Shown here piece after piece: positions 1 to 64,000 of a stretch of DNA of 64,000 nucleotides. Location of the stretch: the NCBI GenBank assembly GCA_015661515.1, contig DQVX01000016.1, forward strand, positions 7 through 64,006. Direction: 5' to 3'. The position numbers and the translations under genes are program-made. Position 1 is the stretch's first letter, and the number at the start of each line of letters is the position of its first letter. Source of the DNA: Nanobdellota archaeon. Its GTDB lineage: Archaea; Aenigmatarchaeota; Aenigmatarchaeia; Aenigmatarchaeales; SZUA-1535. The notes below the pieces were generated by a model, which made no database searches, had not been told where the DNA came from, and saw only the letters and a program-made list of their open reading frames with translations.

Positions 1-2
1 CT

Positions 3-506
3 GAGCACAAAGGAGCAAATGCTATGATAACAGGGATAATTCCAAATTATCGCTACATTATACTAACTCATGCTCTCTTAAAAAACTTCGATAAAGAAGA
101 AATAAAAGCTATAATTGCTCATGAGATTGGACATATAAAAGGAAAACACCTTTGGATAAACGCTTTTGTAACTATCTCTTGGTTCCTTTTCTGGTTTGGA
201 ATAGTTTATGGCGTTTCGAATATTGGAGTTAATATATCTTCATCTCCTCTAATCTTTTTTATAGTATTATCCTTTGCAATACTTTTCTGGAATTTAGTAA
301 TACAGTCGTGGATAATAAGGAGAAATGAATTTAAAGCAGATGAATTTGCCGCAAAAATATGTGGTAAAGAAGTTACTATTAGAGCTCTAAAGAAACTAGC
401 TGAAATAAATTTAATTCCTGAAAAAACAGGCAAATGGTTTGATGTTCTAAGTATGCATCCTTCTATTGATGAAAGAATAAAACATTTGCAAAAGTTATTG
501 ACCTAG
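3..506 (+). CDS. M48/HtpX-like Zn metallopeptidase, C-terminal part (5' end lies outside window)
   Basis: Frame is open to the window edge. HExxH motif 'AHEIGHIKGKH' is followed by hydrophobic TM segments, typical of HtpX/M48 membrane peptidases. Confidence 0.5.
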   Translation, partial: EHKGANAMITGIIPNYRYIILTHALLKNFDKEEIKAIIAHEIGHIKGKHLWINAFVTISWFLFWFGIVYGVSNIGVNISSSPLIFFIVLSFAILFWNLVIQSWIIRRNEFKADEFAAKICGKEVTIRALKKLAEINLIPEKTGKWFDVLSMHPSIDERIKHLQKLLT

Positions 507-510
507 AAAT

Positions 511-1173
511 TCATTTCTTTGCAATAATAAAGCCATGATCTTTTTCAAAAGGATCTAGCATACGCCATTCTAAAATTTTCCAGCCTGCTTGAGAAAGTTT
601 TTCAACTTCTGCTTGACATATTTTTTTTGGTTTTTGCGTTACATCTATGCTTCTTGTTTTTATAGCAAGGAAAAGTATACCATTTTGCTTTAAAAATTCA
701 TCTGCATTGCGCATTGCTATTTCTGTAGCATCTGGTTGAGCTATATCAACGTAAAGTGCGTGTACTTCTTCAATCCAAGAATATTCTTCTGGTTTTCTAG
801 CATCTGCAAAAATAGGAGCTATATTTTTTCTTTCTTTACATACTGGCAAAAGCTCTTTGAAACAGCGGTCAGAAAATTCAACAGCATAAATAAAACCATT
901 GCATAATATGTCAGAAACATAGCTTACTGTATAGCCATGAGCAGCTCCTAAATATAGCATAATCCAATCACGTTTTTCAGGGAAAGGCAAATGCTCAAAA
1001 CCTTTTGCAACAGCTGCTGCAAGCTTTGAGCGGAAAGGATTAAATTCTCTATATTCAACCCCTTTGATTTTTATTATTTTTTCATCAGAATACCGAAAAC
1101 CTTTTACAAGATTTTCTGTATAAATTTCTCTTCCTTTTACAAAAATCCCAGGAAATTTTTCTTTTAACTGCAT
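511..1173 (-). CDS. flpA: fibrillarin-like rRNA/tRNA 2'-O-methyltransferase
   Basis: 220 aa. N-terminus 'MQLKEKFPGIFVKGREIYTENLV' and the SAM-MTase core match archaeal fibrillarin over the full length. Confidence 0.9.
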   Translation of the reverse strand: MQLKEKFPGIFVKGREIYTENLVKGFRYSDEKIIKIKGVEYREFNPFRSKLAAAVAKGFEHLPFPEKRDWIMLYLGAAHGYTVSYVSDILCNGFIYAVEFSDRCFKELLPVCKERKNIAPIFADARKPEEYSWIEEVHALYVDIAQPDATEIAMRNADEFLKQNGILFLAIKTRSIDVTQKPKKICQAEVEKLSQAGWKILEWRMLDPFEKDHGFIIAKK

Positions 1174-1207
1174 TAATAAAAAAAGGAAAAATAAGTTTAA
1201 AAAATTT

Positions 1208-2128
1208 TCATTTTGATTTAAGCTTGCGCAGGAAAAGTGTTTTAGCTTGATTTAAATAATCTTTTTTAATAACATTTGGTTTATCTAAATCGCTATGATA
1301 AAAATTCCATAGCTTTTTCATTTTTGAACTAAGTAAAAACATTTTTTCTTCCCATTTTTCTATATTTTTTAAAGGTAGTGCTTCTACGAGAAACTCTTTA
1401 CTCAATATAGGTTTATCGAAGCCTATACAATCCACAACAAAAATTTTCTTGCAATTTTCAAGTATAGCTTTGTATTCTTCTTCAAATATTCTATACCCTA
1501 CGCCCCAATAAATAGGTTTATCAAATGATAACTCTTCAGAACCTGAAAAAATAAAAGCATTCTCTTTAAGAAGTTCTGGTTTTTCTTTTATTATGCTTAT
1601 AAGCAAAGCTACACCAGAAGCGTTATCTACAGCACCTTTTTTTACTGTATCATAATGCGAAAAAATAACAAATTTTGGATTTTCTAAATTTCCAACAATA
1701 AGATTTTTTGAAGTATATTTTTCTTTTTTAACTTTTACTCTCCCTTCTATTTGCTCTGCCTCAAGAATATGCTTCACATTCTTTTTTTCTATAGCTATGG
1801 AAGGCGCAAAATAAAATGTTGCTAAGCTTATAACTTTGCAATATGGATTGAAATTTATGTTAGGAAAATTGAAAAAACGTGCAGAAATATAAATAGAAGG
1901 AATTAATACCTTTTCATCTATTTTTCCTGAAATAAAAGCTGTTGCTTCACATGGTATATTGTTTCCATCAGCTATGAGTTTTGCTTTTCCTATTGGTATA
2001 GCATTTTTGAATTTTTGTTCATAAATATCTATACCAGAAAGTTCATCTTTAATTATTTTTACTGCTTTCTTTTCATTCTTTCCTTTTCTCGGAGATACAC
2101 TTTCTAATTTTTTTATTATTTCAAGCAT
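1208..2128 (-). CDS. M28-family Zn aminopeptidase-like protein
   Basis: Motifs 'SHYDTV', 'VDNASGVA' and 'GSEE' match the M28 metal-ligand signature (H-x-D, D-N-x-S-G, EE). Confidence 0.6.
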   Translation of the reverse strand: MLEIIKKLESVSPRKGKNEKKAVKIIKDELSGIDIYEQKFKNAIPIGKAKLIADGNNIPCEATAFISGKIDEKVLIPSIYISARFFNFPNINFNPYCKVISLATFYFAPSIAIEKKNVKHILEAEQIEGRVKVKKEKYTSKNLIVGNLENPKFVIFSHYDTVKKGAVDNASGVALLISIIKEKPELLKENAFIFSGSEELSFDKPIYWGVGYRIFEEEYKAILENCKKIFVVDCIGFDKPILSKEFLVEALPLKNIEKWEEKMFLLSSKMKKLWNFYHSDLDKPNVIKKDYLNQAKTLFLRKLKSK

Positions 2129-2373
2129 TTTAAAAGCACCTTGGCAACAGTTTCGGAAATGTTATATATAGGTGTGTTATTATTTATTTCTATTTCTTTT
2201 TCCACATCCTTAATTATTTTTTCTTCCATTTCTTCTATTCTTTCTCTTTCTTCAGAAATATAAAGCCATTCAGGATATTTTGCCAATTTCTTGTAATTTT
2301 CATCTTTTCCGACATCATAAAACGGAATTTTCATATCCCTTCCTTGCAATTTTTTGTATTTTTTCATCCTCAT
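2116..2373 (-). CDS. hypothetical small protein (85 aa)
   Basis: ORF only. Overlaps the upstream 137-aa ORF by 59 nt, which suggests coupling. Confidence 0.3.
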   Translation of the reverse strand: MRMKKYKKLQGRDMKIPFYDVGKDENYKKLAKYPEWLYISEERERIEEMEEKIIKDVEKEIEINNNTPIYNISETVAKVLLKCLK

Positions 2374-2728
2374 TTTCCCAAGGTGTTACCATAAGCTCAA
2401 TAACTTCTTCTTTAGTTAAGGTTTCACAAAGTTTTTGTGAATAATAGCACTTGTTTTCTTTATCCCAGTCAAACGGATATTCTTTAACTATACCATTATT
2501 TTCTTTTTGTATCCAAACTCTTTCAGTAATATTTCCTGCATTAAGATATTCGGCTAAAAACTGAGAAAACATGTATGAACAATCCTTAGGATTAAGCTCA
2601 TAAATCTTCCAATGATATTCTGGAAGTTTTTCACCAGAAGTTGTTATTATTTCTCTCAAAACTTCTTTTTCTTCAGGTTTTGCTATTTTCTTTCTTTTTA
2701 TACCTTTTAGTATTCTTTTATTAACCAA
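2315..2728 (-). CDS. hypothetical protein (137 aa)
   Basis: ORF with plausible composition; no recognisable motif. Confidence 0.4.
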   Translation of the reverse strand: MVNKRILKGIKRKKIAKPEEKEVLREIITTSGEKLPEYHWKIYELNPKDCSYMFSQFLAEYLNAGNITERVWIQKENNGIVKEYPFDWDKENKCYYSQKLCETLTKEEVIELMVTPWENEDEKIQKIARKGYENSVL

Positions 2729-3142
2729 ACTTGCTTTATATGGATTAAAAGATACATATCCATCAGCCGTAAAACTTAAAGGAGTATAATTCCTTCAATG
2801 TTCTTAGTCGGCACTTGCCTTGCAAGACCTATATAAATTTCTTCATTTTCTCTTTCTTCAAATTTTAAATGTGAAGTAATTTCATCTATATCTATGCCAT
2901 ATTCCCGAAGATAATTCTTTCTTATTCTATCTCTTGTTTCTTCTATTTTTCTTTTTTTCTCTTTTATTTCACTAATAGAAGTTGCATAAGGAAAACTCCA
3001 TGTAAGGAGGAGAGCGGTTTGGACTTAAAAGGAAAGCAGGAGCATTTGCCCCCGATCTCCTCCTAAACCTGTGAAAAATATAAACATAAGGAAAATTACA
3101 AATATCCAAATTTAAAAATTAAAAAAGAAAAAGAAATAAACT

Positions 3143-3289
3143 TCATTTTCTAAAGTTTTTATGTTTCTGAAAACACTCTCTACAATATACAGGTCTTCCT
3201 TCTTTTGGTTTAAATGGAACTGTACATTCCTTTCCACAATCGCTGCATATTGCTTTATGAAATGTTCTTTTTTGGAATCTCCTATTCAC
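3143..3289 (-). CDS. small CxxC-x17-CxxC zinc-ribbon protein (48 aa), not in ORF track
   Basis: GTG start sits 6 nt after a 'GGTGG' SD-like element. Protein 'VNRRFQKRTFHKAICSDCGKECTVPFKPKEGRPVYCRECFQKHKNFRK' has the conserved C-x2-C-G-K-E...VPF-x-P...RPVYC-x-x-C zinc-ribbon pattern of a widespread small-protein family. The antisense 67-aa ORF 3161..3364 is rejected in its favour. Confidence 0.6.
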   Translation of the reverse strand: MNRRFQKRTFHKAICSDCGKECTVPFKPKEGRPVYCRECFQKHKNFRK

Positions 3290-3422
3290 TTCTTTCCACC
3301 TTTTAAGCCTCGGAGAAAGAGATCAAAAACCAAACTCTTTCTCCAAGGACTTACTCTTAATTAAGGGAATTAATAGTATTTAAAGGTATGGGTCTCATTG
3401 AATTAAGAGTTTTGTCTAACAC

Positions 3423-4601
3423 TTACACCAAAGGTCCGAAAAAGCTGTAAAGAAGTATGGAAAGTATAAAAAACGAAATTATTTTTGTTATTTTAATAGC
3501 TTGTTCTTCGCTTAACTTTTCTTCTAGAATAGCTTTAATCATATGCCCACCATCTAAAGGATAAAGAGGAAGTATATTAACTACAGCTACAGCAAAACTT
3601 AAAAGTGATAAAATTGCAAGAAATTTAAATAAAAATTCAAAGCCATTGCATTTAGTTCCAACAACAATGCCTATAAAAGGAGCTTTCTCTATTTGTGGAT
3701 GTTCTCCCAAAGTTACAGTAAAATTGCCTTTATCCGTTTCTATTACTATACTATCTCCAGGTTTAAAAGTATAATTAGAAAAACTCCAATTAGTTAAAAT
3801 TCCTACTAAATAAATTCTTGCTGCAACATCTTCTGGATTTTGTTTTGCTAGCACAAAATTTGAGTAAAAACCAAAATCGAAAAATAGTTCTTTCCCATTA
3901 ATGCTTTTTATTATCATACCTTCTTTTATTCCGGCAAGCTCTGCAGGAGAATTTTCAACAACTTTTTTTACATATACTCCATCTACCAAGAAAAACCATA
4001 AATGAGATGCTAATAGAAATACTAAGAATGATACTACAATATTTGCAAAACTTCCTGCTGAAAAAACTCTAAGCTTTGCTATAAGTTTCTTTCTTTTTAA
4101 CTGCTTTTCATCAGGCTCTACAAATGCTCCTGGAAAAATTAAAAAAAGTAATAAACCTACAGATTTTAATCTTATTTTCTCAACCCTTGCCATTATTCCA
4201 TGAGCAAATTCGTGTGGAAACAGAATAAAGAAAATTGTTAATATCCATATCCAAAAAGGAAGAAATATATGAGCATAACCTATTTCAGCATTTTTTACAG
4301 GAGCTGGAAGTACAAGCTTTATTCCTGATTCTTTTATTTCATCTTTTGCAACTCTTACAGCATTTTCTATAAGGTAAAAAACTCCAAAAAACATGAAGTA
4401 AAAGCATATAATTATACTAATAATTCCTATTATTTTCCATGCACGCGGAGATTTTTTAGCAATTCTATCTATTATTTCAATAAATCTTTTAGTTTTATAA
4501 AGAACTACTAGACCTTCAACTTCTATTTTTTCTCTTTTTTTCCATATGGCAATTCCAACAAAAACTATAAAAGCTATAATTGAAAGTGTGTGAAAATCCA
4601 T
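3423..4601 (-). CDS. site-2 protease (M50 family, RseP/S2P-like) with PDZ domain
   Basis: HExxH sits in a TM helix ('FPHEFAHGIMA'). The second metal-ligand motif 'LPLYPLDGGHM' is present. Multiple TM segments. Confidence 0.8.
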   Translation of the reverse strand: MDFHTLSIIAFIVFVGIAIWKKREKIEVEGLVVLYKTKRFIEIIDRIAKKSPRAWKIIGIISIIICFYFMFFGVFYLIENAVRVAKDEIKESGIKLVLPAPVKNAEIGYAHIFLPFWIWILTIFFILFPHEFAHGIMARVEKIRLKSVGLLLFLIFPGAFVEPDEKQLKRKKLIAKLRVFSAGSFANIVVSFLVFLLASHLWFFLVDGVYVKKVVENSPAELAGIKEGMIIKSINGKELFFDFGFYSNFVLAKQNPEDVAARIYLVGILTNWSFSNYTFKPGDSIVIETDKGNFTVTLGEHPQIEKAPFIGIVVGTKCNGFEFLFKFLAILSLLSFAVAVVNILPLYPLDGGHMIKAILEEKLSEEQAIKITKIISFFILSILLYSFFGPLV

Positions 4602-4605
4602 ACAC

Positions 4606-5841
4606 TCACCATTTTACTTTCTCTATTTTTATTACATCAAGCTCAACCACTTTTGCTGGAACTCCTAAAATCTCTGCTACACTTGGACGAGTTCTTCCAT
4701 TATCTCCTGAAACCAGCTCTTTTACATAAAGTCCTGCAGAACATTTTATTATAAGCTCTACTGTTTTTGAATTTATATATTTCCATTTTATAGCTTTTAC
4801 TTCTCTTTTTCTAAGCTTATCAGCCCTTCTATGAAGAACTCTTTCAGGAGTTTGCTGGTTTATAACTCCAATAAGTTTTCTTAGTTTTTTAAGCTCTTCT
4901 TTTTTTACAGGTTTTTCAAATTTTACAACCACTCTATATGTTTTATCCGGAGAAGCTTCTTTAACTTTTCTTACCATTTCTCTTTCTACAAGTTTAAGTC
5001 CTTTTACTTTAACTTTTTTAGAAGCATTTATTTGTTTTGCAATTTCTTTAAGGTTTATTTTTCTTTTTTTAGGTTCAATTATTTCTATAACAAATGCTCT
5101 CCAGGCAAGGCATCGAGCATCTATATCTTCTCGACCCATTCCGTGAAATTTTGTATCTTTACCTTTAGTTGCTTTAAGCAAAGGTTTTGCTATAATTTGC
5201 TCTACAGAAGTTTTATATTTCCCTGGTGTTCCCCATTTGCATTGCGGAATTCCTCGAACTAATTTTTGATAATAACCAAAAATAAAGAGAGAAGATATTT
5301 GAATTTCTATTTTTGGTTTGCCTTTTTCCCAGTCAAAAAGTATAACAACTTCTGGCTTTTTTAATTCAGCTGTTTTTTTCATTTTCTGAGAAATTAATTT
5401 TCCTAACTCTCTGTTAAGCTCAGCCTTTAAAGGTTCGCAATAATCCATTCCTGCCAATTTCCACATTTCTTCTTCCTTTTCCAACATTTCTTTTGAAGGT
5501 CGATTTCCTACTAAGAATGTATTAAACTCTATTTTTTCAAGTTTTTTGATAGCCTTTTCAGCTATTTTTTCAAGTTTTTCAAATATATTTCCGCAAAAAT
5601 AACAATTAAGTTTTTTCTTAGAAGAGGTTTTTTTAGTTAACCTAAAATTATATTCATTGAAATTTTCTTGAGCAAAATTCTCAAGCTCTTGTGCTTCAAT
5701 AAGAAATGCTGCAAAATCTCTTATAATTCTACCTCTTTCTTTATTACTCATTCCACTAAGCATTTGAGCAAAAACTCTTCCTAAACAATTATCGCAAATA
5801 GGTTTTTGGAGTAAATTTTTTATTCTTTCAATTAACTCCAT
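4606..5841 (-). CDS. pus10: tRNA pseudouridine synthase Pus10 (psi54/psi55)
   Basis: 411 aa. N-terminal 'ICDNCLGRVFA' zinc-binding start typical of archaeal Pus10; THUMP-like middle; basic C-terminal catalytic domain. Confidence 0.6.
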   Translation of the reverse strand: MELIERIKNLLQKPICDNCLGRVFAQMLSGMSNKERGRIIRDFAAFLIEAQELENFAQENFNEYNFRLTKKTSSKKKLNCYFCGNIFEKLEKIAEKAIKKLEKIEFNTFLVGNRPSKEMLEKEEEMWKLAGMDYCEPLKAELNRELGKLISQKMKKTAELKKPEVVILFDWEKGKPKIEIQISSLFIFGYYQKLVRGIPQCKWGTPGKYKTSVEQIIAKPLLKATKGKDTKFHGMGREDIDARCLAWRAFVIEIIEPKKRKINLKEIAKQINASKKVKVKGLKLVEREMVRKVKEASPDKTYRVVVKFEKPVKKEELKKLRKLIGVINQQTPERVLHRRADKLRKREVKAIKWKYINSKTVELIIKCSAGLYVKELVSGDNGRTRPSVAEILGVPAKVVELDVIKIEKVKW

Positions 5842-5878
5842 GGTTTAAGAAATCAAAGAAGATTTATAAATAATTTTC

Positions 5879-6451
5879 TTAGTCAGATTTTTTCAAAAAC
5901 TCAAGCACTTCTTTTTCTACTTGTTCCGGGGTTTTTTCATCTGTTTCTACAATAAGATCAAAAACTTCAAGATCCTTTCCAAGTTCATAACCATAAAGAT
6001 TTTTGTAAAGTTTTATATTTTCTTCATCTCTTTTTTTCACAATTTCTAAAGCTTGCTCATAGCTTATACCATCTCTCTTAGCTATTCTTCTAGCTCTTTC
6101 TTCTTGAGAAGCGTTTAGCCATATTTTTATAGCATTTCCCTTAAAAATCCAAGGAAGAGCCCAAGAAGTTATTACACAATTTCCTTGTGAAGCATATTTC
6201 ATAAGCTTTTCATCTAATTTTTTATCATACTCAAAATTTTTTTGTCTTTTCTTTAAAAACTCCATTCCTTCTTTTGTTTCCCACCAATTTTCTGTTGGGG
6301 AATAACCTTCTTCTTTTGCTATTTCTTTAAGTACATCTCCACCGCAAATATATTTAAGCTTCAGCTTTTCCGCTAGTTTTTTTGCTAAAGTACTTTTTCC
6401 GGCTCCGGCTAATCCACTTATTATTATTGTAACCATGAAAAATAATAGCAC
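5879..6451 (-). CDS. cmk: cytidylate kinase (archaeal type)
   Basis: P-loop 'GLAGAGKST'. 'KIWLNASQEERARRIAKRDGISYEQA' matches the archaeal CMP kinase LID/C-terminal region. Confidence 0.8.
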   Translation of the reverse strand: MLLFFMVTIIISGLAGAGKSTLAKKLAEKLKLKYICGGDVLKEIAKEEGYSPTENWWETKEGMEFLKKRQKNFEYDKKLDEKLMKYASQGNCVITSWALPWIFKGNAIKIWLNASQEERARRIAKRDGISYEQALEIVKKRDEENIKLYKNLYGYELGKDLEVFDLIVETDEKTPEQVEKEVLEFLKKSD

Positions 6452-6487
6452 AAGAATTTTTTAAATGTTTAAACTCAATAAATTTTC

Positions 6488-7159
6488 ATGGATTTTATTT
6501 ATAAAAAACCGGTAATTTCGCTAAGCGGAAGTTTTTTTTCCAATACTAATTTAATAAAAGCCTATGCTAAAGTTGTCAAAAAAATAAAAAACAAACTTGA
6601 ATTTATTTGCATAGTTACTGGTGGTGGAGAAATAGCAAGAAAGTATATTTCACTTGCAAAAGAACTTGGACTATCGAGAAAAAAACAAGATGAAATGGGA
6701 ATAGCAATAACAAGAGTTAATGCCCTTCTTTTTGGCATGCTTTTTAATTTCACAGAGATTCCAAAAACTTATGAACAAGCAGTTGAAATTATTAATAAAT
6801 ATAAATTCTGTATTTGTGGAGGTATGGTACCTAAGCAATCTACAGATAAAGTTGCTGTAGATATAGCTGTAATGTGCAATGCAGATATAATGATAAATCT
6901 CACAAAAGTTGAAGGTGTATATAATAAAGATCCTAAAAAACCTGGAGCAAAACTTTTGAGATCATTGACATATAAACAATTGAGAGAAATTCTTAAAAAT
7001 ACTTCTCAAACTCCTGGTAATTATCCGCTTTTTGATCTAAAAGCAATAAAAATAGCAGAAAAAAATTCTTTACCTATAATTATAGCTAACGGTACAAAAC
7101 CTGAAAATTTAATAAAAATACTTAAAGGAGAAAAAATAGGTACATTTATTTCTTTTTAA
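6488..7159 (+). CDS. pyrH: uridylate (UMP) kinase
   Basis: Amino-acid-kinase fold. 'IVTGGGEIARKYI', 'PKQSTDKVAV', 'VEGVYNKDP', 'LFDLKAIKI' and 'ILKGEK' align with archaeal PyrH over 223 aa. Confidence 0.9.
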   Translation: MDFIYKKPVISLSGSFFSNTNLIKAYAKVVKKIKNKLEFICIVTGGGEIARKYISLAKELGLSRKKQDEMGIAITRVNALLFGMLFNFTEIPKTYEQAVEIINKYKFCICGGMVPKQSTDKVAVDIAVMCNADIMINLTKVEGVYNKDPKKPGAKLLRSLTYKQLREILKNTSQTPGNYPLFDLKAIKIAEKNSLPIIIANGTKPENLIKILKGEKIGTFISF

Positions 7160-8000
7160 CTTCAAAAATAGGATAAACTATGTTTGTTCTTCCTCTTCTT
7201 TCAAGTCTAACTAATCCACGCTCTGCAAGTGATTTAAGAACTTTCGACACCTTTCCTTTGGAATAATTAGATTCTTTAACTATGATTTTTTGATTTACTC
7301 CTTTAGGATAACGAAGTATTATTTCCATTATTTTCTTTTCATCTTCTTTTAATACAGGTAAGATTATATCCCTTACTCGTTTTTTCTTTCTCCAAAGTAT
7401 AAACCATAATGCAAAACCAATTGCCGAAAGAAGGAATAAAAATAATGCTATTGAAAAAAGAGCAAAACTTTGTTTTTTTGGTGGAAACTCATAAAATATT
7501 TTTACTCCTTGTATTTCTCCTTCTTGTAAATTTTTTCTTTCCCAAATTACGAAAATTCTTCTACCATCAGTTGCTATTGTTCCATACAAAGGAAAAAATT
7601 TTGTTTGATTTTCTGGAAGAAGAGCGCCTTCAGGAAGCTTTACAAGAAATACACTTCGTTCAACAACATCAAAAACTCTTATATTTTTTTCGAAAGTAAA
7701 TCCTTTTTTATACTTTTCAACATGTGAAATTTCCGAAAATATTGTTTTTTCTTTTTCTAAACGACATTTTATTATTTCTTTTTCAATTCTTTTACAATTT
7801 TCAGGAAGAATAAATTTACCAGGTTCTTCAATAAAAATTTTTACATTACTTACATTTTTTGAAATTATAGTATAGTTTATTATAACATCTCCTTTAGGAG
7901 AAATTTCCATATAAGCTTCTATATAATATATTTTTCCATGTACTGCACTGAAAAACAAAAATAAAAAAAATATCACAGCAAATTTATTCTCTTTTAACAA
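7146..8000 (-). CDS. membrane-anchored protein with N-terminal signal peptide, extracytoplasmic domain, one TM helix and C-terminal winged-helix DNA-binding domain
   Basis: 'MLKENKFAVIFFLFLFFSAVHG' is a signal peptide; 'FALFSIALFLFLLSAIGFALWFILW' is a TM helix; the C-terminus 'NQKIIVKESNYSKGKVSKVLKSLAERGLVRLERRGRTNIV' is a MarR/PadR-like wHTH. Confidence 0.5.
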   Translation of the reverse strand: MLKENKFAVIFFLFLFFSAVHGKIYYIEAYMEISPKGDVIINYTIISKNVSNVKIFIEEPGKFILPENCKRIEKEIIKCRLEKEKTIFSEISHVEKYKKGFTFEKNIRVFDVVERSVFLVKLPEGALLPENQTKFFPLYGTIATDGRRIFVIWERKNLQEGEIQGVKIFYEFPPKKQSFALFSIALFLFLLSAIGFALWFILWRKKKRVRDIILPVLKEDEKKIMEIILRYPKGVNQKIIVKESNYSKGKVSKVLKSLAERGLVRLERRGRTNIVYPIFEVKKK

Positions 8001-8403
8001 CTATACCACCTATTCTCTCAGCTAATCTATGCATTATTCCTCCTAAAGTATTCAATATATCTTGTGCTTCATTAAGTTCAATTTCTATTCTTTCAGGCTC
8101 TAAAATTTCGCAAGCAGAAGGGCCGTAGATAAGCACCAAATTAATTAAATCCCTAAAATTTTTAGATAAAAATTCTACTTCACATATAACAGAAAAAAGC
8201 GTTTTTCCTTCAATTTGGATTTTCTCAACATTTGAAAATTCTTTCTTATAAACTTCTGTTCTATTATCTTTCTCAAATTTTTCTACATGTTCTTCAATAG
8301 CTTTTTTAACTATATCTTCTGCTGTACCCATAACTTCAAAAGTCATCCAAACACGAAGATAACCTTTTTTAATTTTTTTCTTAATTTCTTTTTCAGAGAG
8401 CAT
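7984..8403 (-). CDS. hypothetical protein (139 aa), co-transcribed with the wHTH membrane protein
   Basis: ORF overlaps the downstream gene by 17 nt; no motif recognised. Confidence 0.4.
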   Translation of the reverse strand: MLSEKEIKKKIKKGYLRVWMTFEVMGTAEDIVKKAIEEHVEKFEKDNRTEVYKKEFSNVEKIQIEGKTLFSVICEVEFLSKNFRDLINLVLIYGPSACEILEPERIEIELNEAQDILNTLGGIMHRLAERIGGIVVKRE

Positions 8404-8439
8404 TACAACACCTCTCTAAAAATTAATTTCTTGTAAAGT

Positions 8440-9444
8440 TTATAAAAACTCTATCGGTATTTTAGCTCCACAATAAGGACAAAGAGAATTTTTAAGATTT
8501 ATTTTTGTTACATAAAAGCCTTTTCTTTCTATTAAAAGCTTGCCGCATTCATGACAATATGTGTTTTCATAACTTCCAAGAACATTACCAAGATAAACGT
8601 ATTTTAACCCTTCTTCTTTGGCTATTGTAATACATTTTTCCAAGAATTTTATAGGTGTTGGTGGCAAATTAAGTTTATATGAAGGAAAATACCTTAAAAA
8701 ATGCACAGGGGTAAATTCCCCGAGATTTTCATATGTCCATTTACAAAAATTTCTCACATCCTTTTCACATTCCCCGTATTGGGTAACTATAAGATTTGTT
8801 ATTTCTACCCATACCTTGTTTTTAGCATATTCAAGAATTGCATCAAAAATTTTTTCGCTATATGGAGCATGAGAAAGTTTTAAATAAGCTTCTTTATTTC
8901 CAGAATTTTTCAAATCTATTACCACAGCATCCATATATTTAGAAAGCTCTTTAACAGCTTCTACGCTTGTATATCCATTTGTTACCATAGTATTGTATAA
9001 TTTTTCCTTTTTTGCAAGCTTTGCAATATCTAAAATAAATTCTATCCATATACTAGGTTCTGTATAGGTATATGAAATTCCATGTGCTAATCTTTTTGCT
9101 TTACTAACAATTTCTTCTGCTGTGATTTGTTCTCCTAAATAGCTCCATTCCTGAGAAATTTCAAAATTACAACAAAAATCACATGAAAGGTTGCATCCAG
9201 CACCAGCTATTGAAAACGCTATCGAAGCAGGAGCAAAGTGATAAAAAGGTTTTTTCTCTATTGGATCTATAGCAGCTGAAATTACTCTTCCGTAGCTTAG
9301 GGAATAAAGTTTTCCTTCTATGTTTTTTCTAACTCTACAAAATCCTGTTGCGTTATTTGTTATTACACAATTTCTTGGACAAAGAAAGCATTGAACTTTA
9401 GTATTTTTCTTTTTATAAAATAGCGCTTCTTTCATTTTTCTCAT
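8440..9444 (-). CDS. radical SAM enzyme, AmrS/PflA-like (AmmeMemoRadiSam-system type)
   Basis: N-terminal Cys motif 'CFLCPRNCVI...GFCRVR' plus radical SAM 'CNLSCDFC' (Cx3CxxC); 334 aa. Confidence 0.7.
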   Translation of the reverse strand: MRKMKEALFYKKKNTKVQCFLCPRNCVITNNATGFCRVRKNIEGKLYSLSYGRVISAAIDPIEKKPFYHFAPASIAFSIAGAGCNLSCDFCCNFEISQEWSYLGEQITAEEIVSKAKRLAHGISYTYTEPSIWIEFILDIAKLAKKEKLYNTMVTNGYTSVEAVKELSKYMDAVVIDLKNSGNKEAYLKLSHAPYSEKIFDAILEYAKNKVWVEITNLIVTQYGECEKDVRNFCKWTYENLGEFTPVHFLRYFPSYKLNLPPTPIKFLEKCITIAKEEGLKYVYLGNVLGSYENTYCHECGKLLIERKGFYVTKINLKNSLCPYCGAKIPIEFL

Positions 9445-9719
9445 CTTCCCAAGCCTATATTTTTTGCTGAATTAATTAATAAAGCAAATGAAATAGAGAG
9501 AAGAAATATAGATAAAGAAAGAAAAACACTTGAAAGTATTTTGTTTCCAAAAAGATTAAAAATCGAAGCATGTATCATAAGTACAGAAGCTATTATAGAA
9601 ATTTTAAATGCTGTTTTAAAGGTTTTTAATTTAAAACTCAAAAAAGCCCATGTAGAAATGAATAACAAAATTCCGCCTGAAAAAAGTTGAAGCCACATGA
9701 AAAAAATTTCTAATAGCAT
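9441..9719 (-). CDS. small membrane protein (92 aa)
   Basis: Three predicted TM helices; 4-nt overlap with the radical SAM gene. Confidence 0.4.
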   Translation of the reverse strand: MLLEIFFMWLQLFSGGILLFISTWAFLSFKLKTFKTAFKISIIASVLMIHASIFNLFGNKILSSVFLSLSIFLLSISFALLINSAKNIGLGR

Positions 9720-9781
9720 AAATTTAAAGAATCTTTTAATACTTAAATATCTTAACTTTATCTCCTTAACTCTTGCTATAA

Positions 9782-9892
9782 GCCCCGGTAGCTCAGCTGG
9801 TTAGAGCGGTCGCCTCGTAAGCGACAGGTCGAGGGTTCGAAAATAAGTATAATATTTTCTAGAATTTTCAGAAACTCCCTCCCGGGGCTCCA
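9782..9892 (+). tRNA. tRNA-Thr(CGT) with a non-canonical ~34-nt intron in the T-loop; CCA encoded
   Basis: Acceptor 'GCCCCGG/CCGGGGC'; D-arm 'GCTCAGCTGGTTAGAGC'; anticodon arm 'GTCGC CTCGTAA GCGAC' (anticodon CGT); T-stem 'GAGGG...CCCTC'. The T-loop 'TTCGAA' is interrupted by 9842..9875 before T60. Confidence 0.8.
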
Positions 9893-9893
9893 T

Positions 9894-11078
9894 TTAAAAA
9901 TTATTAAGAGTTTTTTGTGTAAGTACCATGCTAAGCTTTAAGTAATATTTTAAAGGCACTTTTAATCTTTTTTCAATTGTGGCTAAAGCTTGTTTTAAAT
10001 CTGAAAATTTTTCGGGTTTTTGTTCAAAAGCTCTTCTTATTGTTTCGCGAACTTCCCATACACCTACTGGAAGTACATAGCTTTCATAAATTTCGCGAAA
10101 AACCACTACACATGCTTGTTTTCGCATTTTTTCAAGTTGTTCACAAATTGCTAGACGTGCAGCATAATAGCCGCCACCCTGTTCTATTGCATAACATGTT
10201 CTATCTCTCCAAATTTCGCGTTCCACAGTGATTTTAAGCTCTTTTCCAGCCCAAACACTTCCAGCTGACCAAGCTTCAAAAAGTTCAAAACTCCAAGGTT
10301 TTGGAATAAATAAAATTTCGAAATGATTGCCTAAGTGTTCATTATTCCATACTAGGTATTCATTAATCAAAGAATATCCTCGAATTTTTTGTAAAAGTTT
10401 TTTGGCTATTATATCATCTACTGCAGTAATGCTCCATCTAGTTGGTACAAGCTTTTTTTGTTTTCCTAGTATTCCAGTAGAAAATAGACGAGTAATAGAA
10501 TAAACATCTTCCCCGCTTTTATAAAGCATATAAACTTGTTCACTAGCTTTAATATCATCTGAAATTATTTTTTCAGTTTTTTGTGGAATTTTGGGAGTAC
10601 TTGCAATTATAAGCTTTTTTATTTCTCCACTTGGTCCCATGGGTTGTAGAAATGAAGAAAAGGAAATTTTTGGAACTAATTTTTTAAAATAAGCTTCTAC
10701 ATATACAGGCTTTTCGGAAAGAACAAGTTCTTTTATATTTTCATGAAATTTTTCTGGTTGTTTTACATTTATAGTTTTTTTAATTCTAAGTAAATAAGCT
10801 CTAAAATTTATTATTTCTTTATAATCTTTTCCATACCATTGTGAAGGATTATCTAGAATTTCAAGATTTTGATTTTCTAAAAGCGAAACTAAAGGACCTG
10901 CATATACATAAGGATAGCCTATTCTTCCAACAAATACAGAAGGCGGAGTAGGTGAATAAACCTGGTTTTTCAAAATTCTTTTTACACTTTTTTCAGCAAA
11001 TCTTACAACATTTAAAGGGCAATAATTTCTTCCACATAAGAATTTTCCACCTTTACATCGTAAACATAAGCTTGGCAT
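9894..11078 (-). CDS. nreA: NreA-like archaeal DNA repair protein (N-terminal C4 zinc finger, C-terminal PIP box)
   Basis: N-terminal 'CLRCKGGKFLCGRNYCP' C4 finger; 394 aa; C-terminal 'QKTLNNF' fits the QxxLxx(F/Y) PCNA-interaction motif typical of Nre-family proteins. Confidence 0.5.
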   Translation of the reverse strand: MPSLCLRCKGGKFLCGRNYCPLNVVRFAEKSVKRILKNQVYSPTPPSVFVGRIGYPYVYAGPLVSLLENQNLEILDNPSQWYGKDYKEIINFRAYLLRIKKTINVKQPEKFHENIKELVLSEKPVYVEAYFKKLVPKISFSSFLQPMGPSGEIKKLIIASTPKIPQKTEKIISDDIKASEQVYMLYKSGEDVYSITRLFSTGILGKQKKLVPTRWSITAVDDIIAKKLLQKIRGYSLINEYLVWNNEHLGNHFEILFIPKPWSFELFEAWSAGSVWAGKELKITVEREIWRDRTCYAIEQGGGYYAARLAICEQLEKMRKQACVVVFREIYESYVLPVGVWEVRETIRRAFEQKPEKFSDLKQALATIEKRLKVPLKYYLKLSMVLTQKTLNNF

Positions 11079-11199
11079 GTATTTTTTATTAAACCGCGAT
11101 TCTTATAAATCTCGAGTTGAATCTATTTCCAATTAAGAACAGGTAGAAAATTGGTTTTATTAAGTTTTATTAACTCTTTTATCTTGTTTATCGCATTTC

Positions 11200-12033
11200 T
11201 TACTCTAAAAGTTTTTCAAAAAAAGCTTTTGCTGGTTTTTCTATATCTTTTGCGTAACCTCCTTCTAAAACCATGAAAAATTTTTTAGCAGTTTGTTTAA
11301 AAGGTTTTACAAGCAGTGCTATTTTTTCAAAATCTTTTTCTTTAAGTAATAATTGAGAAAGATTATCTTTTTCATAAGTATCAAATCCCAAGGAAATAGC
11401 AAAAATATCAGGTGAAAATTTTTCTACAATTTTTAAAGCTTTTATAAGCACTTTAATGTAAAATTCTCCTTTTGTATATGGAGGTAGTGCGAAATTTATA
11501 CAATTTTTTCTACTTTCTTTTCCTGTCCCAGGAAAAAGTGGATATTGATGCAAAGATATGTAAAGCACATTTTCTTTACCAAAGAAAATATTTTCTGTTC
11601 CATTCCCATGATGCGCATCTATATCTAAAATTACTGCTTTTTCTTCTTTCTTTTGAATACTTTTTAGTGCTACTGCTATATTATTTAAATAACAAAATCC
11701 TCCTAAGAAATTTTTTCCTGCATGATGCCCTGGTGGCCGTGAAAGGGAAAAACCATTAACTTTTGCTGCTTTAACAGCGCAAGATACAGAAGAAAGAATA
11801 TAATCAAAATCTAATTTTGGAGTATCTAAATCAAAATACTCTTTGTTTTTTAGTTTTTTTATGAATTCTTTTTCATGAACTTTTAACAACAAAGTTTCAT
11901 TTATTTTTCTTGGTTTGATAAAGCTTGCTCCTAATTCTTCTAAAACCAATTTTATTTTTTCTACTCTTTGAGGATTCTCAGGATGAAAGGGAAAAATATA
12001 ATTTAAGCATTTTTCATCAAACACAACTTTCAT
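11200..12033 (-). CDS. histone deacetylase/acetoin-utilisation (AcuC)/acetylpolyamine amidohydrolase family protein
   Basis: 'GFCYLNN' and 'DIDAHHGNGTE' motifs of the arginase/deacetylase superfamily. Confidence 0.8.
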   Translation of the reverse strand: MKVVFDEKCLNYIFPFHPENPQRVEKIKLVLEELGASFIKPRKINETLLLKVHEKEFIKKLKNKEYFDLDTPKLDFDYILSSVSCAVKAAKVNGFSLSRPPGHHAGKNFLGGFCYLNNIAVALKSIQKKEEKAVILDIDAHHGNGTENIFFGKENVLYISLHQYPLFPGTGKESRKNCINFALPPYTKGEFYIKVLIKALKIVEKFSPDIFAISLGFDTYEKDNLSQLLLKEKDFEKIALLVKPFKQTAKKFFMVLEGGYAKDIEKPAKAFFEKLLE

Positions 12034-12037
12034 AAAA

Positions 12038-13228
12038 TTAAATTACTTTCGTCTTATAAAGAATTAGTACTACCAAGACCCCTGAAATAAGAGTAGTGGC
12101 GCCAAGTACTAACAAAGCCTGTGTAAGTGTATAAACATCAGCGATATAGCCTATGACTGGAATTATAGAAGCGTAGAAAAGTTTTGTTAATAAAGACTTG
12201 GCGCTTAGTAGAGTAGCACGTATTCTGGAAGGTGTTAAAGAGTTTATGTATTCTGTTATTATTGGTTCTGAAAAACCTCGAATAAATTGTTGAATAAAAG
12301 CAAAAATAAATGCAAAGGAAAACACGAATTTGCCCATTAAAAAGTAGCTTATAGACAAAATAATCGGAAGTATAACAAGAGATCTAGTTTTTCCTATTTT
12401 TTCTTCGATGACATAAGCATATTTTGAAGAAAGAGCCGCAATAATATTGAACAAAGCAAAAATAAATCCAAAATATACTATGTCAATATTAGAAAGATTA
12501 AAGTAAGGTTGATATAACCAGAGTACAGCATTTGTAAAAGCTAGTAGTACAGCTGAATAAAGTATCAGTGCTTTTATCTGTGAGTGTTTTATGATATATT
12601 TTTTTATTGTAAAGAAAAAATCTTTGATATAATCCTTTTTTACTATTCTTTTGTAAATTCTTGGTTCTTTGAGACTGAGTGAAATTAGAAGTAAAATGAA
12701 GAAAAATGGTACGCATGCATAAAAAGTTAGGCGGAGATTTATTTTCCCTATAAACCCACCAACCACACTTGAAATAATTGCAGCTATAAAAGAATAAGAT
12801 ATAACACTTCCAGAAATTTTTTTATACTCCTTTTCCTCTCCTAAATTTTTTAAAGTATCATAAAGCAAGGCTAAATTCGCACCAGATAAAAAACTCGCTG
12901 ATATACCCCAGAGAATCTCTGCTACTAGAAACTGGAAGAAGTTATCACCAAGACTGTAAATGATTATAGCAAAGAATAGACTCAAGCTTCCTATTACCAA
13001 AGAAGTTTTTCTTCCATATAAGTCTGCGAAATAGCCTGAAGGAAGTTCAAGAACCACTATAGTAATAGAAAAAATAGATTGAAGTATCATAACTTCTGTT
13101 AAATTCAAACCATTATCCATCCAGAAAAGTACAACGACAGGAACAGGAAAAACCAAATTCGAAAGAAAATGTATGGCTTTTAATTTCCAGATATTGCTCT
13201 TAAGAGCTTTAGCTTGGGAAGAATGCAT
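12038..13228 (-). CDS. MFS transporter
   Basis: About 12 TM helices; 'GYFADLYGRK' motif-A-like loop between TM2 and TM3. Confidence 0.7.
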   Translation of the reverse strand: MHSSQAKALKSNIWKLKAIHFLSNLVFPVPVVVLFWMDNGLNLTEVMILQSIFSITIVVLELPSGYFADLYGRKTSLVIGSLSLFFAIIIYSLGDNFFQFLVAEILWGISASFLSGANLALLYDTLKNLGEEKEYKKISGSVISYSFIAAIISSVVGGFIGKINLRLTFYACVPFFFILLLISLSLKEPRIYKRIVKKDYIKDFFFTIKKYIIKHSQIKALILYSAVLLAFTNAVLWLYQPYFNLSNIDIVYFGFIFALFNIIAALSSKYAYVIEEKIGKTRSLVILPIILSISYFLMGKFVFSFAFIFAFIQQFIRGFSEPIITEYINSLTPSRIRATLLSAKSLLTKLFYASIIPVIGYIADVYTLTQALLVLGATTLISGVLVVLILYKTKVI

Positions 13229-13573
13229 ACATTTTTAATTTCAAAAATACTTATAAACCTTTTTTTCCAAAAACTTTTCATGCTTTGCGTATTTTATCTA
13301 GAAAAATATGGGAAAAAAGCAGAAGAAATTTTGAAAAAAGACGATATTTGTTCAAGACAAAGCATTGCTTTAAGAGAGGCAAAAACTCTTGGAATAGATA
13401 AAGAAGGTTATTTTCTTTTCTTTGAAGGTAGCGAGCAAGCATGTGAAAGAGCTAAAGAACTTTTAAAAGAATTTGTTAAAGAAGTTGAAGAAGAAGTCCT
13501 GGAAAAAGTAAGAAAAGCTTATGAAGAAGAAAACGAAAAAGCCTTACAAGGTTTTGGAGGAATTTTTGGATAA

Positions 13574-14869
13574 TTATTTTTTTCTTTCAAACCTTTTTAC
13601 TATTCCACAACAATTTTTTTCGGGGCAAATACCAATTTTACACTTAGGTGCTATTAGATTCTTAAGTTCTGGAACAGCTTTGGTTACATTTTCTGAAATT
13701 TTTTCAGCAAATCTACGAACTTCATAATGTGTAGTAGAGCAAGATCTTATCCCTATAAATCCAAAGGGATCAAGTAAATTATAACCATCTAAAATTAATT
13801 TAAACTTGACTTTAAGTGCATGTGGAATAATATATAAAGCATGCTTTTTTTCAACACCACTTTTTATAAGTTTTTCATAAAATGCTATTGCATTATGAAA
13901 AGCTTCTTTATAACTTTTTCCTGCGTTTGGAGGAATGTGAAAATATTCTTCTTTTGGATTTTTAAGGTATCGTTCTATTGCTTTATATATAGGCTCTACA
14001 AATTGCTTAACAGTTCTATGCCTTTTTATTTCATTCCAACCAGCTAATGAAATAAAAGAAACTACTTTTACAAATATTTCTAATTGTGCATGTTGTGAAA
14101 TTTTTTTCCAGTCAACACTTTTGTTATAAAGTTCTAAAATTTTTCTTATATCCCCTTTATAAATTACTTCTACACATTCATTTTCTAATATTTCATAATC
14201 TCCAAAAATATTTGGAAATGTATATCCTGTTTCATAAGCTTTTTCTGAGTTTTTAAAAATATAGGAAGTTTTTAGTTTTAAAATTTTTTCAAATTCGTTA
14301 GAAATTATTTTGAGCTCCTCTGGAATAGCTTTATTTCTTTTACATTCATTTATGCATGTTAAAATTGTTTGAGCAGGGAAAGAAAAAAAGCCATAAGAAG
14401 TAAAGCCTAAAGGTAAAATATTTCTTGCTTGATCATATCCGAACTTAAGTAAGTTTTTATATTCTTTTAATAACTCTTTGCAAATTTTTTCGTATTCGTT
14501 TTTATATTCCGAATTTTTAATAGCATCTGGAATTACTATATTATCCATAGAAATTTCTATTCTTCTTGAGCTAAACATTAAATAAGAACCAAAAGGAAAA
14601 GATGTAAGAAAAAAATCTATAACTCTACTTCCTTCTATCCAGAAATAGAAAATAGGAGTAGTCAATAAGCTTGCATGTCCTCGTTTTGTTGCTTCTTCAT
14701 GAAATTTTTTTACAGCATTTTCGCTTAAAGATTCAAGCATTTTTGTGAAATCTCCTTTTTTTGCTGTAAGAATTCCTGAAACTGCTAAAATTTTATCAGG
14801 AATAAAATTTTTATATACTGGGCCATAATCTATAAGCTCAACTTTTATACTTTCTGTTACACTCTTCAT
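13574..14869 (-). CDS. protein with two degenerate ThyX (Thy1)-like repeats and a C-terminal Cys cluster
   Basis: 'RGHASLLTTPIFYFWIEGSRVIDFFL' resembles the ThyX 'HxSV...FTFxIxGxSRA' block but lacks RHR. A second block 'IKRHRTVKQF...ERY' follows. The protein ends 'CKIGICPEKNCCGIV'. Confidence 0.3.
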   Translation of the reverse strand: MKSVTESIKVELIDYGPVYKNFIPDKILAVSGILTAKKGDFTKMLESLSENAVKKFHEEATKRGHASLLTTPIFYFWIEGSRVIDFFLTSFPFGSYLMFSSRRIEISMDNIVIPDAIKNSEYKNEYEKICKELLKEYKNLLKFGYDQARNILPLGFTSYGFFSFPAQTILTCINECKRNKAIPEELKIISNEFEKILKLKTSYIFKNSEKAYETGYTFPNIFGDYEILENECVEVIYKGDIRKILELYNKSVDWKKISQHAQLEIFVKVVSFISLAGWNEIKRHRTVKQFVEPIYKAIERYLKNPKEEYFHIPPNAGKSYKEAFHNAIAFYEKLIKSGVEKKHALYIIPHALKVKFKLILDGYNLLDPFGFIGIRSCSTTHYEVRRFAEKISENVTKAVPELKNLIAPKCKIGICPEKNCCGIVKRFERKK

Positions 14870-14904
14870 AAAATATTTAAATACAACATTAACTAATAAT
14901 TTTT

Positions 14905-15177
14905 ATGCCGCTAATTGGAGTTGTTATAGTAAATGTAATTATTGCTTTAATATTGTTTTTAGTGGCTTTTCGAACATATAAGTCTTACAAACTAAGAATT
15001 TTTAAAAATGCTTGGTTAATCATAACAATTGGTAGTGTATTATGGCTAATTGGAACTTTATTATTATTAGTAGGAGAAGTAGGAGTAATTCATACTGCTT
15101 TATTTACAATCTTTATAATTTTATTAACAATTGCGCTTTATTTATTATCAAAAGTAGGAGAAACCTTAGGTGTTTAA
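14905..15177 (+). CDS. small membrane protein (90 aa)
   Basis: Three hydrophobic helices; lies immediately upstream of glyA. Confidence 0.4.
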   Translation: MPLIGVVIVNVIIALILFLVAFRTYKSYKLRIFKNAWLIITIGSVLWLIGTLLLLVGEVGVIHTALFTIFIILLTIALYLLSKVGETLGV

Positions 15178-16440
15178 ATGCTAAATAAAGTTTTAGAAGT
15201 AGTAAAAATGCAAAATTTGTGGAGAAGGAAACAATGCTTAAATATGATAGCAAGTGAAAATGTTCTCTCTCCTTTAGCAGAAAAGCTTTATATTTCTGAT
15301 TTTGAAGGCCGATATAATGAACATGATGAAGAATGCCACTACCAAGGCACAAAATATGCTATGGAAATAGAAAATATTGTTAATAAAATTTTTGGAGAAA
15401 AGTTTTCAACACCTTTTGTTGATTGTAGACCAATAGCAGGAGCTATAGCAAATCTTTGCGTATATCATGCTTTTCTTAAGCCTGGTGATGTTTTTATAGC
15501 CCCAGGCTTAACAGCAGGTGCTCATGTTTCTTCTACAGAATACGGAATAGCAAGTGTTAAAGGATTAAAAAGTATTTCAGCTTTTTTTGACTTCGAAAGA
15601 TTTGTGCTTGATGTAGATAAAACAGCTTTACTTATAGAAAAGCTCAATCCAAAACTTATTATGCTTGGTCGCTCTGTTTTTCTTTTTCCCGAGCCTATTA
15701 AAGAACTTAGAGAAATAGCAGGAGATTCAATAATAGTTTATGATGCTGCTCATGTTTTTGGATTAATTTATGCAAACGAGTTTCAATCTCCTTTTGAAGA
15801 AGGAGCTGATATAATTACAGCATCCACTCATAAAACATTTCCAGGTCCACAGGGGGGAATAATACTTGCTAAAGCAGATTTTGATGAACAAAAATGGAAA
15901 AAAATACAAAGAGCTATATTTCCAGGAGTAATTAGCAATCATCACATTCACCGCTTACCTGCTCTTGCGGTTACAGCTTTAGAGATGAATGAATTTGGAG
16001 AAAGTTATGCCAAGCAAATAATAAAAAATGCTAAATGTTTTGCACAAGCTTTATATGAGCTTGGATTTAATGTGCTTTGCGAAGAATATGGGTTTACAAA
16101 TTCACATCAAATTCTTGTTGATGTTAAAAATCTTGGTGGTGGAAAAATAGTAGCAGAAAAACTTGAAAAGGCTAATATTATTACAAATAAAATTGCTTTG
16201 CCATGGGATAAAGATAAAGATGCTACCCAAAACCCTTCTGGTATTAGAATAGGTGTACAAGAACTTACAAGATGGGGAATGACACAAAGCGAAATGAAAG
16301 AAATTGCAGAATTTTTCAAAAAAGTTTTAATAGATAACCAAGATCCAAGTAAAGTAAAACAAGAAGTCATAGAGTTTAGAAAGAATTTCCAAGAAATTAA
16401 ATATGCTTTTTCTTTAGAAGGTGAAATTTATGAAGTATAA
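15178..16440 (+). CDS. glyA: serine hydroxymethyltransferase
   Basis: 'MIASENVLSPLAEK' and the PLP-lysine region 'TASTHKTFPGPQGG'; 420 aa. Confidence 0.9.
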   Translation: MLNKVLEVVKMQNLWRRKQCLNMIASENVLSPLAEKLYISDFEGRYNEHDEECHYQGTKYAMEIENIVNKIFGEKFSTPFVDCRPIAGAIANLCVYHAFLKPGDVFIAPGLTAGAHVSSTEYGIASVKGLKSISAFFDFERFVLDVDKTALLIEKLNPKLIMLGRSVFLFPEPIKELREIAGDSIIVYDAAHVFGLIYANEFQSPFEEGADIITASTHKTFPGPQGGIILAKADFDEQKWKKIQRAIFPGVISNHHIHRLPALAVTALEMNEFGESYAKQIIKNAKCFAQALYELGFNVLCEEYGFTNSHQILVDVKNLGGGKIVAEKLEKANIITNKIALPWDKDKDATQNPSGIRIGVQELTRWGMTQSEMKEIAEFFKKVLIDNQDPSKVKQEVIEFRKNFQEIKYAFSLEGEIYEV

Positions 16441-17155
16441 ACAAAATTTCTTTCCAAATGAATGGCTAGTATGTGATTTTCATATTCATACAACTTTTAG
16501 TGATGGTAAACTACCTCTTAGGGAAGTGGTTGATTTATATGGACAACATGGAGTAGATGTTATTGCAATAACAGATCATGTTTTGGATAAATATACGCTT
16601 AAAGAAAGAAAAGAAAAAGGCCAACCTATTAATGCAATAGAAGAAGACAATTTTAAAGAGTATTTAAAGCACTTATGGAAAGAACAAAAAAGAGCATGGG
16701 AAAAATATAAAATGCTTTTAATACCTGGAATAGAAATAACTAACAATCATAAATTATACCATATTCTTGGAATAGATGTAAAAGATTATGTAGATCCTAC
16801 TTTAACTGTAGAAGAAATTGTTAAAGAACTTAAAGATCAAAATGCATTAGCTATAGCTGCTCATCCAGATAAAAAGAAAACTGACGAAGAACATTTATCA
16901 TGGTATCTATGGAAAAACCAAGAAAAATATAGAGATTTATTTGATGCTTGGGAGGTTGCTAATAGAGATGATCTGTTTAATTCAATTGGAGTAAAGAAAT
17001 ATAATTACGTTGCAAATTCTGATTTTCATGAAAAAGAACACATTTATTCTTGGAAAACATTAGTTAAATGTGAAAAAAATATTGAAGCTATAAAAGAAGC
17101 AATAATAAAAAATGAAGATGTGGCAATTTATTTAATGAGAAAGAAATACAAATGA
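16421..17155 (+). CDS. PHP-domain metal-dependent phosphoesterase
   Basis: 'CDFHIHTTFSDG' PHP motif I plus downstream His/Asp ligands. Confidence 0.7.
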   Translation: MKFMKYKQNFFPNEWLVCDFHIHTTFSDGKLPLREVVDLYGQHGVDVIAITDHVLDKYTLKERKEKGQPINAIEEDNFKEYLKHLWKEQKRAWEKYKMLLIPGIEITNNHKLYHILGIDVKDYVDPTLTVEEIVKELKDQNALAIAAHPDKKKTDEEHLSWYLWKNQEKYRDLFDAWEVANRDDLFNSIGVKKYNYVANSDFHEKEHIYSWKTLVKCEKNIEAIKEAIIKNEDVAIYLMRKKYK

Positions 17156-17176
17156 TTTTTAATTTAGGCTGATCAA

Positions 17177-19744
17177 ATGATTACATATATAAATACAGGG
17201 CTTTCAGAAAAAGAAGCTGAAAAAAGGTTAAAAAAATATGGGTATAATGAGCTGAAAGAGAAAAAAATAACTGCTATAAAAATTTTGCTCAGACAATTTT
17301 CCAATTTTATTATTTATGTGCTTCTTGCTGCAGCAATAATTTCTTTATTGATTAAAGAACACCATAGCTTTTTTGTTATTCTAGCAATTATAGGTATTGT
17401 AATATTTCTTGGGTTTATTCAAGAATATAAAGCAGAAAAAGCTATGCAAGCTTTAAAAGAAATAATAGTGCCTATGACTACTGTTTTAAGAGATGGTGAA
17501 ATTAAAAAAATACCTACAAGAAATATAGTACCGGGCGATATTTTAATTTTAGAGGCAGGTGATAAAGTTCCTGCTGATGCAAAAATTTTAGAAGCTTTTA
17601 GTTTAAAAGTAGATGAATCTATTTTAACTGGGGAAAGTATCCCAGTTGAAAAATCTAAAGGAGATTTGATTTTTTCAGGAACTACAGTTGTTCATGGAAA
17701 ATGCAAAGCTTTAGTGAAAGCTACTGGAATGCAAACAAAAATAGGAAAAATAGCTCAACTAATTCAAGAAATCGAAGAAAAAACACCGCTCCAAATTAAA
17801 ATTGAAGAGCTGGCAAAAAATTTAGCTACAATTGCTTTAATTGCTTGTGTTATTGTTTTTTTAATAGGTATTTTGAAAGGAGCTCCTATAGGAGAGATGC
17901 TTGTAATAGCTTTGGCTTTAGCTGTTGCATCTGTTTCAGAAGGATTACCATTAACATTAACATTAACCTTAGCTTTTGGTATGCATAAAATGGCTAAACA
18001 TAATGCTATAGTAAGAAAAATGCTTGGTATAGAAGCTCTTGGAAGTGTAACAGTAATTTGCACAGATAAAACAGGAACATTAACAAAAAATGAAATGACA
18101 GTAGAGAAAATTTTTGTTAATGATAAAATTATTACTGTAACAGGCTGTGGATATGAATTAAAAGGTGAATTTTTTATAAACGGTAAAAAAATCAATGTAA
18201 CAAAACAAAAAGATTTAATTATGCTTATAAAAGCATGCGTGTTGTGTAATAATGCAGTTCTTAAAGAAAATAAAACAATTGGCGATCCTACAGAAATAGC
18301 ATTATTAGTTTTAGGTGAAAAGGCAAATTTATCTAAAAAAGAATTAGAAAAGGAATATAAAAGAATAGATGAAATAGTTTTTACACCTGAAAGAAAACTT
18401 ATGACAACTGTACATAAAAAAGGGAATAAAATAGTAATTTTTAGTAAAGGTGCACCTGAAGTTATTTTGGAAAAATGCAAATATATTCAAAAAAATGGTA
18501 AAATATTCAAACTTACCAAAAAAGAAAAAGAAAAAATTTTAAACTTAAATAAAAACTTTGCAAGAACTGGATTAAGAGTTTTAGGAGTTGCTTATAAATT
18601 TGCTAAAAAGATAGAGAAAGAAAATTATGAAAAAAATTTAATATTTCTTGGATTAGTTGGAATGATAGATCCACCTAGAGAAGAAGTAAAACAAGCCATA
18701 GAAGCTTGTAAAAAAGCAGGAATAAAAGTTATAATAGTAACAGGAGATCATCCTGAAACTGCTAAAGCTATTGCAGAAAAAATAGGATTAAATGTCAAAA
18801 ATGGAATAATTACAGGAGAGAAATTAAAAAAGCTTAGTGAAAAAGAGCTTGAAAATATGATTGAAAACATAGTTATTTTTGCGAGAATAATGCCAGAGCA
18901 AAAGTTAAAAATTGTTAAAATATTAAAAAACAAAGGTCATATTGTAGCAATGACAGGTGATGGAGTTAATGATGCTCCTGCATTAAAAAAAGCTGATGTT
19001 GGTATTGCAATGGGTATTAAAGGTACAGATGTAGCTAAGGAAAGTGCTGATATAATTTTACAAGACGATAATTTTGCAACAATTGTTGAAGCTATAAGAC
19101 AGGGTAGAACAATTTATGATAATATAGAGAAATTTACTTGTTATTTAATTTCAAGAAATTTCACAGAATTAATTTTAATTTTTTTGGCTATTATTTTATT
19201 AGGATTTGAGTTTTTGCCTTTGTTAGCAATACATATTTTATTTATAAACACCTTTGATGAAATTCTACCTTCATTAAGCTTAGGTTTAGATCCACCACAA
19301 AGTCATGTGCTTCTTAAAAAACCAAGAAATCCTAAAGAAAAAATTTTAAATAAAAGAAATTTAATTTTCACTCTAAGCGTGGCAACATTTATAGCTTTGG
19401 CTTCGTTTTTTGTATTTTTATCTTCAATAGATAATATAGAAAAAGCAAGAACATTAACATTTGCTACTATTGTTAGCACAATATTATTTTTACCTTTTGG
19501 TTTTAGATCTTTAGAAGATTCTATATTAAAAATTGATATTTTCACAAATAAATTAATGATAATTGGTGTAATATGTACATTTTTAATTACATTAAGCATT
19601 ATGTATATTCCATTTTTCCAAAATATTTTTGAGTTAGTACCTTTAAGCTTAAAAGATTGGAGCATTGCTCTATCTGTTGCATTTTCTTCATTAATTTTTG
19701 TAGAAGTGATAAAAGCAAAAATTTTTAAACCCTGGAGATCTTAA
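17177..19744 (+). CDS. P-type cation-transporting ATPase (type II, Ca2+/cation)
   Basis: 'ICTDKTGTLT' phosphorylation site; 'MTGDGVNDAPAL' hinge; about 10 TM helices; 855 aa. Confidence 0.9.
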   Translation: MITYINTGLSEKEAEKRLKKYGYNELKEKKITAIKILLRQFSNFIIYVLLAAAIISLLIKEHHSFFVILAIIGIVIFLGFIQEYKAEKAMQALKEIIVPMTTVLRDGEIKKIPTRNIVPGDILILEAGDKVPADAKILEAFSLKVDESILTGESIPVEKSKGDLIFSGTTVVHGKCKALVKATGMQTKIGKIAQLIQEIEEKTPLQIKIEELAKNLATIALIACVIVFLIGILKGAPIGEMLVIALALAVASVSEGLPLTLTLTLAFGMHKMAKHNAIVRKMLGIEALGSVTVICTDKTGTLTKNEMTVEKIFVNDKIITVTGCGYELKGEFFINGKKINVTKQKDLIMLIKACVLCNNAVLKENKTIGDPTEIALLVLGEKANLSKKELEKEYKRIDEIVFTPERKLMTTVHKKGNKIVIFSKGAPEVILEKCKYIQKNGKIFKLTKKEKEKILNLNKNFARTGLRVLGVAYKFAKKIEKENYEKNLIFLGLVGMIDPPREEVKQAIEACKKAGIKVIIVTGDHPETAKAIAEKIGLNVKNGIITGEKLKKLSEKELENMIENIVIFARIMPEQKLKIVKILKNKGHIVAMTGDGVNDAPALKKADVGIAMGIKGTDVAKESADIILQDDNFATIVEAIRQGRTIYDNIEKFTCYLISRNFTELILIFLAIILLGFEFLPLLAIHILFINTFDEILPSLSLGLDPPQSHVLLKKPRNPKEKILNKRNLIFTLSVATFIALASFFVFLSSIDNIEKARTLTFATIVSTILFLPFGFRSLEDSILKIDIFTNKLMIIGVICTFLITLSIMYIPFFQNIFELVPLSLKDWSIALSVAFSSLIFVEVIKAKIFKPWRS

Positions 19745-19771
19745 ATATTAAATTATTGGGGTGATGGCTTA

Positions 19772-21310
19772 TTGGAGAAAAAATCTGCAAAATCATTTAT
19801 TCAGGAAATAGCAAAATTTTGTAAAGAAAAAGGTTTTGTATTCCCTTCTTGCGAAATATATGGAGGTTTTTCAGGATTTTATGATTACGGACCTTTAGGA
19901 GTAGAGTTGAAAAAGAATATAAAAGATGAATGGTGGAACACTTTTGTAAGACAAAGAGATGATGTTGTTGGAATAGATGCTTGCACAATAACACATGCAA
20001 TGGTATGGAAAGCTTCTGGACATGTAGAAAGTTTTACAGATCCGCTTATAGAATGTAAAAAATGTCACAAACGTTTTAGAGCAGATCATTTTATAGAAGA
20101 TTCTTTAGGAATAAGTGTTGATGGTATAACAATTGAGCAGATAAATGAAATAATAGAAAAACATTCATTAAAATGTCCTTATTGTAAAGGTGAGCTTACT
20201 TCTGCAAAAGCATTTAATTTAATGTTCAAAACTTTTGTAGGAGCTGTAGAAGATGAATCAAGCATAGCTTATTTACGACCTGAAACAGCTCAGCTTATGT
20301 TTACAAATTTCAAGCTTGTAATGAAAGCTTCAAGGTTAAAACTTCCATTTGGAATAGCACAAATTGGAAGAGCGTATAGAAATGAAATTTCTCCACGTGA
20401 TTTTCTTTTCAGAATGCGAGAATTTGAGCAAATGGAAATAGAATATTTTGTACATCCTGATAAGCTTAACGATTGTCCTTACCTTAACGAAGAACTTTTG
20501 AATTTTGAGCTTAATGTATATTCTGCTGAAATGCAAAAAAAGGGTGAAAAACATAAAAAAATGAAGTTAAAAGAAGCTTTAGAAAAAGGTATAATAAAAA
20601 CAGCGTGGCATGGTTATTGGCTCGTACTTATGTATAAATGGTTTGTAGATCTTGGAGTAAATCCAGAAAAACTAAGAATAAGACAGCATTTACCAGAAGA
20701 GCTTAGCCATTATGCTTTAGACACGTGGGATATAGAATATGAATTTCCATTTGGGTGGAAAGAAATACATGGCATGGCTAATCGCACAACATATGATCTT
20801 GAAAGACATATGAAATTTAGTGGAAAAGATTTAACGTATTTTGATGAAGAAACAAAAAAGAAAATTGTTCCTTATGTTGTTGCAGAGCCATCGCAAGGTG
20901 TGGATAGAGCATTTTTAGTTTTTATAATAGATGCTTATACAAAAGAAAAAGATCGCATAGTGCTCAAACTTCATCCAAGACTAGCACCTTATAAAGTTGC
21001 TGTATTTCCTTTAGTAAAAAGAGATGGTTTAGATAAAAAAGCAAAAGAAATTCATGAAATGCTTAAAAAAGATTTTACAAGTTTTTATGATGAAAAAGGA
21101 AGTATAGGAAGAAGATATGCGAGACAAGATGAAATAGGAACACCGTTTTGTATAACAATAGATTATCAAACTCTTGAAGATGATACTGTAACAATTAGAG
21201 ATCGAGACACAAAAGAACAGATAAGAGTTAAAGTTTCTGAGCTTAAAAAGATATTATATGAGCTTATCTATAATGGAGTAAAATTCGAAGAAATAAAAAA
21301 GAAACTTTAA
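19772..21310 (+). CDS. glyS: glycine--tRNA ligase (archaeal/eukaryal-type dimeric GlyRS)
   Basis: N-terminal 'FVFPSCEIYGGFSGFYDYGPLGVELKKNIKDEWW' and class II motifs; 512 aa. Confidence 0.9.
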   Translation: MEKKSAKSFIQEIAKFCKEKGFVFPSCEIYGGFSGFYDYGPLGVELKKNIKDEWWNTFVRQRDDVVGIDACTITHAMVWKASGHVESFTDPLIECKKCHKRFRADHFIEDSLGISVDGITIEQINEIIEKHSLKCPYCKGELTSAKAFNLMFKTFVGAVEDESSIAYLRPETAQLMFTNFKLVMKASRLKLPFGIAQIGRAYRNEISPRDFLFRMREFEQMEIEYFVHPDKLNDCPYLNEELLNFELNVYSAEMQKKGEKHKKMKLKEALEKGIIKTAWHGYWLVLMYKWFVDLGVNPEKLRIRQHLPEELSHYALDTWDIEYEFPFGWKEIHGMANRTTYDLERHMKFSGKDLTYFDEETKKKIVPYVVAEPSQGVDRAFLVFIIDAYTKEKDRIVLKLHPRLAPYKVAVFPLVKRDGLDKKAKEIHEMLKKDFTSFYDEKGSIGRRYARQDEIGTPFCITIDYQTLEDDTVTIRDRDTKEQIRVKVSELKKILYELIYNGVKFEEIKKKL

Positions 21311-21344
21311 AAAATCCGTAAACTAATGTAAATATGGTGATATT

Positions 21345-22235
21345 ATGATATGGGTAATAGGTCATAAAAATCCTGATACTGATAGCATAGTTTCAGCTAT
21401 TGTTTATGCTAAAAAAATAAATGCAAAACCAGCAAGAGCAGGAAAGCTCAATCCTGAAACAGAATTTGTCTTACAAAAATTTGGAATTGAAGCACCTGAA
21501 CTTAAAGAAAAAATAGAAAAAAATGAAAAAGTTGTTATTGTAGATACAAATAACAAAGAAGAGCTTATACCAATAGAAGGCGAAATAATTGAAATAATAG
21601 ATCATCATCGTCTTTTTGGAAATCTTAGCACAGCAAATCCAATAGAAGTTTGTATTAAACCAGTTGGTTCAACTTCTACAATTATAGCAGAAAGATTTAT
21701 TAATAATCTTACTAAAGAAGAAGCTGGATTGTTGCTAAGTGGAATTCTTTCAGATACAGTAATTTTTAAATCACCTACAACTACTGAAAAAGACAAAGAA
21801 ATAGCAAAAAAACTTGCTGAAATAGCTGGTATAGAGAACATAGAAAGTTTTGGAATAGAACTTAAATCAAAAGCCTCGCAGCTAAGTGATAATCCAAAAG
21901 AAAATGTTTTAAGAGATTTTAAAATAACAGAAATAAATAACACAAAATTTGGTATAGGGCAAGTAGAAATAATAGGTTATGAAAAAGTAATGGAAAGAAA
22001 ACAAGAATATCTTGAAGCAATGGAAGAGATAAGAAAAGAAAAGAATCTTGATTTTGTACTCTTTATGGTAACAGATATAATTGATGAAGGAACTAAACTT
22101 CTTATTGTAGGAGAAAATCCAGAAAAAATAGCAAAAGCTTTTGAAAAAGAGCTTAAAGATGGCTATATATATCTTCCGAAAGTGATGTCAAGAAAAAAAC
22201 AAATAATGCCAGTGCTTTACGAAAAATTCAAATAA
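21345..22235 (+). CDS. ppaC: manganese-dependent inorganic pyrophosphatase (family II, DHH)
   Basis: 'VIGHKNPDTDSIVSAI' and 'IIDHHR' DHH motifs plus a DHHA2-like C-terminus; 296 aa. Confidence 0.7.
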   Translation: MIWVIGHKNPDTDSIVSAIVYAKKINAKPARAGKLNPETEFVLQKFGIEAPELKEKIEKNEKVVIVDTNNKEELIPIEGEIIEIIDHHRLFGNLSTANPIEVCIKPVGSTSTIIAERFINNLTKEEAGLLLSGILSDTVIFKSPTTTEKDKEIAKKLAEIAGIENIESFGIELKSKASQLSDNPKENVLRDFKITEINNTKFGIGQVEIIGYEKVMERKQEYLEAMEEIRKEKNLDFVLFMVTDIIDEGTKLLIVGENPEKIAKAFEKELKDGYIYLPKVMSRKKQIMPVLYEKFK

Positions 22236-22253
22236 GCATAATGTTACCAAATG

Positions 22254-23543
22254 TTACTTTCCTATTATATTTACATTTTTCATTAAAATAGGGGGGAAAC
22301 AAAGATTTTCGTGCCATTCTTGATTTTTACATATTTCTATTCTATTTTTTATTATATCAAAAAAATCATCATATACAATCCCACCGCTTACAGGAATTAA
22401 TTCTTGATCTGTTTTTATAAACCCAAAAGCTATGTTAAAGCTCATAATACCTTGAGTTGGGTTAGAGAGTTTTGAACCTATAATTTTATATACAAAAATA
22501 CAATTATTCAATTCTTCAATATCAATATCACCTTCTTTTAAAATAATATTATTTGCTTTTACTTCAGGAAGCGAATTATATTTTCTATATGAATTTCCTG
22601 TAGTTTCGACTTCTTCTATATGTGCTGTATAATAATTATGAAGAAAAGATTTTAGTACACCTTTTTCTATTAGTATTGTTTCTCTCGTTTTCAAGCCATC
22701 GCCATCAAAAGCTCTCGATCCAACTCTATGTGGTATTATACCAGAATCTATAAGTGTAAGATTTTCTTTAGCAATAGCTATTTCTGTTTCTTCAAATGCA
22801 CTTTTACCTTTTTGTACAGCATCTGCATATAATTGTTCTACAAGCATTTTCATAAACACACTCCCTGCTATTTCTGGTAAAAGCACTATATCCCATTTCC
22901 CACTTTTTACAGGTTTAGGGTTTTTAAAATTTTTCAAAAGTTGTGTTCTTTTTGAAAAAGTTTCAACATCTTTCAAAAATTTTTCAAAAGTTCTTGAAGA
23001 AAATGTTTTTCTAAAACTTTTTTCTCCACATTTTAGTCTCGCTTCAGCTGAAAGCGTAGTAATTTTTTCATTAATTTCTTGGTTAAATGAAAAAAGAAAT
23101 ATCTCTGAGCAAATAGTTTTTATATTTCCTTTTGGTATTTCCATCTTTGTTATATCAATAATAGAATTTTTGATATCTTTTATTTTTTCCAAATTCATTT
23201 CTTCTATTTTTTTATCATATAAGCATTTCACATTACTTTTCTCATATTTTTCAGGCAACCCAGGAAAAAAATGATCTGGTTTAGAAAGCTTAGCTATTTT
23301 ATATGCAATTCTAATTCCATGTTTAAGCATATTTTCACCTATTCCTGTAAAAGAAAATTTTCCTTGTTTTTTTCCTATTATTACTCTAATACCAACTCCT
23401 GTAAAATCTGTTGTATTTACTATTTCTCTATTTTCTCTCCAAGAAAGCTCATTTATTTTGTCATGTTCTACCCAGATTTCAATATTTTCTACTCCTAACT
23501 TTTTTGCAAATTTAAGAGCTTTTTCAATTTTTTCATAAAACAC
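22254..23543 (-). CDS. pmbA: TldE/PmbA-family metalloprotease modulator (peptidase U62)
   Basis: 429 aa U62-type protein lacking the HExxxH of TldD; overlaps tldD by 11 nt. Confidence 0.7.
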   Translation of the reverse strand: MFYEKIEKALKFAKKLGVENIEIWVEHDKINELSWRENREIVNTTDFTGVGIRVIIGKKQGKFSFTGIGENMLKHGIRIAYKIAKLSKPDHFFPGLPEKYEKSNVKCLYDKKIEEMNLEKIKDIKNSIIDITKMEIPKGNIKTICSEIFLFSFNQEINEKITTLSAEARLKCGEKSFRKTFSSRTFEKFLKDVETFSKRTQLLKNFKNPKPVKSGKWDIVLLPEIAGSVFMKMLVEQLYADAVQKGKSAFEETEIAIAKENLTLIDSGIIPHRVGSRAFDGDGLKTRETILIEKGVLKSFLHNYYTAHIEEVETTGNSYRKYNSLPEVKANNIILKEGDIDIEELNNCIFVYKIIGSKLSNPTQGIMSFNIAFGFIKTDQELIPVSGGIVYDDFFDIIKNRIEICKNQEWHENLCFPPILMKNVNIIGK

Positions 23544-24927
23544 CTATCATCACCTTATTAACTCTGACATGCGGACCCCCGAAACCCACTTTAACTCTTT
23601 GGCCTTCTTTTTTACATCCTAAAAAAATATTAAAATGTAGAGAAAAATCATTTGCTATAGCATCTATAGAGCTAAGAGCTTCTGTCACAAATCCACTTAT
23701 TGGTATTTGAGCAAGCTGTTTTTTTATTTCTCCATTTTCTATCAGATAACATACTCCAGAAGTGAATGTAAAATAGCCTGTAGAAACATTAGTTTCTCCT
23801 CCTTTTGCTCCTATCCCTGAAACATATATTGCTTTTTTTGTATCTTCTATAAGCTCTTCTAATTTATAATCTCCTGGAGACATGAAAAAATTTGTTTGTC
23901 TAACTAATGGAAGCATAAATGCATTTTCAGCTCTTGCATTTCCTGTAGAAGTTGTTGAAAATTTTGCAGCTGTTTCTCTATTATGAAGAAATGATTTAAG
24001 TACACCATTTTTTACAATTTCTGTTTTTCCTTTTTTTACACCTTCATCATCATATGGAACAAAAACTCCATTTTCTTCTACACCACTATCATATATATTT
24101 ACACTCTCAGAAGCTATTTTTTCGCCTAGCATATTTTTTAACAATGAACTTCCAGAAAAAACTAAATCAGCTTCGCATGCATGCCCTAGAGATTCGTGAA
24201 GTAATAAACCTATAGATTTAGGATCTAGAATTACAGGAATTTTTTCTTTTGGTGGAAAGGAAGAATGGAGCATTTTCTCGGTAAGAAAAGATATTTTACG
24301 AACAAATTCACTCCAGTTTTCACTATAAACAAATTCATAGCCTCCTACATTGCTTTTTGTTTCAGAAAGTTTTTGTATTCTTCCATTTTCTTTTGCTACG
24401 GATGTTTGTTTTATTCCTGTGCTTATAAATTTAGTAATAATATCAGCACCGTCTGTTGAAGTGAAATATCTTATTTCTTCCATTTCTCCTAACCATGTTT
24501 CAGATACTTTAATTTTTGCTGAAGTTATAGAAATTTTATTAAGTTCTTCACATATCAAAATTTTTTCTTCAAGAGGAAATTTACATGGATGAAGTTTGAA
24601 GTTTGAGCAAACTTCAGCTTTTTCAGGCTTTCTTTCTGCTAATTCAAAATTAGTACTACATGCTTTTAAAGAAGAAAAGGCATTAGAAATAAGCTTATCT
24701 AAGGATTTTTTATTAAATCCTGTGATACTTGCAAATCCTATTTTTCCATTTTGCATTACTCTTAGCGCTACTGAATATTTTTCTTTTGCTTGTATTTCTT
24801 TTAGTTTTCTATTTTCTGTTTTAATAACAAGAAATCTAAACATATGAACTCTTACATCTGCATAGCTTACAAAGTTTTCAATTTTTTTAATTACATAATT
24901 TCCTATTTCTTTTACTATTTCTTTCAT
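23533..24927 (-). CDS. tldD: TldD-family metalloprotease (peptidase U62)
   Basis: 'LHESLGHACEAD' HExxxH motif; 'GGPHVRVN' Gly-rich C-terminus; 464 aa. Confidence 0.8.
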   Translation of the reverse strand: MKEIVKEIGNYVIKKIENFVSYADVRVHMFRFLVIKTENRKLKEIQAKEKYSVALRVMQNGKIGFASITGFNKKSLDKLISNAFSSLKACSTNFELAERKPEKAEVCSNFKLHPCKFPLEEKILICEELNKISITSAKIKVSETWLGEMEEIRYFTSTDGADIITKFISTGIKQTSVAKENGRIQKLSETKSNVGGYEFVYSENWSEFVRKISFLTEKMLHSSFPPKEKIPVILDPKSIGLLLHESLGHACEADLVFSGSSLLKNMLGEKIASESVNIYDSGVEENGVFVPYDDEGVKKGKTEIVKNGVLKSFLHNRETAAKFSTTSTGNARAENAFMLPLVRQTNFFMSPGDYKLEELIEDTKKAIYVSGIGAKGGETNVSTGYFTFTSGVCYLIENGEIKKQLAQIPISGFVTEALSSIDAIANDFSLHFNIFLGCKKEGQRVKVGFGGPHVRVNKVMIGVL

Positions 24928-24936
24928 AGCTTTACT

Positions 24937-26538
24937 TTACCTCATTTCTCCTTTTTTCCATTGCTCAAGTCTACCTTTTTCTAAAGCAATTCTACTTAAA
25001 AATGTGTGATCTTCTTCAGGAATAGAAACCAAACCTTTTATAGGATCTAAAGCATGTTGCAATATTATTTGCCTTTGTCTTATTACTTCTGGTTCATCTA
25101 TTTTAAATCCATAAAATTCTGGAGGAAGTTCTTCAGGAGGAGTATCTTTTTCTAAGAATTCTTTAATTTTTCTTAAAACTATAATTGTTTGTTGTATAGG
25201 TGCTGAACCACGTTCATATATTATCCAACCATCTTTAAACCCTTTTTGTCTAAGAATGTATAGCAATTTATATACATATTCTTGAGCTTCAGAACCTAAA
25301 GGAATTGGATAATGGGAAGGATTTAAAGGAGAAGGATAAGTTATATGTACAACTTTTAAATATTTTCCAGCGTCTTCAGGAAGATTTTTTATAGCCTCTT
25401 CGGGATCTATACCACAGCTAAGTACATGCTCTATATCAAGTGCCCATGCAGCATAAGGTGTGCCTAAGTTCTTTGCAAGATAATAAAGCTCTTTTGGATG
25501 AGCTATTCTCATCATCCCCTCTTGTCCTTGAGCTGCCATTTGAGTTTCGAAAACTATGTACATTTTATATTTTTCCAAAATAGGTTTAGGATCTTCATGG
25601 ATTCGAGGATTAAAATGTCCCCATATATATTTTGTAGCAACAGCTCCTACCCAAAGCTCAGGATGTTTTATAATTTCTTCATCACTTAACTGCCTTCCTA
25701 CTATACCCATCCATATAGGGTCTTTTTTCTCATTAAGATACTTTGCAACAACATAATAAGCAAATCTTTCTGGACCATAATGAAGATCATAAGAATCAAT
25801 TACCTTAAGACATTCGTTTTTGTAATATTCGATGGCTTTTTCTATAGCTTCTTTTTGGAGTTCTAATTTTTTTATTTCCATTTTTAAATTAGTTTTTTCA
25901 TTTTCATTCTTTTCTTTTTCAAGTTGTTGTTTAAACTCAAGTATTGTTTTTTCTAAAATTTTTTTCTCTTCTTTTTTTCTATCTAATTGGGAAATATGAT
26001 AAGATCTTTCAAATCCCCAAAGAAACTCTTTTATTTTTTCTTCGCTTTCAAAAACAAATTTTTCTAAAAACTTTTCGCTTTCTATAAGCTCTTTTATAGG
26101 TCTTCCCCAAAAATCAACAAGTTTGCTTGGCTGAAATTCACGGAAAAGCATTTGGAATGGTGTATTTTCAGAAGCATGGAAAAGCACATATTTAGCTCCA
26201 AGCTCACCTGCATTTTTCAAGTGTTCTATTAAGCGTTGGTGTGTCATATCGTAAATATCTTTTATTGCAGAATCAAGCATTATAACTTCTCGGCTTGTTG
26301 TAGCAAGCGTTTCTCCATGAAAACCAAAACTTATACCAAAGCGTTTTAGTTCTTCTATACCTTTTCTTAAAAAAGGGTCTTTAAACTCTGTAACAGTATC
26401 TATATCTATTTGTGTAAATGTTACACCATAAGTTAATGCTTGATATCCTTTTCTTACAATTCCAAAAAATTCTTCTTTTTGTCCGCCTGCTCTCCATAAA
26501 CCAGAGCTTATTCCTAATACATAACCCATTTCTCTCAC
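24937..26538 (-). CDS. xylose-isomerase-like TIM-barrel (sugar phosphate isomerase/epimerase / AP-endonuclease-2 fold) protein with a ~100-aa coiled-coil insertion
   Basis: N-terminal half has 'GISFGFHGE' and 'KYVLFHASE'. A Lys/Glu-rich coiled coil follows ('KKEEKKILEKTILEFKQQLEKEKNENEKTNLKMEIKKLELQKE'). The C-terminal half has 'ALDIEHV' and 'VVHITYP', the second set of metal ligands. Confidence 0.4.
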   Translation of the reverse strand: MREMGYVLGISSGLWRAGGQKEEFFGIVRKGYQALTYGVTFTQIDIDTVTEFKDPFLRKGIEELKRFGISFGFHGETLATTSREVIMLDSAIKDIYDMTHQRLIEHLKNAGELGAKYVLFHASENTPFQMLFREFQPSKLVDFWGRPIKELIESEKFLEKFVFESEEKIKEFLWGFERSYHISQLDRKKEEKKILEKTILEFKQQLEKEKNENEKTNLKMEIKKLELQKEAIEKAIEYYKNECLKVIDSYDLHYGPERFAYYVVAKYLNEKKDPIWMGIVGRQLSDEEIIKHPELWVGAVATKYIWGHFNPRIHEDPKPILEKYKMYIVFETQMAAQGQEGMMRIAHPKELYYLAKNLGTPYAAWALDIEHVLSCGIDPEEAIKNLPEDAGKYLKVVHITYPSPLNPSHYPIPLGSEAQEYVYKLLYILRQKGFKDGWIIYERGSAPIQQTIIVLRKIKEFLEKDTPPEELPPEFYGFKIDEPEVIRQRQIILQHALDPIKGLVSIPEEDHTFLSRIALEKGRLEQWKKGEMR

Positions 26539-26539
26539 C

Positions 26540-28084
26540 TTATTTCACTCCAAATTTATCTAATAAAAAGCTTCGAATATCTTCGAAATCACTTCTTACT
26601 TTCGGAAACATATGTTTTTCAATTTGCTCTTTAAATTGGGTTATATAAGGACCTCGCTTTAGTGGATTAGCAATTTTTATTTCAGGAAATATTCCTTCTT
26701 TTTTCTCTTCTTCTTTTTCTTGTTCTTCTTCTGACGCTTCTTTTTTTGTTCCTATTATTTCTTCAATATATTTTTCAAATTCTATTTCTCTACATTTTAA
26801 TTCAAGCATTTTAAGTAGTAAAATATTTTGTGATATAAGATACATTTTGATATCAAAAGTTATATCTTCTATTTCTCCTCCAGGTAATTTAAGTCCAGCA
26901 CGGGCAACATCAATTTCTAAAAACTCATAATACATAAAGTTTGGATTCCAACCGTTCCTTCCATTTAACCAATCTTTAACAATTTCATCTGCAAGCTTAT
27001 CTGCGTATCTTGCATCATTTATAGGAACTATTTTTGCTTTTACTACCTCAAGTTCTTTTGCTTCATCTTTTGGAAGTTTTTTTCTCAAAAAAGGATAAAT
27101 ATCTGCTAATGGTGAAATTTTTAGTTTTTTACCATATAGAATTATATCCCTAACTACAGGATCGTAAGGATATACAAGCTCTTTAAGAGGCGCTCTCTCT
27201 ATAAATCCTAATTCAAACACTCTTAAATTCAACCAAGCCCAAAGCTTAATACAATTAACAAAAGTTGCTTGACCAGAAGATTCAAAAGTTGAAAATGGCA
27301 TTGCTATTCTTTCCGATGGTATTTCTGATCTTAATTTAAGCATTTTATATCGAGCGATATAAGGTTTAAGCCAATTTCTGTATTCTTCTACAAGTTTTTT
27401 TCTTGAATTAACAAGAGCTTGTAATCTTTCATATCTTTCTATAACTTCTCTTCCAAAAAGCTCTTTCCATTCTTTGTAAAGCTTGTTTTTTGTCGCAAGA
27501 ATAACAGCTTCTGCTTTAGATACTTCAAGCTTTTTCGCAATTTCATCAGGATTTTCTTCATCTCCTAATTTCATAAAGTCATAAATTATAGTCGGCCATC
27601 GTGAAACAATTGATCTTAGAGAAACTCCTTCGCCTGTATGAACATCTACTTGATCTACAAAAATAGCTCTTAATCTATGTTCATCATTTCTTTTCAAAGC
27701 ATCTACTATTTCTTTATATTTTCTTAAATCATGAAGTAACATTTCATATTCTCCAACTATTTGAGCTGCTGTAGCAATTCCAACTCTTATTTTTTCTTCA
27801 AGTGTACTTTTTTGAGCTTGAGTTAATTGATAATATTGTGCATGTGTTGGAGAAACTTCAATCCATTCATCCACTTTTTTAACCACCCAATCATCTTTAG
27901 GTAACCAGAATATGAATGAATAAAAAATCCCGGTTGCAGAACCAATAGAGCCTGTGAAGTTTAAAGTAGAAGCGGTACCTATGCTACCTTTTCCTGGTAC
28001 CCAACAATGAAACCATTCAAGCCATTTACTTTTTGGCTCGCTTTTTATTTGTGAGAGATCAAATATAGGCTTTTCAACAACCAT
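26540..28084 (-). CDS. hypothetical all-alpha protein (514 aa), translationally coupled to the TIM-barrel gene
   Basis: Long ORF with no recognisable motif. A 1-nt gap separates its stop from the next start. Acidic 'EEEQEKEEEKKE' stretch near the C-terminus. Confidence 0.5.
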   Translation of the reverse strand: MVVEKPIFDLSQIKSEPKSKWLEWFHCWVPGKGSIGTASTLNFTGSIGSATGIFYSFIFWLPKDDWVVKKVDEWIEVSPTHAQYYQLTQAQKSTLEEKIRVGIATAAQIVGEYEMLLHDLRKYKEIVDALKRNDEHRLRAIFVDQVDVHTGEGVSLRSIVSRWPTIIYDFMKLGDEENPDEIAKKLEVSKAEAVILATKNKLYKEWKELFGREVIERYERLQALVNSRKKLVEEYRNWLKPYIARYKMLKLRSEIPSERIAMPFSTFESSGQATFVNCIKLWAWLNLRVFELGFIERAPLKELVYPYDPVVRDIILYGKKLKISPLADIYPFLRKKLPKDEAKELEVVKAKIVPINDARYADKLADEIVKDWLNGRNGWNPNFMYYEFLEIDVARAGLKLPGGEIEDITFDIKMYLISQNILLLKMLELKCREIEFEKYIEEIIGTKKEASEEEQEKEEEKKEGIFPEIKIANPLKRGPYITQFKEQIEKHMFPKVRSDFEDIRSFLLDKFGVK

Positions 28085-28121
28085 ATATAAATTTAATATT
28101 CTTCAGAATAATAAAATTTAC

Positions 28122-28730
28122 ATGCTTGAACTTTCAAAAGGTGCAGAAGCTATAATTTACAAAAGTGGAAATAAAATAATAAAAGAAAGAATTAAAAAAT
28201 CTTACAGAATACATGAATTAGATGTAAAGCTTAGAAAATATAGAACAAAAATAGAAGCAAAACTTCTAAATGAAGCAAGAAGAGTGGGAGTTAATACACC
28301 AAGAATATTAGAAATTAAAGATTTTTCTATAGTGATGGAATTTATCAATGGAAAAAAAGTAAAAGATATTTTAAATAAAATCAGTCCTGAAGAAAGAGAA
28401 GCTATTTCATTTGAAATAGGTAAAAACATTGGTAAATTACATGCTTATGGAATAGTTCATGGAGATCTTACAACTTCTAATATGATTCTTTCGAAAGGAA
28501 AAGTTTTTTTCATAGATTTTGGTTTAGGATTTTTTTCTAAAAGAATTGAAGATCTTGCTACAGATCTTTCGGTATTAAAAGAATCTTTAAAAGCCACACA
28601 TTATAAATATTTAAATGAGATATGGAATAAAATAATTGAAGGGTATAAAATTTCGAATCCTCAATGGAAAGAAGTTTTAGCTCATTTAAAAAAGGTGGAA
28701 ACACGTGGAAGATATATTAAAAGAAATTAA
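28122..28730 (+). CDS. bud32: Bud32/PRPK-type atypical Ser/Thr kinase (KEOPS subunit)
   Basis: 202 aa; 'GAEAIIYK' Gly loop, catalytic 'IVHGDLTTSNMIL', 'FIDFGLG'. Confidence 0.7.
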   Translation: MLELSKGAEAIIYKSGNKIIKERIKKSYRIHELDVKLRKYRTKIEAKLLNEARRVGVNTPRILEIKDFSIVMEFINGKKVKDILNKISPEEREAISFEIGKNIGKLHAYGIVHGDLTTSNMILSKGKVFFIDFGLGFFSKRIEDLATDLSVLKESLKATHYKYLNEIWNKIIEGYKISNPQWKEVLAHLKKVETRGRYIKRN

Positions 28731-28938
28731 AAAATTATTTGCAATTAAAGGAAAAACTCTAGAAGAAACTCTTGAAAATATAAGTTTCCTTATAATAGTT
28801 TTTTCGGCTATTTTAGTTTCCATAGGTATAGCTCTGGGAAGTTTTTATAAAGGTGTTATTCTTTTAGCAAGTTTAGGTTCATTTACTTTGCTTATAGGAA
28901 TAATAATTTTTGTAATTGCTGAGGTTATGAGAGAATAG
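28705..28938 (+). CDS. small membrane protein (77 aa)
   Basis: Two hydrophobic helices; overlaps the bud32 3' end. Confidence 0.3.
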   Translation: MEDILKEIKKLFAIKGKTLEETLENISFLIIVFSAILVSIGIALGSFYKGVILLASLGSFTLLIGIIIFVIAEVMRE

Positions 28939-29425
28939 TTTTTACTCTTTTTGTTTCATAATATAAAAGCTTTTCTTTGAAATCTTTTCCGAAAGGAGTA
29001 TAATTTCCTATGGTTTTATCTTTTCTTATTACTCTATGACAAGGAATAATGATAAGCATAGGATTATAAGTAAGAGCTTTTATTACTTGATAAATATTTA
29101 ATTTTGTTATATTTGCAAGTTCTGAATAAGTTATTGTTTTTCCAGGCTGTAATTTAAGAAGTGTAGCATATACTTGGTTATATTTATAGCGAGAAACATC
29201 AACTAAAACTTTTTCTCCTTTTAAAACCTTTTCTATTATTTTTTCAAGTTTTTTATCAAGTTCTCTGTTTTCGACTATTTTTGCTTTCAAAGAGTGAAAT
29301 TTTCTTATTTTTTCTGCTCTTGAAATCGCTTTTTCGCGTGTATAATGTAAAGAATATGCTATAGGTTTTTTCTTTTTATAAACGAGCCATACACATTCAA
29401 GTTTATTCCCTAATATTCTTATCAT
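28925..29425 (-). CDS. ogt: methylated-DNA--protein-cysteine methyltransferase (O6-methylguanine-DNA methyltransferase)
   Basis: 'IIIPCHRVI' active-site PCHR motif; preceding HTH 'TYSELANI'. Confidence 0.85.
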   Translation of the reverse strand: MIRILGNKLECVWLVYKKKKPIAYSLHYTREKAISRAEKIRKFHSLKAKIVENRELDKKLEKIIEKVLKGEKVLVDVSRYKYNQVYATLLKLQPGKTITYSELANITKLNIYQVIKALTYNPMLIIIPCHRVIRKDKTIGNYTPFGKDFKEKLLYYETKRVKTILS

Positions 29426-29688
29426 TTTTTATACACACACTTCAGTTTTATTTTGAGAAGTTTATAATTAAGAATTAAATGTATGCATCCTAGAACACTC
29501 ATTAAAATTCCTGCATAGAAATGCACTGTTTTTAATGTTGTTTTATCCATGGCAAAATAATCCCAACTACTTATTTTTGCAATTTTGCCTGAAGGTGATA
29601 TCCACAGCCCTATACCTGTAAATATGAGCATAAAAAATATTACTACAAGTAATAATGAAATAAAAGCTCTTACTTTTTCTATTTCCAT
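29422..29688 (-). CDS. small membrane protein (88 aa)
   Basis: Two TM helices; 4-nt overlaps on both sides give an operon context with the radical SAM gene and ogt. Confidence 0.4.
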   Translation of the reverse strand: MEIEKVRAFISLLLVVIFFMLIFTGIGLWISPSGKIAKISSWDYFAMDKTTLKTVHFYAGILMSVLGCIHLILNYKLLKIKLKCVYKK

Positions 29689-29691
29689 TTA

Positions 29692-31275
29692 TTACACCGA
29701 TATTTTGCTTACATCATAGAAACTTTTATAATCTATCATTTTCTCAAGCTTTTTAATATCTCTTTTGTAGAAATCTTCTTTAAGTTTTCTTTTCTTTTTT
29801 CTTTCCCATTCTTTTATACTCATTGAATATTTCTTCTGTATTTTATCCCTATACCATTGAGGAATCACATTAAATGCACAGAAAGGTACTATTTTTCCAT
29901 CAGGTTGTGCATAATGTATTGTGCATCTTTGTACTCTAGCTATATCATAGTTATAAAGATCCATAAAGTGCATTAGCCCTATAAATAGAGCTTTATGATG
30001 AATATCTCCCAAGGAGCGGTAATCATGTTTTATTATTGCTTTGAAAAGCATTTTGGCAAAATCTAATCCTTTTGGTTGAGATTTTTTATCAATAAAGCTT
30101 CTTAGTTTCCAAAGCACTTTAAGTGCTACAAGAATTTTTGATTTTCCTTTTTCTATTTCTTCTGTTTTTTCTTCAAGATATTCAAGCAAACCTTCGACAT
30201 CAAGAAATCTTGGAAGAGGTATTATTTTACCATCTTTACCTTTAAATAAATATGTTGCCATGCCACATGCAAAATGTGAAGATAAGTAATATTGTGGTTT
30301 TCCTGTAAAAACTTCTATGAAGCGAGAAAGAGCATGTGGTGTCGGAACAGGATAAAAATCTTCTGGCTCTACTATACCAGTTTCGGCTAATTTTTCTATT
30401 ACTTCTGGAATAGTTATTCTATATTTCTTAACCTCTGCTTTAGTCAATTTCCCTACCAATGAAACAGGTTGATAATTAATTCCTCTTACTATATCCATGT
30501 ATTTTATTCCAAATTTAAGTATATTTCCAACTTCATGATCATTGAAAGTTTTTACAACAGTCGGAACAAGCACTATTCCCAAACCTGCTTTTCTGCAGTT
30601 TTCTATTACAAGAGGTATTTCCCAATAATTTTTGAAATTTGTTTTTGGGCTAAGACCATCAAAACTAAGATAAACAGTATTAACACCAGCTTTTCTAACT
30701 TTTATTGCAAACTCAGGATCTAATGCAAGTCTTATACCATTTGTATTTAATTGTACATGGTCAAATCCTTCTTCTTTGGCTATCTCAATTATTCTAATTA
30801 TATCATCTCTAAGCGTTGGTTCTCCACCTGTAAATTGCACAGCTTTTGCTGGAATAGGTTTCATTGCTCTTAATTTTCTAAGCATTTTTCTTATTGTTTT
30901 TAGATCTGGCTCATAAACATAGCCCATGGCTTTTGCATAGAAAAAGCAATAAAAACATTGCAAATCACAGCGATTTGTAACAACAATATTTGCTAAAGCT
31001 GTATGCGACTTGTGTCTTGTACATATTCCACAATTTTTTGGGCAAGGATATTTTGGTTTTATACCATTTTTCACTCCTTTGCCATCACGAGCAAATTTCA
31101 TTGCCCTTAAATACATTTCATAGCTTGCATAGTAAAGATCTTCAAATTTTCCATGCTTAGGACAAGTTTTTCGAATATATACTTTTCCTTTTCTTTCAAA
31201 AATTACAGCTGGAAGGATTCTTAGACATTCAGGACAAAGGCTTTGAGTTTCAGCTATTTTTTTCATGTGAATCAA
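29692..31275 (-). CDS. radical SAM protein with N-terminal Zn-ribbon (527 aa); possibly tetraether-lipid-synthase (Tes/GDGT-MAS)-like
   Basis: 'CPECL...CPKHG' N-terminal ribbon; 'NRCDLQCFYCFF' Cx3CxxC; long C-terminal extension without SPASM or B12 motifs. Confidence 0.6.
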   Translation of the reverse strand: MIHMKKIAETQSLCPECLRILPAVIFERKGKVYIRKTCPKHGKFEDLYYASYEMYLRAMKFARDGKGVKNGIKPKYPCPKNCGICTRHKSHTALANIVVTNRCDLQCFYCFFYAKAMGYVYEPDLKTIRKMLRKLRAMKPIPAKAVQFTGGEPTLRDDIIRIIEIAKEEGFDHVQLNTNGIRLALDPEFAIKVRKAGVNTVYLSFDGLSPKTNFKNYWEIPLVIENCRKAGLGIVLVPTVVKTFNDHEVGNILKFGIKYMDIVRGINYQPVSLVGKLTKAEVKKYRITIPEVIEKLAETGIVEPEDFYPVPTPHALSRFIEVFTGKPQYYLSSHFACGMATYLFKGKDGKIIPLPRFLDVEGLLEYLEEKTEEIEKGKSKILVALKVLWKLRSFIDKKSQPKGLDFAKMLFKAIIKHDYRSLGDIHHKALFIGLMHFMDLYNYDIARVQRCTIHYAQPDGKIVPFCAFNVIPQWYRDKIQKKYSMSIKEWERKKKRKLKEDFYKRDIKKLEKMIDYKSFYDVSKISV

Positions 31276-31806
31276 CTTTTAATACTTTTTAAATATTTAA
31301 AAAGTTTAAAAAATTATATAAAGCTTGTGGTCGGAAAAACTTTAGAAGAAATAGAACGTGAGATATATTCACTTTTTGCAGAAGTAGCAAGAGCTCTTGG
31401 ATATAGTGAGATTCACGGAAAAATTATTGCAGCCCTTTTAGTTAAAGGCGGAGAAGCTTCTCTTCAAGAGCTTGCTAAAAGTACAAAATACTCTCCTTCA
31501 ATGATTTCACTTTCCTTAGATTTGCTTGAATTTTTTGAAGTGATTAAAAAAGTTAAGCATACTGGCGATAGAAAGTTATATGTAAAGCTTCAAGGAAGTT
31601 TATTGGATAGTTTGAAAAGAGCTTTTATCATAAAATTACAGAAAAATGTAGAAAATTCTCTTGCAAAATTCGAGGAATATAAAAGAGAGCTCAGAAAAAG
31701 TAAAGAAAAAGATGCAAAAAAGGTAATGAAAACCTTAGAAATATTAGAAAATGAACTTAAAAGATTAAAGAAGTTTTTAAATATTGCAATGAACATAAAA
31801 TTTTAA
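31243..31806 (+). CDS. winged-helix transcriptional regulator (probable true start near 31320, TTG/GTG)
   Basis: 'ASLQELAKSTKYSPSMISLSLDLLEFFEVIKKVKHTGDRKLYVKL' wHTH followed by a coiled-coil tail. The first 30 nt overlap the divergent radical SAM start. Confidence 0.5.
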   Translation: MSFSYFFHVNQLLILFKYLKSLKNYIKLVVGKTLEEIEREIYSLFAEVARALGYSEIHGKIIAALLVKGGEASLQELAKSTKYSPSMISLSLDLLEFFEVIKKVKHTGDRKLYVKLQGSLLDSLKRAFIIKLQKNVENSLAKFEEYKRELRKSKEKDAKKVMKTLEILENELKRLKKFLNIAMNIKF

Positions 31807-31808
31807 TT

Positions 31809-31937
31809 ATGCTTGGAATATGCGCTGTTTGCGGTAAGCCTGCAAAGCTTAGATGTAAAGTTTGCGGTGCAGTTGTATGTGAGAACTGTATTTTAAGTTA
31901 TGGATGTAAGCTTTGTAAAGGAATAATTAATTATTGA
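31809..31937 (+). CDS. 8-Cys mini-protein (42 aa, four CxxC pairs), not in ORF track
   Basis: 'MLGICAVCGKPAKLRCKVCGAVVCENCILSYGCKLCKGIINY' is a double zinc ribbon. It starts 2 nt after the regulator's stop. Confidence 0.5.
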   Translation: MLGICAVCGKPAKLRCKVCGAVVCENCILSYGCKLCKGIINY

Positions 31938-31943
31938 TAAAAT

Positions 31944-33848
31944 TTATCCAAACCACCAATACCCTGCCCAGGGCCATGGCATTTGAAATGCTATATCTGC
32001 TGTTCTCGCTGTTGAGCTTCGGACACAAAAATTAAATGCAGAATTTTCTTGGAAAGACATAAATTTACCTTCTTGGAGCGAAACCCATATACATTGTCTG
32101 CAGCAATCCACTTCATTTTTACATTCTCCAGTCTCATCATACCATTTTGAACAAATATTATCGCATATTTTTGTTGGATCTTCGCAATCTCCTATCCAAA
32201 ACTGAGCATAAGCAAAACAAGGAGAAGCTAAGTAAAAATTATGCATTCCCGTTTCTTTAAAACCGCGATAAAAAAACTCTAATTTTCTATTCGCATTCAT
32301 TACTTTTATTCCGCATATTTTTGAGTTCTTCAAAGCATCCATGAGCTCTTTTTTCTTATAAGTTTTAGGAGCCATACCTGGACCTTTTATGCATATAGCA
32401 TTCCTACATTTTTCAGCTTCTCCTTTCACAGTTTCATATTTTGCTTCAAGTGTGTGAGCAATAAAAATAGGTGCGAATGTTACAGAAACTCCGTATAAAC
32501 AATTTTTGACTGTTCTTTCTTTCAACTCTTCATTTTCTAAAATTTCTTTTACTTTTCCAAGAGGTTTAGCTTCAATTTTTCCTGTATTTGGGTTATAATC
32601 TATTTCATATACTATCCAGTCTTTCATGTTTTTTGATGTGATATCCATTAAATCAACTTCTTGAATACTGTATCCTGTTGGAGATGAGGGGTCTTTCTTA
32701 AGTAAAAGCGTTTTTATTTTTGTTCTTCCGTTTTCTGTAACTTTTTTTAGTAAAAGAGACCATGCAGCGGTTTGGGTAATTTCTTTAGCAATTTCAGTTC
32801 CATCATTAAAGTAATAATATTGAGCATCTTCATCGGTTATATATCCAGCATTTTTCAAAGTTTCTATAATTACTTCAGGAGAAGCTATTCCCAAAGCAGC
32901 ACCGCTAAAAGAGCATATCCATGCTTGGTTATTCTCAATAAGAATTTTTAGTTTTTGGAAAAATATTGGTGCTCTTTTTTTAAGTTCTGTCGAAGCTTTT
33001 TTAATATTAGTTTTCGAAGGAAGAATAAAAGCCAAATTCTTAACATTAAAGTACTTTTTTGCTTTTTCTGTATAGTCTTTTAAACTTTGTTTGAATTTGT
33101 CAATCCTTTTAGCAGCTTCTTTATCCCCACCTTTTTCTAATCCTTTCGCAATCTCATCTAAGGCAGAAAGCATATCGTCTCCAGTTTCAGCTCTAATCAC
33201 ATATAATTTACCATCCTTTACCATAGGTTCTTTAACTTTTTTCCCACCAATTTTAATTGAGCCTCCAGTAAAATGTATTACTGCTTTTCCAAGTTTTGTT
33301 GTACCCCTTCCAAGTAGTTTAGCTGCTTCTGTTGCAAGTTTTATTCCAGTTCCGTATTTGAATATAAGCTTTCCAGCTATTTTCCCACCTTTTATTATAC
33401 CTTTACTGATTGGCCCACCAAGAAATATAAGTGCAACATCTAAGTAAAACCACCCGCTCCACGCATCACTTTCGACGTTTTCATATCTATCCCAGTAAAT
33501 TATATATTTAGGGTCTCCTAAAGCAGGGAGAGCTTCTTTTGAAATCATATTAAGTTCTTGTGGAAGAATAATCGGAACTCCACATGGCTTTTTTTCTAAA
33601 TAAGGAACTTCACATATTACAACATCTCCGTTACTCTTTCCTCCATATCTGTACGAATAATTATATTCTTCATAATTTTTTGCCACTTCAATAAAAGCGT
33701 CAACTAATCTTTTCTGTGTATTTAAAGCTTCCATTTTCATAAGAAAATCTTTTCCAAAAAGCAAATATGCAAGACCAAAAACAACTAAAGCAAAAACTAT
33801 TATTCTAACTAAAAATTCTAAATTAAGAGATAGAGCTTTTCTTATCAT
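31944..33848 (-). CDS. large signal-anchored extracellular protein with Cys-rich, aromatic C-terminus
   Basis: N-terminal TM 'IVFALVVFGLAYLLF'. The C-terminal 100 aa carry about 14 Cys ('DCEDPTKICDNICSKWYDETGECKNEVDCCRQC') and end 'WPWAGYWWFG'. Confidence 0.5.
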   Translation of the reverse strand: MIRKALSLNLEFLVRIIVFALVVFGLAYLLFGKDFLMKMEALNTQKRLVDAFIEVAKNYEEYNYSYRYGGKSNGDVVICEVPYLEKKPCGVPIILPQELNMISKEALPALGDPKYIIYWDRYENVESDAWSGWFYLDVALIFLGGPISKGIIKGGKIAGKLIFKYGTGIKLATEAAKLLGRGTTKLGKAVIHFTGGSIKIGGKKVKEPMVKDGKLYVIRAETGDDMLSALDEIAKGLEKGGDKEAAKRIDKFKQSLKDYTEKAKKYFNVKNLAFILPSKTNIKKASTELKKRAPIFFQKLKILIENNQAWICSFSGAALGIASPEVIIETLKNAGYITDEDAQYYYFNDGTEIAKEITQTAAWSLLLKKVTENGRTKIKTLLLKKDPSSPTGYSIQEVDLMDITSKNMKDWIVYEIDYNPNTGKIEAKPLGKVKEILENEELKERTVKNCLYGVSVTFAPIFIAHTLEAKYETVKGEAEKCRNAICIKGPGMAPKTYKKKELMDALKNSKICGIKVMNANRKLEFFYRGFKETGMHNFYLASPCFAYAQFWIGDCEDPTKICDNICSKWYDETGECKNEVDCCRQCIWVSLQEGKFMSFQENSAFNFCVRSSTARTADIAFQMPWPWAGYWWFG

Positions 33849-33915
33849 AATAATAAAATCTTAATTTCTTAATTATTAATAAGTTTTATATTTTTCAGTT
33901 CTAAAATTTTTCTTC

Positions 33916-35577
33916 ATGGATTTAGAAAAAAAAGTTAGTGAAGTAGCAAAAAAATATGCTTTACTAAATGCTTTAGAATTTGGAAAAGCTAATGAAAAAG
34001 CTGTTATAGGAAAAGTATTTGCAGAACTTAAAGAAGCCAAAAATAAAGCTAAAGATATTTTGAAAATAGTTAAAGAAATTGTTAATGAAGTAAATTCTCT
34101 TTCTCATGAAGAGATAAAAAAGCTTTGCAGTCAACTTGAATTGTTAAAAGAAAGGGAAAAAAGAAAACAACAAAAAACACTTCCAGAACTTCCTGTTAAA
34201 ACTAAGCCTGTATTTCGTATAGCACCAAATCCTAATGGACCTTTGCACATAGGACATGCAAGAATGGTTGTGCTTAATGATGAATATGCAAAAAAATATA
34301 ATGGAAAACTTATTCTTCGTTTCGATGACACAGATCCCAAGAATCCTGCAAAGCGAGCTATAAAAGAAGCTTATCAAATGATACGAGAAGATCTAAAATG
34401 GCTAAATGTAACTTGGCATGAAGAAATTATAGCTTCACAACGCTTAGAAATTTACTATAAATGGTTTGAGAAATGCATAGAAAAAGGAATAGCATATATA
34501 TGCACATGCGATGCAGAGGAATGGAGAAAAAAAGTAAGAGAGCAAAGAATTCCTTGTGAATGTAGAAAGAGAAGTATAAATGAAAACTTAGAATTATGGA
34601 AAAAAATGCTTTGTTATGAATTTAAAGAAAATGAAGCTGTTGGGAGAATAAAAACTTCTTTACAAGAAACCGATCCTGCAGTTATAGATTGGGTTGCATT
34701 TCGTATAGTTGATAATCCTCAACATCCTCTTTATCCTCAAAACCCTCCAAAAGTTTGGCCTACATTAGATTTTGCTTCAGCAATAGATGATAAATTATGT
34801 GGAGTAACTCATATATTAAGAGGAAAAGATTTAGCTATTTGTGAAAAAAGGCAACGAATATTGTATAAAGCTTTTGGTTGGGAATATCCAAAAGTTTTTG
34901 TTTTTGGAAAAATTTTTTCAGAAGAATATGTATTTTCTACAAGTAAAATTCGTGAGCAAATAGAGAAAAAAGTTTTTTCTGGTTTCGATGATCCAAGATT
35001 ACCAACACTTAGAGCTTTTAAAAAACGAGGAATTACTCCACAAGCTATAAGAAATTATATAATTTCTTTGGGCTTAAATGAAGCTGAAACAAAATTTGAC
35101 CCAAAAATACTTTATGCAGAAAATAGAAAAATAATAGATCCTATAGCAAAAAGGTTTTTCTTTGTTGAAAATCCAGTAGAAATAGAGCTTAGTGAAATAC
35201 CGCTTGAAAAAGTTAAAGCTCCTTTATATCCTGATAAAAGCCAATATAGAGAAATAGAAATAAGTGAAAAAATTTTTGTAGAAAAACAAGATTTCGAAAA
35301 ATTAAAAGGTAAAGAAGTAAGACTAATGCATTTTTGCAATGTAATATTAGATAAGAAAGCTGAAGTTACAGGAATAGAGAATAAAGATATTCCCAAAATC
35401 CACTGGGTTAGTGAAAAAAGTTATGTTGAAGCAAGATTAATTTATCCTGAAAAAAGCGTTAAAGGATATGCAGAAAAGAATATTGAAAATGTAGAAAAAA
35501 ATGAAATTGTTCAATTTGAGCGTGTTGGTTTTGCAAGATGCGAAGAAAAGTTATTGTTCTTTTTTGCTCATAAGTAG
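33916..35577 (+). CDS. gltX: glutamate--tRNA ligase (archaeal, likely non-discriminating)
   Basis: 'RIAPNPNGPLHIGHAR' HIGH motif, 'VFSTSK' KMSKS-like motif, 553 aa with the archaeal anticodon-binding C-terminus. Confidence 0.85.
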   Translation: MDLEKKVSEVAKKYALLNALEFGKANEKAVIGKVFAELKEAKNKAKDILKIVKEIVNEVNSLSHEEIKKLCSQLELLKEREKRKQQKTLPELPVKTKPVFRIAPNPNGPLHIGHARMVVLNDEYAKKYNGKLILRFDDTDPKNPAKRAIKEAYQMIREDLKWLNVTWHEEIIASQRLEIYYKWFEKCIEKGIAYICTCDAEEWRKKVREQRIPCECRKRSINENLELWKKMLCYEFKENEAVGRIKTSLQETDPAVIDWVAFRIVDNPQHPLYPQNPPKVWPTLDFASAIDDKLCGVTHILRGKDLAICEKRQRILYKAFGWEYPKVFVFGKIFSEEYVFSTSKIREQIEKKVFSGFDDPRLPTLRAFKKRGITPQAIRNYIISLGLNEAETKFDPKILYAENRKIIDPIAKRFFFVENPVEIELSEIPLEKVKAPLYPDKSQYREIEISEKIFVEKQDFEKLKGKEVRLMHFCNVILDKKAEVTGIENKDIPKIHWVSEKSYVEARLIYPEKSVKGYAEKNIENVEKNEIVQFERVGFARCEEKLLFFFAHK

Positions 35578-36228
35578 ATAAGGTAAGATGTGTGAGCTGA
35601 TTTCTCAGCTATGTGAATACATTACCGAGAAAGAGCCAATTTCTTTACCTTTAGATAGAAAAATCTGCGAGGAGATTTACACCGATAATCTTTCTTTAAG
35701 AGAAATAAAAAGAATACGGAGAAAACTCCCAGAAATATGTAAAAACTTCTTTTACTAAATTCTCATTAATTTTCTAAAAAAAGATGAGAATATAAAATTA
35801 GAGATTTGTGAATTTAAGAAAAAAATAATAAACGAGCAAAATTGAAAGAATTTATAAATATTGAAAATGTAGCTGCAAAAGGTTTGGAAAAACTTCTACA
35901 ATATGAAGAAGCTGTAGAAATAGCCCAAAAACAAAATTTTTCTGCTGAAAAAGCAAAAGAACTTTTCCTTTACTGGCTTTAAAATTTTTCTTAAAAATTG
36001 TAAAAATTGGTGTTGCCCATTGCCGTGCTCGGGTCCCAGAACATTTAGTGATAATTCAAATGAAAAATTTTACTGAAGTTCTTGTTGAAGAATGTATGAA
36101 AGCTAAAAAATTGGAATATCTTAATGCTTTAATTGATATGCTCTTTATCAATCTTGTAATGATACTTTTTGGGTATAAATATACTCAGCTTAAATGTATT
36201 AAAAAATCTGGAATATCTTTTTAATTTT

Positions 36229-36927
36229 TTATATCCTATGGCTTAAAGCAGATTCTTCATGAGGAAAAACAACAATACCTTTTTCTGTTATTTTATAAGG
36301 GTGTATTCTTTGAGAATGGTTTGTATAACGCATTTTCCATATTGTAAGGGCTCTTGCAAAATATGTATTAACCCGCATATAATAATAAACTATTACTCCA
36401 TCTGCTAAAAATTCTTCTACTCCGAATCTTGAAAGCTCTGATTGATTTGGAAGTATTTCTGAAGTTAAAATTGTTGTGCATCCAAGCTTGTAAATATTTG
36501 ATACAAGAAGATATATACTTCTTCTAACTTCTGTAGGATCACGAATATACATTCCTAATGCAGAAATAGAATCTATTACAAGCCTTTTTGCATTTATTTT
36601 TCTTACAGAACTTACAATTATATCTATTACTTCTTCAACATGAAACGGATCATAACGAAGCATAATAATTTTTCCTTGTTTTTCGGCTGTTTCAAAATCC
36701 CAACCAAATTGTTTAGCATTACTTTTTACTTGTTCTACAGGCTCTTCAAAAGTTATATATACACCATTTTCTCCATGTTGTACTCCATACCACAAAAACT
36801 GTAAAGAGCTTAATGTTTTACCAGTTCCACATGTTCCACTAAGAAGAATTACAGATCCTTTTGGGAAACCACCTTCAATTAATTCATCTAACCCTGGTAT
36901 ACCCGAGGACACACGCTCCATGCTCAC
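36229..36927 (-). CDS. flaH: KaiC/RecA-like ATPase, FlaH(ArlH)-like
   Basis: 232 aa; 'LLSGTCGTGKTLSSLQFLWYG' Walker A in the KaiC-type context; lies directly downstream of the FlaI-like ATPase. Confidence 0.6.
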   Translation of the reverse strand: MSMERVSSGIPGLDELIEGGFPKGSVILLSGTCGTGKTLSSLQFLWYGVQHGENGVYITFEEPVEQVKSNAKQFGWDFETAEKQGKIIMLRYDPFHVEEVIDIIVSSVRKINAKRLVIDSISALGMYIRDPTEVRRSIYLLVSNIYKLGCTTILTSEILPNQSELSRFGVEEFLADGVIVYYYMRVNTYFARALTIWKMRYTNHSQRIHPYKITEKGIVVFPHEESALSHRI

Positions 36928-36945
36928 ACCTTATAATTTTGAGTT

Positions 36946-38559
36946 TTAAATTTTTATACCAGCCTTTTTTATAACATCTTCAGGATTTTTATAATACTCT
37001 GAAATTATTTTAGAAACTTCATCATATTTTTTAATACCCTTTCTACTCATCCAAAGAAGAATTTGTTTTCTTATTTCCATTTCTTTTTCAAGCTCTGAAG
37101 GAGTTAAACCTATTTGTCTTGAAATCTTATGTAAAATCCATAAATATGCATTTTTTTCAAATTCATCAGAAGCAGGAAGCCAAGAAAAAGCTCTATTTAT
37201 TCTTGCAGCCCCTGTTTTAGGATCAACACTTTGTAGCTCATCAATTTCTTTAACTCTTCTTGCCGCTTTTCCTTTTTCTGCAGCATGAACCATGAAAATT
37301 AAAAGATCTAAAGTTTCTATAAGAGTTGGAGATAATTCTATTGGCGGAGTTTCTAAACGATAAATTACGTCTTCAACTTTACCAGCATGCATAGTACCAA
37401 AACAACTATGTCCAGAAGCCATGCCTTGAAACATTACATATGCTTCTTTTCCTCTAATTTCTCCGACTATAACATAATCTGGATTTTGTCTAAAACTTGC
37501 TTTAAGTAAATCAAACATCGTAACTTCTCCATATTTTCCACCTTCTTTTGTTAATATCCCAAAACCTGTTCTTGTAACTGCAGGAATCCAATTTTCATGA
37601 GGTAAATAAAGTTCTCTTGTATCTTCTATACTAACTATTTTTGCTTCAGGAGGAATAAAAAGAGAGAGAGCATTTAAAAGTGTTGTTTTTCCGGTAGCAA
37701 CACCACCGCATATAAGAAGAGAGCATTTATGTTCTATAGCTAACCATAAATAGGCAAGCATTTCTGCTGAAAGTGTATTTAGCTCCATTAGCTCTACAGG
37801 AGAAAATGGGTTTTTTCTAAATTTTCTTATTGAAAAAGTAGGTCCTCGAGTTGTTACATCTTCTGCTAATGTAGCTTGAACTCTTGAACCATCTGGGAGA
37901 GTTCCATCGAGTAAAGGCTCTGCATAAGATATATATCTTCCACATCTTTCAGCAAGCTTTATTACAAAATCTTTAAGTCTTTCTTTATCTCTGAAAATTA
38001 TATTTGTTCTCATAGATCCAAAACGTTTATGAACAACATAAATAGGAATATTAACTCCGTCACAACCTATGTCTTCTATATAAGGATCATGGAAAAGCGG
38101 TTCTATTTCATTTAATCCTACAAAATCTCTGAAAATATAATAAAGTATTTTCAAATATGTTTGTTTTTTAAGTTTTAAATTAAGTTCTTTAATTACCTTT
38201 TTTACAAGATTTTCAATATAATGCGCTACTTCTCCACTACCTTTTATTTTAGAAAGACCTACATCAATTATTTCTAGCATTGCATTTTGAATTTTTTCTA
38301 AAAGCTTTTTTTCCTCTTCACTAAGCTTTGGTTCAACCACATTATAAACAAGAGTTTTAAGATTATCATCCCATTTTATTCTTGCATACGCATATGGAGG
38401 CAATAAAGGATATCTTATATCTACTTCTTTTAAGTTTTTATAGGTGGGAAGAAAAATAAATTTGGGTTTAAAAATTTCGAATTCGGGGTACTCTTCTTTT
38501 TCAATCCCTTTAAGAGCTAAATAAAGTGCTCCTCTAAGCTTTTTTATTGATTCTAACAT
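36946..38559 (-). CDS. flaI: type IV filament (archaellum/pilus) assembly ATPase, FlaI(ArlI)/TadA-like
   Basis: 'LICGGVATGKTTLLNALSLFIPPEAKIVSIEDTRELYL' Walker A and Asp box, plus 'GEIRG' Walker B and His box. The start is taken at the internal Met (MLESIKKL) 5 nt after the rps26e stop; the ORF track extends it to 38640. Confidence 0.7.
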   Translation of the reverse strand: MLESIKKLRGALYLALKGIEKEEYPEFEIFKPKFIFLPTYKNLKEVDIRYPLLPPYAYARIKWDDNLKTLVYNVVEPKLSEEEKKLLEKIQNAMLEIIDVGLSKIKGSGEVAHYIENLVKKVIKELNLKLKKQTYLKILYYIFRDFVGLNEIEPLFHDPYIEDIGCDGVNIPIYVVHKRFGSMRTNIIFRDKERLKDFVIKLAERCGRYISYAEPLLDGTLPDGSRVQATLAEDVTTRGPTFSIRKFRKNPFSPVELMELNTLSAEMLAYLWLAIEHKCSLLICGGVATGKTTLLNALSLFIPPEAKIVSIEDTRELYLPHENWIPAVTRTGFGILTKEGGKYGEVTMFDLLKASFRQNPDYVIVGEIRGKEAYVMFQGMASGHSCFGTMHAGKVEDVIYRLETPPIELSPTLIETLDLLIFMVHAAEKGKAARRVKEIDELQSVDPKTGAARINRAFSWLPASDEFEKNAYLWILHKISRQIGLTPSELEKEMEIRKQILLWMSRKGIKKYDEVSKIISEYYKNPEDVIKKAGIKI

Positions 38560-38564
38560 AAGCT

Positions 38565-38849
38565 TTACCTTTCTAGATGCTTTTTCCTTACCGTTTTTCC
38601 TTTTTGAACAATACCATGGAACCTTGCACAAGATGGACAAACATATATTTTTTGCTTGAATAAGTGTACCATTCTTTTATCAACAGATTGAAGGATTAAA
38701 GGATCTGTTATTCTAAATCCTCTATATGTCACTATGGTTTTATATCTCGGGACTTTTTTTCCACAAAAACCACAAAGTACAGTGCTTTCTCTACCTCTTC
38801 TTTTTGTATGTTCATATTTTCTTGTATAAGGAGCTACACTTATAGGCAT
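38565..38849 (-). CDS. rps26e: 30S ribosomal protein S26e (eS26)
   Basis: 'TKRRGRESTVLCGFCGKKVPRYKTIV...VCPSCARFHGIV' matches the eS26 pattern (RC-x2-C-x-R-x-VPKDKAI ... YC-x-SCAIHSK). Confidence 0.6.
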   Translation of the reverse strand: MPISVAPYTRKYEHTKRRGRESTVLCGFCGKKVPRYKTIVTYRGFRITDPLILQSVDKRMVHLFKQKIYVCPSCARFHGIVQKGKTVRKKHLER

Positions 38850-38921
38850 ACTACCACCTCCTTTTAATTATTTAAACAAAGATAAATAAAAAATTTAAAT
38901 ATAACAGCGTGATAGAAAATT

Positions 38922-39239
38922 ATGGAAATTTATTGTGAAAAATTTGTAAAATATTACCTATCAGCAATAAGAGCAATAATAGCAAAACTTCTTTTAGAAA
39001 AATATGATTTAACACAAAATGAAGTAGCCAAAAAAATGAAAACTACACAACCTGCTATTTCCCATTATATCCGCGAAGTTCGAGGAAAAAAAGTAAAAGA
39101 AATAGAAAATAATGAAGTTGTAATTAAAAAAATAAACGAATTTGTAGAAATGCTTTATAATAAAGAGTTAAGCGAAGAAGAGTTCCAAAAATTTTTTTGT
39201 GAAATATGCAAACTAATTTTAGGTGATAAAACTTGCTAA
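38922..39239 (+). CDS. small HTH-domain protein (105 aa)
   Basis: 'LTQNEVAKKMKTTQPAISHYIREV' helix-turn-helix; C-terminal 'CEICKL'. Confidence 0.4.
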   Translation: MEIYCEKFVKYYLSAIRAIIAKLLLEKYDLTQNEVAKKMKTTQPAISHYIREVRGKKVKEIENNEVVIKKINEFVEMLYNKELSEEEFQKFFCEICKLILGDKTC

Positions 39240-40084
39240 GATTAGGACCTGCAGGCATACCATTAAGCTGTAAAAAATGTGATACCATAAAAGGTGTTGA
39301 AAAAGTAGCAGAGCTTGGATTAAATGCAATGGAAGTAGAATTTGTTCGGGGAGTTAATCTAAGTAAAGAAAAAGCAAAAGAATTAGGAAAAGTAGCGCAG
39401 GAATTAGATGTAGCTCTTTCAGTTCATGCTCCTTATTATATAAACCTTGCATCTGAAGATGAGCAAAAAGTTAAAGCTTCTATGCAAAGAATTATAGATT
39501 CCTTAGAAAGAGCTGCTTTAATGAAAGCAAAAGTTGTTGTAGTGCATGCTGGGTATTATGGAAAGGATAAAGAAAGAGCTGAAAAAATGATTTTTAATGC
39601 TTGTAAAAAAATCTCGGAATATATTTCAAAAAAGAAATGGAAAGTTTTTTTGGGTTTAGAAACTACAGGAAGACAATCGCAATGGGGCACTTTAGATGAA
39701 ATAATAGCTTTATGTAAAAAGATAAAACATTGTATACCTGTTATAGATTTTGCGCACATATATGCAAGAAATGGCGGAAAAATAGATTACTCTGAGATAT
39801 TTGATAAAATTTCGGAATTAAAGCTTGAAGAAATACATTCTCATTTTTCTGGAATAAAATTTGTAAAAACTTTAACAGGTGGTGATGAAAGACAACATTT
39901 ACCAATTCGTGAATCAAAAGGCCCTGATTTTAAAAAACTTGCTAAAGGAATTTTAAAAAGGAAAATAAATATAACAATAATTTCCGAAAGCCCTATTCTT
40001 GAGGAAGACGCTCTTTATATGAAAGAGATTTTTGAAAAGCTTGGTTATAAATTTACAAAAACTAATAAAAATGATAGCCGTTAA
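39233..40084 (+). CDS. AP endonuclease family 2 (endonuclease IV-like) TIM-barrel protein
   Basis: 'VHAPYYINLAS', 'VVHAGYY', 'IDFAHIYAR' and 'HSHFS' metal-ligand blocks characteristic of Nfo-like enzymes. Confidence 0.6.
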   Translation: MLRLGPAGIPLSCKKCDTIKGVEKVAELGLNAMEVEFVRGVNLSKEKAKELGKVAQELDVALSVHAPYYINLASEDEQKVKASMQRIIDSLERAALMKAKVVVVHAGYYGKDKERAEKMIFNACKKISEYISKKKWKVFLGLETTGRQSQWGTLDEIIALCKKIKHCIPVIDFAHIYARNGGKIDYSEIFDKISELKLEEIHSHFSGIKFVKTLTGGDERQHLPIRESKGPDFKKLAKGILKRKINITIISESPILEEDALYMKEIFEKLGYKFTKTNKNDSR

Positions 40085-40117
40085 TTATTTAAATTCTTTT
40101 ATTTATAATTTCTTTAC

Positions 40118-40705
40118 GTGATTTTTATGAGCGAAATATATTTGCAAGCAGGAGCGCACATAGGTTTAAAGAGTAGAACAAAGGATATGAAAAAATTTAT
40201 ATTTCGTATACGCCAAGATGGGTTAAGCATAATAGATGTAAGTAAAATAGATGAAAGAGTAAAAGTTGCTGCTAAATTCCTTGCAAGATTTAATAAAATA
40301 ATGGCTGTTTCAAGAAAACCAAATGGACATAAAGCTGTAAAGATGTTTGCAGAAATTGTTTCTGGAAAAGCTATTATAGGTAGATTCCTTCCTGGAACTC
40401 TTACAAATCCTAATTTTGAAGAATATTACGAGCCTGATGTTGTTATAGTTACAGATCCTATAGCAGATAAACAAGCAGTAAAAGAGGCTGTAAAAATGCA
40501 TATTCCTGTAGTAGCTCTTTGCAGCACTTCTAATACACTTAGAAATATAGATTTAGCAATACCTTGTAATAATAAAGGTAGAAAATCTATTGCAACAATT
40601 TATTACATGCTTGCAAAAGAAGTTTTAAAAGCAAGAGGAGAAATAAAAAGCGATGAAGAGTTTAAGTATAGTGTTGAAGATTTTGAAATGAAAATAAAAT
40701 CATAA
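40118..40705 (+). CDS. rps2: 30S ribosomal protein S2 (uS2)
   Basis: '[34 protein letters not shown]' uS2 signature; 195 aa. Confidence 0.9.
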
Positions 40706-42019
40706 CTTTAATCCAAATTTTCTTAAAAACTTTATCATACCTCTACCTCTTATCATTTTTGCTATCTTTTTTGCTTGCTCATAATGTCTTAAAAGTTCTC
40801 TGACATCTTCTTCTTTTGTTCCAGAACCTTTGGCTATTCTTTTTATTCTTGAAGAATTTATTATTTCAGGGTTAGCTCTTTCTTCTTTTGTCATTGAATC
40901 TATTATAACACACCATTTCTTTATTTTCTCTTCTTCTTTACTTAAGTCAATACCTTTAGGCAGAGCCATACCTAATCCAGGAATTGCTTCTAAAATACTT
41001 GAAAGAGAACCCATTTTTCTTAAAGTAAGTAATTGTTCTTTAAAATCATTCAAATCAAATTTTCCGGTTTCTAATTTTTCTTGAAGTGTTTTTGCTTTTT
41101 CTTTAGAAATAACTTCTTTAGCTTTTTCTAAAAGGGCTTCGATATCACCCATTCCTATTAGTCTTGAAATAAACCTTTTTGGGTCAAAAACATCAAAAGC
41201 ATCAAGCTTTTCCCCAAAACCAATAAACTTTACAGGTGCTCCAGAAGTTGCACACGCAGTTAGTGCACCACCACCTTTTGCTGTACCATCAAGCTTTGTA
41301 ATAACTACTCCAGTTATACCTACAAGTTTGTGGAATTCTTCTGCTTGTTTTTTTGCAACTTGCCCTAAGTCTGCAGGAATTATTAAAAGAACTTCATCAG
41401 GGTTTATAGCTTGTTTTAATCTTTTAAGCTCTTCAGCTAATTCTTCATCTAACGCATCTCTTCCTGCAGAATCAAAAATTAATACATCAGCTTTCTTAAG
41501 TTTTTCTATACCTTGCTTAGCTATTTCTACAGCATCTTTTAGTTCTCGGGAAATGAAATATGGAACAGAAATTTGTTTTGCTATTTGCTCAAGTTGATCC
41601 ATAGCAGCTGGTCTATGGATATCACAACCTACTAATCCTGGTCTTAAACCGCGTTTTCTATACCAAAGTGCAAGTTTTCCTGCTGTAGTAGTTTTTCCTG
41701 AACCAAAAAGACCTATAAGAAGAATTTTACATGGTTTTAACAAAATTTCTTGTTTTTCTCCCACAAGCTTAACTAATTCATCATAAATTACTTTTATTGC
41801 ATGTTCTCTTTGTGTAAATCCAGGTAAAGGCTTTTCTTTAAGTATTCTTTCTTTAATTCTTTCTGATAATTTAAAAACAAGCTCTATATTAACATCTGCT
41901 TCTATTAAAATTTTTTGAAGATCTTTTATAATTTCATTCACAACTTTTTCATCTATATGCCCTGTACTAAGAAGTTTTTTCATTAACTCTCTTAAACCTG
42001 AAGCTAATTTTTTAAGCAT
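40700..42019 (-). CDS. srp54: signal recognition particle protein SRP54
   Basis: N domain, G domain ('[16 protein letters not shown]', 'DSAGR', 'TKLDG') and Met/Gly-rich M domain ('[12 protein letters not shown]'); 439 aa. Confidence 0.9.
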
Positions 42020-42074
42020 GAAAGGAGTTTAAACAAAAATATTTAAATATTTTGATAAAAAACTTTACTCATAT

Positions 42075-42171
42075 AGCGGGGTAGGGCAGCCAGGAGTGCC
42101 CGCCGGGCTCATAATATATTATTTAATGAGACACCCGGAGGTCGGTGGTTCAAATCCACCCCCCGCTACCA
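42075..42171 (+). tRNA. initiator tRNA-Met(CAT) with canonical 19-nt 37/38 intron; CCA encoded
   Basis: A1:U72 acceptor pair ('AGCGGGG/CCCCGCT'); three G-C pairs at the base of the anticodon stem ('CCGGG/CCCGG'); loop 'CTCATA|A' split by intron 42114..42132; T-arm 'GGTGG TTCAAAT CCACC'. Confidence 0.85.
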
Positions 42172-42172
42172 T

Positions 42173-42682
42173 TTAAACAACTACTATTTCAATAGGTTTT
42201 TCAAAAATTGTTTCTACAACTTGTTTTACTAAGTTTTCATCTATTCTTTTAACGTAGCTTTCAGGAATTCTTATTTTATATTTTATTTCACCATCTCTTT
42301 TATACAAAATATTAATACCTTCTATACTTGCAGGAAAAACTAAATTATTTAGAAATTCTTTAAGATCTTCACTAAATTCAATTACTTTTACAGGTTGTTT
42401 AAATTCTTTTGAAAGAAGTTTTGCTATTGTGCCGTTTCTGCCTATTATTTTAGAAGCATCTCCTTTACGCGCTATTATTATTATGTTTTCATTTGTTTTT
42501 ACTACTTTATAAATTTGTGCATCTTTAAGTACTTTGAATTTTTCTTTTAAAGATTCTAAAAATTTTGCAACTTCTATGTCTATTTTTTCAAGCTTACCTT
42601 TTCTAAGTTTTTCTTCACAAACAGGACAAAATACTTCTGATTTTAAACATATTTCACATATTTCTTTATGAATCGACGGCAT
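42173..42682 (-). CDS. RNA-binding protein with N-terminal C4 zinc ribbon and KH domain
   Basis: 'CEICLKSEVFCPVCEE' ribbon; 'KIIGRNGTIAKLLSKEF' KH GXXG loop; 169 aa. Confidence 0.5.
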   Translation of the reverse strand: MPSIHKEICEICLKSEVFCPVCEEKLRKGKLEKIDIEVAKFLESLKEKFKVLKDAQIYKVVKTNENIIIIARKGDASKIIGRNGTIAKLLSKEFKQPVKVIEFSEDLKEFLNNLVFPASIEGINILYKRDGEIKYKIRIPESYVKRIDENLVKQVVETIFEKPIEIVVV

Positions 42683-42740
42683 GAACTTTATTAAATATTA
42701 AAAGTTTATAAAAATTTAACCTAATAAAATCAAATAAGGT

Positions 42741-42917
42741 GCCGAGGTAGCTCAGCCTGGTTAGAGCGCCAGACTCATAAGCTTTGCTTATGAGTGATGA
42801 GTTTGCCGAGTAATGAGGCAACGATGAATAGCAGGCTGAGAACTGAGATATCTGGAGGTCGCGGGTTCAAAAACTACAGCCCTTAAACAAAGCTTGAAAC
42901 TCCCGCCCTCGGCACCA
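42741..42917 (+). tRNA. tRNA-Met(CAT) (elongator or Ile2-type) with two introns: 70-nt canonical 37/38 intron and 29-nt T-loop intron; CCA encoded
   Basis: Acceptor 'GCCGAGG/CCTCGGC' (G1:C72); D-arm 'GCTCAGCCTGGTTAGAGC'; anticodon arm 'CCAGA CTCATAA ... TCTGG' with intron 42781..42850; T-arm 'GCGGG TTCAAA[42872..42900]T CCCGC'. Confidence 0.8.
42794..42846 (+). ncRNA. box C/D sRNA embedded in the 37/38 intron of tRNA-Met
   Basis: C 'GUGAUGA' (42794-42800); 13-nt guide; D'-like 'UGAG' (42814-17); C'-like 'CGAUGAA' (42822-28); 14-nt guide; D 'CUGA' (42843-46). The spacing matches archaeal C-12-D'-x-C'-12-D architecture. Confidence 0.6.
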
Positions 42918-42943
42918 TTTTATTTTATTCCTTGCGCCGGTAG

Positions 42944-43068
42944 TCTAGTGGTAGGACCCCGGCTTCCCAAGCCGGTGACCCGGGTTCGAAAGAAAACAAA
43001 AATATAAAATAGAGATTGAAGTAATTTTTCCTTTATCTTTTTGGCCGAATCTCCCGGCCGGCGCACCA
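42944..43068 (+). tRNA. tRNA-Gly(CCC) with ~61-nt T-loop intron; CCA encoded
   Basis: Acceptor 'GCGCCGG/CCGGCGC'; anticodon arm 'CCGGC TTCCCAA GCCGG'; T-arm 'CCGGG TTCGAA[42991..43051]T CCCGG'. Confidence 0.75.
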
Positions 43069-43079
43069 TTTAATAGAAA

Positions 43080-43517
43080 TTACCAATGATACCTTGTTTC
43101 ACGTTTTTCTATTTTTTTCTTTCTTTTTTTCCAACCTTCTATAATTTTTTCAACAATATCTATAATTTCATATTTTGCATTATTCCAGAATTCTTTAATT
43201 TTTGCTAACCATTCGGCTTTCTTTTTATCATTCATTTCTATACTTATCAAAAACTCTTCATTTAAAAGTACTTGGAGTTCTCGATAAAGTTTAGAAACAA
43301 TTTTTTTATCTTCTTCTGAAAGAAACGAGCGTTCAACAAAAGTTTTATAAGATTCACCTAAAAGCAAAGCTTCAAAATAATCTACAACTTTTTTAAGTTT
43401 GTTATTAACAGCTTTTATAACATCTTCCACACTATTACCTTCTACTTCAAAATTTTTCTTTATCCACGCAAATTCAGGAGCTTTAGGATATCTTTTTCTA
43501 AAAGTTTCATATTTCAT
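43080..43517 (-). CDS. hypothetical protein (145 aa)
   Basis: ORF only; helical, Lys/Glu-rich. Confidence 0.4.
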   Translation of the reverse strand: MKYETFRKRYPKAPEFAWIKKNFEVEGNSVEDVIKAVNNKLKKVVDYFEALLLGESYKTFVERSFLSEEDKKIVSKLYRELQVLLNEEFLISIEMNDKKKAEWLAKIKEFWNNAKYEIIDIVEKIIEGWKKRKKKIEKRETRYHW

Positions 43518-43552
43518 GAAATTATTAATTAAATCAAAACCTTATAAACTTC

Positions 43553-44035
43553 ATGCATTTTTATTCAAAAATTTACAAGGAATGGATGGAAAAAACACAA
43601 CAAGAAAAAATAAGAAAAATACTAAAAATCTCTAAGCCATATGGTAAAATTCTTGATGTAGGCTCTGGCTTTGGCGTGCTTGAAAAGTTTATAAAAGCAA
43701 TAGCAGTTGATATAAATGAAGAGTATTTAAAAATTGTTCCAAGCAAACACAAAATAAAAGCTTCAGGTGATGCATTACCTTTTAAAAGCAATAGCTTTGA
43801 TTTTGTTTTTTGTATAGATACAATTCATTTGTTGAAAAGTCTAAAAGAAATTAAAAGAGTTTTGAAAAGACATGGAAAGCTTGTAGTATCGATTTTTTGT
43901 TTTGCACAAAATATTGAAGAAAAAGCTGAATGGCTTGAAAATATTGTAAAAAATAGTGAAATGAAAATAAAACATAAATTTTTAGTAAAAACAGAAAAAG
44001 AATGGGATTTTGTAATAATTGCAGAAAAGGTTTAG
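43553..44035 (+). CDS. class I SAM-dependent methyltransferase (type 11)
   Basis: 'ILDVGSGFGVL' motif I; 'FDFVFCID' motif II/III; 160 aa. Confidence 0.7.
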   Translation: MHFYSKIYKEWMEKTQQEKIRKILKISKPYGKILDVGSGFGVLEKFIKAIAVDINEEYLKIVPSKHKIKASGDALPFKSNSFDFVFCIDTIHLLKSLKEIKRVLKRHGKLVVSIFCFAQNIEEKAEWLENIVKNSEMKIKHKFLVKTEKEWDFVIIAEKV

Positions 44036-44799
44036 TTCAAAATTTCTTCAATAGATTTTAAAACAAGCTTAGGCTCATTTATTCCACGTGCTTTAAGATA
44101 TTCTATTGTGCTATCTTTTCCTGTTGTAACAAGCACAGTAGTATAGCCAAGCATATTTCCAAGTGCTATATCAGAATCGCATTCATCACCAAATAAAACA
44201 GTTTTTTTAGGATCGAGATTAATGGATTCAAAAACCTCGACCATATACTTTGAAGGAGCACCAAGAAGTTTAGATTTTTTTCCTGTAGTAAGCTCTATAA
44301 CTTTTGCAATAGCTCCTGTTCCAGGAAGAATTTTATTGCCATTAATAAATATATTGCTTTTTGATGTTTTAAAAAATGATGCGCCTTTCATTATAAATTC
44401 TACTGCCATAGAAAGCTTTTCGTAATTTACAGTTCTGTCCATTCCTACAAGCACAACTTCAGGATTAGAGCTTGTAACCTTTATTCCCGCTTTCCTCAAA
44501 TCTGTTATAAGTCCTTCCCCTATGCAGAAAACTTTTTTATTTTTCAAAATTTTTGTTGCTGGAATAGAAGGGTTAATTATATGGTTTGGTTTAACATCTA
44601 TTCCAAAATTTTGAAGTTTTTTTGCATATCCATCTCGCGTAAGCAATGTATTATCTGTTACAAAATATACTTCTTTTCCCAAGCGTTTCAAAATTTGATA
44701 AACTTTTTCAAAACCTTTTATAAGCTCTGTCCATTTCCAAACAGTGCCGTCTAAATCAAAAATAAAATTTTCAAAATTCATAAAAAATTTTTTAAGCAT
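44032..44799 (-). CDS. HAD-IIA family hydrolase (NagD-like sugar phosphatase)
   Basis: 'FIFDLDGTVW' motif I and 'VLFGDECDSDIALG' motif IV; 255 aa. Confidence 0.75.
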   Translation of the reverse strand: MLKKFFMNFENFIFDLDGTVWKWTELIKGFEKVYQILKRLGKEVYFVTDNTLLTRDGYAKKLQNFGIDVKPNHIINPSIPATKILKNKKVFCIGEGLITDLRKAGIKVTSSNPEVVLVGMDRTVNYEKLSMAVEFIMKGASFFKTSKSNIFINGNKILPGTGAIAKVIELTTGKKSKLLGAPSKYMVEVFESINLDPKKTVLFGDECDSDIALGNMLGYTTVLVTTGKDSTIEYLKARGINEPKLVLKSIEEILN

Positions 44800-44846
44800 A
44801 ATTTTAGTTTCAACTCAAAGAATTATATAATTTATTTTTCAAAATT

Positions 44847-45929
44847 ATGATTATGATTAGTGATTTATCTTTGCTTCACGGAATTGCAGAAAAAATAAAA
44901 AAACTTGAAACAAATAGAGAAAAGTTGGGGATATTTCTTAAAGAGATAAAATACGATGTTGACATTTCTGGTGGTGATGTTCTTGAAAAGAAAATTTCTT
45001 ATCCTATTAAAGAATTTAAGGGAAGAATAAAAATATGTGCTACTGATGGTGGAAGTATTCAAAATTCTTATCATGGTTTAGATATAATACTTGTAAGAGC
45101 TGTAAGTGTAATAGCAGAATATTCTCAAGGAAAACTTGAAAACATAGCATATTTTCCAAATGCTTTTCCTCAACCAGATATAGAAATAGTTTTTGATCCT
45201 TTTACAGATGAAGAATTTCTTTTAAAATCATCTCTTATAAGACAAAAAAAGGAAATACTTACTACTATAGAAGCTGTTAAAAGATTTAACCCTGATATAG
45301 TGCTTCTTGACGGCTCTATAGTTCCACATCCTTCTTCAAAACCACAAAAAAATTCTGTGCTTTATCAAAACTATTTAGAAGTAATAGAAAACCTTGAGAA
45401 ACTTTACTCTATTCCTTTTTTAGCTGGTTGTTCAGAAGATTCAAGAGGAAGAAAATTTTGTGAAATTATTTCTGAAAAAATACTTTCTTGTATAGAAAGC
45501 CCTTTAGTACCAGAACTTAAAAAAATATTAAAAGGTACAAGAGATACGAATTTGTTATATCATGTTTTAGATGTAGGAGAAAGAACGTGTGTGTTTCGAT
45601 ATGGAGATTCACCTGTAATAAAAGATATTGGAGAAAAAGGAAAAAACATTTATACATTCTACATGAAACCTGCTGAATTTGATAGACCTTTAAGAATAGA
45701 TTTTTATGCAGAAAAAGATGTGATTAAAACAGCAGAAAAATTAGCTTCAATAATTCATATGCTCTGTTGTCATTCTTCATATGCTTTTCCAGCACCTTTA
45801 GTAGAAGCGGATTTAAGAGCAAAGCTTAAAGAAATAGATATAGAAGTTGTACATAAACATTTAGTAGATATTACAGGTTTATTACCTTCACTAATGAAAC
45901 TTAGAAGGGAAACTAGACCTTTTAGATGA
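44847..45929 (+). CDS. nurA: NurA 5'-3' DNA nuclease
   Basis: 'ICATDGGS' and 'IVLLDGSIV' acidic motifs of the RNase-H-like NurA fold; C-terminal 'PAPLVEADLRAK' is the NurA signature. Confidence 0.65.
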   Translation: MIMISDLSLLHGIAEKIKKLETNREKLGIFLKEIKYDVDISGGDVLEKKISYPIKEFKGRIKICATDGGSIQNSYHGLDIILVRAVSVIAEYSQGKLENIAYFPNAFPQPDIEIVFDPFTDEEFLLKSSLIRQKKEILTTIEAVKRFNPDIVLLDGSIVPHPSSKPQKNSVLYQNYLEVIENLEKLYSIPFLAGCSEDSRGRKFCEIISEKILSCIESPLVPELKKILKGTRDTNLLYHVLDVGERTCVFRYGDSPVIKDIGEKGKNIYTFYMKPAEFDRPLRIDFYAEKDVIKTAEKLASIIHMLCCHSSYAFPAPLVEADLRAKLKEIDIEVVHKHLVDITGLLPSLMKLRRETRPFR

Positions 45930-45935
45930 AACTTT

Positions 45936-46268
45936 TCATATATCAAAAATTTTATAAATTATTTCTATTACTGCTTTTTTTCCGCACTGAATTATTTCTT
46001 CCGCAAATTTATTTTTCTTAGTATCATCGATTTCGTTTAATTTTTCATCTAAAACTCTGATAACATCTTTAGTTCTATCGCTTTTTACACCAATTTTTCC
46101 TAAAATTTCTCTGTTTTCCTTTCTACTGAGAGAAAATATTACTGAAGAAACAATAACCTCTTCAGGTGTGTAACCTTTAGCAAATTTTTCCAATTTTTTC
46201 AATTGTTCTATAACTTCCTTTACAATTTTTCCATCCATATAATTAACCAAAAGAGATATATCATACAC
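45936..46268 (-). CDS. hypothetical protein (110 aa)
   Basis: ORF only. Confidence 0.35.
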   Translation of the reverse strand: MYDISLLVNYMDGKIVKEVIEQLKKLEKFAKGYTPEEVIVSSVIFSLSRKENREILGKIGVKSDRTKDVIRVLDEKLNEIDDTKKNKFAEEIIQCGKKAVIEIIYKIFDI

Positions 46269-46458
46269 ATCCTTTATAGCTTTTGCTCCTCTAAATCTTG
46301 AAATAAAGTTCCTATTTCCTCCAAAGGATAGTTTTTAGTATCTTTATTTTCAACAATTTATAATACGTTTTTTATTTAACTCAAGTTTTTCACATGTTTT
46401 TACCAATTTATAAACATTGGAAATAAACTTTAAGTAATTTTTTGTTTTATTTTTTATC

Positions 46459-47421
46459 ATGCTTCCAGTAAAAGATCTTGAAGCAAAAAAGCACATGCAA
46501 ATTAGCGAACTTTTAAAACAATTTTCTGTTTGTGGAGGTTTTACAGCAAAAAAGCTTGCAGATGGCTTAGAAATTATGAAAAAAATGCTTTCAGAAAAAG
46601 ATTGTACAATTTTTCTTTCTTTTCCTGCTTGCATAGTTGCAACAGGTATAAGAGGTGTGCTTAAAGAAATTATTCGAAGAAAATTTGTAGATGTTGTTAT
46701 AACAACATGTGGTACCTTAGATCATGATCTTGCAAGGATTTGGAAAGATTATTACCACGGTTCTTTTGCTTTGGATGATGTAAAATTAGCTGAACAAGAT
46801 ATTCATCGCATAGGCAATGTAATTGTACCGAAAGAAAATTATGGTGAAATTCTTGAGAAAAAACTTCAGCCTATGTTGAAAGAAATTTATGAAGAAAATA
46901 AAAATTTAGCAACTTATGAATTAGTTTGGGAAATAGGGAAAAGAATAGCAAAAGAAGAAAATGCGAAAGAATCTATAATTTATTGGGCATGGAAAAATAA
47001 AATTCCTATAATAATTCCAGGTATAACCGATGGTGCTGTTGGTGCTCAACTTTGGATTTTTTGGGAAAGCAAAAGAGATTTCGTAATAAATATAATGAAA
47101 GATGAACATTTGCTTAGCGATATGATATTTACTTCTAAAAAAACAGGAGCTCTAATTATAGGTGGTGGTATAAGTAAGCATCATACTATATGGTGGAATC
47201 AATTTAAAGGTGGGCTAGATTATGCTGTATATATTACAACAGCAGTAGAATGGGATGGCTCTTTATCTGGAGCACCTCCAAGAGAAGCTATTTCTTGGAA
47301 AAAACTTAAAGTAGAAGCAAAATATGTACAAATAGAAGGAGATGCAACAATTCTTTTGCCTTTACTTTTTTATGCACTTATCGATGAAATACCAGAGCGC
47401 TTGAGGGAAAAAACAAGCTAA
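46459..47421 (+). CDS. dys: deoxyhypusine synthase
   Basis: 'CGGFTAKKLADGLEIMKKML...CTIFLSF...GIRGVLKEIIRRKFVDVVITTCGTLDHDL' and 'REAISWKK...ATILLPLL' match archaeal DHS; 320 aa. Confidence 0.8.
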   Translation: MLPVKDLEAKKHMQISELLKQFSVCGGFTAKKLADGLEIMKKMLSEKDCTIFLSFPACIVATGIRGVLKEIIRRKFVDVVITTCGTLDHDLARIWKDYYHGSFALDDVKLAEQDIHRIGNVIVPKENYGEILEKKLQPMLKEIYEENKNLATYELVWEIGKRIAKEENAKESIIYWAWKNKIPIIIPGITDGAVGAQLWIFWESKRDFVINIMKDEHLLSDMIFTSKKTGALIIGGGISKHHTIWWNQFKGGLDYAVYITTAVEWDGSLSGAPPREAISWKKLKVEAKYVQIEGDATILLPLLFYALIDEIPERLREKTS

Positions 47422-48117
47422 AAATCCTGCGACAAATACAAAAAGTTTGTTAGAAAATATAATTATAATAGACATTATACTGACTGATAAAATAAAATTT
47501 AATATTCTCTTTTTTACTGTTGTTTGCTCTTTTAAATTTAAAAAATGCACAAAAACATGTGCTAAACCAAATCCTAAAAAAGCAGAACCTATTAAAGGAA
47601 GTTTAAAAATTAAATAAGGTGAAAGAAAAACAATTATTAAAGTTCCTATAGCAAGGGTTTTATTTTTCTTTTCTTCTTTGAGATTTTTTATTTTGTTATC
47701 AAGGAAATAAAAAATAAGAGCCAATGCTAATCCAAGCAATATTCCTACAATAATATCTTGTATATAATGAACTCCTAAAATTACTCGAGAAACAGCTACA
47801 AGCAATATTATAACTGCTGAAATAATATAAAATAATTTATTTTTGAGGTTTAATGCTAAATAGCTCCAAAAACTACTTGCACCAGCTGAATGGCCGCTAG
47901 GAAAACTATAGCCTTCTGCTTCTATTTTCCACAGCTCTTTTGGTGGTCGAGTAATTTTGAAAAAATCTTTTAGTACTTGCACAATTACTCCTGTGAGTAC
48001 ACTTAAAAGAAGAATTTTCCATCCTATTTTTCTGCTTATTATAAAATAAACAAACGCTACTAAAAAAATATATGTTTCACTATTCCCTAAGGTTGTTATT
48101 AATATCCAAAAATCCAT
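47362..48117 (-). CDS. PAP2-family (type 2 phosphatidic acid phosphatase-like) membrane phosphatase
   Basis: 'KITRPP', 'PSGHSAGA' and 'SRVILGVHYIQD' are the three PAP2 motifs; 6 TM helices. Confidence 0.8.
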   Translation of the reverse strand: MDFWILITTLGNSETYIFLVAFVYFIISRKIGWKILLLSVLTGVIVQVLKDFFKITRPPKELWKIEAEGYSFPSGHSAGASSFWSYLALNLKNKLFYIISAVIILLVAVSRVILGVHYIQDIIVGILLGLALALIFYFLDNKIKNLKEEKKNKTLAIGTLIIVFLSPYLIFKLPLIGSAFLGFGLAHVFVHFLNLKEQTTVKKRILNFILSVSIMSIIIIFSNKLFVFVAGFLACFFPQALWYFIDKCIKK

Positions 48118-48180
48118 GGAAAACTTTTTAAATTAAAAGTATTTATTTATTTAAAGATTAAGAAATATTAGAAAAAGCAT

Positions 48181-48339
48181 GGGCCCGTAGCTCAGCCTGG
48201 TAGAGCACCGGGCTTTTAGCGTTGAGCTAAAAGCTCGCTAAGCCGTAAGGCGATGGCGAAAGCGGAAGATACCCGGGAGTCGCGGGTTCAAAATTAAAAG
48301 TGGAAAAATTATTAAATGAAACTCCCGTCGGGCCCACCA
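48181..48339 (+). tRNA. tRNA-Lys(TTT) with two introns: 52-nt 37/38 intron and 30-nt T-loop intron; CCA encoded
   Basis: Acceptor 'GGGCCCG/CGGGCCC'; D-arm 'GCTCAGCCTGGTAGAGC'; 'CCGGG CTTTTA[48219..48270]A CCCGG'; T-arm 'GCGGG TTCAAA[48293..48322]T CCCGT' with a G:U closing pair. Confidence 0.75.
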
Positions 48340-48349
48340 ATTATGTTAG
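48298..48349 (+). repeat. direct repeat copy A (overlaps tRNA-Lys T-loop intron, 3' T-stem and acceptor)
   Basis: 'AGTGGAAAAATTATTAAATGAAACTCCCGTCGGGCCCACCAATTATGTTA' recurs at 48486..48537, with divergence confined to the acceptor/CCA-equivalent 7 nt. Confidence 0.8.
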
Positions 48350-48369
48350 CAGAAAAGGAGGTGAAAAAA

Positions 48370-48507
48370 ATGTGCAGATATAAGTCGATATATAATGGAA
48401 AATGCGAAAATACCTATTCACCGTATTATGGTAAAAAATGTAACGACTTTTTAGAAGCTGTATGTATTTATAGATGTAAAATTGATAGTGGAAAAATTAT
48501 TAAATGA
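48370..48507 (+). CDS. Cys-rich mini-protein (45 aa) between the repeats
   Basis: Strong RBS 'AAGGAGGTGA' 7 nt before the ATG; 'MCRYKSIYNGKCENTYSPYYGKKCNDFLEAVCIYRCKIDSGKIIK'. Confidence 0.45.
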   Translation: MCRYKSIYNGKCENTYSPYYGKKCNDFLEAVCIYRCKIDSGKIIK

Positions 48508-48537
48508 AACTCCTGTCGGGTGTAGCGATTATGTTAT
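48486..48537 (+). repeat. direct repeat copy B (degenerate copy of the tRNA-Lys 3' end)
   Basis: 'AGTGGAAAAATTATTAAATGAAACTCCTGTCGGGTGTAGCGATTATGTTA'. It is followed by an in-frame single-TM mini-ORF (MKLLSGVAIMLLEIITVIALILTASLIWF...). Confidence 0.8.
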
Positions 48538-48646
48538 TGGAAATAATAACCGTAATAGCTTTAATACTTACTGCAAGTTTAATATGGTTTATCAGGGCAG
48601 ATAAAAAACTAAACAAAAAACTCAAAAAATTAATTGAAAAATTCGG

Positions 48647-49117
48647 GTGCTGTTCGTGAGTAAAAGAGAAAAAAAGTTCTATAATTACAATATAAGGAAT
48701 ATACTTACAAATCTTCTGCAGGCAGAAGAGCACGCAAAAGCAATGAACACAATAAACTTTATAGAAGGTGAAGGAAGCTGTTATTTAAAACACCTTCTTT
48801 TTGTTCGCGGTGAATTAAGTGAGTTAATTTCTCATTCTACTGCTCTTGAAAAATCTTCAAAAACATATGAAAGACTTTTAAAAAAGATTGAAAATTTTTT
48901 AGATAAAGTAGAAAGTGGTGCTAAGTTTACAAAAAGAGAACTTATATTGTTTGTAAGAGAGATAAGAAAAGAAATTGAAAAAGAACATAAACCTTATGCT
49001 ACTTTTAACTGTGCATGCTTACATGCAATACCTTATTTAAAAATTTTGCTTATATTTCTTGCAGGAACAGGTTTTGGTTTAACGCTTTATTTTATTTTTA
49101 AGTTTATAGGACTGTAA
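48647..49117 (+). CDS. hypothetical tail-anchored membrane protein (156 aa)
   Basis: Helical soluble part plus C-terminal TM 'ILLIFLAGTGFGLTLYFIFKFIGL'. Confidence 0.4.
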   Translation: MLFVSKREKKFYNYNIRNILTNLLQAEEHAKAMNTINFIEGEGSCYLKHLLFVRGELSELISHSTALEKSSKTYERLLKKIENFLDKVESGAKFTKRELILFVREIRKEIEKEHKPYATFNCACLHAIPYLKILLIFLAGTGFGLTLYFIFKFIGL

Positions 49118-49139
49118 AAAAGGTGAGGAATTTCTTAAA

Positions 49140-49965
49140 AAATACGGGTTTGGAAAATTCATAGCTCTTATGACTGCTACAGGCTTAATAATTTTCAGCT
49201 AAAAGGCGAAGCTGAAATATACTATAGAAAATTTGAAAGTAAATGTAACATGCAACTGGACAGAAAATCATACTGTATTAAATATTAGTGTAACTTTGTT
49301 AAGGAGTATATCAACATCACCTTTACCGCTGCTAATTCAAGTGAGCTAGAGAATGTAAGTGAAGTGCTAGTGGATATAAATTACACCAATATATCCGATG
49401 CCCCACCATTGGTGTTTATGTACAAGAAGCAAAATTGGTATGATGTAACTAATTATTCAAAAGTCAATGCAGCTGGCAAAATAATAACTCTCAATTTAAC
49501 AGCAATAGCTAATGGATTATGTATCAGCACCAGATTTAACAAGTGATGTAAATGTACCTTCTAAAGTAAAAGTAGGTAGAAAATGTTTGATTAAAGTAAC
49601 AGTTAAGAATGTTGATAATGAAGATGCTGACCAATTTACAGTAGCATTATATATAGACGGTAAATATATAGATAGCAAATCAATTAACCAATTAATAGCT
49701 GGTGAAAGCGGGCTTGTAACATTTGAATTGGTTCATATGATAAACTCACTGAGTTAGATGAAGCAAACAATATTAAAAATGCTAAAATAAAAGTTTTTAG
49801 GCCAAGTAAAAAAATATTACTACTGATATCAATCCTGAAATGTCAGTAAATCTCTCTAAGACATCGGCAAATAAGTCTATTAGTGAAGAGCCTCCAATTA
49901 TACCATCTGAGCCTAAATTTGAACAAGATTCTACTCAAGATTCCAGAAACAAAACCGTTGGATAA
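49140..49965 (+). pseudogene. frameshift-disrupted surface protein gene with CARDB-like domain
   Basis: The domain reads 'PDLTSDVNVPSKVKVGRKCLIKVTVKNVDNEDADQFTVALYIDGKYIDSKSINQLIAGESGLVTFEL ... LTELDEANN' and is spread over at least three reading frames (ORFs 49364..49546, 49512..49757 and an unlisted frame), with extra stops upstream. Confidence 0.6.
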
Positions 49966-49981
49966 AACAGTTTAGCAGGAA

Positions 49982-50536
49982 TTATAATAGTAATTGATAT
50001 TTTGAAAGCACTTCACTAACAAATTTTACCCTTTCTTCTAAATCTTTTTCTTTTATTTCAATGTAGTTTATATTTCTTTCTCTAAAAAACTTTTCAAACA
50101 TTTTATCTATTTCCCTTTGAGCTTTTCTATCAAAAACATCAATCTGCCTAAAGCTATTAACTTCTATTACAGGTCTAACAAAAAATATTAAGGAATATCT
50201 TTCTTTACCAACAGTCTCTACTATCGCTTCTATTATGCTATATTCCTCTTCTGTTATCAACCCTTTCTCTTTAAGCCATGCACTATAAACAAGCATATCC
50301 CAAACACATCTATCCGCGATTATAATTTTTGTATTGTTATTTTTCAACACTCTGTTCTCTTCTCTTATTTGCTCAAAAACCATTAAAAGCTCTTTATGGA
50401 AATACCCCATTTCTGGATAAAGCTTATGTATTTTTTCAGCAACTTCGTTCACTACAGGCAATCTAAACCTTTTCTTTAGCTCATTCACTAATGTTGTTTT
50501 TCCTACTTGATGCGACCCAGAAAATGCTACTATCAT
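49982..50536 (-). CDS. P-loop NTPase (AAA_28 / NadR-kinase-like ATPase)
   Basis: 'VAFSGSHQVGKTTLVNEL' Walker A; 'IIIADRC' Walker B-like; 184 aa. Confidence 0.55.
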   Translation of the reverse strand: MIVAFSGSHQVGKTTLVNELKKRFRLPVVNEVAEKIHKLYPEMGYFHKELLMVFEQIREENRVLKNNNTKIIIADRCVWDMLVYSAWLKEKGLITEEEYSIIEAIVETVGKERYSLIFFVRPVIEVNSFRQIDVFDRKAQREIDKMFEKFFRERNINYIEIKEKDLEERVKFVSEVLSKYQLLL

Positions 50537-50560
50537 ATGTCATACCTCAGTATTTTTTTA

Positions 50561-50908
50561 TTAAATATACATTTTCTTATTTTCTTTTATTTTTTCTTCA
50601 ATTTGTTTTTTGAGAGTTTTTCCTGTTCTAATCATTCCCGGTGCTCCTGTTCCATCTAAAAGAAAAATTACTTCATCTTTAACAAGCTCAGCTTCTTTAA
50701 GCAAAAATTTATCATAAGCAATAAGCTCTAAAATTTCTTTCATTTTCTCTTGAGCATATTTTTTTGTAGCTTCGTTTGAATTTTCTGAGAGTTCTTTGTA
50801 AAAGTTATATAACTTTTTATGCGTTTCTATTCTTTCTTTAATTATTTTCTTGAATTCCTCGTATTCTATTATTTTATAATATTCGTAATGTTCCATCATC
50901 ATTATCAA
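50561..50908 (-). CDS. hypothetical protein (115 aa)
   Basis: ORF only; helical. Confidence 0.35.
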   Translation of the reverse strand: MIMMMEHYEYYKIIEYEEFKKIIKERIETHKKLYNFYKELSENSNEATKKYAQEKMKEILELIAYDKFLLKEAELVKDEVIFLLDGTGAPGMIRTGKTLKKQIEEKIKENKKMYI

Positions 50909-51068
50909 AATTTAAATTTTATTATACTAATTTTTTATTAGAGCTTAAAAAATTTTATAGGTTGTAACACATGAGTTTGCAAAAGGCTAAGAAAATACTA
51001 CTAATGTTCTTTTCTAAGTTCTTGACAGGTAAATTTAGCTATAAAAAAATATTTGGGGGTGGTGACCC

Positions 51069-51566
51069 ATGAAAAGAAAAATGACTGTAAGCGAAATAAT
51101 AACAGTGTTATATTATTTATCCTATTATTTAAATTCTTTAACGGGTAAATTCTCTTCTAACGCATTTTCACAAAATCTAGAAACTGGTAACAAGATACAT
51201 AAAAAATTAGGATATTCTCAAGATAAATATATTTTTCAAAGATTTGTTGAAGTTGATGGAGAATATTGGCAAATTATAGGAAAACCAGATGAAGTTAATG
51301 AAGAAGAAGGATACATCGGTGAACTTAAAACTTATAGAAATAAAAAGAAAAAGGAAAAGATTAAGGAAATTGCAGAAACACAAGCTAATATTTACTGCTT
51401 TTTAAGCGGTTTTCCAAAATTTAAAGTATATCTTTATGATGCTTTAGAAGATAAAAAAACTTATGAAAAAGAATATGAAGCGAATTATAAAAAAGCTGAA
51501 GAAGATATTAAAAAAGCGGTTAGAAGAAAGAAAAAAGCACATAAACTGCTAAAAAAATTAAAATAA
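51069..51566 (+). CDS. small PD-(D/E)xK nuclease-fold protein (Hjc/restriction-endonuclease-like) with Lys-rich tail
   Basis: '...ETGNKIHKKLGY...IIGKPDEVNEEEGYIGELKTY' gives an E ... D-x13-E-x-K arrangement compatible with the Hjc-type active site. Confidence 0.35.
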   Translation: MKRKMTVSEIITVLYYLSYYLNSLTGKFSSNAFSQNLETGNKIHKKLGYSQDKYIFQRFVEVDGEYWQIIGKPDEVNEEEGYIGELKTYRNKKKKEKIKEIAETQANIYCFLSGFPKFKVYLYDALEDKKTYEKEYEANYKKAEEDIKKAVRRKKKAHKLLKKLK

Positions 51567-51567
51567 A

Positions 51568-52101
51568 TTAATAAATTACTGTACAACCTTTTGTTTTACA
51601 GGTATTAATAAGATAATCTATTGCATATTTATTGCCTAATATAACACCAGTAGGCAATTCACAAAATTTATAATCTCCATTTATCATTATTTTTTCTCCA
51701 TTCATATTTTCACAAATCTTTTGTTCTTTTTCCTTTCCAAGAAAATATCCATTTTTTTCCTGACCTTTAGCAGGATAACCTTGAATTACAATAAGAGTTT
51801 TATTCTCTATAATTCCAAAAAGAAGTGGAACACCACCATCCCAAGAAAAATTAAAGTTTTTATAAAGATAACTTAGATATTTTTTAGGCTGTGTAGTTTT
51901 TACAATTTTAATTTCGTTTTCATAATTTTTAAGATATTCTATCATAGCGTGACAATGAGGACATGCTGGAGAATATATTAAATATACCACATTTTCTTTA
52001 TTTTCATGAATTTGGTTTGTATTTTGGTTTTTTTCTTCTTGCATTATGCATGCAGAAAACAGAACAAGTGCAAAAATAAAAAGAAAATAAACTTTTCTCA
52101 T
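51568..52101 (-). CDS. secreted thioredoxin-fold thiol:disulfide oxidoreductase
   Basis: Signal peptide 'MRKVYFLFIFALVLFSAC'; 'SPACPHCHAM' CxxC active site. Confidence 0.7.
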   Translation of the reverse strand: MRKVYFLFIFALVLFSACIMQEEKNQNTNQIHENKENVVYLIYSPACPHCHAMIEYLKNYENEIKIVKTTQPKKYLSYLYKNFNFSWDGGVPLLFGIIENKTLIVIQGYPAKGQEKNGYFLGKEKEQKICENMNGEKIMINGDYKFCELPTGVILGNKYAIDYLINTCKTKGCTVIY

Positions 52102-52104
52102 GCA

Positions 52105-52758
52105 TCACACCGTTAAGAAAACTCCTAACAATAATAATCCTGCAATAAGATGAAGCTTTTTTATGTGTCTTTCTTTCCAATCTAAAATTTTCTTTGGAGA
52201 AGTACCAAAAGCTACTATTAATGTTATTGCAATCATTGGTAAAATGAAAATAAAGTTATAATAAAGAAGAATTGCGAGTTTTTCTAAAGAGCTTTGAGCT
52301 AGAAGCATTAATGCACTTAAATAAGGTCCTGAAGAGCATGGGAGTAAAAGTATAGAGCAAAGTGCAGCAACAGGAATTGCTGTATACGGATTTTCTACTG
52401 AAGCTAAAAGTTTTTTTGCGTAAGGCCTAAACTTTAAGGGCATTTCTAAGGAGCGAAAACCAGGTTTGTAAGATAAAACAGCATAAAATTCCATTATTAT
52501 CATAATTCCTAAAAGTACTTTCAAAACAATTCTGAGAATATTTTCTATTCCTAAAGTATACAATACTTGAAGTATACCTAAACCATAAAGAAGATACATA
52601 AAGTAAATTGTTCCAAAGAAAAATACTCCTCCTAAGAGTGCATTTTTTCTACCTTTAGTTATTAAAAGAGCTGAAAGTAAAAGAGCTTGAACAGTTAATG
52701 TACATGGATTTACAGCATCAACTAAAGCCAAACTTGTTATATGAATTATATCTGCCAT
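52105..52758 (-). CDS. ccdA: CcdA/DsbD-family transmembrane disulfide electron transporter
   Basis: Six TM helices; conserved Cys in 'DAVNPCTL' and 'LLLPCSSGPYL'. Confidence 0.7.
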   Translation of the reverse strand: MADIIHITSLALVDAVNPCTLTVQALLLSALLITKGRKNALLGGVFFFGTIYFMYLLYGLGILQVLYTLGIENILRIVLKVLLGIMIIMEFYAVLSYKPGFRSLEMPLKFRPYAKKLLASVENPYTAIPVAALCSILLLPCSSGPYLSALMLLAQSSLEKLAILLYYNFIFILPMIAITLIVAFGTSPKKILDWKERHIKKLHLIAGLLLLGVFLTV

Positions 52759-52811
52759 AAATAAATAATGAGAAAAAAATCTTATATAAACTTAATCTTG
52801 AATTTTGAAGT

Positions 52812-54122
52812 ATGGGACTTAAAAGAGAGTTAGGACTTTTTGAAATAACTCTTTATGGAATTGGAATGATAGTGGGTGCAGGAATTTATGCTTTAATAGG
52901 AAAAGTTGCTGGTTTAGCTGGAAATGGTGTGTGGCTTTCCTTTCTTATATCTTCTTTTCTTGCTATATTTACAGGGCTAAGCTATGCAGAGCTTTCAAGT
53001 ATTTTTACTAAGGATTCTGCAGAATTTGATTATGTTAGACATGCTACTAAAAGTAAATATCTCAGCTATATTGTTGCATGGTTTATGTTAGCAAGCATGA
53101 TTATTTCTGCAACTGTTGTTGCTTTAGGATTTGGAGGGTATCTTTCAGCTATTTTAGGCATAGCCAACGCTGTAGTTTTTGCAGCTTTATCTATTTTTAT
53201 TTTTACTTTGATAAATTTTGTTGGAATAAAGATTTCTGCTAAAATAAATAATGTCGCAACAATTTTAGAGGTGTTAGGACTAGCTCTTATAATCTTTGGA
53301 GTAATAGCTATAGTAGGATTAAATCCTAACTATACTAAAGTTAAAATAGATTATTTTGACTTTTCACTTTCTGGTGTAATTTCAGGTGCTATTTTAGCAT
53401 TTTTTGCATATATAGGATTTGGAAGTATAGCAAAAATGGGAGAAGAAGTAAAAAATCCTGAAAAAACACTACCTAAAGCTATATTACTTTCTATTTTTAT
53501 CACAACACTTCTTTACATAGGCGTTGCAATAGCTTCTATAACAATAGCTTCTCCTCAAGAATTATATACTTCATCTGAACCAGCAGCTCTTATAGCTGAA
53601 AAAATACACCCTAATTTAAAACTAATTCTTTCTATCATAGCTCTTTTTTCAACAGGAAATACAATTCTCCTTATTTTAATTTCTTCTTCACGCATGCTTT
53701 ATGGATTAGCTTCTCAAAAAGTTTTCCCTCCAATATTTTCTAAGATAAATAAATTTACACATACTCCGCATTATGCAGTCTTAATAACAGGAATTATAGC
53801 TACAGCTCTTTTAATATATAGTGATATAAAAATTGTTGCAGAAGTGACAAATTTATGGATTTTTATATGCTATTTCTTTGTAAATCTTTCTGTAATATTG
53901 CTTAGATATAAAAACCTTGAAAAAGAAAGAAGTTTTAAAATACCACTTAATATAGGAAAATTTCCTTTACTTGCCTTTTTTGGTGTAGTAACTTCGTTAT
54001 GGATGATTTTTGAAACTATAAAAGAAAGATTCTTTTTAGAAGATCCTGCTATATATCTTACTTTACTTGTTTTATGCATTGCAACTATATTTTATTTGTT
54101 TGAGCGGTTTAAAAATTTATAA
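52812..54122 (+). CDS. APC-superfamily amino acid permease
   Basis: 12 TM helices; 'GAGIYALIGKVAGLAG' N-terminal consensus of amino acid/polyamine transporters. Confidence 0.8.
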   Translation: MGLKRELGLFEITLYGIGMIVGAGIYALIGKVAGLAGNGVWLSFLISSFLAIFTGLSYAELSSIFTKDSAEFDYVRHATKSKYLSYIVAWFMLASMIISATVVALGFGGYLSAILGIANAVVFAALSIFIFTLINFVGIKISAKINNVATILEVLGLALIIFGVIAIVGLNPNYTKVKIDYFDFSLSGVISGAILAFFAYIGFGSIAKMGEEVKNPEKTLPKAILLSIFITTLLYIGVAIASITIASPQELYTSSEPAALIAEKIHPNLKLILSIIALFSTGNTILLILISSSRMLYGLASQKVFPPIFSKINKFTHTPHYAVLITGIIATALLIYSDIKIVAEVTNLWIFICYFFVNLSVILLRYKNLEKERSFKIPLNIGKFPLLAFFGVVTSLWMIFETIKERFFLEDPAIYLTLLVLCIATIFYLFERFKNL

Positions 54123-54152
54123 AATAATGGTTTTGAAAATATTAATAATAAG

Positions 54153-54809
54153 GTGAGTGCCATGAAACTTAGTTCTGGATATATAATAGTTGGTGCATAT
54201 GCCGATAAAGTACGACGCATATTATTTGCTCAATTAAAAGATTATATCAAAAACAAAGAAATTAGCTCGCAAGATATTGCTAAAGCCTCTGGAGATTTAA
54301 ATAAGTTATTATATGAAATATTTGTAAACAAACTTAAACTTGATAAGGGCGATGTAGTTAGAATAATGGTAGAGTATGAATTGGTTAATAATAAAATAAA
54401 TTGGAAACTTGACACATTAAATATAGAAGTGTTTAAAAGAATGCCAGAAGAAGAAATTAAACCCGTTATAACAGATGCTATTAGTAGAATTGAAGAACTT
54501 GAAGAAGTTGAACAAACTAAATTTAACATTGAAAAAGCCGGTAAAACTGAGCTTGGAGATATTGTATATTTTGTAAAAGTAGAAGGTGAATTTGTCGGAG
54601 CTTTAATATTAACACCATTAAATGGCGAAGGTTTAGTTAGAGGGGCTATAATAAAGCCTAATCCTATTGCTATTGATAAAACAAAAATAAAAATAACTGA
54701 AAACATTGAAAGAACGCTTAGTGAATTAGTAGAACAAAAAGGGAGAGAAATTGACGAAGCAACAGCTGAAAAGATTGTAAATGAAATTAAAGATATGCTA
54801 GTTGAATAA
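54153..54809 (+). CDS. hypothetical soluble protein (218 aa)
   Basis: ORF only; no motif recognised. Confidence 0.4.
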   Translation: MSAMKLSSGYIIVGAYADKVRRILFAQLKDYIKNKEISSQDIAKASGDLNKLLYEIFVNKLKLDKGDVVRIMVEYELVNNKINWKLDTLNIEVFKRMPEEEIKPVITDAISRIEELEEVEQTKFNIEKAGKTELGDIVYFVKVEGEFVGALILTPLNGEGLVRGAIIKPNPIAIDKTKIKITENIERTLSELVEQKGREIDEATAEKIVNEIKDMLVE

Positions 54810-54844
54810 TTTTAAAAGTTTAGTTATACTAAACTTATTATAGT

Positions 54845-54967
54845 GCGCCGGTAGTCTAGGGGTAGGACACTGCCCTGCCACGGCAGAGGCCCGGGTTCGA
54901 AATATAACTAATATTAATATCACAGCTCTTTACTATACCTTGTTCGAATTTCCCGGCCGGCGCACCA
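54845..54967 (+). tRNA. tRNA-Gly(GCC) with ~49-nt T-loop intron; CCA encoded
   Basis: Acceptor 'GCGCCGG/CCGGCGC'; D-arm 'GTCTAGGGGTAGGAC'; 'CTGCC CTGCCAC GGCAG'; T-arm 'CCGGG TTCGAA[54902..54950]T CCCGG'. Confidence 0.75.
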
Positions 54968-54971
54968 TTTT

Positions 54972-55139
54972 ATGAAAAGAAAAACAAGAAAAATTCTTGA
55001 AAAAAAGTGGAAAAGAATTGCTAAAGAAAGAATAGCAATTCTTGAAAAAATGAAAAAAATAAAACCAGAATTTGCTCAGCGTTATGATGAACTTATTTAT
55101 CTTATAAAGAAAAAATGTAGACTTCTCCCTAAAAGATAA
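54972..55139 (+). CDS. small basic protein (55 aa), not in ORF track
   Basis: 'MKRKTRKILEKKWKRIAKERIAILEKMKKIKPEFAQRYDELIYLIKKKCRLLPKR' lies immediately 3' of tRNA-Gly. Confidence 0.35.
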   Translation: MKRKTRKILEKKWKRIAKERIAILEKMKKIKPEFAQRYDELIYLIKKKCRLLPKR

Positions 55140-55172
55140 ATTATATATACTTCTCTTCTCTTTAAACTAAAT

Positions 55173-55547
55173 ATGTCAGGAGAAATATCTCTTCCTCCTG
55201 AAGCACAACAAGTTATTGCACAACTTCAAACATTTCAACAGCAATTACAAGCTAGTATTCTTCAAAGAGATTCCTTAAATTTACAAAAATTAGAAATTGA
55301 AAAAGCCTTAGAAGCTTTAGAAAAAGTTAAAGAAAATGAAAGCGTATATAAAATTACAGGACCTGTACTTATTAAAACTAAAAAATCTGAAGTTGAAAAA
55401 GAGTTGAAAGAAAAATTAGAAGAAATAGAAGTAAAAATAAAATCTCTTGAAAAGCTTATTAAAAAACTTGAAGAAAAAATTAAAGAAAAACAAGAAAAAA
55501 TTAAAGCATTTTTTGAAGGTTCTATTTCTTTTGGAGGTGCGCAATAA
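55173..55547 (+). CDS. pfdB: prefoldin beta subunit
   Basis: 124 aa coiled coil. 'QQVIAQLQTFQQQLQASILQRDSLNLQKLEIEKALEALEK...VYKITGPVLIK' matches the GimC beta pattern. Confidence 0.75.
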   Translation: MSGEISLPPEAQQVIAQLQTFQQQLQASILQRDSLNLQKLEIEKALEALEKVKENESVYKITGPVLIKTKKSEVEKELKEKLEEIEVKIKSLEKLIKKLEEKIKEKQEKIKAFFEGSISFGGAQ

Positions 55548-55560
55548 AGATTTTTTATTT

Positions 55561-55911
55561 TTACAGTTGAAGAAGAAAGAAGAAAGGCTTGTATATTTCA
55601 AAAAATGTGTGAGTAACAAAACAAAGAAAACCTATTATAATTGCATGAGAAAAAGAAATATCTCTAAAAACAAGTTTTATTAAAACTATCCAAAATAATG
55701 CAGGAATTATTATAAACGGGTTCCATATATTTATCCCTAACCTTAAGAAAAAACCTATTATCAAAGGAATTATATAGTTTTGGAAATTTGCTATAGAAGC
55801 AACAATAAGTATTTTTGGTATATTTACATATTCATGAAATATTTTAAGCCATATATAAATTATTGCAGAAGTAAAAATTATTGGCAATATAATATTATTT
55901 ATAACTTCCAT
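55561..55911 (-). CDS. small integral membrane protein (116 aa)
   Basis: Four hydrophobic helices; 2-nt gap to the upstream 431-aa ORF. Confidence 0.4.
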   Translation of the reverse strand: MEVINNIILPIIFTSAIIYIWLKIFHEYVNIPKILIVASIANFQNYIIPLIIGFFLRLGINIWNPFIIIPALFWIVLIKLVFRDISFSHAIIIGFLCFVTHTFFEIYKPFFFLLQL

Positions 55912-55913
55912 TT

Positions 55914-57209
55914 TTATTCACCTAATTCAAGTTCCGCATCGCTTATAATTATCCAGCCATCTCCATATGTTTCAAACTTTATTTTATTCTCTCCAATTGA
56001 AAGATCATCTTTTGTAAGTTTTATTTCATATTTTTCCCCTTCTTTTATTATACCATGAATAAGTATTCTTTTTTCTTTTCCATCACTTTTCACAACTTTT
56101 AAAGCAATAGATATGACATCTCCATAAATTTTTTGAATAGTAAAGGAAAGAGTAGCATTTTTCTTTAAAAGCATGTTGTATTCATCTTCTGAAATATTAA
56201 AAGTAAAAACAGGGCTTTCTTTTTCTCTATAAAAAAGTACCGCATTAACTTTTTCTATATAAAATGAAGTATTTTTTTCTGTGTAAAATTCGAGAAGATT
56301 TACACCTTTCTTTATTTCTATTTTTTCAGGTTCTAAATCTATCATAGGAGCTTTTTCTCTACCACGATATATTTCTTTTCCATTAAATTTTACTATTAAA
56401 TTTCCTTCTCCTTCTATTTTTTCAACTGTCCATAATAGTCTCAAAAGTCTTAATGTCTTTATTTCATCTCCTATATTGAATGGTAGTTCTTTTTTCTTGA
56501 GATCAAAAAAGTAAAGTGTAACATTGAATGAAAGAATATATGTAGTCGGGGCCCATAATCTCCAACCAGAAGAAGTTGCAAAAATCATTATTTCATTTCT
56601 TTCTTTAAGTTTTGAAACATTAAGATCTATTACAACTTTTCCACGTCTTGTAAGATTTTCATAAATAAGTTCATTGTTCAAAAATACTAATAAATTTCCA
56701 TAAAGATTTGTATCATGTACTTCAATTTCTATCTTTGCTTTTTCTACCATTTCAGGCCAGAATATATAAAATGTATTCTCATAAGCCTTTCTACCTCCAA
56801 AACCATTTTTTACTGTTATATTGCTTTCTGAAAGAGCAATTTTTTCATCTGCAGTAAAGCTAATAATAACATTTTCAGCAATTGTTATGTGTTTTATTTT
56901 TTCATTTATTCCAACTTCAAATATTTTTATTACACTTTTATTTTCTGTTTCTGGAGGAGAAGGATAAGAAATATAAGTTACTTGATTTTCTTGAGGAGAA
57001 ATAAAAAATCCTTCTTGAAAAGTAATTACAAAAAGTCCTGCAAGAAGTAATATAGCTACTGCCATTACTCTCTCAAAATCTGACATAAAGATATTAAGTT
57101 TTCTAAATAATAAAAAGTTTGTGAAAATGTGGTATAACGTAAAGGAAAAGGCTGTGAAGCTTAGAATAGAGGCTCCAGAAGAAATATTTTTTATAAAGCA
57201 TTTTATCAC
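55914..57209 (-). CDS. signal-anchored extracytoplasmic protein (start probably the internal Met at 'MSDFERVMAVAILL')
   Basis: TM 'AVAILLLAGLFVITF' followed by a ~390-aa beta-rich domain. Confidence 0.45.
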   Translation of the reverse strand: MIKCFIKNISSGASILSFTAFSFTLYHIFTNFLLFRKLNIFMSDFERVMAVAILLLAGLFVITFQEGFFISPQENQVTYISYPSPPETENKSVIKIFEVGINEKIKHITIAENVIISFTADEKIALSESNITVKNGFGGRKAYENTFYIFWPEMVEKAKIEIEVHDTNLYGNLLVFLNNELIYENLTRRGKVVIDLNVSKLKERNEIMIFATSSGWRLWAPTTYILSFNVTLYFFDLKKKELPFNIGDEIKTLRLLRLLWTVEKIEGEGNLIVKFNGKEIYRGREKAPMIDLEPEKIEIKKGVNLLEFYTEKNTSFYIEKVNAVLFYREKESPVFTFNISEDEYNMLLKKNATLSFTIQKIYGDVISIALKVVKSDGKEKRILIHGIIKEGEKYEIKLTKDDLSIGENKIKFETYGDGWIIISDAELELGE

Positions 57210-58116
57210 CCCACATAGCTATGTTACTGCAGAAACTATAAGATCAAAAGAAATTATAAGAGATGGTAGAAAAATTAAAGTAGGAAAAGAAAAAATAAAG
57301 CTAACTATTGAAGTTGAAAAAATAGAAATAAAGGAAAATGGACTTAAAATTCTTGGAAAAATTGTTGAAAGTTCAAAAGAAACAAAAGGTTATCATTCTT
57401 TAGTTCTTTCTGTTGGTTCAGAAGCAATAATAAAAAAAGACTGGAAAAATTGGGAAATAGAAAAGCTTAGAAAATTAATTAGGCCTTGTGAAAAAGTGCT
57501 TGTTTGCGTAATGGATGAAAAAGAAGCTGAAATATTTATTATAGGAGATGTTATAGAAGAAAAAGGAAAAATTTATTCTGGTTTTTTCAAAGCTCATGAT
57601 TCTTCGCTTAAAACAAGATTTTTTTCCGAAATTTCGAAAGCCATAAAAGACTGGGAGGGGAAAATAATATTAGCTGGACCAGGTTTTGCAAAAGAAGAAT
57701 TTTTCAAATATCTAAAAGAAAATTTATCAGAAATAAAATCAAGAAAAGTTTTTGTGGATTCTATTTCGCATACAGGAATGGCTGGGGTAAATGAGCTTTT
57801 AAAAAGAGGTACTTTAAAAAGAATTTTAAAGGAAACAAGAATTTCTGAAGAAGCAAAAGAAATAGAAAAGTTTTTTGAAGAAATAGCAAAAGAGGGATTA
57901 GCAGTTTATGGAGCCCAAGAAGTTAAAAAAGCTATAGAGTTAGGTGCTTTAGAAAAACTTTTGATAAGCACAAAGTTGATAGAAAAGTATAAAGAGCTTT
58001 TAGATCAAGCAGAGAAAATAGGAGCAAAAATCATGCTAATAAGCGATTCTCATCCTGAAGGAGAAAGATTTTATCATTTCTGCGGAATAGGAGGGTTTTT
58101 GAGGTTTAGAATGTGA
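57121..58116 (+). CDS. pelA: Pelota/Dom34 (mRNA surveillance, eRF1-like, no GGQ)
   Basis: 331 aa; eRF1 domain 2/3 architecture; C-terminal 'FCGIGGFLRFRM' resembles the 'GGIGAILRY' terminus of Pelota; no GGQ motif. Confidence 0.7.
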   Translation: MKMWYNVKEKAVKLRIEAPEEIFFIKHFITPHSYVTAETIRSKEIIRDGRKIKVGKEKIKLTIEVEKIEIKENGLKILGKIVESSKETKGYHSLVLSVGSEAIIKKDWKNWEIEKLRKLIRPCEKVLVCVMDEKEAEIFIIGDVIEEKGKIYSGFFKAHDSSLKTRFFSEISKAIKDWEGKIILAGPGFAKEEFFKYLKENLSEIKSRKVFVDSISHTGMAGVNELLKRGTLKRILKETRISEEAKEIEKFFEEIAKEGLAVYGAQEVKKAIELGALEKLLISTKLIEKYKELLDQAEKIGAKIMLISDSHPEGERFYHFCGIGGFLRFRM

Positions 58117-58251
58117 TGTGAAATAACTGCTGGAAAATAAAAGGTGATAAATATTATTATATCTTCGATTTTTTCGTATTTTTGTTCATCCTCTATAAAA
58201 TAGCTTATGAATCATGTTAATCATAAAAAATAAAAAAGGCTTAATTGTATT

Positions 58252-58758
58252 TTATAGCCGTACATTGTTTTTGTATTCATCGTAGAACTTTATGTTTATT
58301 GGTGTAATTCCAAGTCTTGCAATTTCTATTTCATTGCCTAAATCTCTTACATAGTAATGTATTTTTGAAACAAAACGGGAAACTTTTGTGCCTGTTATTC
58401 TTTTGTCATATTCACCATTTGGCTTTATGCTTACATAGTATAAGTCCTGTAATGAATTAAAACTTGGTTCTCTGCCGAAAATATATTCCTTTCCTTTTTT
58501 TAAAGATGATCTGAAATGTCCGGAATACATTACTTTTGGATAAAAACTTGCCAAAATTCTGTCGTCCACGCTTTTAATTACAAAAGGCTCTTCTTTGCTG
58601 ACATACGCTGTTTTCCACTCTTCTTTATATTTCTTGACATAGTCTAGATCTGTTGGTAGCGGTATTCCCATTTTCTCTACTTTTTCTTTTAGTTCCTCAA
58701 ACCTATCAAATCCCAACTCTATTTTCACTTTCATAACTATATAGTAGTAAATTCTCAT
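58252..58758 (-). CDS. hypothetical protein (start probably the internal Met 'MKVKIELGF')
   Basis: ORF only. Confidence 0.35.
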   Translation of the reverse strand: MRIYYYIVMKVKIELGFDRFEELKEKVEKMGIPLPTDLDYVKKYKEEWKTAYVSKEEPFVIKSVDDRILASFYPKVMYSGHFRSSLKKGKEYIFGREPSFNSLQDLYYVSIKPNGEYDKRITGTKVSRFVSKIHYYVRDLGNEIEIARLGITPINIKFYDEYKNNVRL

Positions 58759-58819
58759 ATAAATACTTTTCGGTAGGATTTAGAAATTTTTTAATTTCTA
58801 ACGTATCGAATTTAGTAAT

Positions 58820-59572
58820 ATGAGGAAGAGAAATAGAAAAATAAAAGCACTGGGTCAGCATTTTATTATAGATGAATCTATATTTGAAAGGGAATGTAAG
58901 TACGCTTTGTTAAATAAAAAAGATGTTGTTTTAGAAATAGGAGCTGGAGATGGTAGATTAACAAAAGTTATTTCTAAATATGCTGGAAAAGTTATAGCAA
59001 TAGAAAAGGATAAAGATCTTGTTGAGCTTGCGAGATATAATACAGGAAAAAATGTAAAAGTAATTCATGCAGATGCTCTTGAAATTAAATTTCCAGAATT
59101 CAGTAAAATAGTTTCAAACATACCATATTCAATTTCTTCAAAGATACTTGAAAAAATTTTTAAGTATAAATGGGAAGTTGCTGTGCTTACATTTCAAAAA
59201 GAATTTGCGCTTAGATTTTTTGCAAAACCAGGTGAAAGAAATTATTCAAGATTAACAGTAATGGTTAATTATTATTCTATTCCAGAGCTTTTAGAAATAA
59301 TTCCAAAAAGTAAATTCTATCCTAAACCACAAGTGGATTCGGTAATAGTTAGACTAAAAAGAAAAAAAGTGCCAGAACTTCCACAAGATTTTTGGGATAT
59401 GCTTAGAATACTTTTTACTCATAAGAAAAAGCTCGTAAAAAACTCTTTTGAAGATGCAAAAGTCAAAATTTCTCTTCCTAAACATCTTGCCTATAAGCGT
59501 GTTTTTCAATGCACAATAGAAGATTTTCTTGAAATATATAAATATTATAAAGCTATTCTTCCTCCTCCATGA
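58820..59572 (+). CDS. ksgA: 16S rRNA (adenine1518/1519-N6)-dimethyltransferase KsgA/Dim1
   Basis: 'LGQHFIID', 'VLEIGAGDGRLTK', 'VVSNIPYSISS'. Confidence 0.85.
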   Translation: MRKRNRKIKALGQHFIIDESIFERECKYALLNKKDVVLEIGAGDGRLTKVISKYAGKVIAIEKDKDLVELARYNTGKNVKVIHADALEIKFPEFSKIVSNIPYSISSKILEKIFKYKWEVAVLTFQKEFALRFFAKPGERNYSRLTVMVNYYSIPELLEIIPKSKFYPKPQVDSVIVRLKRKKVPELPQDFWDMLRILFTHKKKLVKNSFEDAKVKISLPKHLAYKRVFQCTIEDFLEIYKYYKAILPPP

Positions 59573-59768
59573 GATAAGAAGCTGCTGAAATCCAAAACAT
59601 ACCACCTATTAATATAAGAACAAAAGCTATTACATAAGAAATTATAACTCCAGTAGAAGTAGCACCTAAAACATATGGATCTACAGCACCTGCTATTAAA
59701 CTTCCTAAAAATACAAAAATACTACCAATAATCCAAAAGCCTATAGTTTTACTATAGTTTGTTGGCAT
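59553..59768 (-). CDS. small membrane protein (71 aa)
   Basis: Two TM helices. Confidence 0.3.
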   Translation of the reverse strand: MPTNYSKTIGFWIIGSIFVFLGSLIAGAVDPYVLGATSTGVIISYVIAFVLILIGGMFWISAASYLMEEEE

Positions 59769-59861
59769 TTAATTAAATTGTTTAAGAAAACTTTATAAAC
59801 TTTTTTAAATAACTATTCCTAACAATTAGTTCAATATTAACTATGCTTACTTGGTGATACT

Positions 59862-60320
59862 ATGGCAAGAATGTATGCTAGAAAAAAAGGAAAATCTGGT
59901 AGTAAAAAACCTTTAACAAAAGCTACATGGGTAGAATACACTCCAGAAGAAGTTGAACAATTAGTTGTTAAATTAGCTAAAGAAGGTTATTCTTCTGCGA
60001 TGATAGGGCTAATACTTCGTGATCAATATGGTATTCCTTCTGTGCGGGATATAACTGGGAAAAAAATAACTAAAATTCTTGCTGAACATGGATTAGCTCC
60101 TAAAATCCCTGAAGATTTATTTAACTTATTGAAAAAAGCTGTGAACTTAAGAAAACACCTTGAAGTTCATCGCAAAGATAAGCATTCTCGCAGAGGTTTA
60201 GAGCTTTTAGAATCTAAAATTAGAAGGCTTGCTGAATATTATATAAGAAAAGGTAAGCTTCCAAAAGATTGGAAATATGATCCTGAGAAAGCAAAGATTT
60301 GGGTACAAACAGGTGGTTAA
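59862..60320 (+). CDS. rps15: 30S ribosomal protein S15 (uS15, S13e-type)
   Basis: '[17 protein letters not shown]' N-terminus and C-terminal S15 fold '[18 protein letters not shown]'. Confidence 0.85.
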
Positions 60321-60905
60321 ATGGCGAAAAAAAGGCAAAAAAGTGCACAAAGAAAATGGAAAGGAAAGGAATGGTATACAATTTATGTTCCAAAATGGCT
60401 TGGAGATATTGTAGTAGGTGAAACTCCTGCAGGAAGTAAAGAAGCTGTTATAGGAAGAACAGTAGAAGTGAGCCTTTTTGAGCTTACAAACGATCCTATA
60501 AGATATTATCTTACTTTAATATTCAAAATAAATCAAGTAAATGGAACAAATGCTTATACAATTTATCATGGCCATTATTGTACAAGAGACTTTATTGCAA
60601 GAATTGTACAAAAAAGAACAACAAGAATAGATACAAACGAAGTTTTTCAATTTAAAGATGGAAAATTAAGAATAAAAACTATTACTATTACTAATGGAAG
60701 AGCTTGTTATAGAGTACAAAAAACAATAAGAAAACTTATAAACAGCTTTCTTGAAAATTATTCCAAAGATAAAAAAATAGAAGATTTTGTAAAAGATATG
60801 ATTGCAGGAAAACTTCAAGAAAAAATTCTAAAAGAAATAAAAACTGTTTACCCAATAAAAGTTTTTGAATTTAATAAAACTCATGTTATTGAATATTCTT
60901 CCTGA
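60321..60905 (+). CDS. rps3ae: 30S ribosomal protein S3Ae (eS1)
   Basis: 'KGKEWYTIYVPKWLGDIVVGET' N-terminal block typical of archaeal S3Ae; 194 aa; start abuts the rps15 stop. Confidence 0.75.
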   Translation: MAKKRQKSAQRKWKGKEWYTIYVPKWLGDIVVGETPAGSKEAVIGRTVEVSLFELTNDPIRYYLTLIFKINQVNGTNAYTIYHGHYCTRDFIARIVQKRTTRIDTNEVFQFKDGKLRIKTITITNGRACYRVQKTIRKLINSFLENYSKDKKIEDFVKDMIAGKLQEKILKEIKTVYPIKVFEFNKTHVIEYSS

Positions 60906-61804
60906 AGATTTTTTATAAGTTCTATAATTTTTGTGCCTGTATATAGCTCTTGCACAGTAGCACCAGCAGCAACTTTATGACCACCACCATTAAGCATTTC
61001 TGCTATTTTCTTTACATTAACTCCTGTTTGTGTTCTTAACTCTATTTTAGTGCTAACACCTTTTTCAGAAACTCTATAACAAATAACAGCTATTATATCA
61101 AAAGGTGCTTCTTCATGTTCAGAGAGTTTTTCAGTAATAGCATATACAGGAAGGAATTTAGTAGATTCATATATAGCTATTTTCATTCCATTTATACTTT
61201 CTATTTTTATTTTTTGCACTACTTCATTAAGCGAGTTTTCTATAAATTCATTAAATTCTTGAATTAATTTTGCATAATTTTCATTTGTTTGCATTTCTTC
61301 TATTCCCTTAAATGCTATTTCTTTTGAAATTTCTCTTAATTTAGAATTAAGTTCCTTTTTTCCATTAAATTTCCATTTTATTGCGCCTATAAGATTTCTA
61401 AGAAATTCTGCTTCCGAAGATTTTATTGAGTTTGTATCTATTTCATTAGCTATTTCTATAATTCCATCCTTTATACCAAAATACTCTGCCACAACTTGTG
61501 TTGCAGAAGGATAAGGTTTAATAATTATCTCCATGTTTTCAAATTTATCTTCAGGTTCCCATGAATGGTGATCTATCCATACTACTTTTTTCCATGCAGA
61601 TGCTATTCTTACTGTTTCTCTTGTTCCTGCAAGATCGAAAATATAGAGCTCATCTAAAGCTCTTTTTATCATGCTTCTGCATAAAGTATCTTTTAAAGCA
61701 GCCGGAGAAGTAAAAATTACTGGGATTTTTGAATTTTGTTTAGCTTTATAAAAAACTGCTACAGAACAAACACCATCTGCATCTCCATGAGAAAGTATTA
61801 ACAT
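60881..61804 (-). CDS. DHH-DHHA1 phosphoesterase (NrnA/RecJ-like nanoRNase)
   Basis: 'LILSHGDADGVCS' motif I, 'DHHS' motif III, C-terminal 'GGGHKVAAGA' DHHA1 motif. Confidence 0.65.
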   Translation of the reverse strand: MLILSHGDADGVCSVAVFYKAKQNSKIPVIFTSPAALKDTLCRSMIKRALDELYIFDLAGTRETVRIASAWKKVVWIDHHSWEPEDKFENMEIIIKPYPSATQVVAEYFGIKDGIIEIANEIDTNSIKSSEAEFLRNLIGAIKWKFNGKKELNSKLREISKEIAFKGIEEMQTNENYAKLIQEFNEFIENSLNEVVQKIKIESINGMKIAIYESTKFLPVYAITEKLSEHEEAPFDIIAVICYRVSEKGVSTKIELRTQTGVNVKKIAEMLNGGGHKVAAGATVQELYTGTKIIELIKNLQEEYSIT

Positions 61805-61856
61805 AATTTCTTTTAGAATGATGAAGTTTAAATATTTGAAAAACTAAAACAATCAC

Positions 61857-62261
61857 ATGGTGTATTTTTCAGAAGTTAGAATAAAAACACAACCTAAGAA
61901 TTTTTATGTTTTAACACATAAAATCCAAGAAATTGTTGAAGAAAGCGGTGTTAAAGATGGTTTATGTATTTTATTCCTTCCAAGTACAACTTCATTTATT
62001 CTTCTTCAGGAAAATTGCGACTTACTTAAAGAAGATTTTAAAAAACTTTTTGAAAAATTAGCTAGCGAAAATAAAATTTATGAGCATCCAGACAATGCAC
62101 ATTCTCATTTGCTTACAGGAATTTTCGGAGGAGAAAGAATAATTCCGATAAAAGATGGGCGATTAGATTTAGGAACATGGCAAGATATTATTTTTTATGA
62201 AGCTGATGTAAAACCGAGAGAAAGAATAATTAAAGTCATAATCATCGAATTAGAACTATAA
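61857..62261 (+). CDS. yjbQ: YjbQ/UPF0047-family protein (secondary thiamine-phosphate synthase-like)
   Basis: 134 aa; 'HSHLLTGIFG' and 'DGRLDLGTWQDIIFYEAD' conserved blocks. Confidence 0.75.
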   Translation: MVYFSEVRIKTQPKNFYVLTHKIQEIVEESGVKDGLCILFLPSTTSFILLQENCDLLKEDFKKLFEKLASENKIYEHPDNAHSHLLTGIFGGERIIPIKDGRLDLGTWQDIIFYEADVKPRERIIKVIIIELEL

Positions 62262-63146
62262 AATTATTTTCATACCATCCTTAGCTACTGTTGCTTTTGA
62301 AAAATATTTTTTTGCTTTTTTTACGAGCTCAGAATGGTTTTTATATCTTTTACTTATATGCGTGAGAATAAGCTTTTTTACTTTATATTTTTTTGCAAGC
62401 TCACAAACTTCTTTAAAAGAAGAATGTGCTCTACCTTCTACTGGCTCAACAAAAGTAGCATCATGTATAAGCACAGAATTAGAAGCTTTTTCAAATAATT
62501 TTTCAACAGGTAAAGTATCTCCAGAATAAACTATTCTCCTCCCCTCTATTTTTCTTGCTACTTCACTAATTTCAATAATTTTTCCATCAATTTTAATTTT
62601 TCCTTTTTCTTTTAGTAATTGAATTTTGTCTTCCGGTATTCCAAGTTTTTTAATTTTAGAAGGAATTATTTTCCAATGATCTTTTTCTTGAAATATATAT
62701 CCAACTGCAGGAACTGAATGAACAACAGGCAAAGAAAAAATTTCATACTTTTTTTCTTTAACAATTTTTTGTTCTTCTTCTATGGAAACATCAATAGGTT
62801 TTATTTTAAATCCAAAACTCCAATAGCTAAGTTCTAAAATTGTTTCTACAAACCTTTCTGCTTCAGGAGCATATATTTCAAGCATTTTTTTCCTTCCAAG
62901 CATGTGTAAGGTTTCTATTAATGGTATTAGCCCAGCAAAATGATCTGCATGCCAATGAGTTATAAATACTCTTTTTATTTTCATTGGTGATATACCTGCT
63001 TTTTGCAAACCTAATTGGGCGCATTCTCCACAGTCAAAAAGCATATAATCGCCTTCATATTTAATAAGAATTGCAGGATGCTTCCTTTCTAAAGTAGGTA
63101 TTGCAGAACCGCTTCCTAAAATAATTATTTCTATTGGTACAGGCAT
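62256..63146 (-). CDS. rnz: ribonuclease Z (tRNA 3' endonuclease, metallo-beta-lactamase fold)
   Basis: 'ITHWHADHFAGL' HxHxDH motif, 'VVHSVP' and 'LTHIS' downstream His ligands; 296 aa. Confidence 0.7.
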   Translation of the reverse strand: MPVPIEIIILGSGSAIPTLERKHPAILIKYEGDYMLFDCGECAQLGLQKAGISPMKIKRVFITHWHADHFAGLIPLIETLHMLGRKKMLEIYAPEAERFVETILELSYWSFGFKIKPIDVSIEEEQKIVKEKKYEIFSLPVVHSVPAVGYIFQEKDHWKIIPSKIKKLGIPEDKIQLLKEKGKIKIDGKIIEISEVARKIEGRRIVYSGDTLPVEKLFEKASNSVLIHDATFVEPVEGRAHSSFKEVCELAKKYKVKKLILTHISKRYKNHSELVKKAKKYFSKATVAKDGMKIIL

Positions 63147-63182
63147 AATAAATATATGAAAAAAGGATTTAAAGAAATTTTA

Positions 63183-63974
63183 TTACTCATCACAGCTTCT
63201 TTGAGAGACTATTATTCCTAATGGATTAATTAAAACTGCTGTATCTCCCTTATTGTTCCAAGTAATTCCTGTTACACTACTATCAAATTTTATACTTTCT
63301 CCTGGTTTCAATATGATATCTTCAAATTCATAAGACTTTGTATTAGTACCTTCCATATCCTTTAGTACATATCCTCTAAGGTTAACAGGTACAATGCCTG
63401 TGTTTGTTATTTCTACATATTCTTTTTCTTTACTTCCACTACAATTAAGATATGTAATTTCAACTTTTCTAACACCTGTGATTTCTTCTGTGGAAATTTT
63501 AAGCAATTCTACTTCTTGATAAAGTATTTGTTCACTTTCTCTTAGTATTTCAATTAAAGCATTCTTAGGCAAATATCCAGAAATTTGAGTTGAATTTTTC
63601 CCGTCTTGAGAAATAAATGTTATACTTCCATAAGGTGTTTTCAAATAACTTTCTATTCTGAAAGGAGTTGTATTTATCTTAAGATATTTTTCAGGTTCCC
63701 AAAGCTCATAAACTTTTTCTGAAGAAGAATACATAACCTTAACTTTTCTTCCTATTCTAAAAACTTCTCCTTCAAATTTTTCTGGAGAAATAGAAAATGT
63801 AAATTTACCATAAGGAGTTAAATATGTATAAACAACTTTTTCTCCAAGATGTTCTTTTTTAATTGAATAATAATCGCTATAATTATTTTCTACAAAACTT
63901 GAATTCAAAGAAAAAGCTAAACCTGAAATATCTCTATTATCTAAAGTTATATTTCCTGAAATTAAAGGAATCAT
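63183..63974 (-). CDS. secreted protein with C-terminal lamin-tail (LTD) domain
   Basis: 'YVEITNTGIVPVNLRGYVLKDMEGTNTKSYEFEDIILKPGESIKF' matches the LTD consensus (yVEl.N.g...vdLsGw.L.d.....y.fp...l.pG). The N-terminus may extend past the window edge. Confidence 0.5.
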   Translation of the reverse strand: MIPLISGNITLDNRDISGLAFSLNSSFVENNYSDYYSIKKEHLGEKVVYTYLTPYGKFTFSISPEKFEGEVFRIGRKVKVMYSSSEKVYELWEPEKYLKINTTPFRIESYLKTPYGSITFISQDGKNSTQISGYLPKNALIEILRESEQILYQEVELLKISTEEITGVRKVEITYLNCSGSKEKEYVEITNTGIVPVNLRGYVLKDMEGTNTKSYEFEDIILKPGESIKFDSSVTGITWNNKGDTAVLINPLGIIVSQRSCDE

Positions 63975-64000
63975 TATTAAGCTAGATATAACAAAAGCTA

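Follow-up and report, generated by a model that had tools for sequence, protein, structure and literature searches.

The locus studied here lies in a 64,000-nt stretch of archaeal DNA, referred to below as the window, and comprises a radical SAM gene on the minus strand, a winged-helix regulator gene and a gene for a cysteine-rich micro-protein on the plus strand, and the control region between them. Its features, together with two further genes on the minus strand, are as follows.

28925..29425, minus strand: Ogt/MGMT-like gene, 166 aa (Pfam and NCBIfam matches)
29422..29688, minus strand: DUF4405 gene, 88 aa (Pfam and NCBIfam matches)
29692..31266, minus strand: tes, predicted tetraether lipid synthase (GDGT-MAS), 524 aa, with an N-terminal Zn-ribbon/rubredoxin-like domain and the radical SAM core CDLQCFYC
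31267..31326, no strand: divergent intergenic control region, 60 bp, between start codons set by homologue alignments
31274..31315, no strand: operator-like dyad (position weight matrix (PWM), palindrome search and an independent inverted-repeat tool)
31314..31322, no strand: TATA-like box TTATATAAA (TTTATATAA on the tes strand), 4 nt ahead of the regulator start codon
31327..31806, plus strand: predicted GbsR/MarR-type winged-helix regulator, 159 aa, GTG start (homologues, profile, AF2 and Foldseek)
31809..31937, plus strand: eight-Cys micro-protein, 42 aa (Pfam, AF2, invariant cysteines and conserved position)

The open reading frames described in an earlier note on this DNA are all present. 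That of the enzyme has 527 codons (29692..31275, minus strand), contains CDLQCFYC as its Cx3Cx2C motif, and matches Radical_SAM and an N-terminal Zn ribbon in Pfam, with SPASM absent. The wHTH-like frame ends at 31806 (stop TAA, 31804-31806), and the 42-codon frame of the micro-protein starts 2 nt past that stop and encodes four CxxC pairs (C5/8, C16/19, C24/27 and C33/36). Enzyme and regulator are also divergent, as the note had it, with ATG 31266 on the minus strand and GTG 31327 on the plus strand. What did not survive is the proposed overlap of the two genes at their 5' ends, which arises only with the longest TTG-initiated frames (31275 and 31243) and is an ORF-calling artefact, ruled out by the N-termini of homologues. 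Regulator homologues are approximately 155-160 aa long among the 120 listed, except for four longer gene calls of 179-201 aa; their alignment begins at GTG 31327, and an 83%-identical relative has ATG at the equivalent site. For the enzyme, gene calls and homologues agree on ATG 31266, which gives 524 aa. With these homologue-based starts, the two divergent genes leave 60 bp of A+T-rich intergenic DNA between them (31267..31326). Rfam has no match in the locus region, its sole match being one tRNA elsewhere, and a sigma-70 promoter and terminator scan gave fewer matches than shuffled sequences, the bacterial model being uninformative for an archaeon.

Judged by its sequence, the radical SAM enzyme is Tes/GDGT-MAS, predicted to form tail-to-tail C-C bonds between archaeol-type lipids. 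It scores 701.2 bits against the NCBIfam equivalog NF045702 (Tes/GDGT-MAS; cut-off 450), covering model positions 2-485 of 486, and matches PDB chain 7TOL_A with E = 2e-139 (enzyme residues 6-493 versus 24-517). Pfam assigns PF04055 (Radical_SAM, 95 bits) and PF23545 (a Zn ribbon of the rubredoxin-like/HMPTM type, 73 bits). The protein is alike end to end to known Tes enzymes (M. jannaschii MJ0619, PDB 7TOL; M. acetivorans MA_1486), with the same Zn-ribbon and radical SAM architecture. The earlier note had named both Tes/GDGT-MAS and RiPP maturases as families with which to compare the enzyme; the first comparison was positive and the second negative, since all RiPP maturase models score far under their cut-offs and neither a SPASM/twitch nor an RRE domain was found with Pfam or NCBIfam. 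The enzyme itself cannot be distinguished from known Tes, and what is new is its genomic context, where it is accompanied by a divergent regulator of its own and by a conserved palindrome.

This context was examined in 80 species-level loci, mostly from Aenigmatarchaeota, that were retrieved with the regulator profile. Tes is directly divergent from the regulator in 56 of the 80, with regulator identity down to approximately 45%, and the count rises to 57-58 with one locus in which Tes is split by an intein (L029) and, probably, a second (L032). The Tes stretch of one complete chromosome (L062) is masked with N, and this locus was left out for Tes. In the 17 loci without Tes, the neighbours of the regulator are heterogeneous, so that it has no alternative conserved partner; the idea of another such partner for regulators away from Tes was dropped for this reason. 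The earlier note had allowed for a tetraether synthase with no link to its neighbours. The synthase part of this holds but the isolation does not, as no other feature of the locus is conserved as strongly as the link to the regulator. The Tes-regulator arrangement, with the palindrome described below beside a TATA-like box, is conserved across Aenigmatarchaeota-type DPANN archaea. In eight loci, a membrane ORF of 187-208 aa is inserted between tes and the regulator; its SAH...KAHD motif is one that we took to be PAP2-type lipid phosphatase-like, and this identity was set aside because the ORF has no Pfam, NCBIfam or PDB match.

DPANN matches to Tes have been suspected to be host contamination (Zeng et al. 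2022, PMC8941075). Here tes is surrounded by housekeeping genes of DPANN, the contigs reaching 727 kb in length, and the locus argues that Tes in Aenigmatarchaeota-type DPANN is native and regulated rather than a product of host binning contamination.

The regulator is a GbsR/MarR-type winged-helix protein with long C-terminal dimerisation helices (the MJ223 fold), as judged from its predicted structure and from profile comparison, in agreement with the wHTH assignment of the earlier note. The AF2 model (pLDDT 90.7) has helices at residues 6-23, 28-39, 46-53 and 57-69, a beta wing, and helices at 92-123 and 129-155, and its top Foldseek matches are 4NB5 (4e-7), 1KU9 (2e-6) and 5JBR (1e-5). The best sequence match of the regulator profile among solved structures is MJ223 (PDB 1KU9, E = 1e-7). 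Scores against existing family models are below their cut-offs (16.4 bits versus 24.6 for Pfam MarR; 22 versus 218 for the NCBIfam CudC/choline-regulator equivalog), and many of the 346 homologues found are named GbsR (MarR family) by JGI. In their alignment, the recognition-helix segment S-x-S-x-x-SLSLD-x-LE is invariant. With the GbsR-type MarR proteins (B. subtilis GbsR, OpuAR and OpcR; MJ223), the regulator shares a length of approximately 155 aa, an N-terminal winged helix, long C-terminal dimerisation helices, and the character of a local regulator whose gene adjoins its presumed target. It differs in its presumed target, which is an enzyme of lipid synthesis and not an osmoprotectant system, and in having a co-translated Cys-rich partner, which is not known for GbsR proteins. 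A survey of archaeal GbsR-type genes reported that their neighbourhoods give 'no consistent picture' (PMC6207618), whereas the present family has a consistent neighbourhood. According to the same study, the region of the aromatic-cage inducer site for choline and glycine betaine is absent from the MJ223 template, and GbsR groups not involved in osmostress appear to use different effectors.

The intergenic regions share a 24-bp palindrome, AACTTTTAAT-N4-ATTAAAAGTT, with 6-9 nt between it and the Tes ATG and a TATA-like box at its side; it has a fixed 6-nt spacer in 54 of 61 regions. The order is tes ATG, 6-9 nt, palindrome, TTAAATAT; a TATATAAA-type element is found 4-20 nt ahead of the regulator start in most loci. 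The copy in the window (AACTTTTAATACTTTTTAAATATT, 31274-31297) agrees with the consensus at 16 of 18 arm positions, and its dyad begins 7 nt from the tes ATG. It is overlapped by a perfect 22-bp palindrome (ACTTTTTAAATATTTAAAAAGT, 31284-31305), which is unique in the window (chance expectation 0.08), and the two jointly form a 21+21-nt inverted repeat with four half-sites of the AACTTTT/AAAAGTT type, which was recovered by an independent tool as well. A PWM trained without the window scores 25 bits at this dyad and at most 15.6 bits elsewhere in the 64 kb. Over 741 kb, 55 of the 58 matches of at least 15 bits, the threshold for a hit, fall in tes-upstream regions, and the remaining three are likewise upstream of Tes. 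A second palindrome fitting the exact pattern (L039, 7148-7172) is within a coding region, has a different spacer, and was judged to be a chance occurrence. The TATA-like box of the window (31314..31322) is, by its sequence and placement, a candidate tes promoter element, and from co-location only we infer that the regulator recognises the palindrome.

The palindrome might instead be an element specific to Tes, either the site of some other factor in the promoter or an A-U hairpin in the 5'-UTR, with the regulator acting on other genes. It does always move with tes, 6-9 nt from the ATG. In one locus (L037), where tes is convergent with the regulator gene, it lies approximately 190 nt upstream of tes, and so tracks tes and not the regulator; regulator genes apart from tes have no palindrome, as seen in the PWM scan of the locus set; and the arms could pair as RNA. 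Against an RNA hairpin, the arms are nearly invariant, and thus show no compensatory variation that would indicate pairing. Against the site of another factor, a dyad of 9+6+9 is what a dimeric winged-helix protein classically covers, neither the recognition helix nor the half-site varies, and the regulator lacks another conserved partner on which it might act. We therefore regard a Tes element separate from the regulator as unlikely, and retain the palindrome as the putative operator of the regulator.

The 42-codon ORF following the regulator is a conserved gene, far beyond chance. An identical peptide is encoded on four independent metagenome contigs, and homologues of 38-69% identity, with the eight cysteines invariant, occur at the equivalent position in dozens of other loci. 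Within the 80 loci retrieved with the regulator profile, 24 have the gene (42-50 residues), mostly uncalled by gene callers; the locus thus adds a conserved family of proteins of approximately 45 aa, most of which escape standard gene callers. The cysteine spacing is C-x2-C-x7-C-x2-C-x4-C-x2-C-x5-C-x2-C, and all eight residues are invariant among 19 aligned homologues. The sequence passes the cut-off of Pfam zf-B_box (PF00643; 27.0 bits versus 24.1), with weaker matches to ANCHR-BBOX and zf-HIT, and AF2 gives a confident compact fold (pLDDT 85.6). The top Foldseek matches are B-box, HIT, ZZ and PHD modules (the ZFYVE19 B-box, the PML B1 box and the ZNHIT1 HIT finger), with non-significant E-values of approximately 1. 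On this basis the micro-protein is predicted to adopt a binuclear, cross-brace, metal-binding fold of the B-box/HIT type. It shares eight putative metal ligands and their spacing with B-box, HIT and prokaryotic RING treble-clef fingers (PF00643, PF22586, PF04438 and PF14445), but these are domains of eukaryotic multidomain proteins, whereas the micro-protein is a free-standing 42-aa archaeal protein. A second, related peptide type (pairwise E = 2e-7) scores 14.0 bits or nothing against zf-B_box, under all cut-offs; together with the structural E-values of approximately 1, this leaves common descent with B-box-type fingers unproven.

Small archaeal zinc-finger proteins of other kinds offer further comparisons. 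Like the Haloferax C(P)XCG proteins HVO_2753 and HVO_0758 (PMC10716476, PMC11241148), the micro-protein is stand-alone, shorter than 70 aa and built on CxxCG knuckles (here CAVCG and CKVCG, within 42 aa). The HVO_2753-type proteins have a cysteine spacing other than its B-box-like one, and the micro-protein is set apart by its coupling to a wHTH regulator gene. No homology to HVO_2753/aS21 was detected (HVO_2753-like PDB chain 9FHL_C, E = 3.5). In many of the same loci, a 54-aa protein of the HVO_2753/aS21 type is encoded by a separate gene approximately 1 kb away. Halobacterium Brz, which regulates bop transcription (PMC2253796), sets a precedent, being a small zinc-finger protein whose gene adjoins the membrane-related gene that it regulates.

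The earlier note had suggested that the peptide may be a partner of the regulator, and its gene proved to be a genuine, conserved and tightly coupled partner of the regulator gene. With the peptide as query, the regulator is immediately upstream in 35 of 36 loci (the metagenome scan from the peptide side was built on seven sequences), and one distant lineage (L133) keeps the regulator-peptide pair without Tes. The opposing interpretation is that the micro-protein is unrelated to the regulator and Tes, a small generic zinc finger (binding nucleic acid or ribosomes, for example) simply carried along at the 3' end of the operon. The gene is indeed always the last of the regulator operon, and it tolerates an antiporter gene or an rSAM/SPASM gene between itself and the regulator. 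Peptides were found without Tes nearby in four distant loci (L131-L134), three of which (L131, L132 and L134) have no regulator nearby either, and approximately 70% of the Tes-regulator loci have no peptide, including the two closest GTDB species (L012 and L013), so that the peptide must be dispensable for Tes control. No peptide-regulator fusion exists among 1.84 billion representative proteins, where the significant matches are all stand-alone, at 42-67 aa. Several observations nevertheless speak against a mere passenger, in addition to the 35 of 36 loci. The peptide start lies 2-5 nt past the regulator stop, or overlaps it, throughout the regulator-adjacent clade, in L084 and in the Tes-less L133, and the association outlasts three operon architectures, among them the regulator-antiporter-peptide operon that the second peptide type closes in ten loci. 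An unrelated passenger thus seems doubtful, and we keep the micro-protein as a probable accessory of the regulator.

A role on the enzyme side is less plausible still. The micro-protein could be a rubredoxin-like iron protein serving Tes as electron donor or maturation factor, given its two CxxCG knuckles, its marginal matches to rubredoxin and rubrerythrin knuckles (E 0.05-0.8), and the nearness of its gene to an enzyme that requires reductant and whose own N-terminal domain (PF23545) is rubredoxin-like. We consider this very unlikely, as the micro-protein is presumably co-transcribed with the regulator and not with tes, occurs in only 24 of the 80 loci as well as where tes is not nearby, and has eight cysteines with B-box spacing, compared with four in rubredoxin. 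Least credible of all is the substrate peptide that the earlier note had entertained, a RiPP-like precursor modified by the radical SAM enzyme, which has in its favour a small Cys-rich ORF beside a radical SAM gene, and which we dropped when comparison with the Tes equivalog and with 7TOL had identified the enzyme: it is a lipid enzyme without SPASM; the peptide has no leader/core layout, its conservation runs over the full length, its cysteines are spaced as in zinc fingers and its predicted fold is compact and confident; and there is no obligate co-occurrence (the peptide is absent in 56 of the 80 loci, and present without Tes in L131-L134). In two loci (L029 and L109), an inserted rSAM/SPASM gene is the immediate, divergent neighbour of the peptide gene, which could be read in favour of a RiPP; these are the only two of more than 60 peptide loci with an adjoining SPASM gene, and its best matches are heme-type AhbD/NirJ models.

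Taken together, these observations make it reasonably probable, in our judgement, that a local repressor controls tes through the conserved palindrome, with the predicted metal-binding micro-protein as a putative accessory. A dimer of the regulator would bind the palindrome, and in the window and its clade two dimers may occupy the four half-sites. Bound between the TATA box and the tes start, the regulator would repress tes until some signal frees it, and it probably represses its own divergent operon too. Translational coupling would supply micro-protein and regulator in a fixed ratio; the micro-protein, with two metal ions holding together a cross-brace knuckle of the B-box/HIT type, may then assist the regulator, perhaps as a co-regulator or anti-repressor that responds to metal or redox state, and would not be a radical SAM substrate. 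In sister clades, the regulator operon also encodes either a Na+/H+ antiporter or a polytopic membrane protein that is uncharacterised, which suggests a regulon serving membrane permeability and ion homeostasis. A bolder version, put forward here only as a tentative possibility, is that the GbsR-like repressor and a metal- or redox-sensitive micro-protein form a two-part sensor that switches the tetraether (monolayer) membrane, and in sister clades the Na+/H+ antiporter, in DPANN. If true, Tes would gain its first dedicated circuit of transcriptional control, and it would follow that these archaea, with their reduced genomes, actively remodel their own, possibly host-derived, diether lipids in response to stress from ions, pH or redox state.

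Palaeotemperature proxies are built on GDGT abundances, which gives the control of GDGT synthesis a wider relevance. How archaea control the change from bilayer diether lipids to membrane-spanning GDGTs is a recognised gap: Zeng et al. (2022, PMC8941075) state that it is not understood how the formation of GDGTs is regulated, and a full-text literature search found no paper that ties Tes to a regulator. The regulator and palindrome, joined in approximately a third of the lineages by the micro-protein, appear to be the first candidate for a genetic switch that governs the synthesis of membrane-spanning lipids. The candidate is testable, consisting of a small regulator, a defined 24-bp putative operator at the tes start, and an optional, predicted metal-binding micro-protein, all of which are short.

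On the far side of tes, the DUF4405 gene lies on the same strand, follows tes after a 3-nt gap and overlaps the Ogt/MGMT-like gene by 4 nt. Both genes probably share a transcript with tes, a situation confined to this genome; the DUF4405-Ogt/MGMT arrangement is not kept at more distant loci, where FEN1 or CTP synthase follows tes.

Reading the open frames of the window bears out the three genes described in the earlier note, as follows:

29692-31266, minus strand: tes, radical SAM enzyme assigned as the tetraether lipid synthase Tes (GDGT-MAS)
31327-31806, plus strand: GbsR/MarR-type winged-helix regulator, 159 aa
31809-31937, plus strand: micro-protein P0122, last gene of the regulator operon

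Two bases lie between the regulator's TAA (31804-31806) and the micro-protein's ATG (31809), and the 42 codons of the latter (MLGICAVCGKPAKLRCKVCGAVVCENCILSYGCKLCKGIINY) contain the four CxxC pairs that had been noted. The radical SAM frame contains CDLQCFYC, and in Pfam it matches Radical_SAM and an N-terminal 'HMPTM' zinc ribbon, with SPASM absent, again as described. The proposed overlap of enzyme and regulator genes does not stand: it arises solely with the longest TTG-initiated frames, and homologue-based starts give none. Among 120 listed regulator homologues (of 346 found), nearly all are ~155-160 aa with alignments beginning at GTG 31327 (four are longer gene calls); an 83% identical regulator (L010) has an ATG at exactly this position, and gene calls and alignment place the Tes start at ATG 31266 (524 aa). 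Therefore, a 60-bp A+T-rich region (31267-31326) separates the two genes.

By its sequence, the enzyme is Tes. It matches the GDGT-MAS structure 7TOL over residues 6-493 (E = 2e-139) and scores 701 bits (cut-off 450) with the NCBIfam equivalog 'tetraether lipid synthase Tes'. The enzyme itself is already known; in full-text literature searches, its occurrence in Aenigmatarchaeota was discussed by environmental surveys only. Otherwise, the window encodes housekeeping genes usual for archaea (GluRS, Bud32-type kinase, SRP54, S2, Pus10, Nre, ThyX, SHMT, ArlI-type ATPase), GC content is uniform (~30%), and contigs bearing syntenic Tes loci reach 727 kb; the genome, of DPANN type and Aenigmatarchaeota-like, thus carries tes as a native gene. 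Host contamination, which Zeng et al. raised as a possible source of DPANN Tes matches (PMC8941075), does not fit this locus. Two minus-strand genes (28925-29688) follow tes, an 88-aa cytochrome-b-like DUF4405 protein gene 3 nt after it and an Ogt/MGMT-like gene overlapping the former by 4 nt. This spacing suggests co-transcription of all three. Only the closest relatives (L001-L003) share the arrangement, and L010 is without DUF4405. In one relative (L029 2166-5336, minus strand), an intein splits the 1056-aa tes product, and the gene retains the divergent regulator and the palindrome described below; NCBIfam includes a dedicated model, 'Tes, intein-containing'.

We call the regulator GbsR-type on the basis of predicted fold and distant similarity, and not a choline regulator. 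AF2 models it, at pLDDT 90.7, as a winged helix with two long helices behind it, and the closest folds are 4NB5, 1KU9 and 5JBR; the initial wHTH assignment is upheld. With a profile of 19 members, the best solved relative is MJ223 (1KU9; E = 1e-7), and the protein is under both the Pfam MarR and the NCBIfam CudC cut-offs. Many of the homologues carry the JGI label 'GbsR (MarR family)', and several originate from Aenigmatarchaeota MAGs.

The divergent pair reported for the window recurs widely. Tes is directly divergent from the regulator in 56 of 80 species-level genome loci fetched by regulator profile, and in 57-58 if the intein-split L029 and probably L032 are added. The pairing is kept to ~45% regulator identity, also among otherwise dissimilar neighbourhoods. 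The 17 Tes-less loci with sufficient upstream DNA have mutually unrelated neighbours and share no alternative partner; Tes is therefore the regulator's only conserved partner. The review of the GbsR family describes archaeal members as lacking a consistent gene neighbourhood (PMC6207618).

The intergenic regions have in common a 24-bp palindrome, AACTTTTAAT-N4-ATTAAAAGTT, with 9-nt arms and a spacer of 6 nt, constant across 54 of 61 regions. A PWM trained with the window and the three loci nearest to it left out (threshold 15 bits) gave, over 741 kb, 55 matches in tes-upstream regions and three elsewhere. These three also lie upstream of tes: two precede genes in which the N-terminal part of Tes was unaligned (one is the intein-split L029), and the third is in L037, where tes and the regulator gene converge and the element precedes tes by ~190 nt. 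Since the L037 element stays near tes, the palindrome goes with tes and not with the regulator. The window has a single strong match (25 bits at 31271; other sites ≤15.6 bits). It overlaps a perfect palindrome of 22 bp (31284-31305), the only one in the window. The 21+21-nt inverted repeat called by a second, independent tool (31274-31315) is equivalent to four half-sites, and peptide-bearing sister loci likewise show nested double palindromes. The order is conserved: tes ATG, 6-9 nt, palindrome, TTAAATAT (conservation 75-92%), with a second TATA-like box, TATATAAA, 4-20 nt ahead of the regulator start.

We infer from these sequence features that the dyad is the regulator's binding site, from which it represses tes and, probably, the regulator operon. 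A regulator dimer would sit on the dyad beside the TATA-like box and tes start, repressing tes transcription until some signal lifts the repression; in the window's clade, the four half-sites could bind two dimers. A local MarR-type repressor divergent from its target gene is a classical design. The recognition-helix segment (S-x-S-x-x-SLSLD-x-LE) is invariant family-wide, in keeping with the invariant palindrome half-site. That the dyad is instead read by another factor, or functions as RNA, is an unlikely reading, compatible with an element that keeps to tes in L037 and at odds with this match of helix and half-site. Full-text searches found no paper tying Tes to a transcriptional regulator, and Zeng et al. 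describe the control of GDGT formation as not understood (PMC8941075). The organisms are uncultivated; the locus offers a specific and cheaply testable handle on tes regulation, the functional steps of which we infer.

Judged by its conservation, the micro-protein is a genuine gene. The identical 42-aa peptide is found on four contigs, and 19 aligned homologues (38-69% identity) all keep the eight Cys as well as G9, G20 and A21. In L005-L008 the gene callers skipped it, and a 43-codon frame with all eight Cys is present downstream of the regulator stop (4 nt away in L005, 67 nt in L008). A homologous second type of ~50 aa (pairwise E = 2e-7) is the last gene of a regulator, Na+/H+ antiporter and peptide operon in ten further loci; the two types together occur in 24 of the 80 loci. 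The link to the regulator read from the window is borne out by conserved homologues adjacent to the regulator in many loci. On the regulator tree, loci with a neighbouring peptide form one clade, except that L012 and L013 lack the peptide, L029 has it displaced and the distant L084 has one.

A search from the peptide side recovered 39 metagenome loci. Where upstream DNA suffices, the regulator is immediately upstream in 35 of 36 (in the exception, L109, a radical SAM/SPASM gene sits between), and Tes is present in nearly all. An HMM search run exhaustively over 1.84 billion representative proteins gave 20 significant matches, stand-alone proteins of 42-67 aa bar one marginal match, with no peptide-regulator fusion among them. 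In the distant L133, a 44%-identical regulator runs 4 nt into the peptide gene, with neither Tes nor palindrome nearby; in L131, L132 and L134 the peptide occurs with no regulator. Thus, the peptide's firmest tie is with the regulator gene; that with Tes is looser, and neither is absolute. A hitch-hiker unrelated to regulator or Tes would suit the last three loci and sits poorly with a regulator so regularly upstream; we consider it improbable.

We describe the peptide as a predicted B-box/HIT-like binuclear metal-binding micro-protein. Its spacing, C-x2-C-x7-C-x2-C-x4-C-x2-C-x5-C-x2-C, agrees with the B-box-1 consensus; Pfam zf-B_box is narrowly above its cut-off (27.0 vs 24.1), with ANCHR-B-box and HIT weaker, and the fold modelled by AF2 is a confident all-beta knuckle (pLDDT 85.6). 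Foldseek returned no significant match to this model, the head of its non-significant list being the ZFYVE19 B-box, ZNHIT1 HIT finger, PML B1 box, ZZ and PHD, all binuclear cross-brace modules, and a PDB sequence search gave marginal matches at best. The wording therefore claims no membership of the eukaryotic B-box family. The second type is under every Pfam cut-off (best weak match, Prok-RING_2). A rubredoxin-like redox partner of Tes would account for the frequent company of Tes, and is very unlikely beside the B-box-like spacing of its eight Cys and the Tes-less L133. The Cys-rich RiPP precursor once considered is scarcely credible, as the profile check that placed the enzyme in the Tes equivalog left every NCBIfam RiPP-maturase model far under threshold. 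As a metal- or redox-sensitive accessory, kept stoichiometric by translational coupling, the micro-protein may tune the regulator; among archaeal zinc-finger micro-proteins (PMC10716476, PMC11241148, PMC2253796), Brz is a precedent for an influence on transcription. The locus also exposes an under-annotated micro-protein family. An NCBI/nr record names P0122 (31809-31937) 'orotate phosphoribosyltransferase [Nanoarchaeota archaeon]', almost certainly a propagated misannotation.

Further genes around the window locus and its relatives are:

L036 4634-5983 and L067 6494-7846 (both plus strand) and 8 further loci: Na+/H+ exchanger (PF00999) within the regulator-peptide operon
L018, L021, L055, L056: Na+/H+ exchanger downstream of tes
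L005 4436-4999 and L109 406-1032 (both plus strand) and 6 other loci: polytopic membrane protein, 187-208 aa, between tes and regulator, stop 1 nt ahead of the regulator start
L109 1507-2937, L029 5863-7290, minus strand: radical SAM/SPASM protein, 476 aa, Cys-rich N-terminal extension, inserted between regulator and peptide
L014 7528-7692 and L017 7198-7362 (both minus strand) and ~12 other loci: 54-aa four-CxxC protein of aS21/HVO_2753 type (PF07754 in gene calls), ~1 kb downstream of the regulator-peptide pair
L005 5649-5876, L008 5709-5942, L109 3168-3395, minus strand: 75-77-aa frame (MVEFETIETKEIKFGNNKFLE...), conserved in the sediment clade, placed convergently right after the peptide
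L131 2998-3552, L133 5138-5692, L134 253-1023, minus strand: HD-domain gene, convergent with the micro-protein gene and abutting or overlapping it
Window 31944-33848, minus strand: 634-aa frame convergent with the peptide, 6 nt between stop codons
Window 26540-28084, minus strand: 514-aa frame, syntenic in L001-L003
Window 42075-42168, plus strand: tRNA, 94 nt

The recurring antiporter (10 loci within the operon, four more downstream of tes) suggests a connection between cation/proton antiport and the tes control locus. Because of it and the polytopic membrane protein (8 loci), the operon theme points to membrane permeability and ion homeostasis, in agreement with the physiological role usually attributed to tetraethers. 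The polytopic protein has no match in Pfam, NCBIfam or PDB, which leave unconfirmed the PAP2 phosphatase identity suggested by its SAH...KAHD motif. The 476-aa protein, also downstream of tes in L014, L019, L022 and L054, could be another lipid-modifying radical SAM enzyme; its best models are AhbD/NirJ-type, all under their cut-offs. The 54-aa protein belongs to a family distinct from the eight-Cys peptide. The 75-77-aa frame has no Pfam annotation among the gene calls, and neither the 514-aa nor the 634-aa frame has a family in Pfam or NCBIfam; the latter carries a hydrophobic segment at its N-terminus, is rich in Cys and Trp at its C-terminus, and is conserved in the nearest contigs only. 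In the HD-domain gene, the peptide family may have another conserved neighbour. The tRNA, the sole Rfam match in the window, probably contains an intron, because its 94 nt exceed the standard tRNA length.

Follow-up and report, generated by a model that had tools for sequence, protein, structure and literature searches.

Archaeal type IV filament machineries provide the closest described counterparts of the genes considered here. ArlH (FlaH) is a KaiC-like regulator of ArlI (FlaI) (PMC8978795; bioRxiv 10.1101/2021.03.19.436134) and does not itself hydrolyse ATP (PMC8978795). Other KaiC-family ATPases (arCOG01171, arCOG01174 and arCOG01175) occur in predicted operons with type IV pilus (T4P) systems of clade 2 and subclade 4B, of which they are putative regulators (PMC4858521), and AfGspE was labelled as a clade-2 ATPase of arCOG01817 (Makarova, 2016, Figure S4).

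The DNA analysed here, a 64-kb stretch of contig DQVX01000016.1 hereafter called the window, belongs to a member of the Aenigmatarchaeota. An earlier note on this DNA had described an orphan pair of FlaI and FlaH ATPase genes in inverted order, coupled to the gene for ribosomal protein S26e. We compared this locus with those of its relatives and with the known systems.

Organization of the locus

The region comprises the following features, given in window coordinates:
38849..38565, minus strand: eS26 (S26e) gene, 94 aa, leading the predicted operon
38559..36946, minus strand: type IV pilus assembly ATPase gene (PilB/AfGspE-like, archaeal clade 2), 537 aa
36921..36229, minus strand: single-domain KaiC-family ATPase gene, not a FlaH/ArlH orthologue, 230 aa
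38850..38921: divergent AT-rich intergenic region of 72 nt, found by sequence inspection; likely promoter(s) of the eS26 operon and the HTH gene
38922..39239, plus strand: HTH protein gene, 105 aa (Pfam HTH_3, 24 bits)

The eS26 gene ends with a TAA stop codon at 38567-38565, which is followed after a spacer of 5 nt (AGCTT) by the ATG of the ATPase gene at 38559, and the ATG of the KaiC-like gene, at 36921, lies 24 nt beyond the ATPase stop. These coordinates confirmed, on the minus strand, the ATPase start 5 nt past the rps26e stop that the earlier note had reported, as well as its placement of a KaiC-family ATPase gene downstream of an ATPase gene of the FlaI/TadA superfamily in a tight pack behind S26e. 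Shine-Dalgarno motifs precede each of the three cistrons, including GGAGGTG at 38861-38855, 5 nt 5' of the eS26 ATG, and AAGGTG, 5 nt upstream of the start of the KaiC-like gene. By their spacing, the three genes constitute one predicted operon. The ATPase and KaiC-like ORFs are strong family matches, and chance ORFs are excluded.

Within the intergenic region shared by the eS26 and HTH genes, two TATA-like elements, TTATATTTAAAT at 38903-38892 and TTTAAATA at 38876-38869, likely represent putative promoter(s) for transcription in both directions. Homologues of the HTH protein were found only in the window clade, i.e., in the three closest species (L005-L007) at the corresponding, divergently oriented position, and beside pilin clusters at the platform-only loci L147 and L154; the match in L006 sits within a longer ORF of 241 aa. 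The HTH protein is regarded as a candidate regulator of pilus genes. A reading of the region as a defence system was discarded, as PADLOC returned matches at noise level only.

Identity of the ATPase

The ATPase ORF, which is identical to a public gene call (P0001), matched Pfam T2SSE (PF00437; E = 2.7e-33, 115.6 bits) and Pfam PilB3_C (27.8 bits against a cutoff of 27). Inspection of the translation identified a Walker A motif (GVATGKTT), a Walker B motif (DYVIVGEIRG) and a His box (GHSCFGTMHAG), which together make up the T2SSE core expected of a clade-2 T4P ATPase. Its best match in the PDB was AfGspE (2oap) with 416 bits over residues 48-531 at approximately 41% identity, compared with 293 bits for FlaI and 156 bits for CpaF. 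In a neighbor-joining (NJ) tree built with three outside references, CpaF as the outgroup and a single FlaI (SaFlaI), the ATPase family joined AfGspE in 187 of 200 bootstraps and SaFlaI in none; the phylogeny of FlaI versus pilus ATPases that the earlier note had suggested as a check thus sided with the pilus ATPase. At the level of sequence, the protein was shown to be an intact hexameric secretion ATPase of the PilB/AfGspE type (clade 2), and its identification as FlaI could not be maintained.

The alternative that FlaI and FlaH are remnants of an archaellum operon that was degraded or rearranged had nevertheless to be considered. The FlaI equivalog (NCBIfam NF058587) was the top NCBIfam match of the ATPase, the JGI annotation of the ATPase in relatives reads 'flagellar protein FlaI', FlaG, FlaI and FlaJ have been listed for Aenigmarchaeota MAGs (PMC8407114), and FlaH is itself KaiC-like. 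However, the score against the FlaI model, 410.8 bits, falls under the equivalog cutoff of 550, and the structural and phylogenetic comparisons described above point to AfGspE.

Identity of the KaiC-like protein

The partner protein likewise departed from its archaellum counterpart. It matched Pfam KaiC (PF06745) with E = 2.9e-71 and 240 bits (cutoff, 26.6), and in the PDB it scored 247 bits with KaiC and 177 bits with PH0186 compared with only 33.6 bits with FlaH (4yds). The two ArlH/FlaH models (NF052589 and NF006320) gave 42.2 and 24.9 bits against a cutoff of 215, which speaks against both the archaellum remnant and the FlaH homologue proposed by the earlier note.

The 230-aa protein possesses the RecA domain, Walker A motif, glutamate pair and Walker B motif of the KaiC family. 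Among 48 family members, the GTGKT core of Walker A (GTCGTGKT) together with the preceding glycine and the D/S of Walker B (RLVIDS) were conserved in at least 95%, and the catalytic EE pair (ITFEE) in at least 80%. Judging from these motifs, the protein is a catalytically complete KaiC-type ATPase. A circadian-clock KaiC was ruled out, since the protein has a single domain of 230 aa versus two tandem domains (about 500 aa) in the clock protein; the circ_KaiC models yielded 148 and 180 bits against cutoffs of 546 and 408, respectively.

Gene neighborhoods in relatives

The comparison set consisted of 80 species-level relatives, nearly all labelled Aenigmatarchaeota, with loci selected by the ATPase. 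The usual gene order was eS26 > ATPase > (KaiC) > TadC1 > TadC2 with adjoining pilins; the KaiC gene directly adjoined the ATPase gene in 31 of the 80 genomes, and TadC1/TadC2 were found within the locus in 51 of 81 cases and pilins in 45. TadC1 and TadC2 are T2SSF proteins matching the N-terminal and the C-terminal half, respectively, of FlaJ (ArlJ)/UpsF, and the pilins match Pilin_N and the archaellin/pilin N-terminal domain. The order ATPase > KaiC > TadC1 > TadC2 is therefore standard in this lineage, and with KaiC > ATPase also present among the relatives, to call the order in the window inverted, as had been done, is meaningless.

These orthologous loci bear further on the archaellum remnant. 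Two genes encode their split platform, and the conserved neighbor clusters that were scanned contained no archaellin, FlaF, FlaG or FlaCDE. A spot check of the filament proteins, covering one representative of each pilin cluster and two pilins of L147, revealed short PilA-like pilins that matched pilin-type N-terminal models only and in no case an archaellin model. Taken with the model scores, bootstraps and structural matches above, these observations largely refuted the archaellum reading, which we regard as extremely unlikely.

In the tree, the window and L005-L007 were sister to L008 within the clade having the order eS26 > ATPase > KaiC > TadC1 > TadC2. Since the window clade is nested within the full-order clade, it descends from the full arrangement and has secondarily lost the platform/pilin adjacency. 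Divided arrangements also occur elsewhere in the phylum, as ATPase-only loci with pilins upstream (L004 type) and as platform and pilin modules that lack an ATPase over at least 5 kb, of which L147 is an example and which made up 7 of the 40 informative metagenome loci retrieved by starting from TadC1. A search started from eS26 retrieved one locus (L086) with the eS26 > ATPase > KaiC trio and no T2SSF.

Absence of platform, pilin and peptidase genes from the window

HMMs derived from the relatives for TadC1, TadC2 and two families of pilins gave no significant match among all ORFs of the 64-kb window. The sole match with E < 0.01, obtained with a pilin HMM for the ORF at 63183..63974 (E = 8.5e-4), turned out to be a Lamin-tail-domain protein. 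Pfam and NCBIfam scans of the multi-pass membrane proteins of the window revealed neither a T2SSF domain nor a prepilin peptidase, and no archaellins, FlaF, FlaG or FlaJ were present in the 64 kb; the absence of flaJ and archaellin genes noted previously was thus verified within the window. A class-III-signal-like N-terminus was detected in one ORF among all those of the window (31944..33848, 634 aa); its pattern of charged residues is atypical for pilins, and we record it as a lead only.

Beyond the window, the contigs of the three closest species (L005-L007), which are 9-12 kb in length, yielded neither platform nor pilin genes, and a scan of metagenome contigs with the TadC1 profile yielded 80 loci, none of which came from Ga0180415, the metagenome carrying this organism. 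An attempt to link L147, a low-GC platform-only locus, to the window lineage by tetranucleotide frequencies was abandoned, as the measure tracked GC and gave no discrimination (r = 0.964 for L147 versus 0.95-0.97 for unrelated low-GC loci).

The term 'orphan' therefore holds locally, within the window, but not for the gene pair as such, whose orthologues reside in complete pilus clusters. A stronger version is that neither TadC nor any pilin survives in the window clade, the pair now serving a non-filament role (secretion, DNA handling or signalling) or decaying. DPANN genomes are reductive, and the lack of platform and pilin genes in the window, in the contigs of its closest relatives and in L086, together with the lack of loci from this organism's metagenome in the TadC scan, would be compatible with such a loss. 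On the other hand, the close relatives' contigs are short, split layouts are common in the phylum, and both the ATPase and the KaiC-like protein are intact with all catalytic motifs kept. The ATPase is 75-91% identical among the closest relatives, which indicates purifying selection. Furthermore, no secretion ATPase of this family is known to function, in T2SS or T4P, without a platform protein. We therefore consider a complete loss of the platform and pilins unlikely.

Identity of the eS26-like protein and its linkage to pilus genes

As a single sequence, the eS26-like protein remained below the thresholds of both databases (Pfam, 19.4 bits versus 27; NCBIfam, 31 bits versus 118), and its membership in eS26 (PF01283) was established through the family profile. 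Searched against the PDB, a profile of 17 family members matched eS26 chains only (70 matches, best E = 1.9e-10); these included an archaeal S26E and covered positions 10-90 of the 94 profile positions. Many orthologues carry PF01283, and the cysteines of the zinc ribbon (CxxC...CxxC; C26, C29, C71 and C74) were invariant in both alignments (A1 and A2). When the profile was widened with crenarchaeal and eukaryotic sequences, it matched 3775 proteins, the best 120 of which all belonged to the same family. Those homologues retrieved from the phylum that bear an NCBI name are entered as 'hypothetical protein' and, in one case, as 'Cas8a1 family'.

The coupling to S26e claimed by the earlier note proved to be real and recurrent: eS26 lay directly upstream of the ATPase gene in 54 of the 80 genomes. 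In 9 more genomes it stood immediately ahead of TadC1 with gaps of 22-38 nt, and for four further eS26 genes TadC1 came about 300-470 nt downstream, while 11 of the 80 ATPase loci had no eS26 nearby. The orders observed were eS26 > ATPase, eS26 > TadC1 > ATPase, a converging eS26 > TadC1, and ATPase > KaiC > eS26..TadC1. Sampling from other starting points gave a similar picture, with T2SSE following eS26 in 3 of 4 loci found from eS26, L086 among them, and eS26 directly upstream of the ATPase gene in 24 of 28 metagenome loci found from TadC1. These results showed that eS26 is retained as the leading cistron of T4P genes in most sampled Aenigmatarchaeota genomes. We found no description of an eS26-pilus operon linkage in the literature and no paper joining S26e and DPANN; S26e is mentioned neither in the main text of the census of archaeal T4P by Makarova, Koonin and Albers (2016) nor in its accessible supplements, and S26 is unmentioned in a paper on ribosomal gene clusters of Asgard archaea.

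Such a linkage could reflect inherited synteny without function. Its selective retention through several independent rearrangements might instead signify a functional coupling, in which eS26 moonlights as a motor component or regulator or pilus biogenesis is deliberately wired to ribosome production in these archaea, which depend on hosts; we regard this as unlikely. A further step would be to suppose that the zinc-ribbon protein is not, or not only, ribosomal and serves the pilus motor as a dedicated accessory factor or regulator; such a role would account for its persistence next to T4P genes despite rearrangements. All eS26 genes in the first 80 ATPase-selected loci precede the ATPase gene or TadC1 on the same strand, in at least three gene orders, and those in TadC-selected loci are usually also neighbors of T4P genes, with additional gene orders and without leading in every case; the scores below the curated S26e thresholds and the 'hypothetical' naming would also fit such a role. 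However, the family profile matches eS26 alone and nearly at full length, and a non-exhaustive search of the phylum turned up no additional S26e of more canonical sequence. In addition, one locus (L087) carries the same orthologue (64% identical) in a transcription/translation cluster (Rpb4/DUF655/KsgA) without T4P genes. In archaea it is common for ribosomal genes to lie in operons with genes of unrelated function. A dedicated pilus role of this protein is thus very unlikely in our estimation.

Proposed function

Considering all of the above, we propose, with a probability of roughly 0.7, that the eS26 > ATPase > KaiC-like operon encodes the motor half, on the cytoplasmic side, of the kind of T4P system that is characteristic of Aenigmatarchaeota. 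The earlier note had suggested a type IV filament system as found in archaea with small genomes, which was the right general frame. In the proposed mechanism, the platform and pilin genes would reside elsewhere in the genome, as in relatives with platform-only loci. The ATPase would dock on TadC1/TadC2, and its ATP hydrolysis would pull processed pilins out of the membrane into a filament, which probably serves attachment to a host or surface. By analogy with ArlH on ArlI, the KaiC-like protein may form a ring that physically binds the ATPase and tunes it through its own ATP hydrolysis or autophosphorylation. By sharing its transcript with eS26 (intergenic gaps of about -4 to +14 nt), the pilus motor would be coupled to ribosomal-protein expression.

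This analysis corrects the reading of the locus as an orphan, inverted archaellum, and the same correction applies to routine 'FlaI' labels in DPANN MAGs. The organizational point is that eS26 comes first in the pilus-machinery operons of the sampled Aenigmatarchaeota and remains with these operons through rearrangements of the cluster. DPANN archaea are believed to attach to their hosts by means of pili, and a fixed link between pilus motor and ribosomal protein, if true, would therefore bear on how reduced cells regulate a key organelle of symbiosis. The naming of eS26 homologues as hypothetical proteins, in turn, affects censuses of ribosomal proteins.

Comparison with known systems

The bacterial Tad pilus (TadA/CpaF with TadB and TadC) employs an ATPase of the same superfamily, with a distant sequence relation (CpaF, 156 bits), and two platform proteins with a single T2SSF domain each, like TadC1 and TadC2 of the window's relatives, but has neither a KaiC partner nor a ribosomal gene in its operon.

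The ArlH/ArlI pair of the archaellum likewise combines a KaiC-like RecA-fold gene with an adjacent gene for a hexameric ATPase of the FlaI superfamily. The window proteins, however, are orthologous to neither; the KaiC-like protein keeps the catalytic EE pair and Walker B, unlike ArlH, which does not hydrolyse ATP, and the conserved neighbor clusters checked in the related loci lack archaellins and FlaF/G/CDE.

The machinery is a further case of the known combination of an archaeal clade-2 T4P ATPase and a KaiC-like partner; the census of KaiC-T4P loci by Makarova, Koonin and Albers (2016) predates most DPANN genomes. With the clade-2 ATPases, represented by AfGspE (2OAP) and Haloferax PilB3, which acts with PilC3, the window ATPase shares the domain layout including the PilB3_C tail, and its orthologues are likewise found beside TadC-type platform genes and PilA-like pilins. 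It differs from these systems in that no platform or pilin gene adjoins it in the window, the platform of Aenigmatarchaeota is split into two genes, and eS26 heads the operon.

Organization of the predicted eS26-led operon

The ORFs read from the sequence, which is low in GC (about 30%), matched exactly the coordinates and spacings that the earlier note had assigned to the trio. The features considered herein are as follows.

38849..38565, minus strand: eS26 gene, 94 aa
ATG at 38559, 5 nt past the eS26 stop, minus strand: ATPase gene, 537 aa
ATG at 36921, 24 nt past the ATPase stop, minus strand: KaiC-like gene, 230 aa
72 nt between the eS26 gene and the divergent HTH gene: AT-rich spacer with TATA-like boxes
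38922..39239, plus strand, divergent from the eS26 operon: HTH gene, 105 aa
31944..33848, minus strand: ORF of 634 aa with a class-III-signal-like N-terminus, the only one in the window

The eS26, ATPase and KaiC-like genes are arranged head to tail on one strand, are preceded by the Shine-Dalgarno-like motifs GGAGGTG, AAAGGT and AAGGTG, respectively, and by their tight packing are predicted to form an operon.

Assignment of the two ATPases

By Pfam (E=2.7e-33), the 537-aa protein is a secretion ATPase of the T2SSE family, and its C-terminal domain is PilB3-like. Its best NCBIfam match was the FlaI equivalog model, at 410.8 bits and below the 550-bit cutoff, and among solved structures it matched best AfGspE from Archaeoglobus (2OAP; 416 bits), as against 293 bits for Sulfolobus FlaI and 156 bits for bacterial CpaF. 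In the classification of Makarova, Koonin and Albers (2016), AfGspE belongs to clade 2 (arCOG01817) of the archaeal type IV pilus (T4P) ATPases, which is separate from clade 3, that of the archaellum. In a neighbor-joining tree rooted on CpaF (200 bootstraps), a simple method with a thin set of three reference sequences taken from alignments, the ATPase family of the window was joined with AfGspE in 187 of the 200 replicates and with FlaI in none, in agreement with the model scores and the gene context. The protein is an intact T4P ATPase of the clade 2 type, and its previous identification as FlaI was not borne out by either the scores or the tree.

The FlaH assignment of the downstream gene likewise could not be sustained. 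The 230-aa product belongs, as an ATPase of one domain, to the KaiC family (Pfam 240 bits), and the ArlH/FlaH models gave it only 42 and 25 bits against a cutoff of 215; in comparison with solved structures, it scored 247 bits with KaiC proper, 177 and 170 bits with the single-domain Pyrococcus proteins PH0186 and PH0284, and 33.6 bits with FlaH. Walker A (GTCGTGKT), the FEE pair of catalytic glutamates and Walker B (RLVIDS) are all retained and are conserved across 48 family members, and in these motifs the protein is a catalytically complete KaiC-family ATPase. Since the gene is not flaH and both ATPase/KaiC orders occur in the family, the supposed inversion of flaI and flaH dissolves. The archaellum reading was rejected in every membership test that could be run, and no archaellum-specific gene was found among the conserved neighbor clusters scanned against family models.

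Related loci and the split between motor and platform genes

A scan with the ATPase, limited to one genome per GTDB species, yielded 80 loci whose ATPases share 54-80% identity with that of the window, and their ORFs were called, clustered and labelled with HMMs; nearly all of the relatives retrieved were labelled Aenigmatarchaeota. The dominant layout was eS26 > ATPase > (KaiC) > TadC1 > TadC2 with convergent pilin genes, and the variants included KaiC > ATPase converging on eS26 > TadC1, eS26 > TadC1 > ATPase < KaiC, and eS26 > ATPase > RPA > RadA with pilins upstream. The pilins at these loci carry the archaeal pilin N-terminal domain. TadC1 and TadC2 are encoded by adjacent genes (e.g., L076 6654-7532, L081 13009-13857 and L147 3706-5392, among many other related loci) and have a single T2SSF domain each in about 290 aa; since TadC1 aligns to the N-terminal half of the ArlJ/UpsF models and TadC2 to the C-terminal half, the two together constitute a split platform protein of the FlaJ/TadC type.

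In the ATPase tree, the window grouped with L005, L007 and L006, three loci having eS26 > ATPase > KaiC on contigs of 9-12 kb that hold no platform gene, and this clade was sister to L008 within the eS26 > ATPase > KaiC > TadC1 > TadC2 clade. The module of the window is an ortholog of the motor portion of complete pilus clusters. Most simply explained, the ancestor of the window's clade lost the linkage between its motor genes and those for the platform and pilins. The pair described as an orphan is indeed one locally, but as a secondary state.

Conversely, a TadC1-centered scan of metagenome contigs gave 40 informative loci. An ATPase lies nearby in 33; the other seven are (KaiC)-TadC1-TadC2(-pilin) modules flanked on each side by 5 kb or more that hold no ATPase. 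The low-GC L147, among these seven, holds KaiC, TadC1, TadC2 and six pilin-like ORFs and lacks the secretion ATPase. As both ATPase-without-platform and platform-without-ATPase loci exist, motor and platform are repeatedly encoded apart in Aenigmatarchaeota. The gene immediately upstream of the L147 module (L147 1004-2839) encodes a PINA-like PIN/KH-domain ATPase (PRK13764, 820 bits).

Homologs of the small HTH protein were found only in the clade of the window and in two platform-only loci, L147 (8905-9282, minus; 52% identical) and L154 (5414-5791, minus), where they adjoin the pilin clusters, and the protein is for this reason a candidate regulator of the pilus system.

In agreement with the earlier claim that no partners lie nearby, HMMs built from relatives detected no platform protein or pilin in the 64 kb window, and Pfam and NCBIfam scans found no T2SSF domain or prepilin peptidase among its multi-pass membrane proteins, which include an MFS transporter, an RseP-like protease and PAP2. 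Downstream of the KaiC gene, 2.4 kb away and likewise on the minus strand, the ORF at 31944..33848 has the N-terminus MIRKA|LSLNLEFLVRIIVFALVVFGLAYLLF and a cysteine-rich C-terminus. It is found only in this species and is without match in Pfam, NCBIfam or PADLOC; its product may be an adhesin of pilin-like type or just a surface protein anchored in the membrane. The sole marginal match to the pilin HMM was an LTD (Lamin-tail-domain) protein at the window edge (63183-63974, minus), and LTD proteins recur by the pilus loci of relatives (cluster 20). Elsewhere, a Pelota/aRF1-like ORF (57121-58116, plus) overlaps an opposite-strand 431-aa ORF without family match (55914-57209), and probably one start or one ORF is spurious.

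Linkage of eS26 to pilus genes

The eS26 protein of the window alone scored under the curated S26e thresholds (Pfam, NCBIfam). Against the PDB, on the other hand, a profile built from 17 orthologs gave 70 matches (best E=1.9e-10, spanning profile positions 10-90 of 94), all of them to eS26 chains and one of these an archaeal S26E, and the four zinc-ribbon cysteines are invariant in the family alignments.

In 54 of the 80 ATPase-selected loci, the eS26 gene immediately precedes the ATPase gene in the same orientation (median gap about 4 nt), and in 68 it lies no more than 4 kb from it; when not preceding the ATPase, it usually leads TadC1 (nine cases at 22-38 nt, four at about 300-470 nt). Among the TadC-selected loci holding both genes, eS26 is directly upstream of the ATPase in 24/28, and it lies between KaiC and TadC1 in one TadC-selected locus. 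Sampling of long contigs from the eS26 side placed the ATPase next in three of four orthologs, one of them with the same trio as the window. The fourth, in L087 (5001-7923; GCA_035291225.1), has the only non-pilus context seen, in which eS26 precedes Rpb4, DUF655 and KsgA with no pilus gene; this context argues that eS26 is an ordinary ribosomal protein rather than a pilus-specific paralog. RtcB RNA ligase (36/80 loci) and Archease (31/80) recur just upstream of the eS26-ATPase pair (L004-L084), as a second neighbor pair tied to RNA metabolism.

That eS26 has stayed ahead of pilus-machinery genes despite several rearrangements suggests that something beyond an inherited neighborhood is involved. 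Conservatively, this would reflect transcription shared with the pilus genes from a ribosomal-protein promoter; a functional coupling of eS26 to the pilus is improbable. No published description of the linkage was found. Among the eS26 homologs retrieved from this phylum (P0121-P0267), those with an NCBI name are called "hypothetical protein", or in one case "Cas8a1 family CRISPR/Cas system-associated protein", and the eS26 protein of the window has a weak match to Cas_CXXC_CXXC. Ribosomal-protein censuses may miss eS26 of this phylum.

Proposed function and comparison with known systems

The trio is most likely the motor half of a split T4P gene set in an Aenigmatarchaeota-type DPANN genome, and mostly an ordinary one; in published surveys such genes go under the loose name "FlaI/FlaJ" (PMC8407114). 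Two organizational variants are worth a note, the eS26-led operon seen across the phylum and the division of the platform protein. The ATPase hexamer would dock on a TadC1/TadC2 platform presumably encoded elsewhere and power the assembly of PilA-like pilins; DPANN pili have generally been proposed to serve in host or surface attachment (PMC8407114; PMC6393860). KaiC-family ATPases were earlier proposed as archaeal T4P regulators (PMC4858521), and the KaiC-like protein may be a ring-shaped modulator of the ATPase, by analogy with ArlH on ArlI. ArlH binds ATP without hydrolyzing it (PMC8978795), whereas the KaiC-like protein keeps the catalytic motifs, and its switch would use ATP hydrolysis or autophosphorylation. 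As for the platform, its encoding by two genes in this phylum resembles that of bacterial TadB/TadC.

Follow-up and report, generated by a model that had tools for sequence, protein, structure and literature searches.

Introns in the T-loop of archaeal tRNA genes have been described before, and position 59/60 is listed as a recurrent intron site (PMC4090602). In ARMAN-2, a DPANN archaeon, the precursor of tRNA-Cys carries a 59/60 intron with a relaxed bulge-helix-bulge motif (hBH), a substrate of the epsilon2 and (alpha-beta)2 forms of the splicing endonuclease EndA that a strict enzyme hardly cuts (PMC3239211, PMC3488258, PMC5829648). In several DPANN lineages, a higher level of tRNA gene disruption goes with an alpha4 EndA carrying an 'L3' insertion, and the 'missing tRNAs' of DPANN MAGs have already been ascribed to disrupted genes that escaped detection (PMC5829648). 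For its BHB models, tRNAscan-SE 2.0 drew on training data from Crenarchaeota/Euryarchaeota and Thaumarchaeota; the same source gives the Thermoproteales an average of 0.84 introns per tRNA gene, with 71 introns in the 46 genes of Pyrobaculum calidifontis (PMC8450103). For the Thermoproteales, multi-intron tRNA genes and large-scale intron transposition are reported in those passages of PMC4033280 and PMC4090602 that cite Sugahara 2008 and Fujishima 2010.

Could one non-canonical site, then, be occupied in nearly every elongator tRNA gene of a clade? Such a pattern is seen in the stretch of DNA analysed here, which is 64,000 nucleotides long (the window), has a GC content of 29% and has its nearest relatives among the Aenigmatarchaeota. 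The source genome is that of a small, hot-vent DPANN archaeon. Six tRNA genes are present, all on the plus strand, and in five of them an insert of 29-61 nt between T-loop nucleotides 59 and 60 separates TTCRAA from T60 and the 3' T-stem, as a sequence-only reading had proposed for these five loci. The genes and their introns are as follows, with a slash marking the splice site.

9782..9892, plus strand: tRNA-Thr(CGT) gene with encoded CCA; exons 9782-9841 and 9876-9892, giving a 77-nt cloverleaf after excision (ARAGORN)
9842..9875, plus strand: 59/60 intron of tRNA-Thr, 34 nt, 18% GC, ending CAGAAAC/T
42075..42171, plus strand: initiator tRNA-Met gene, no T-loop intron; Rfam tRNA match of 51.2 bits and ARAGORN call
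42114-42132, plus strand: canonical 37/38 intron of the initiator, 19 nt, the sole intron of this gene
42741..42917, plus strand: elongator tRNA-Met(CAT) gene with two introns
42780..42849, plus strand: canonical 37/38 intron of tRNA-Met, 70 nt, carrying motifs like those of C/D boxes (GTGATGA ... CTGA)
42872..42900, plus strand: 59/60 intron of tRNA-Met, 29 nt, ending TTGAAAC/T
42934..43068, plus strand: tRNA-Gly(CCC) gene, starting 16 nt 3' of tRNA-Met
42991..43051, plus strand: 59/60 intron of tRNA-Gly(CCC), 61 nt, ending CCGAATC/T
48181..48339, plus strand: tRNA-Lys(TTT) gene with two introns
48219-48270, plus strand: canonical 37/38 intron of tRNA-Lys, 52 nt, 54% GC
48293..48322, plus strand: 59/60 intron of tRNA-Lys, 30 nt, ending ATGAAAC/T
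54845..54967, plus strand: tRNA-Gly(GCC) gene
54902..54950, plus strand: 59/60 intron of tRNA-Gly(GCC), 49 nt, ending TTCGAATT/T

The proposed length range of the inserts held for all five genes, and the initiator is indeed alone in lacking a T-loop intron. Two details had to be corrected. The start of tRNA-Gly(CCC), placed at 42944, was wrong by 10 nt; and the ending GAAAC/T, which had been credited to four of the five inserts, occurs in three (Thr, Met and Lys), with GAATC/T in Gly(CCC) and GAATT/T in Gly(GCC), the end common to all five being GAA-NN/T. In total, the six genes hold eight introns, about 1.3 per gene. The exons have 62-72% GC, compared with 17-38% for the T-loop inserts and 29% for the genome, and the five T-loop introns show no mutual similarity beyond their ends.

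In the raw, unspliced window, both ARAGORN (with and without its intron options) and Rfam detect only the initiator, that is, one gene of six, and the extra calls made by ARAGORN at lowered stringency are all spurious. The partial Rfam matches on the interrupted genes end at the T-loop, such as that at 9782-9837 in tRNA-Thr. Once the inserts and the three 37/38 introns are excised in silico, ARAGORN reports perfect cloverleaves with 7-nt TTCRAAT T-loops for 6/6 genes. In each of the six, the exons lie together at a single locus and in their normal order, which rules out split or permuted tRNA genes. A loose count of the T-arm/GAANNT motif gave 12 matches, not significantly more than the Markov-resample mean of 5.7; an excise-and-rescan test was used in its place, and it recovered five genes in the window against one in total in 30 first-order Markov resamples.

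The inserts are very probably genuine archaeal protein-spliced tRNA introns at 59/60, belonging to the relaxed hBH class. Their gene structures, their pairing and covariation, the conservation of the site in relatives and the match to intronless orthologues provide the in-silico basis, and all the in-silico tests run, together with the ARMAN-2 precedent, back the original proposal of non-canonical BHB-type introns calling for an endonuclease of relaxed specificity. The intron 3' end, (Y)GAA-NN/T, is the complement of T54-T55-C56-R57, and (Y)GAA and the T-stem form the h-B-H part of the motif. The conserved 3' junction noted earlier is consequently real as a common end, but it reflects strand pairing with the invariant T54-T55-C56-R57 rather than shared ancestry. 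Folding of the window junctions, a check proposed at the outset, yields the half-motif: in unconstrained folds of the whole pre-tRNAs, the central helix H is complete (4/4 bp) in four genes and lacks one pair (3/4) in tRNA-Thr, and between the 5-bp T-stem (h) and this helix of about 4 bp is the 3-nt bulge that holds the 3' splice site. For tRNA-Thr the pairs are U54-A, U55-A and C56-G, with a G57·A mismatch; for tRNA-Met the unconstrained MFE structure has T-stem 5/5, helix H 4/4 and the 3-nt 3' bulge; helix H is 4/4 in both tRNA-Gly(CCC) (TTCG:CGAA) and tRNA-Gly(GCC), where it can be extended to 6 bp (TTCGAA:TTCGAA). In the whole-precursor MFE of tRNA-Lys, other pairing displaces the T-stem.

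The 5' splice site is less regular. A clean 3-nt bulge is missing there in 4/5 window introns, the site being in an open loop or within an extended helix in Met, both Gly and Thr. Only the 59/60 intron of tRNA-Lys has a predicted intron-side helix by the 5' bulge, which is weak, AU-rich and offset by 1 nt. The window introns are filed as relaxed hBH, not strict BHB, because in none of them does the 5' site lie in a 3-nt bulge closed by an h' contiguous with H (the strict hBHBh' form).

Pairing counted at 24 junctions, taken from both the window and its relatives, agrees with this geometry. Positions 54:i-3 and 55:i-4 each show 20 UA and 4 UG pairs, 56:i-5 is CG in 24/24, and 57:i-6 is AU in 9, GC in 5, GU in 2 and unpaired in 8, so that the intron end co-varies with R57. 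About 92-96% of the helix H cells are paired, versus 81% in shuffles (0/500 match the observed value) and 19-66% with the partners slid. The association of G57 with a C partner did not reach significance in a Fisher test on 15 junctions (p = 0.28), the pair-count controls being the better test. The placement at 59/60 was chosen from the BHB geometry and the consensus loop, some genes allowing ±1 base by sequence alone.

The canonical 37/38 introns of the window follow the same rule, in which intron positions -6 to -3 form base pairs with loop nucleotides 1-4 and the cut comes 2 nt later, giving a 2+1-nt bulge beside a 5-bp stem. They sit in the anticodon arm, whereas the 59/60 introns are in the T-arm, and both kinds co-occur in the Met and Lys genes. 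The two arms are alike in having a 5-bp stem and a 7-nt loop with the cut between loop positions 6 and 7; the 59/60 geometry is that of the canonical 37/38 site moved from the anticodon arm to the T-arm.

Relatives were located by neighbouring proteins and not by introns, and look-ups anchored on Nre and KH genes gave the tRNA loci. The SRP54-anchored loci of the nearest genomes (L001 and L002) proved to be non-syntenic for the tRNAs. In the relatives, the 59/60 intron is found in 18/19 elongator tRNA genes and in 0/4 initiators, and the interruption recurs at this site in orthologues of at least five further assemblies. The exons of the orthologues show about 95-100% identity, but their 59/60 introns vary from 13 to 220 nt and are free in sequence; conserved exons with free introns are the signature of purifying selection on exons. 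For example, the elongator Met orthologues (L108, L109 and L111) have exons 95-100% identical, and the Met 59/60 introns of the window and the orthologues measure 29, 44, 78 and 214 nt and are unalignable. In the Lys orthologue (L110) the 59/60 intron is 57 nt long and 33% identical, and that of the Gly(CCC) orthologue in L111 measures 93 nt. The tRNA-Thr orthologues adjoining the Nre gene (L081-L085) keep the junction unchanged, with the intron end CAGAAA also in L081, L083 and L085. In addition, the predicted spliced products match genes that have no intron: the Gly(CCC) orthologue in L108, with an unbroken TTCAAAT-CCCGG T-loop, is identical to the predicted product at 71/74 positions, and the spliced initiator is identical to the intronless L110 initiator gene at 78/78. 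More distant Aenigmatarchaeota loci (L012, L014, L019 and L021) carry ordinary tRNAs, therefore the 59/60 trait is not phylum-wide.

Compared with the ARMAN-2 tRNA-Cys intron, these introns share the DPANN host, the position, the relaxed hBH form and the T-stem as exon helix. They are likewise short, with 13 nt in ARMAN-2 and in the loci L005 and L006, and 29-61 nt in the window. The ARMAN-2 intron has been cut in vitro, by broad EndA but barely by the strict one. [quoted passage not shown] The position and the hBH mechanism are thus already known, and of the earlier remark that a shared position with a conserved junction is unusual, the part that stands is the uniform occupancy of one site. 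A full-text literature search joining tRNA introns, T-loop and DPANN gave no match within the limited body of literature searched.

On this basis, splicing may proceed as follows. The 5-bp T-stem would act as the exon-side helix h, and U54-U55-C56-R57 would form helix H with the (Y)GAA at intron positions -3 to -6, leaving the last two intron bases and U60 as the bulge with the 3' splice site. The 5' splice site would be held by A58-A59 and the first intron base, in a loop that is probably poorly closed in the short AT-rich introns of the window. A broad-specificity EndA would cut both sites, and an RtcB-type ligase would join the exons and restore the TTCRAAT T-loop. The folding and modification of the T-loop, for instance by Pus10, whose gene is encoded in the window, would come only after splicing. 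EndA (PF01974/PF02778) and RtcB have no match among the 57 window ORFs of 150 aa or more, nor were they found among the called genes at the fetched loci of the relatives (Pfam annotation). As for the enzyme type, the suggested assignment as 'heterotetrameric or epsilon2' is too narrow, because the literature ties alpha4 EndA with 'L3' to tRNA gene disruption in DPANN.

Where the introns came from is suggested by the relatives, many of whose tRNAs carry a common intron 5' module of about 40 nt at both 37/38 and 59/60. A search of the relatives with nhmmer gave 12 matches at E <= 1e-5, all in tRNA introns at one of these two positions, and the tRNAs with the module are Thr, Ser, Arg, Ala, Leu, Gly and Asn. 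Similar introns in different tRNAs and positions, as expected for a transposing or duplicating intron family, are therefore present in the relatives and not in the window, which has no copy of the module. The module has no match in viral contigs and belongs to no Rfam family. Among 17 metagenome matches, 11 were dismissed as chance, being in unrelated GC-rich or eukaryote-like DNA.

Accordingly, we infer that the introns spread among tRNAs inside this DPANN clade, and the window genome appears to have retained the sites but only short, degenerate AT-rich introns. A more specific scenario, which is tentative, is that in one hydrothermal, Aenigmatarchaeota-like DPANN clade nearly the whole elongator set was colonised at 59/60 by a modular mobile intron, with the initiators spared. 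The portable 5' hairpin module (A/TAAGGGCGCCGCNCCCGCCCTTATCAACCCTTCCTCACC) would give the intron-side helix, and the 3' end need only match the first four loop bases; therefore the intron could move from tRNA to tRNA and switch between the structurally equivalent arms (37/38 and 59/60). The window would represent a late stage, with the sites fixed and the introns decayed to AT-rich remnants. If so, presence/absence differences, such as that of Gly(CCC), would offer a natural system for archaeal tRNA intron gain and loss.

[quoted passage not shown] However, they belong to the TACK superphylum and have an (alpha-beta)2 EndA with the crenarchaeal loop, their introns occupy many different positions, in contrast to the concentration at 59/60 in this clade, and the window's own introns are without the module shared by the relatives.

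Could the site instead be kept by selection? The introns would then be spliced as described, and near-universal 59/60 occupancy would be maintained since it breaks the att sites of viruses or plasmids in the T-arm/3' half, and not by neutral spread under a permissive endonuclease. The idea, along with SSV integration in the anticodon loop and T-arm, has been published (PMC4090602, PMC4033280), and it would fit elongators that hold the site (18/19) while the intron sequence turns over completely. However, the surroundings of these genes showed no integrase, att site or provirus, the initiators are left unprotected, the Gly(CCC) intron was lost in one lineage, and the spreading intron family in the relatives accounts for the high occupancy without any benefit. 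We consider such protection unlikely.

Group I and group II introns have a conserved catalytic core and are typically over 200 nt long. It is therefore very improbable that real introns are removed here outside the BHB endonuclease pathway, by self-splicing or by a dedicated unknown RNP or nuclease: with 13-220 nt and no conserved core they have neither the length nor the constancy of group I/II introns, Rfam finds no such family in them, and the window inserts have no group I/II match in Rfam at the gathering threshold or at E <= 1. The poorly structured 5' site of the window introns and the fact that no EndA gene was seen in the window would favour such a route, but the h-B-H half-motif is present and co-varying, ordinary 37/38 BHB introns obey the same rule in the same genes, and the identical architecture in ARMAN-2 is a proven EndA substrate (PMC3239211).

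Nor is there much to suggest that the five genes are pseudogenes broken by T-loop insertions, with functional intact copies elsewhere in the genome. Only 64 kb of the genome is in view and standard finders miss the interrupted genes, as pseudogenes might lead one to expect; on the other hand, the exon parts all still fold into perfect cloverleaves, the inserts carry the T-loop complement required for the splice motif, and the same interruption recurs across assemblies with conserved exons and free introns. About 150 kb of clade DNA contains a single intact elongator gene, L108 Gly(CCC), which stands in place of the interrupted version and is not a duplicate of it. We give the pseudogene account very little credence. 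That the inserts are kept in mature tRNAs, as an expanded T-loop or extra arm, is highly improbable, since the T-loop/D-loop interaction is to our knowledge universal in tRNAs, orthologue lengths of 13-220 nt without conserved sequence are incompatible with a structural role, and Gly(CCC) has an intronless orthologue.

With protein-spliced hBH introns as the preferred reading, a simple 59/60 rule (TTCRAN, an intron ending (Y)GAA-NN, then U60) would recover missed tRNAs. The clade would need an endonuclease able to process hBH substrates in almost all its elongator tRNAs, and splicing would therefore be essential for translation, on a scale, by intron load, otherwise reported mainly for Thermoproteales. 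The identity of this enzyme would test the broad specificity of the DPANN alpha4 + L3 design. How archaeal tRNA introns spread is a long-standing question, on which introns constant in site but free in sequence, a module shared by 37/38 and 59/60, and presence/absence in close relatives all bear.

The 37/38 introns of the clade present a different picture. The C/D-like intron of tRNA-Met has a weak Rfam match to the C/D family sR11 (27 bits, E = 0.66, under the gathering score), and the complementary stretches picked out by eye between it and the acceptor 3' strand or the D-arm are unconvincing. This intron is 89-99% identical among the relatives, and that of tRNA-Lys is 83% identical to its L110 orthologue. 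Thus, the 37/38 introns are conserved in sequence (83-99%), one of them being C/D-box-guide-like, while the 59/60 introns are free apart from their ends.

The window has a G+C content of 29.3%, is archaeal, and encodes Nre, SRP54, deoxyhypusine synthase, a ThermoDBP-related protein, fibrillarin, Pus10 and the ribosomal proteins S3Ae and S15. The Nre and KH-domain proteins match those of an NCBI third-party MAG labelled 'Nanoarchaeota archaeon' (locus-tag prefix EYH56) at 100% identity. Among species-representative genomes, SRP54 has its closest counterparts, at 82% and 78% identity, in an 'uncultured archaeon' and in a MAG named 'Candidatus Aenigmatarchaeota archaeon'; the host is, judging from the sequence, a DPANN archaeon.

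A search for islands of high GC, together with a scan for acceptor stems anchored on CCA, identified exactly six tRNA genes, all on the plus strand and all with an encoded CCA. On the raw window, ARAGORN reports none or the initiator alone and Rfam the initiator alone; with the Rfam threshold relaxed, fragmentary tRNA matches appear for Thr, Lys and Gly(CCC), each ending at the T-loop. Five genes read with a common layout, that is, T-stem, TTCRAA, 29-61 nt of AT-rich sequence, T, 3' T-stem, acceptor strand and NCCA. When the five T-loop segments and three introns at 37/38, the canonical anticodon-loop site (initiator, Met and Lys), are excised, 6/6 genes are reported by ARAGORN as perfect cloverleaves with TTCRAAT loops. 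The G+C content is 62-72% in exons versus 17-38% in the T-loop inserts. An unbiased excise-and-rescan pipeline recovered all five genes, and 30 Markov resamples of the window gave one match in total. The sequence-only reading, which had placed T-loop inserts in five of the six genes and spared the initiator, is thus borne out, with two corrections: the first base of Gly(CCC) is 42934 rather than 42944, and GAAAC directly before T, claimed for four of the five insert ends, occurs in three, the remaining two being GAATC and GAATT.

In the archaeal bulge-helix-bulge (BHB) motif, the four loop-proximal exon bases that come last before the 5' cut form a helix with the stretch immediately preceding the intron's two final bases, and at the 3' cut one bulged exon base remains beside the exon helix. 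The 3' junction at the T-loop site, 59/60, looks conserved because U54-U55-C56-R57 must pair with intron bases -3 to -6, giving (Y)GAA, after which come two bulged bases, the cut, U60 and the T-stem. This central helix, H, is TTCA:TGAA in Met and Lys, TTCG:CGAA in both Gly genes, and TTCG:AGAA, with one mismatch, in Thr. The three 37/38 introns of the window pair with the anticodon loop by this rule as well (CTCA:TGAG twice, CTTT:GAAG once), so that the 59/60 and 37/38 sites are geometrically equivalent; each arm has a 5-bp stem, a 7-nt loop and a cut between loop positions 6 and 7.

In unconstrained folds of the whole precursors, the acceptor stem forms 7/7 pairs in all five genes, helix H 4/4 in four and 3/4 in Thr, and the T-stem 5/5 or 4/5 in four, the Lys T-stem being displaced by a competing pairing. 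The 5' splice sites of the window introns show no clean closed bulge, Lys roughly excepted, and the motif is therefore the relaxed hBH rather than the strict hBHBh'. The relaxed BHB structure suspected in the sequence-only reading takes the form of an h-B-H half-motif. Over 24 junctions from the window and its relatives, 96% of cells pair versus 81% in shuffles, with 0/500 shuffles reaching the observed value, and 19-66% of cells pair in a slid-partner control. The partner of C56 is G in 24/24 junctions, and at 57:i-6 (the sixth-from-last intron base) the pair type switches (A-U 9, G-C 5, G-U 2, mismatch 8).

Loci of other genomes and metagenomes are denoted by L numbers (L108 is from GCA_054030055.1). 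The related genomes were reached via proteins adjoining the tRNAs, namely Nre (70-83% identical) and a KH-domain protein, and the sample is therefore not biased towards introns. In the Nre-anchored loci, tRNA-Thr still follows immediately upon the Nre stop codon, and the 3' end of its intron is unchanged, CCAGAAA(C/A/T), with TCCCTC across the cut. The genes are as follows.

L081, 11188-11467, minus strand: tRNA-Thr(TGT) with three introns, in the D-loop, at 37/38 and at 59/60 (118 nt)
L081: tRNA-Ser, 59/60 intron of 47 nt
L089: Arg(TCT), 59/60 intron of 48 nt
L089: Val(TAC), 59/60 intron of 220 nt
L111/L112, KH-anchored: initiator without T-loop intron; 59/60 introns in Met (78 nt) and Gly(CCC) (93 nt)
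L108, KH-anchored: initiator without 59/60 intron; Met 214 nt; Val 63 nt; Gly(CCC) intronless
L109, KH-anchored: 59/60 intron in Leu, Ile and Met
L110, KH-anchored: 59/60 intron in Lys and Leu; initiator without any intron
Window, 42075-42171: initiator
L108, 5476-5632, minus strand: initiator
L110, 10530-10603, minus strand: initiator
L111, 1303-1403, minus strand: initiator

In total, an intron interrupts the 59/60 site in 18 of 19 elongator genes versus 0/4 independent initiators; at 37/38, the initiators vary from having no intron (L110) to having one of 83 nt (L108). The initiator T-arm looks just as suitable, yet all four initiator genes lack the intron. More distant Aenigmatarchaeota loci have ordinary tRNAs, and in two Woesearchaeota-like loci, Met and Pro are interrupted at 59/60 by introns of 13-18 nt. 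Further non-canonical sites exist in relatives (L081 Thr, L006 Pro), with none seen in the window; the tRNA-Pro(CGG) of L006 (663-791, plus strand) is interrupted by introns in its D-loop, its anticodon and its T-loop.

Exon identity among Met orthologues is 95-100% and that of the C/D-like 37/38 intron 89-99%, and the 59/60 intron is 29, 44, 78 or 214 nt long and unalignable. For Lys, the 37/38 intron is 83% identical versus 33% for the 59/60 intron. The intronless Gly(CCC) of L108 is identical at 71/74 positions to the predicted spliced product of the window, its TTCAAAT-CCCGG junction unbroken, and the intronless L110 initiator is identical at 78/78 to the spliced initiator. Such comparisons are evidence that the 59/60 inserts are introns whose removal is selected for, rather than signs of decay. 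The presence of the Gly(CCC) intron differs even among close relatives (none in L108, 149-222, minus strand; 61 nt in the window and 93 nt in L111 at 59/60).

In the relatives, many introns open, once 1-2 nt past the 5' splice site, with a near-invariant ~40-nt module, TAAGGGCGCCGCNCCCGCCCTTA (an 8-9-bp hairpin with the strands TAAGGGCG/CGCCCTTA) and then TCAACCCTTCCTCACC. A pattern scan of JGI metagenomes, together with an nhmmer profile run locally on the fetched loci, yielded 12 strong copies, every one inside a tRNA intron, at 37/38 in Thr, Ala and Arg(TCG) and at 59/60 in Thr, Ser, Arg, Leu, Gly(TCC) and Asn. There is no copy in the window, none in viral contigs by the pattern scan, and no Rfam family. 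The module loci and the members of a second family, described below, are as follows.

L081, 11188-11467 and 14079-14208, both minus strand: module
L089, 1147-1311, plus strand: module
L091, L094, L096, L098, L100 and L107: module
L108, 1021-1377, minus strand: tRNA-Met, second family
L111, 327-489, minus strand: tRNA-Gly(CCC), second family

The module occurs in at least eight tRNA species, drawn from several assemblies and metagenomes, and is a mobile family of introns or else an intron RNA with a function. Its occurrence at 37/38 and 59/60 is consistent with both arms being interchangeable targets, and its spread in relatives parallels intron transposition in Thermoproteales (Fujishima 2010, as cited in PMC4033280 and PMC4090602). 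The second T-loop family has complementary ends, 5' GNRGAACGCAGRG ... GCGTTC 3' (GCGTTCYSGCCGRGA), which form an intron-side closing helix, so the motif is nearer to strict BHB. The Thr 59/60 intron is AATAAG...CAGAAAC in the window and ATAAGGG...CAGAAAC in its L081 orthologue (118 nt), and these like ends suggest that the short AT-rich introns of the window may be decayed remnants.

The gene structures, the h-B-H half-motif with its covariation and the conservation of the site are computational results. From established archaeal tRNA splicing, an endonuclease (EndA) tolerant of relaxed motifs would cut between A59 and N and between N and U60, and the ligase RtcB would join the exons; T-loop folding and modification would have to wait until after ligation, because U54-R57 are sequestered in helix H. 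Recurrent non-canonical intron positions include 59/60 (PMC4090602). The 'heterotetrameric or epsilon2' endonuclease proposed earlier is too narrow, since in several DPANN lineages alpha4 enzymes with an 'L3' insertion go with increased tRNA disruption (PMC5829648). Neither EndA nor RtcB was found in the window or in the called genes of the relatives' fetched loci.

In mechanism, these are ordinary members of the archaeal non-canonical BHB intron class, with the ARMAN-2 tRNA-Cys as the closest described case. What stands out is their uniformity, one non-canonical site being filled in nearly every elongator tRNA of the clade and the initiator always spared, and their behaviour, the site being fixed and the sequence free. 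The window carries 8 introns in 6 genes, compared with means of 0.84 per tRNA gene in Thermoproteales and 0.21 in archaea overall (PMC8450103). A limited full-text literature search found no paper on T-loop introns and DPANN together. The practical weight lies in tRNA annotation in DPANN MAGs, and the clade is a possible system for studying intron gain.

The Met 37/38 intron (window 42780-42849) contains C/D-box-like motifs, GTGATGA ... ACGATGA ... CTGA, also present in L108, L109 and L111, and has a weak sR11 C/D match in Rfam (27 bits, E = 0.66); inspection by eye gave no convincing methylation target. This arrangement of two introns recurs in Woesearchaeota-like tRNA-Met genes (L005, 215-354, and L006, 2480-2621, both minus strand). 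The Lys 37/38 intron (window 48219-48270) is GC-rich (54%) and 83% identical in L110 Lys; the stretch GCGATG(G/A)...GCGAA(A/G), common to it and the L089 Arg(TCT) 37/38 intron, is possibly a conserved element, either structured or protein-binding. Three RNA-processing genes or candidates lie in the window.

511-1173, minus strand: fibrillarin
4606-5841, minus strand: Pus10
62256-63146, minus strand: metallo-beta-lactamase protein with a weak tRNase Z N-terminal match

All six tRNA genes encode CCA, although this tRNase Z-like candidate is in the same window. In the precursor, the bases targeted by Pus10, the archaeal psi54/55 synthase, are held in pairs with intron bases. An HIV_FS2 Rfam match at 3303-3354 is sub-threshold (30.9 bits, gathering score 44) and most likely due to chance. 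The region 2129-3422, without a long ORF and with minus-strand fragments of only 137 and 85 aa, may be a decayed gene; within it are a small GC island (3031-3065) and a 48-aa CxxC...CxxC zinc-ribbon-like ORF (3143-3289, minus strand).
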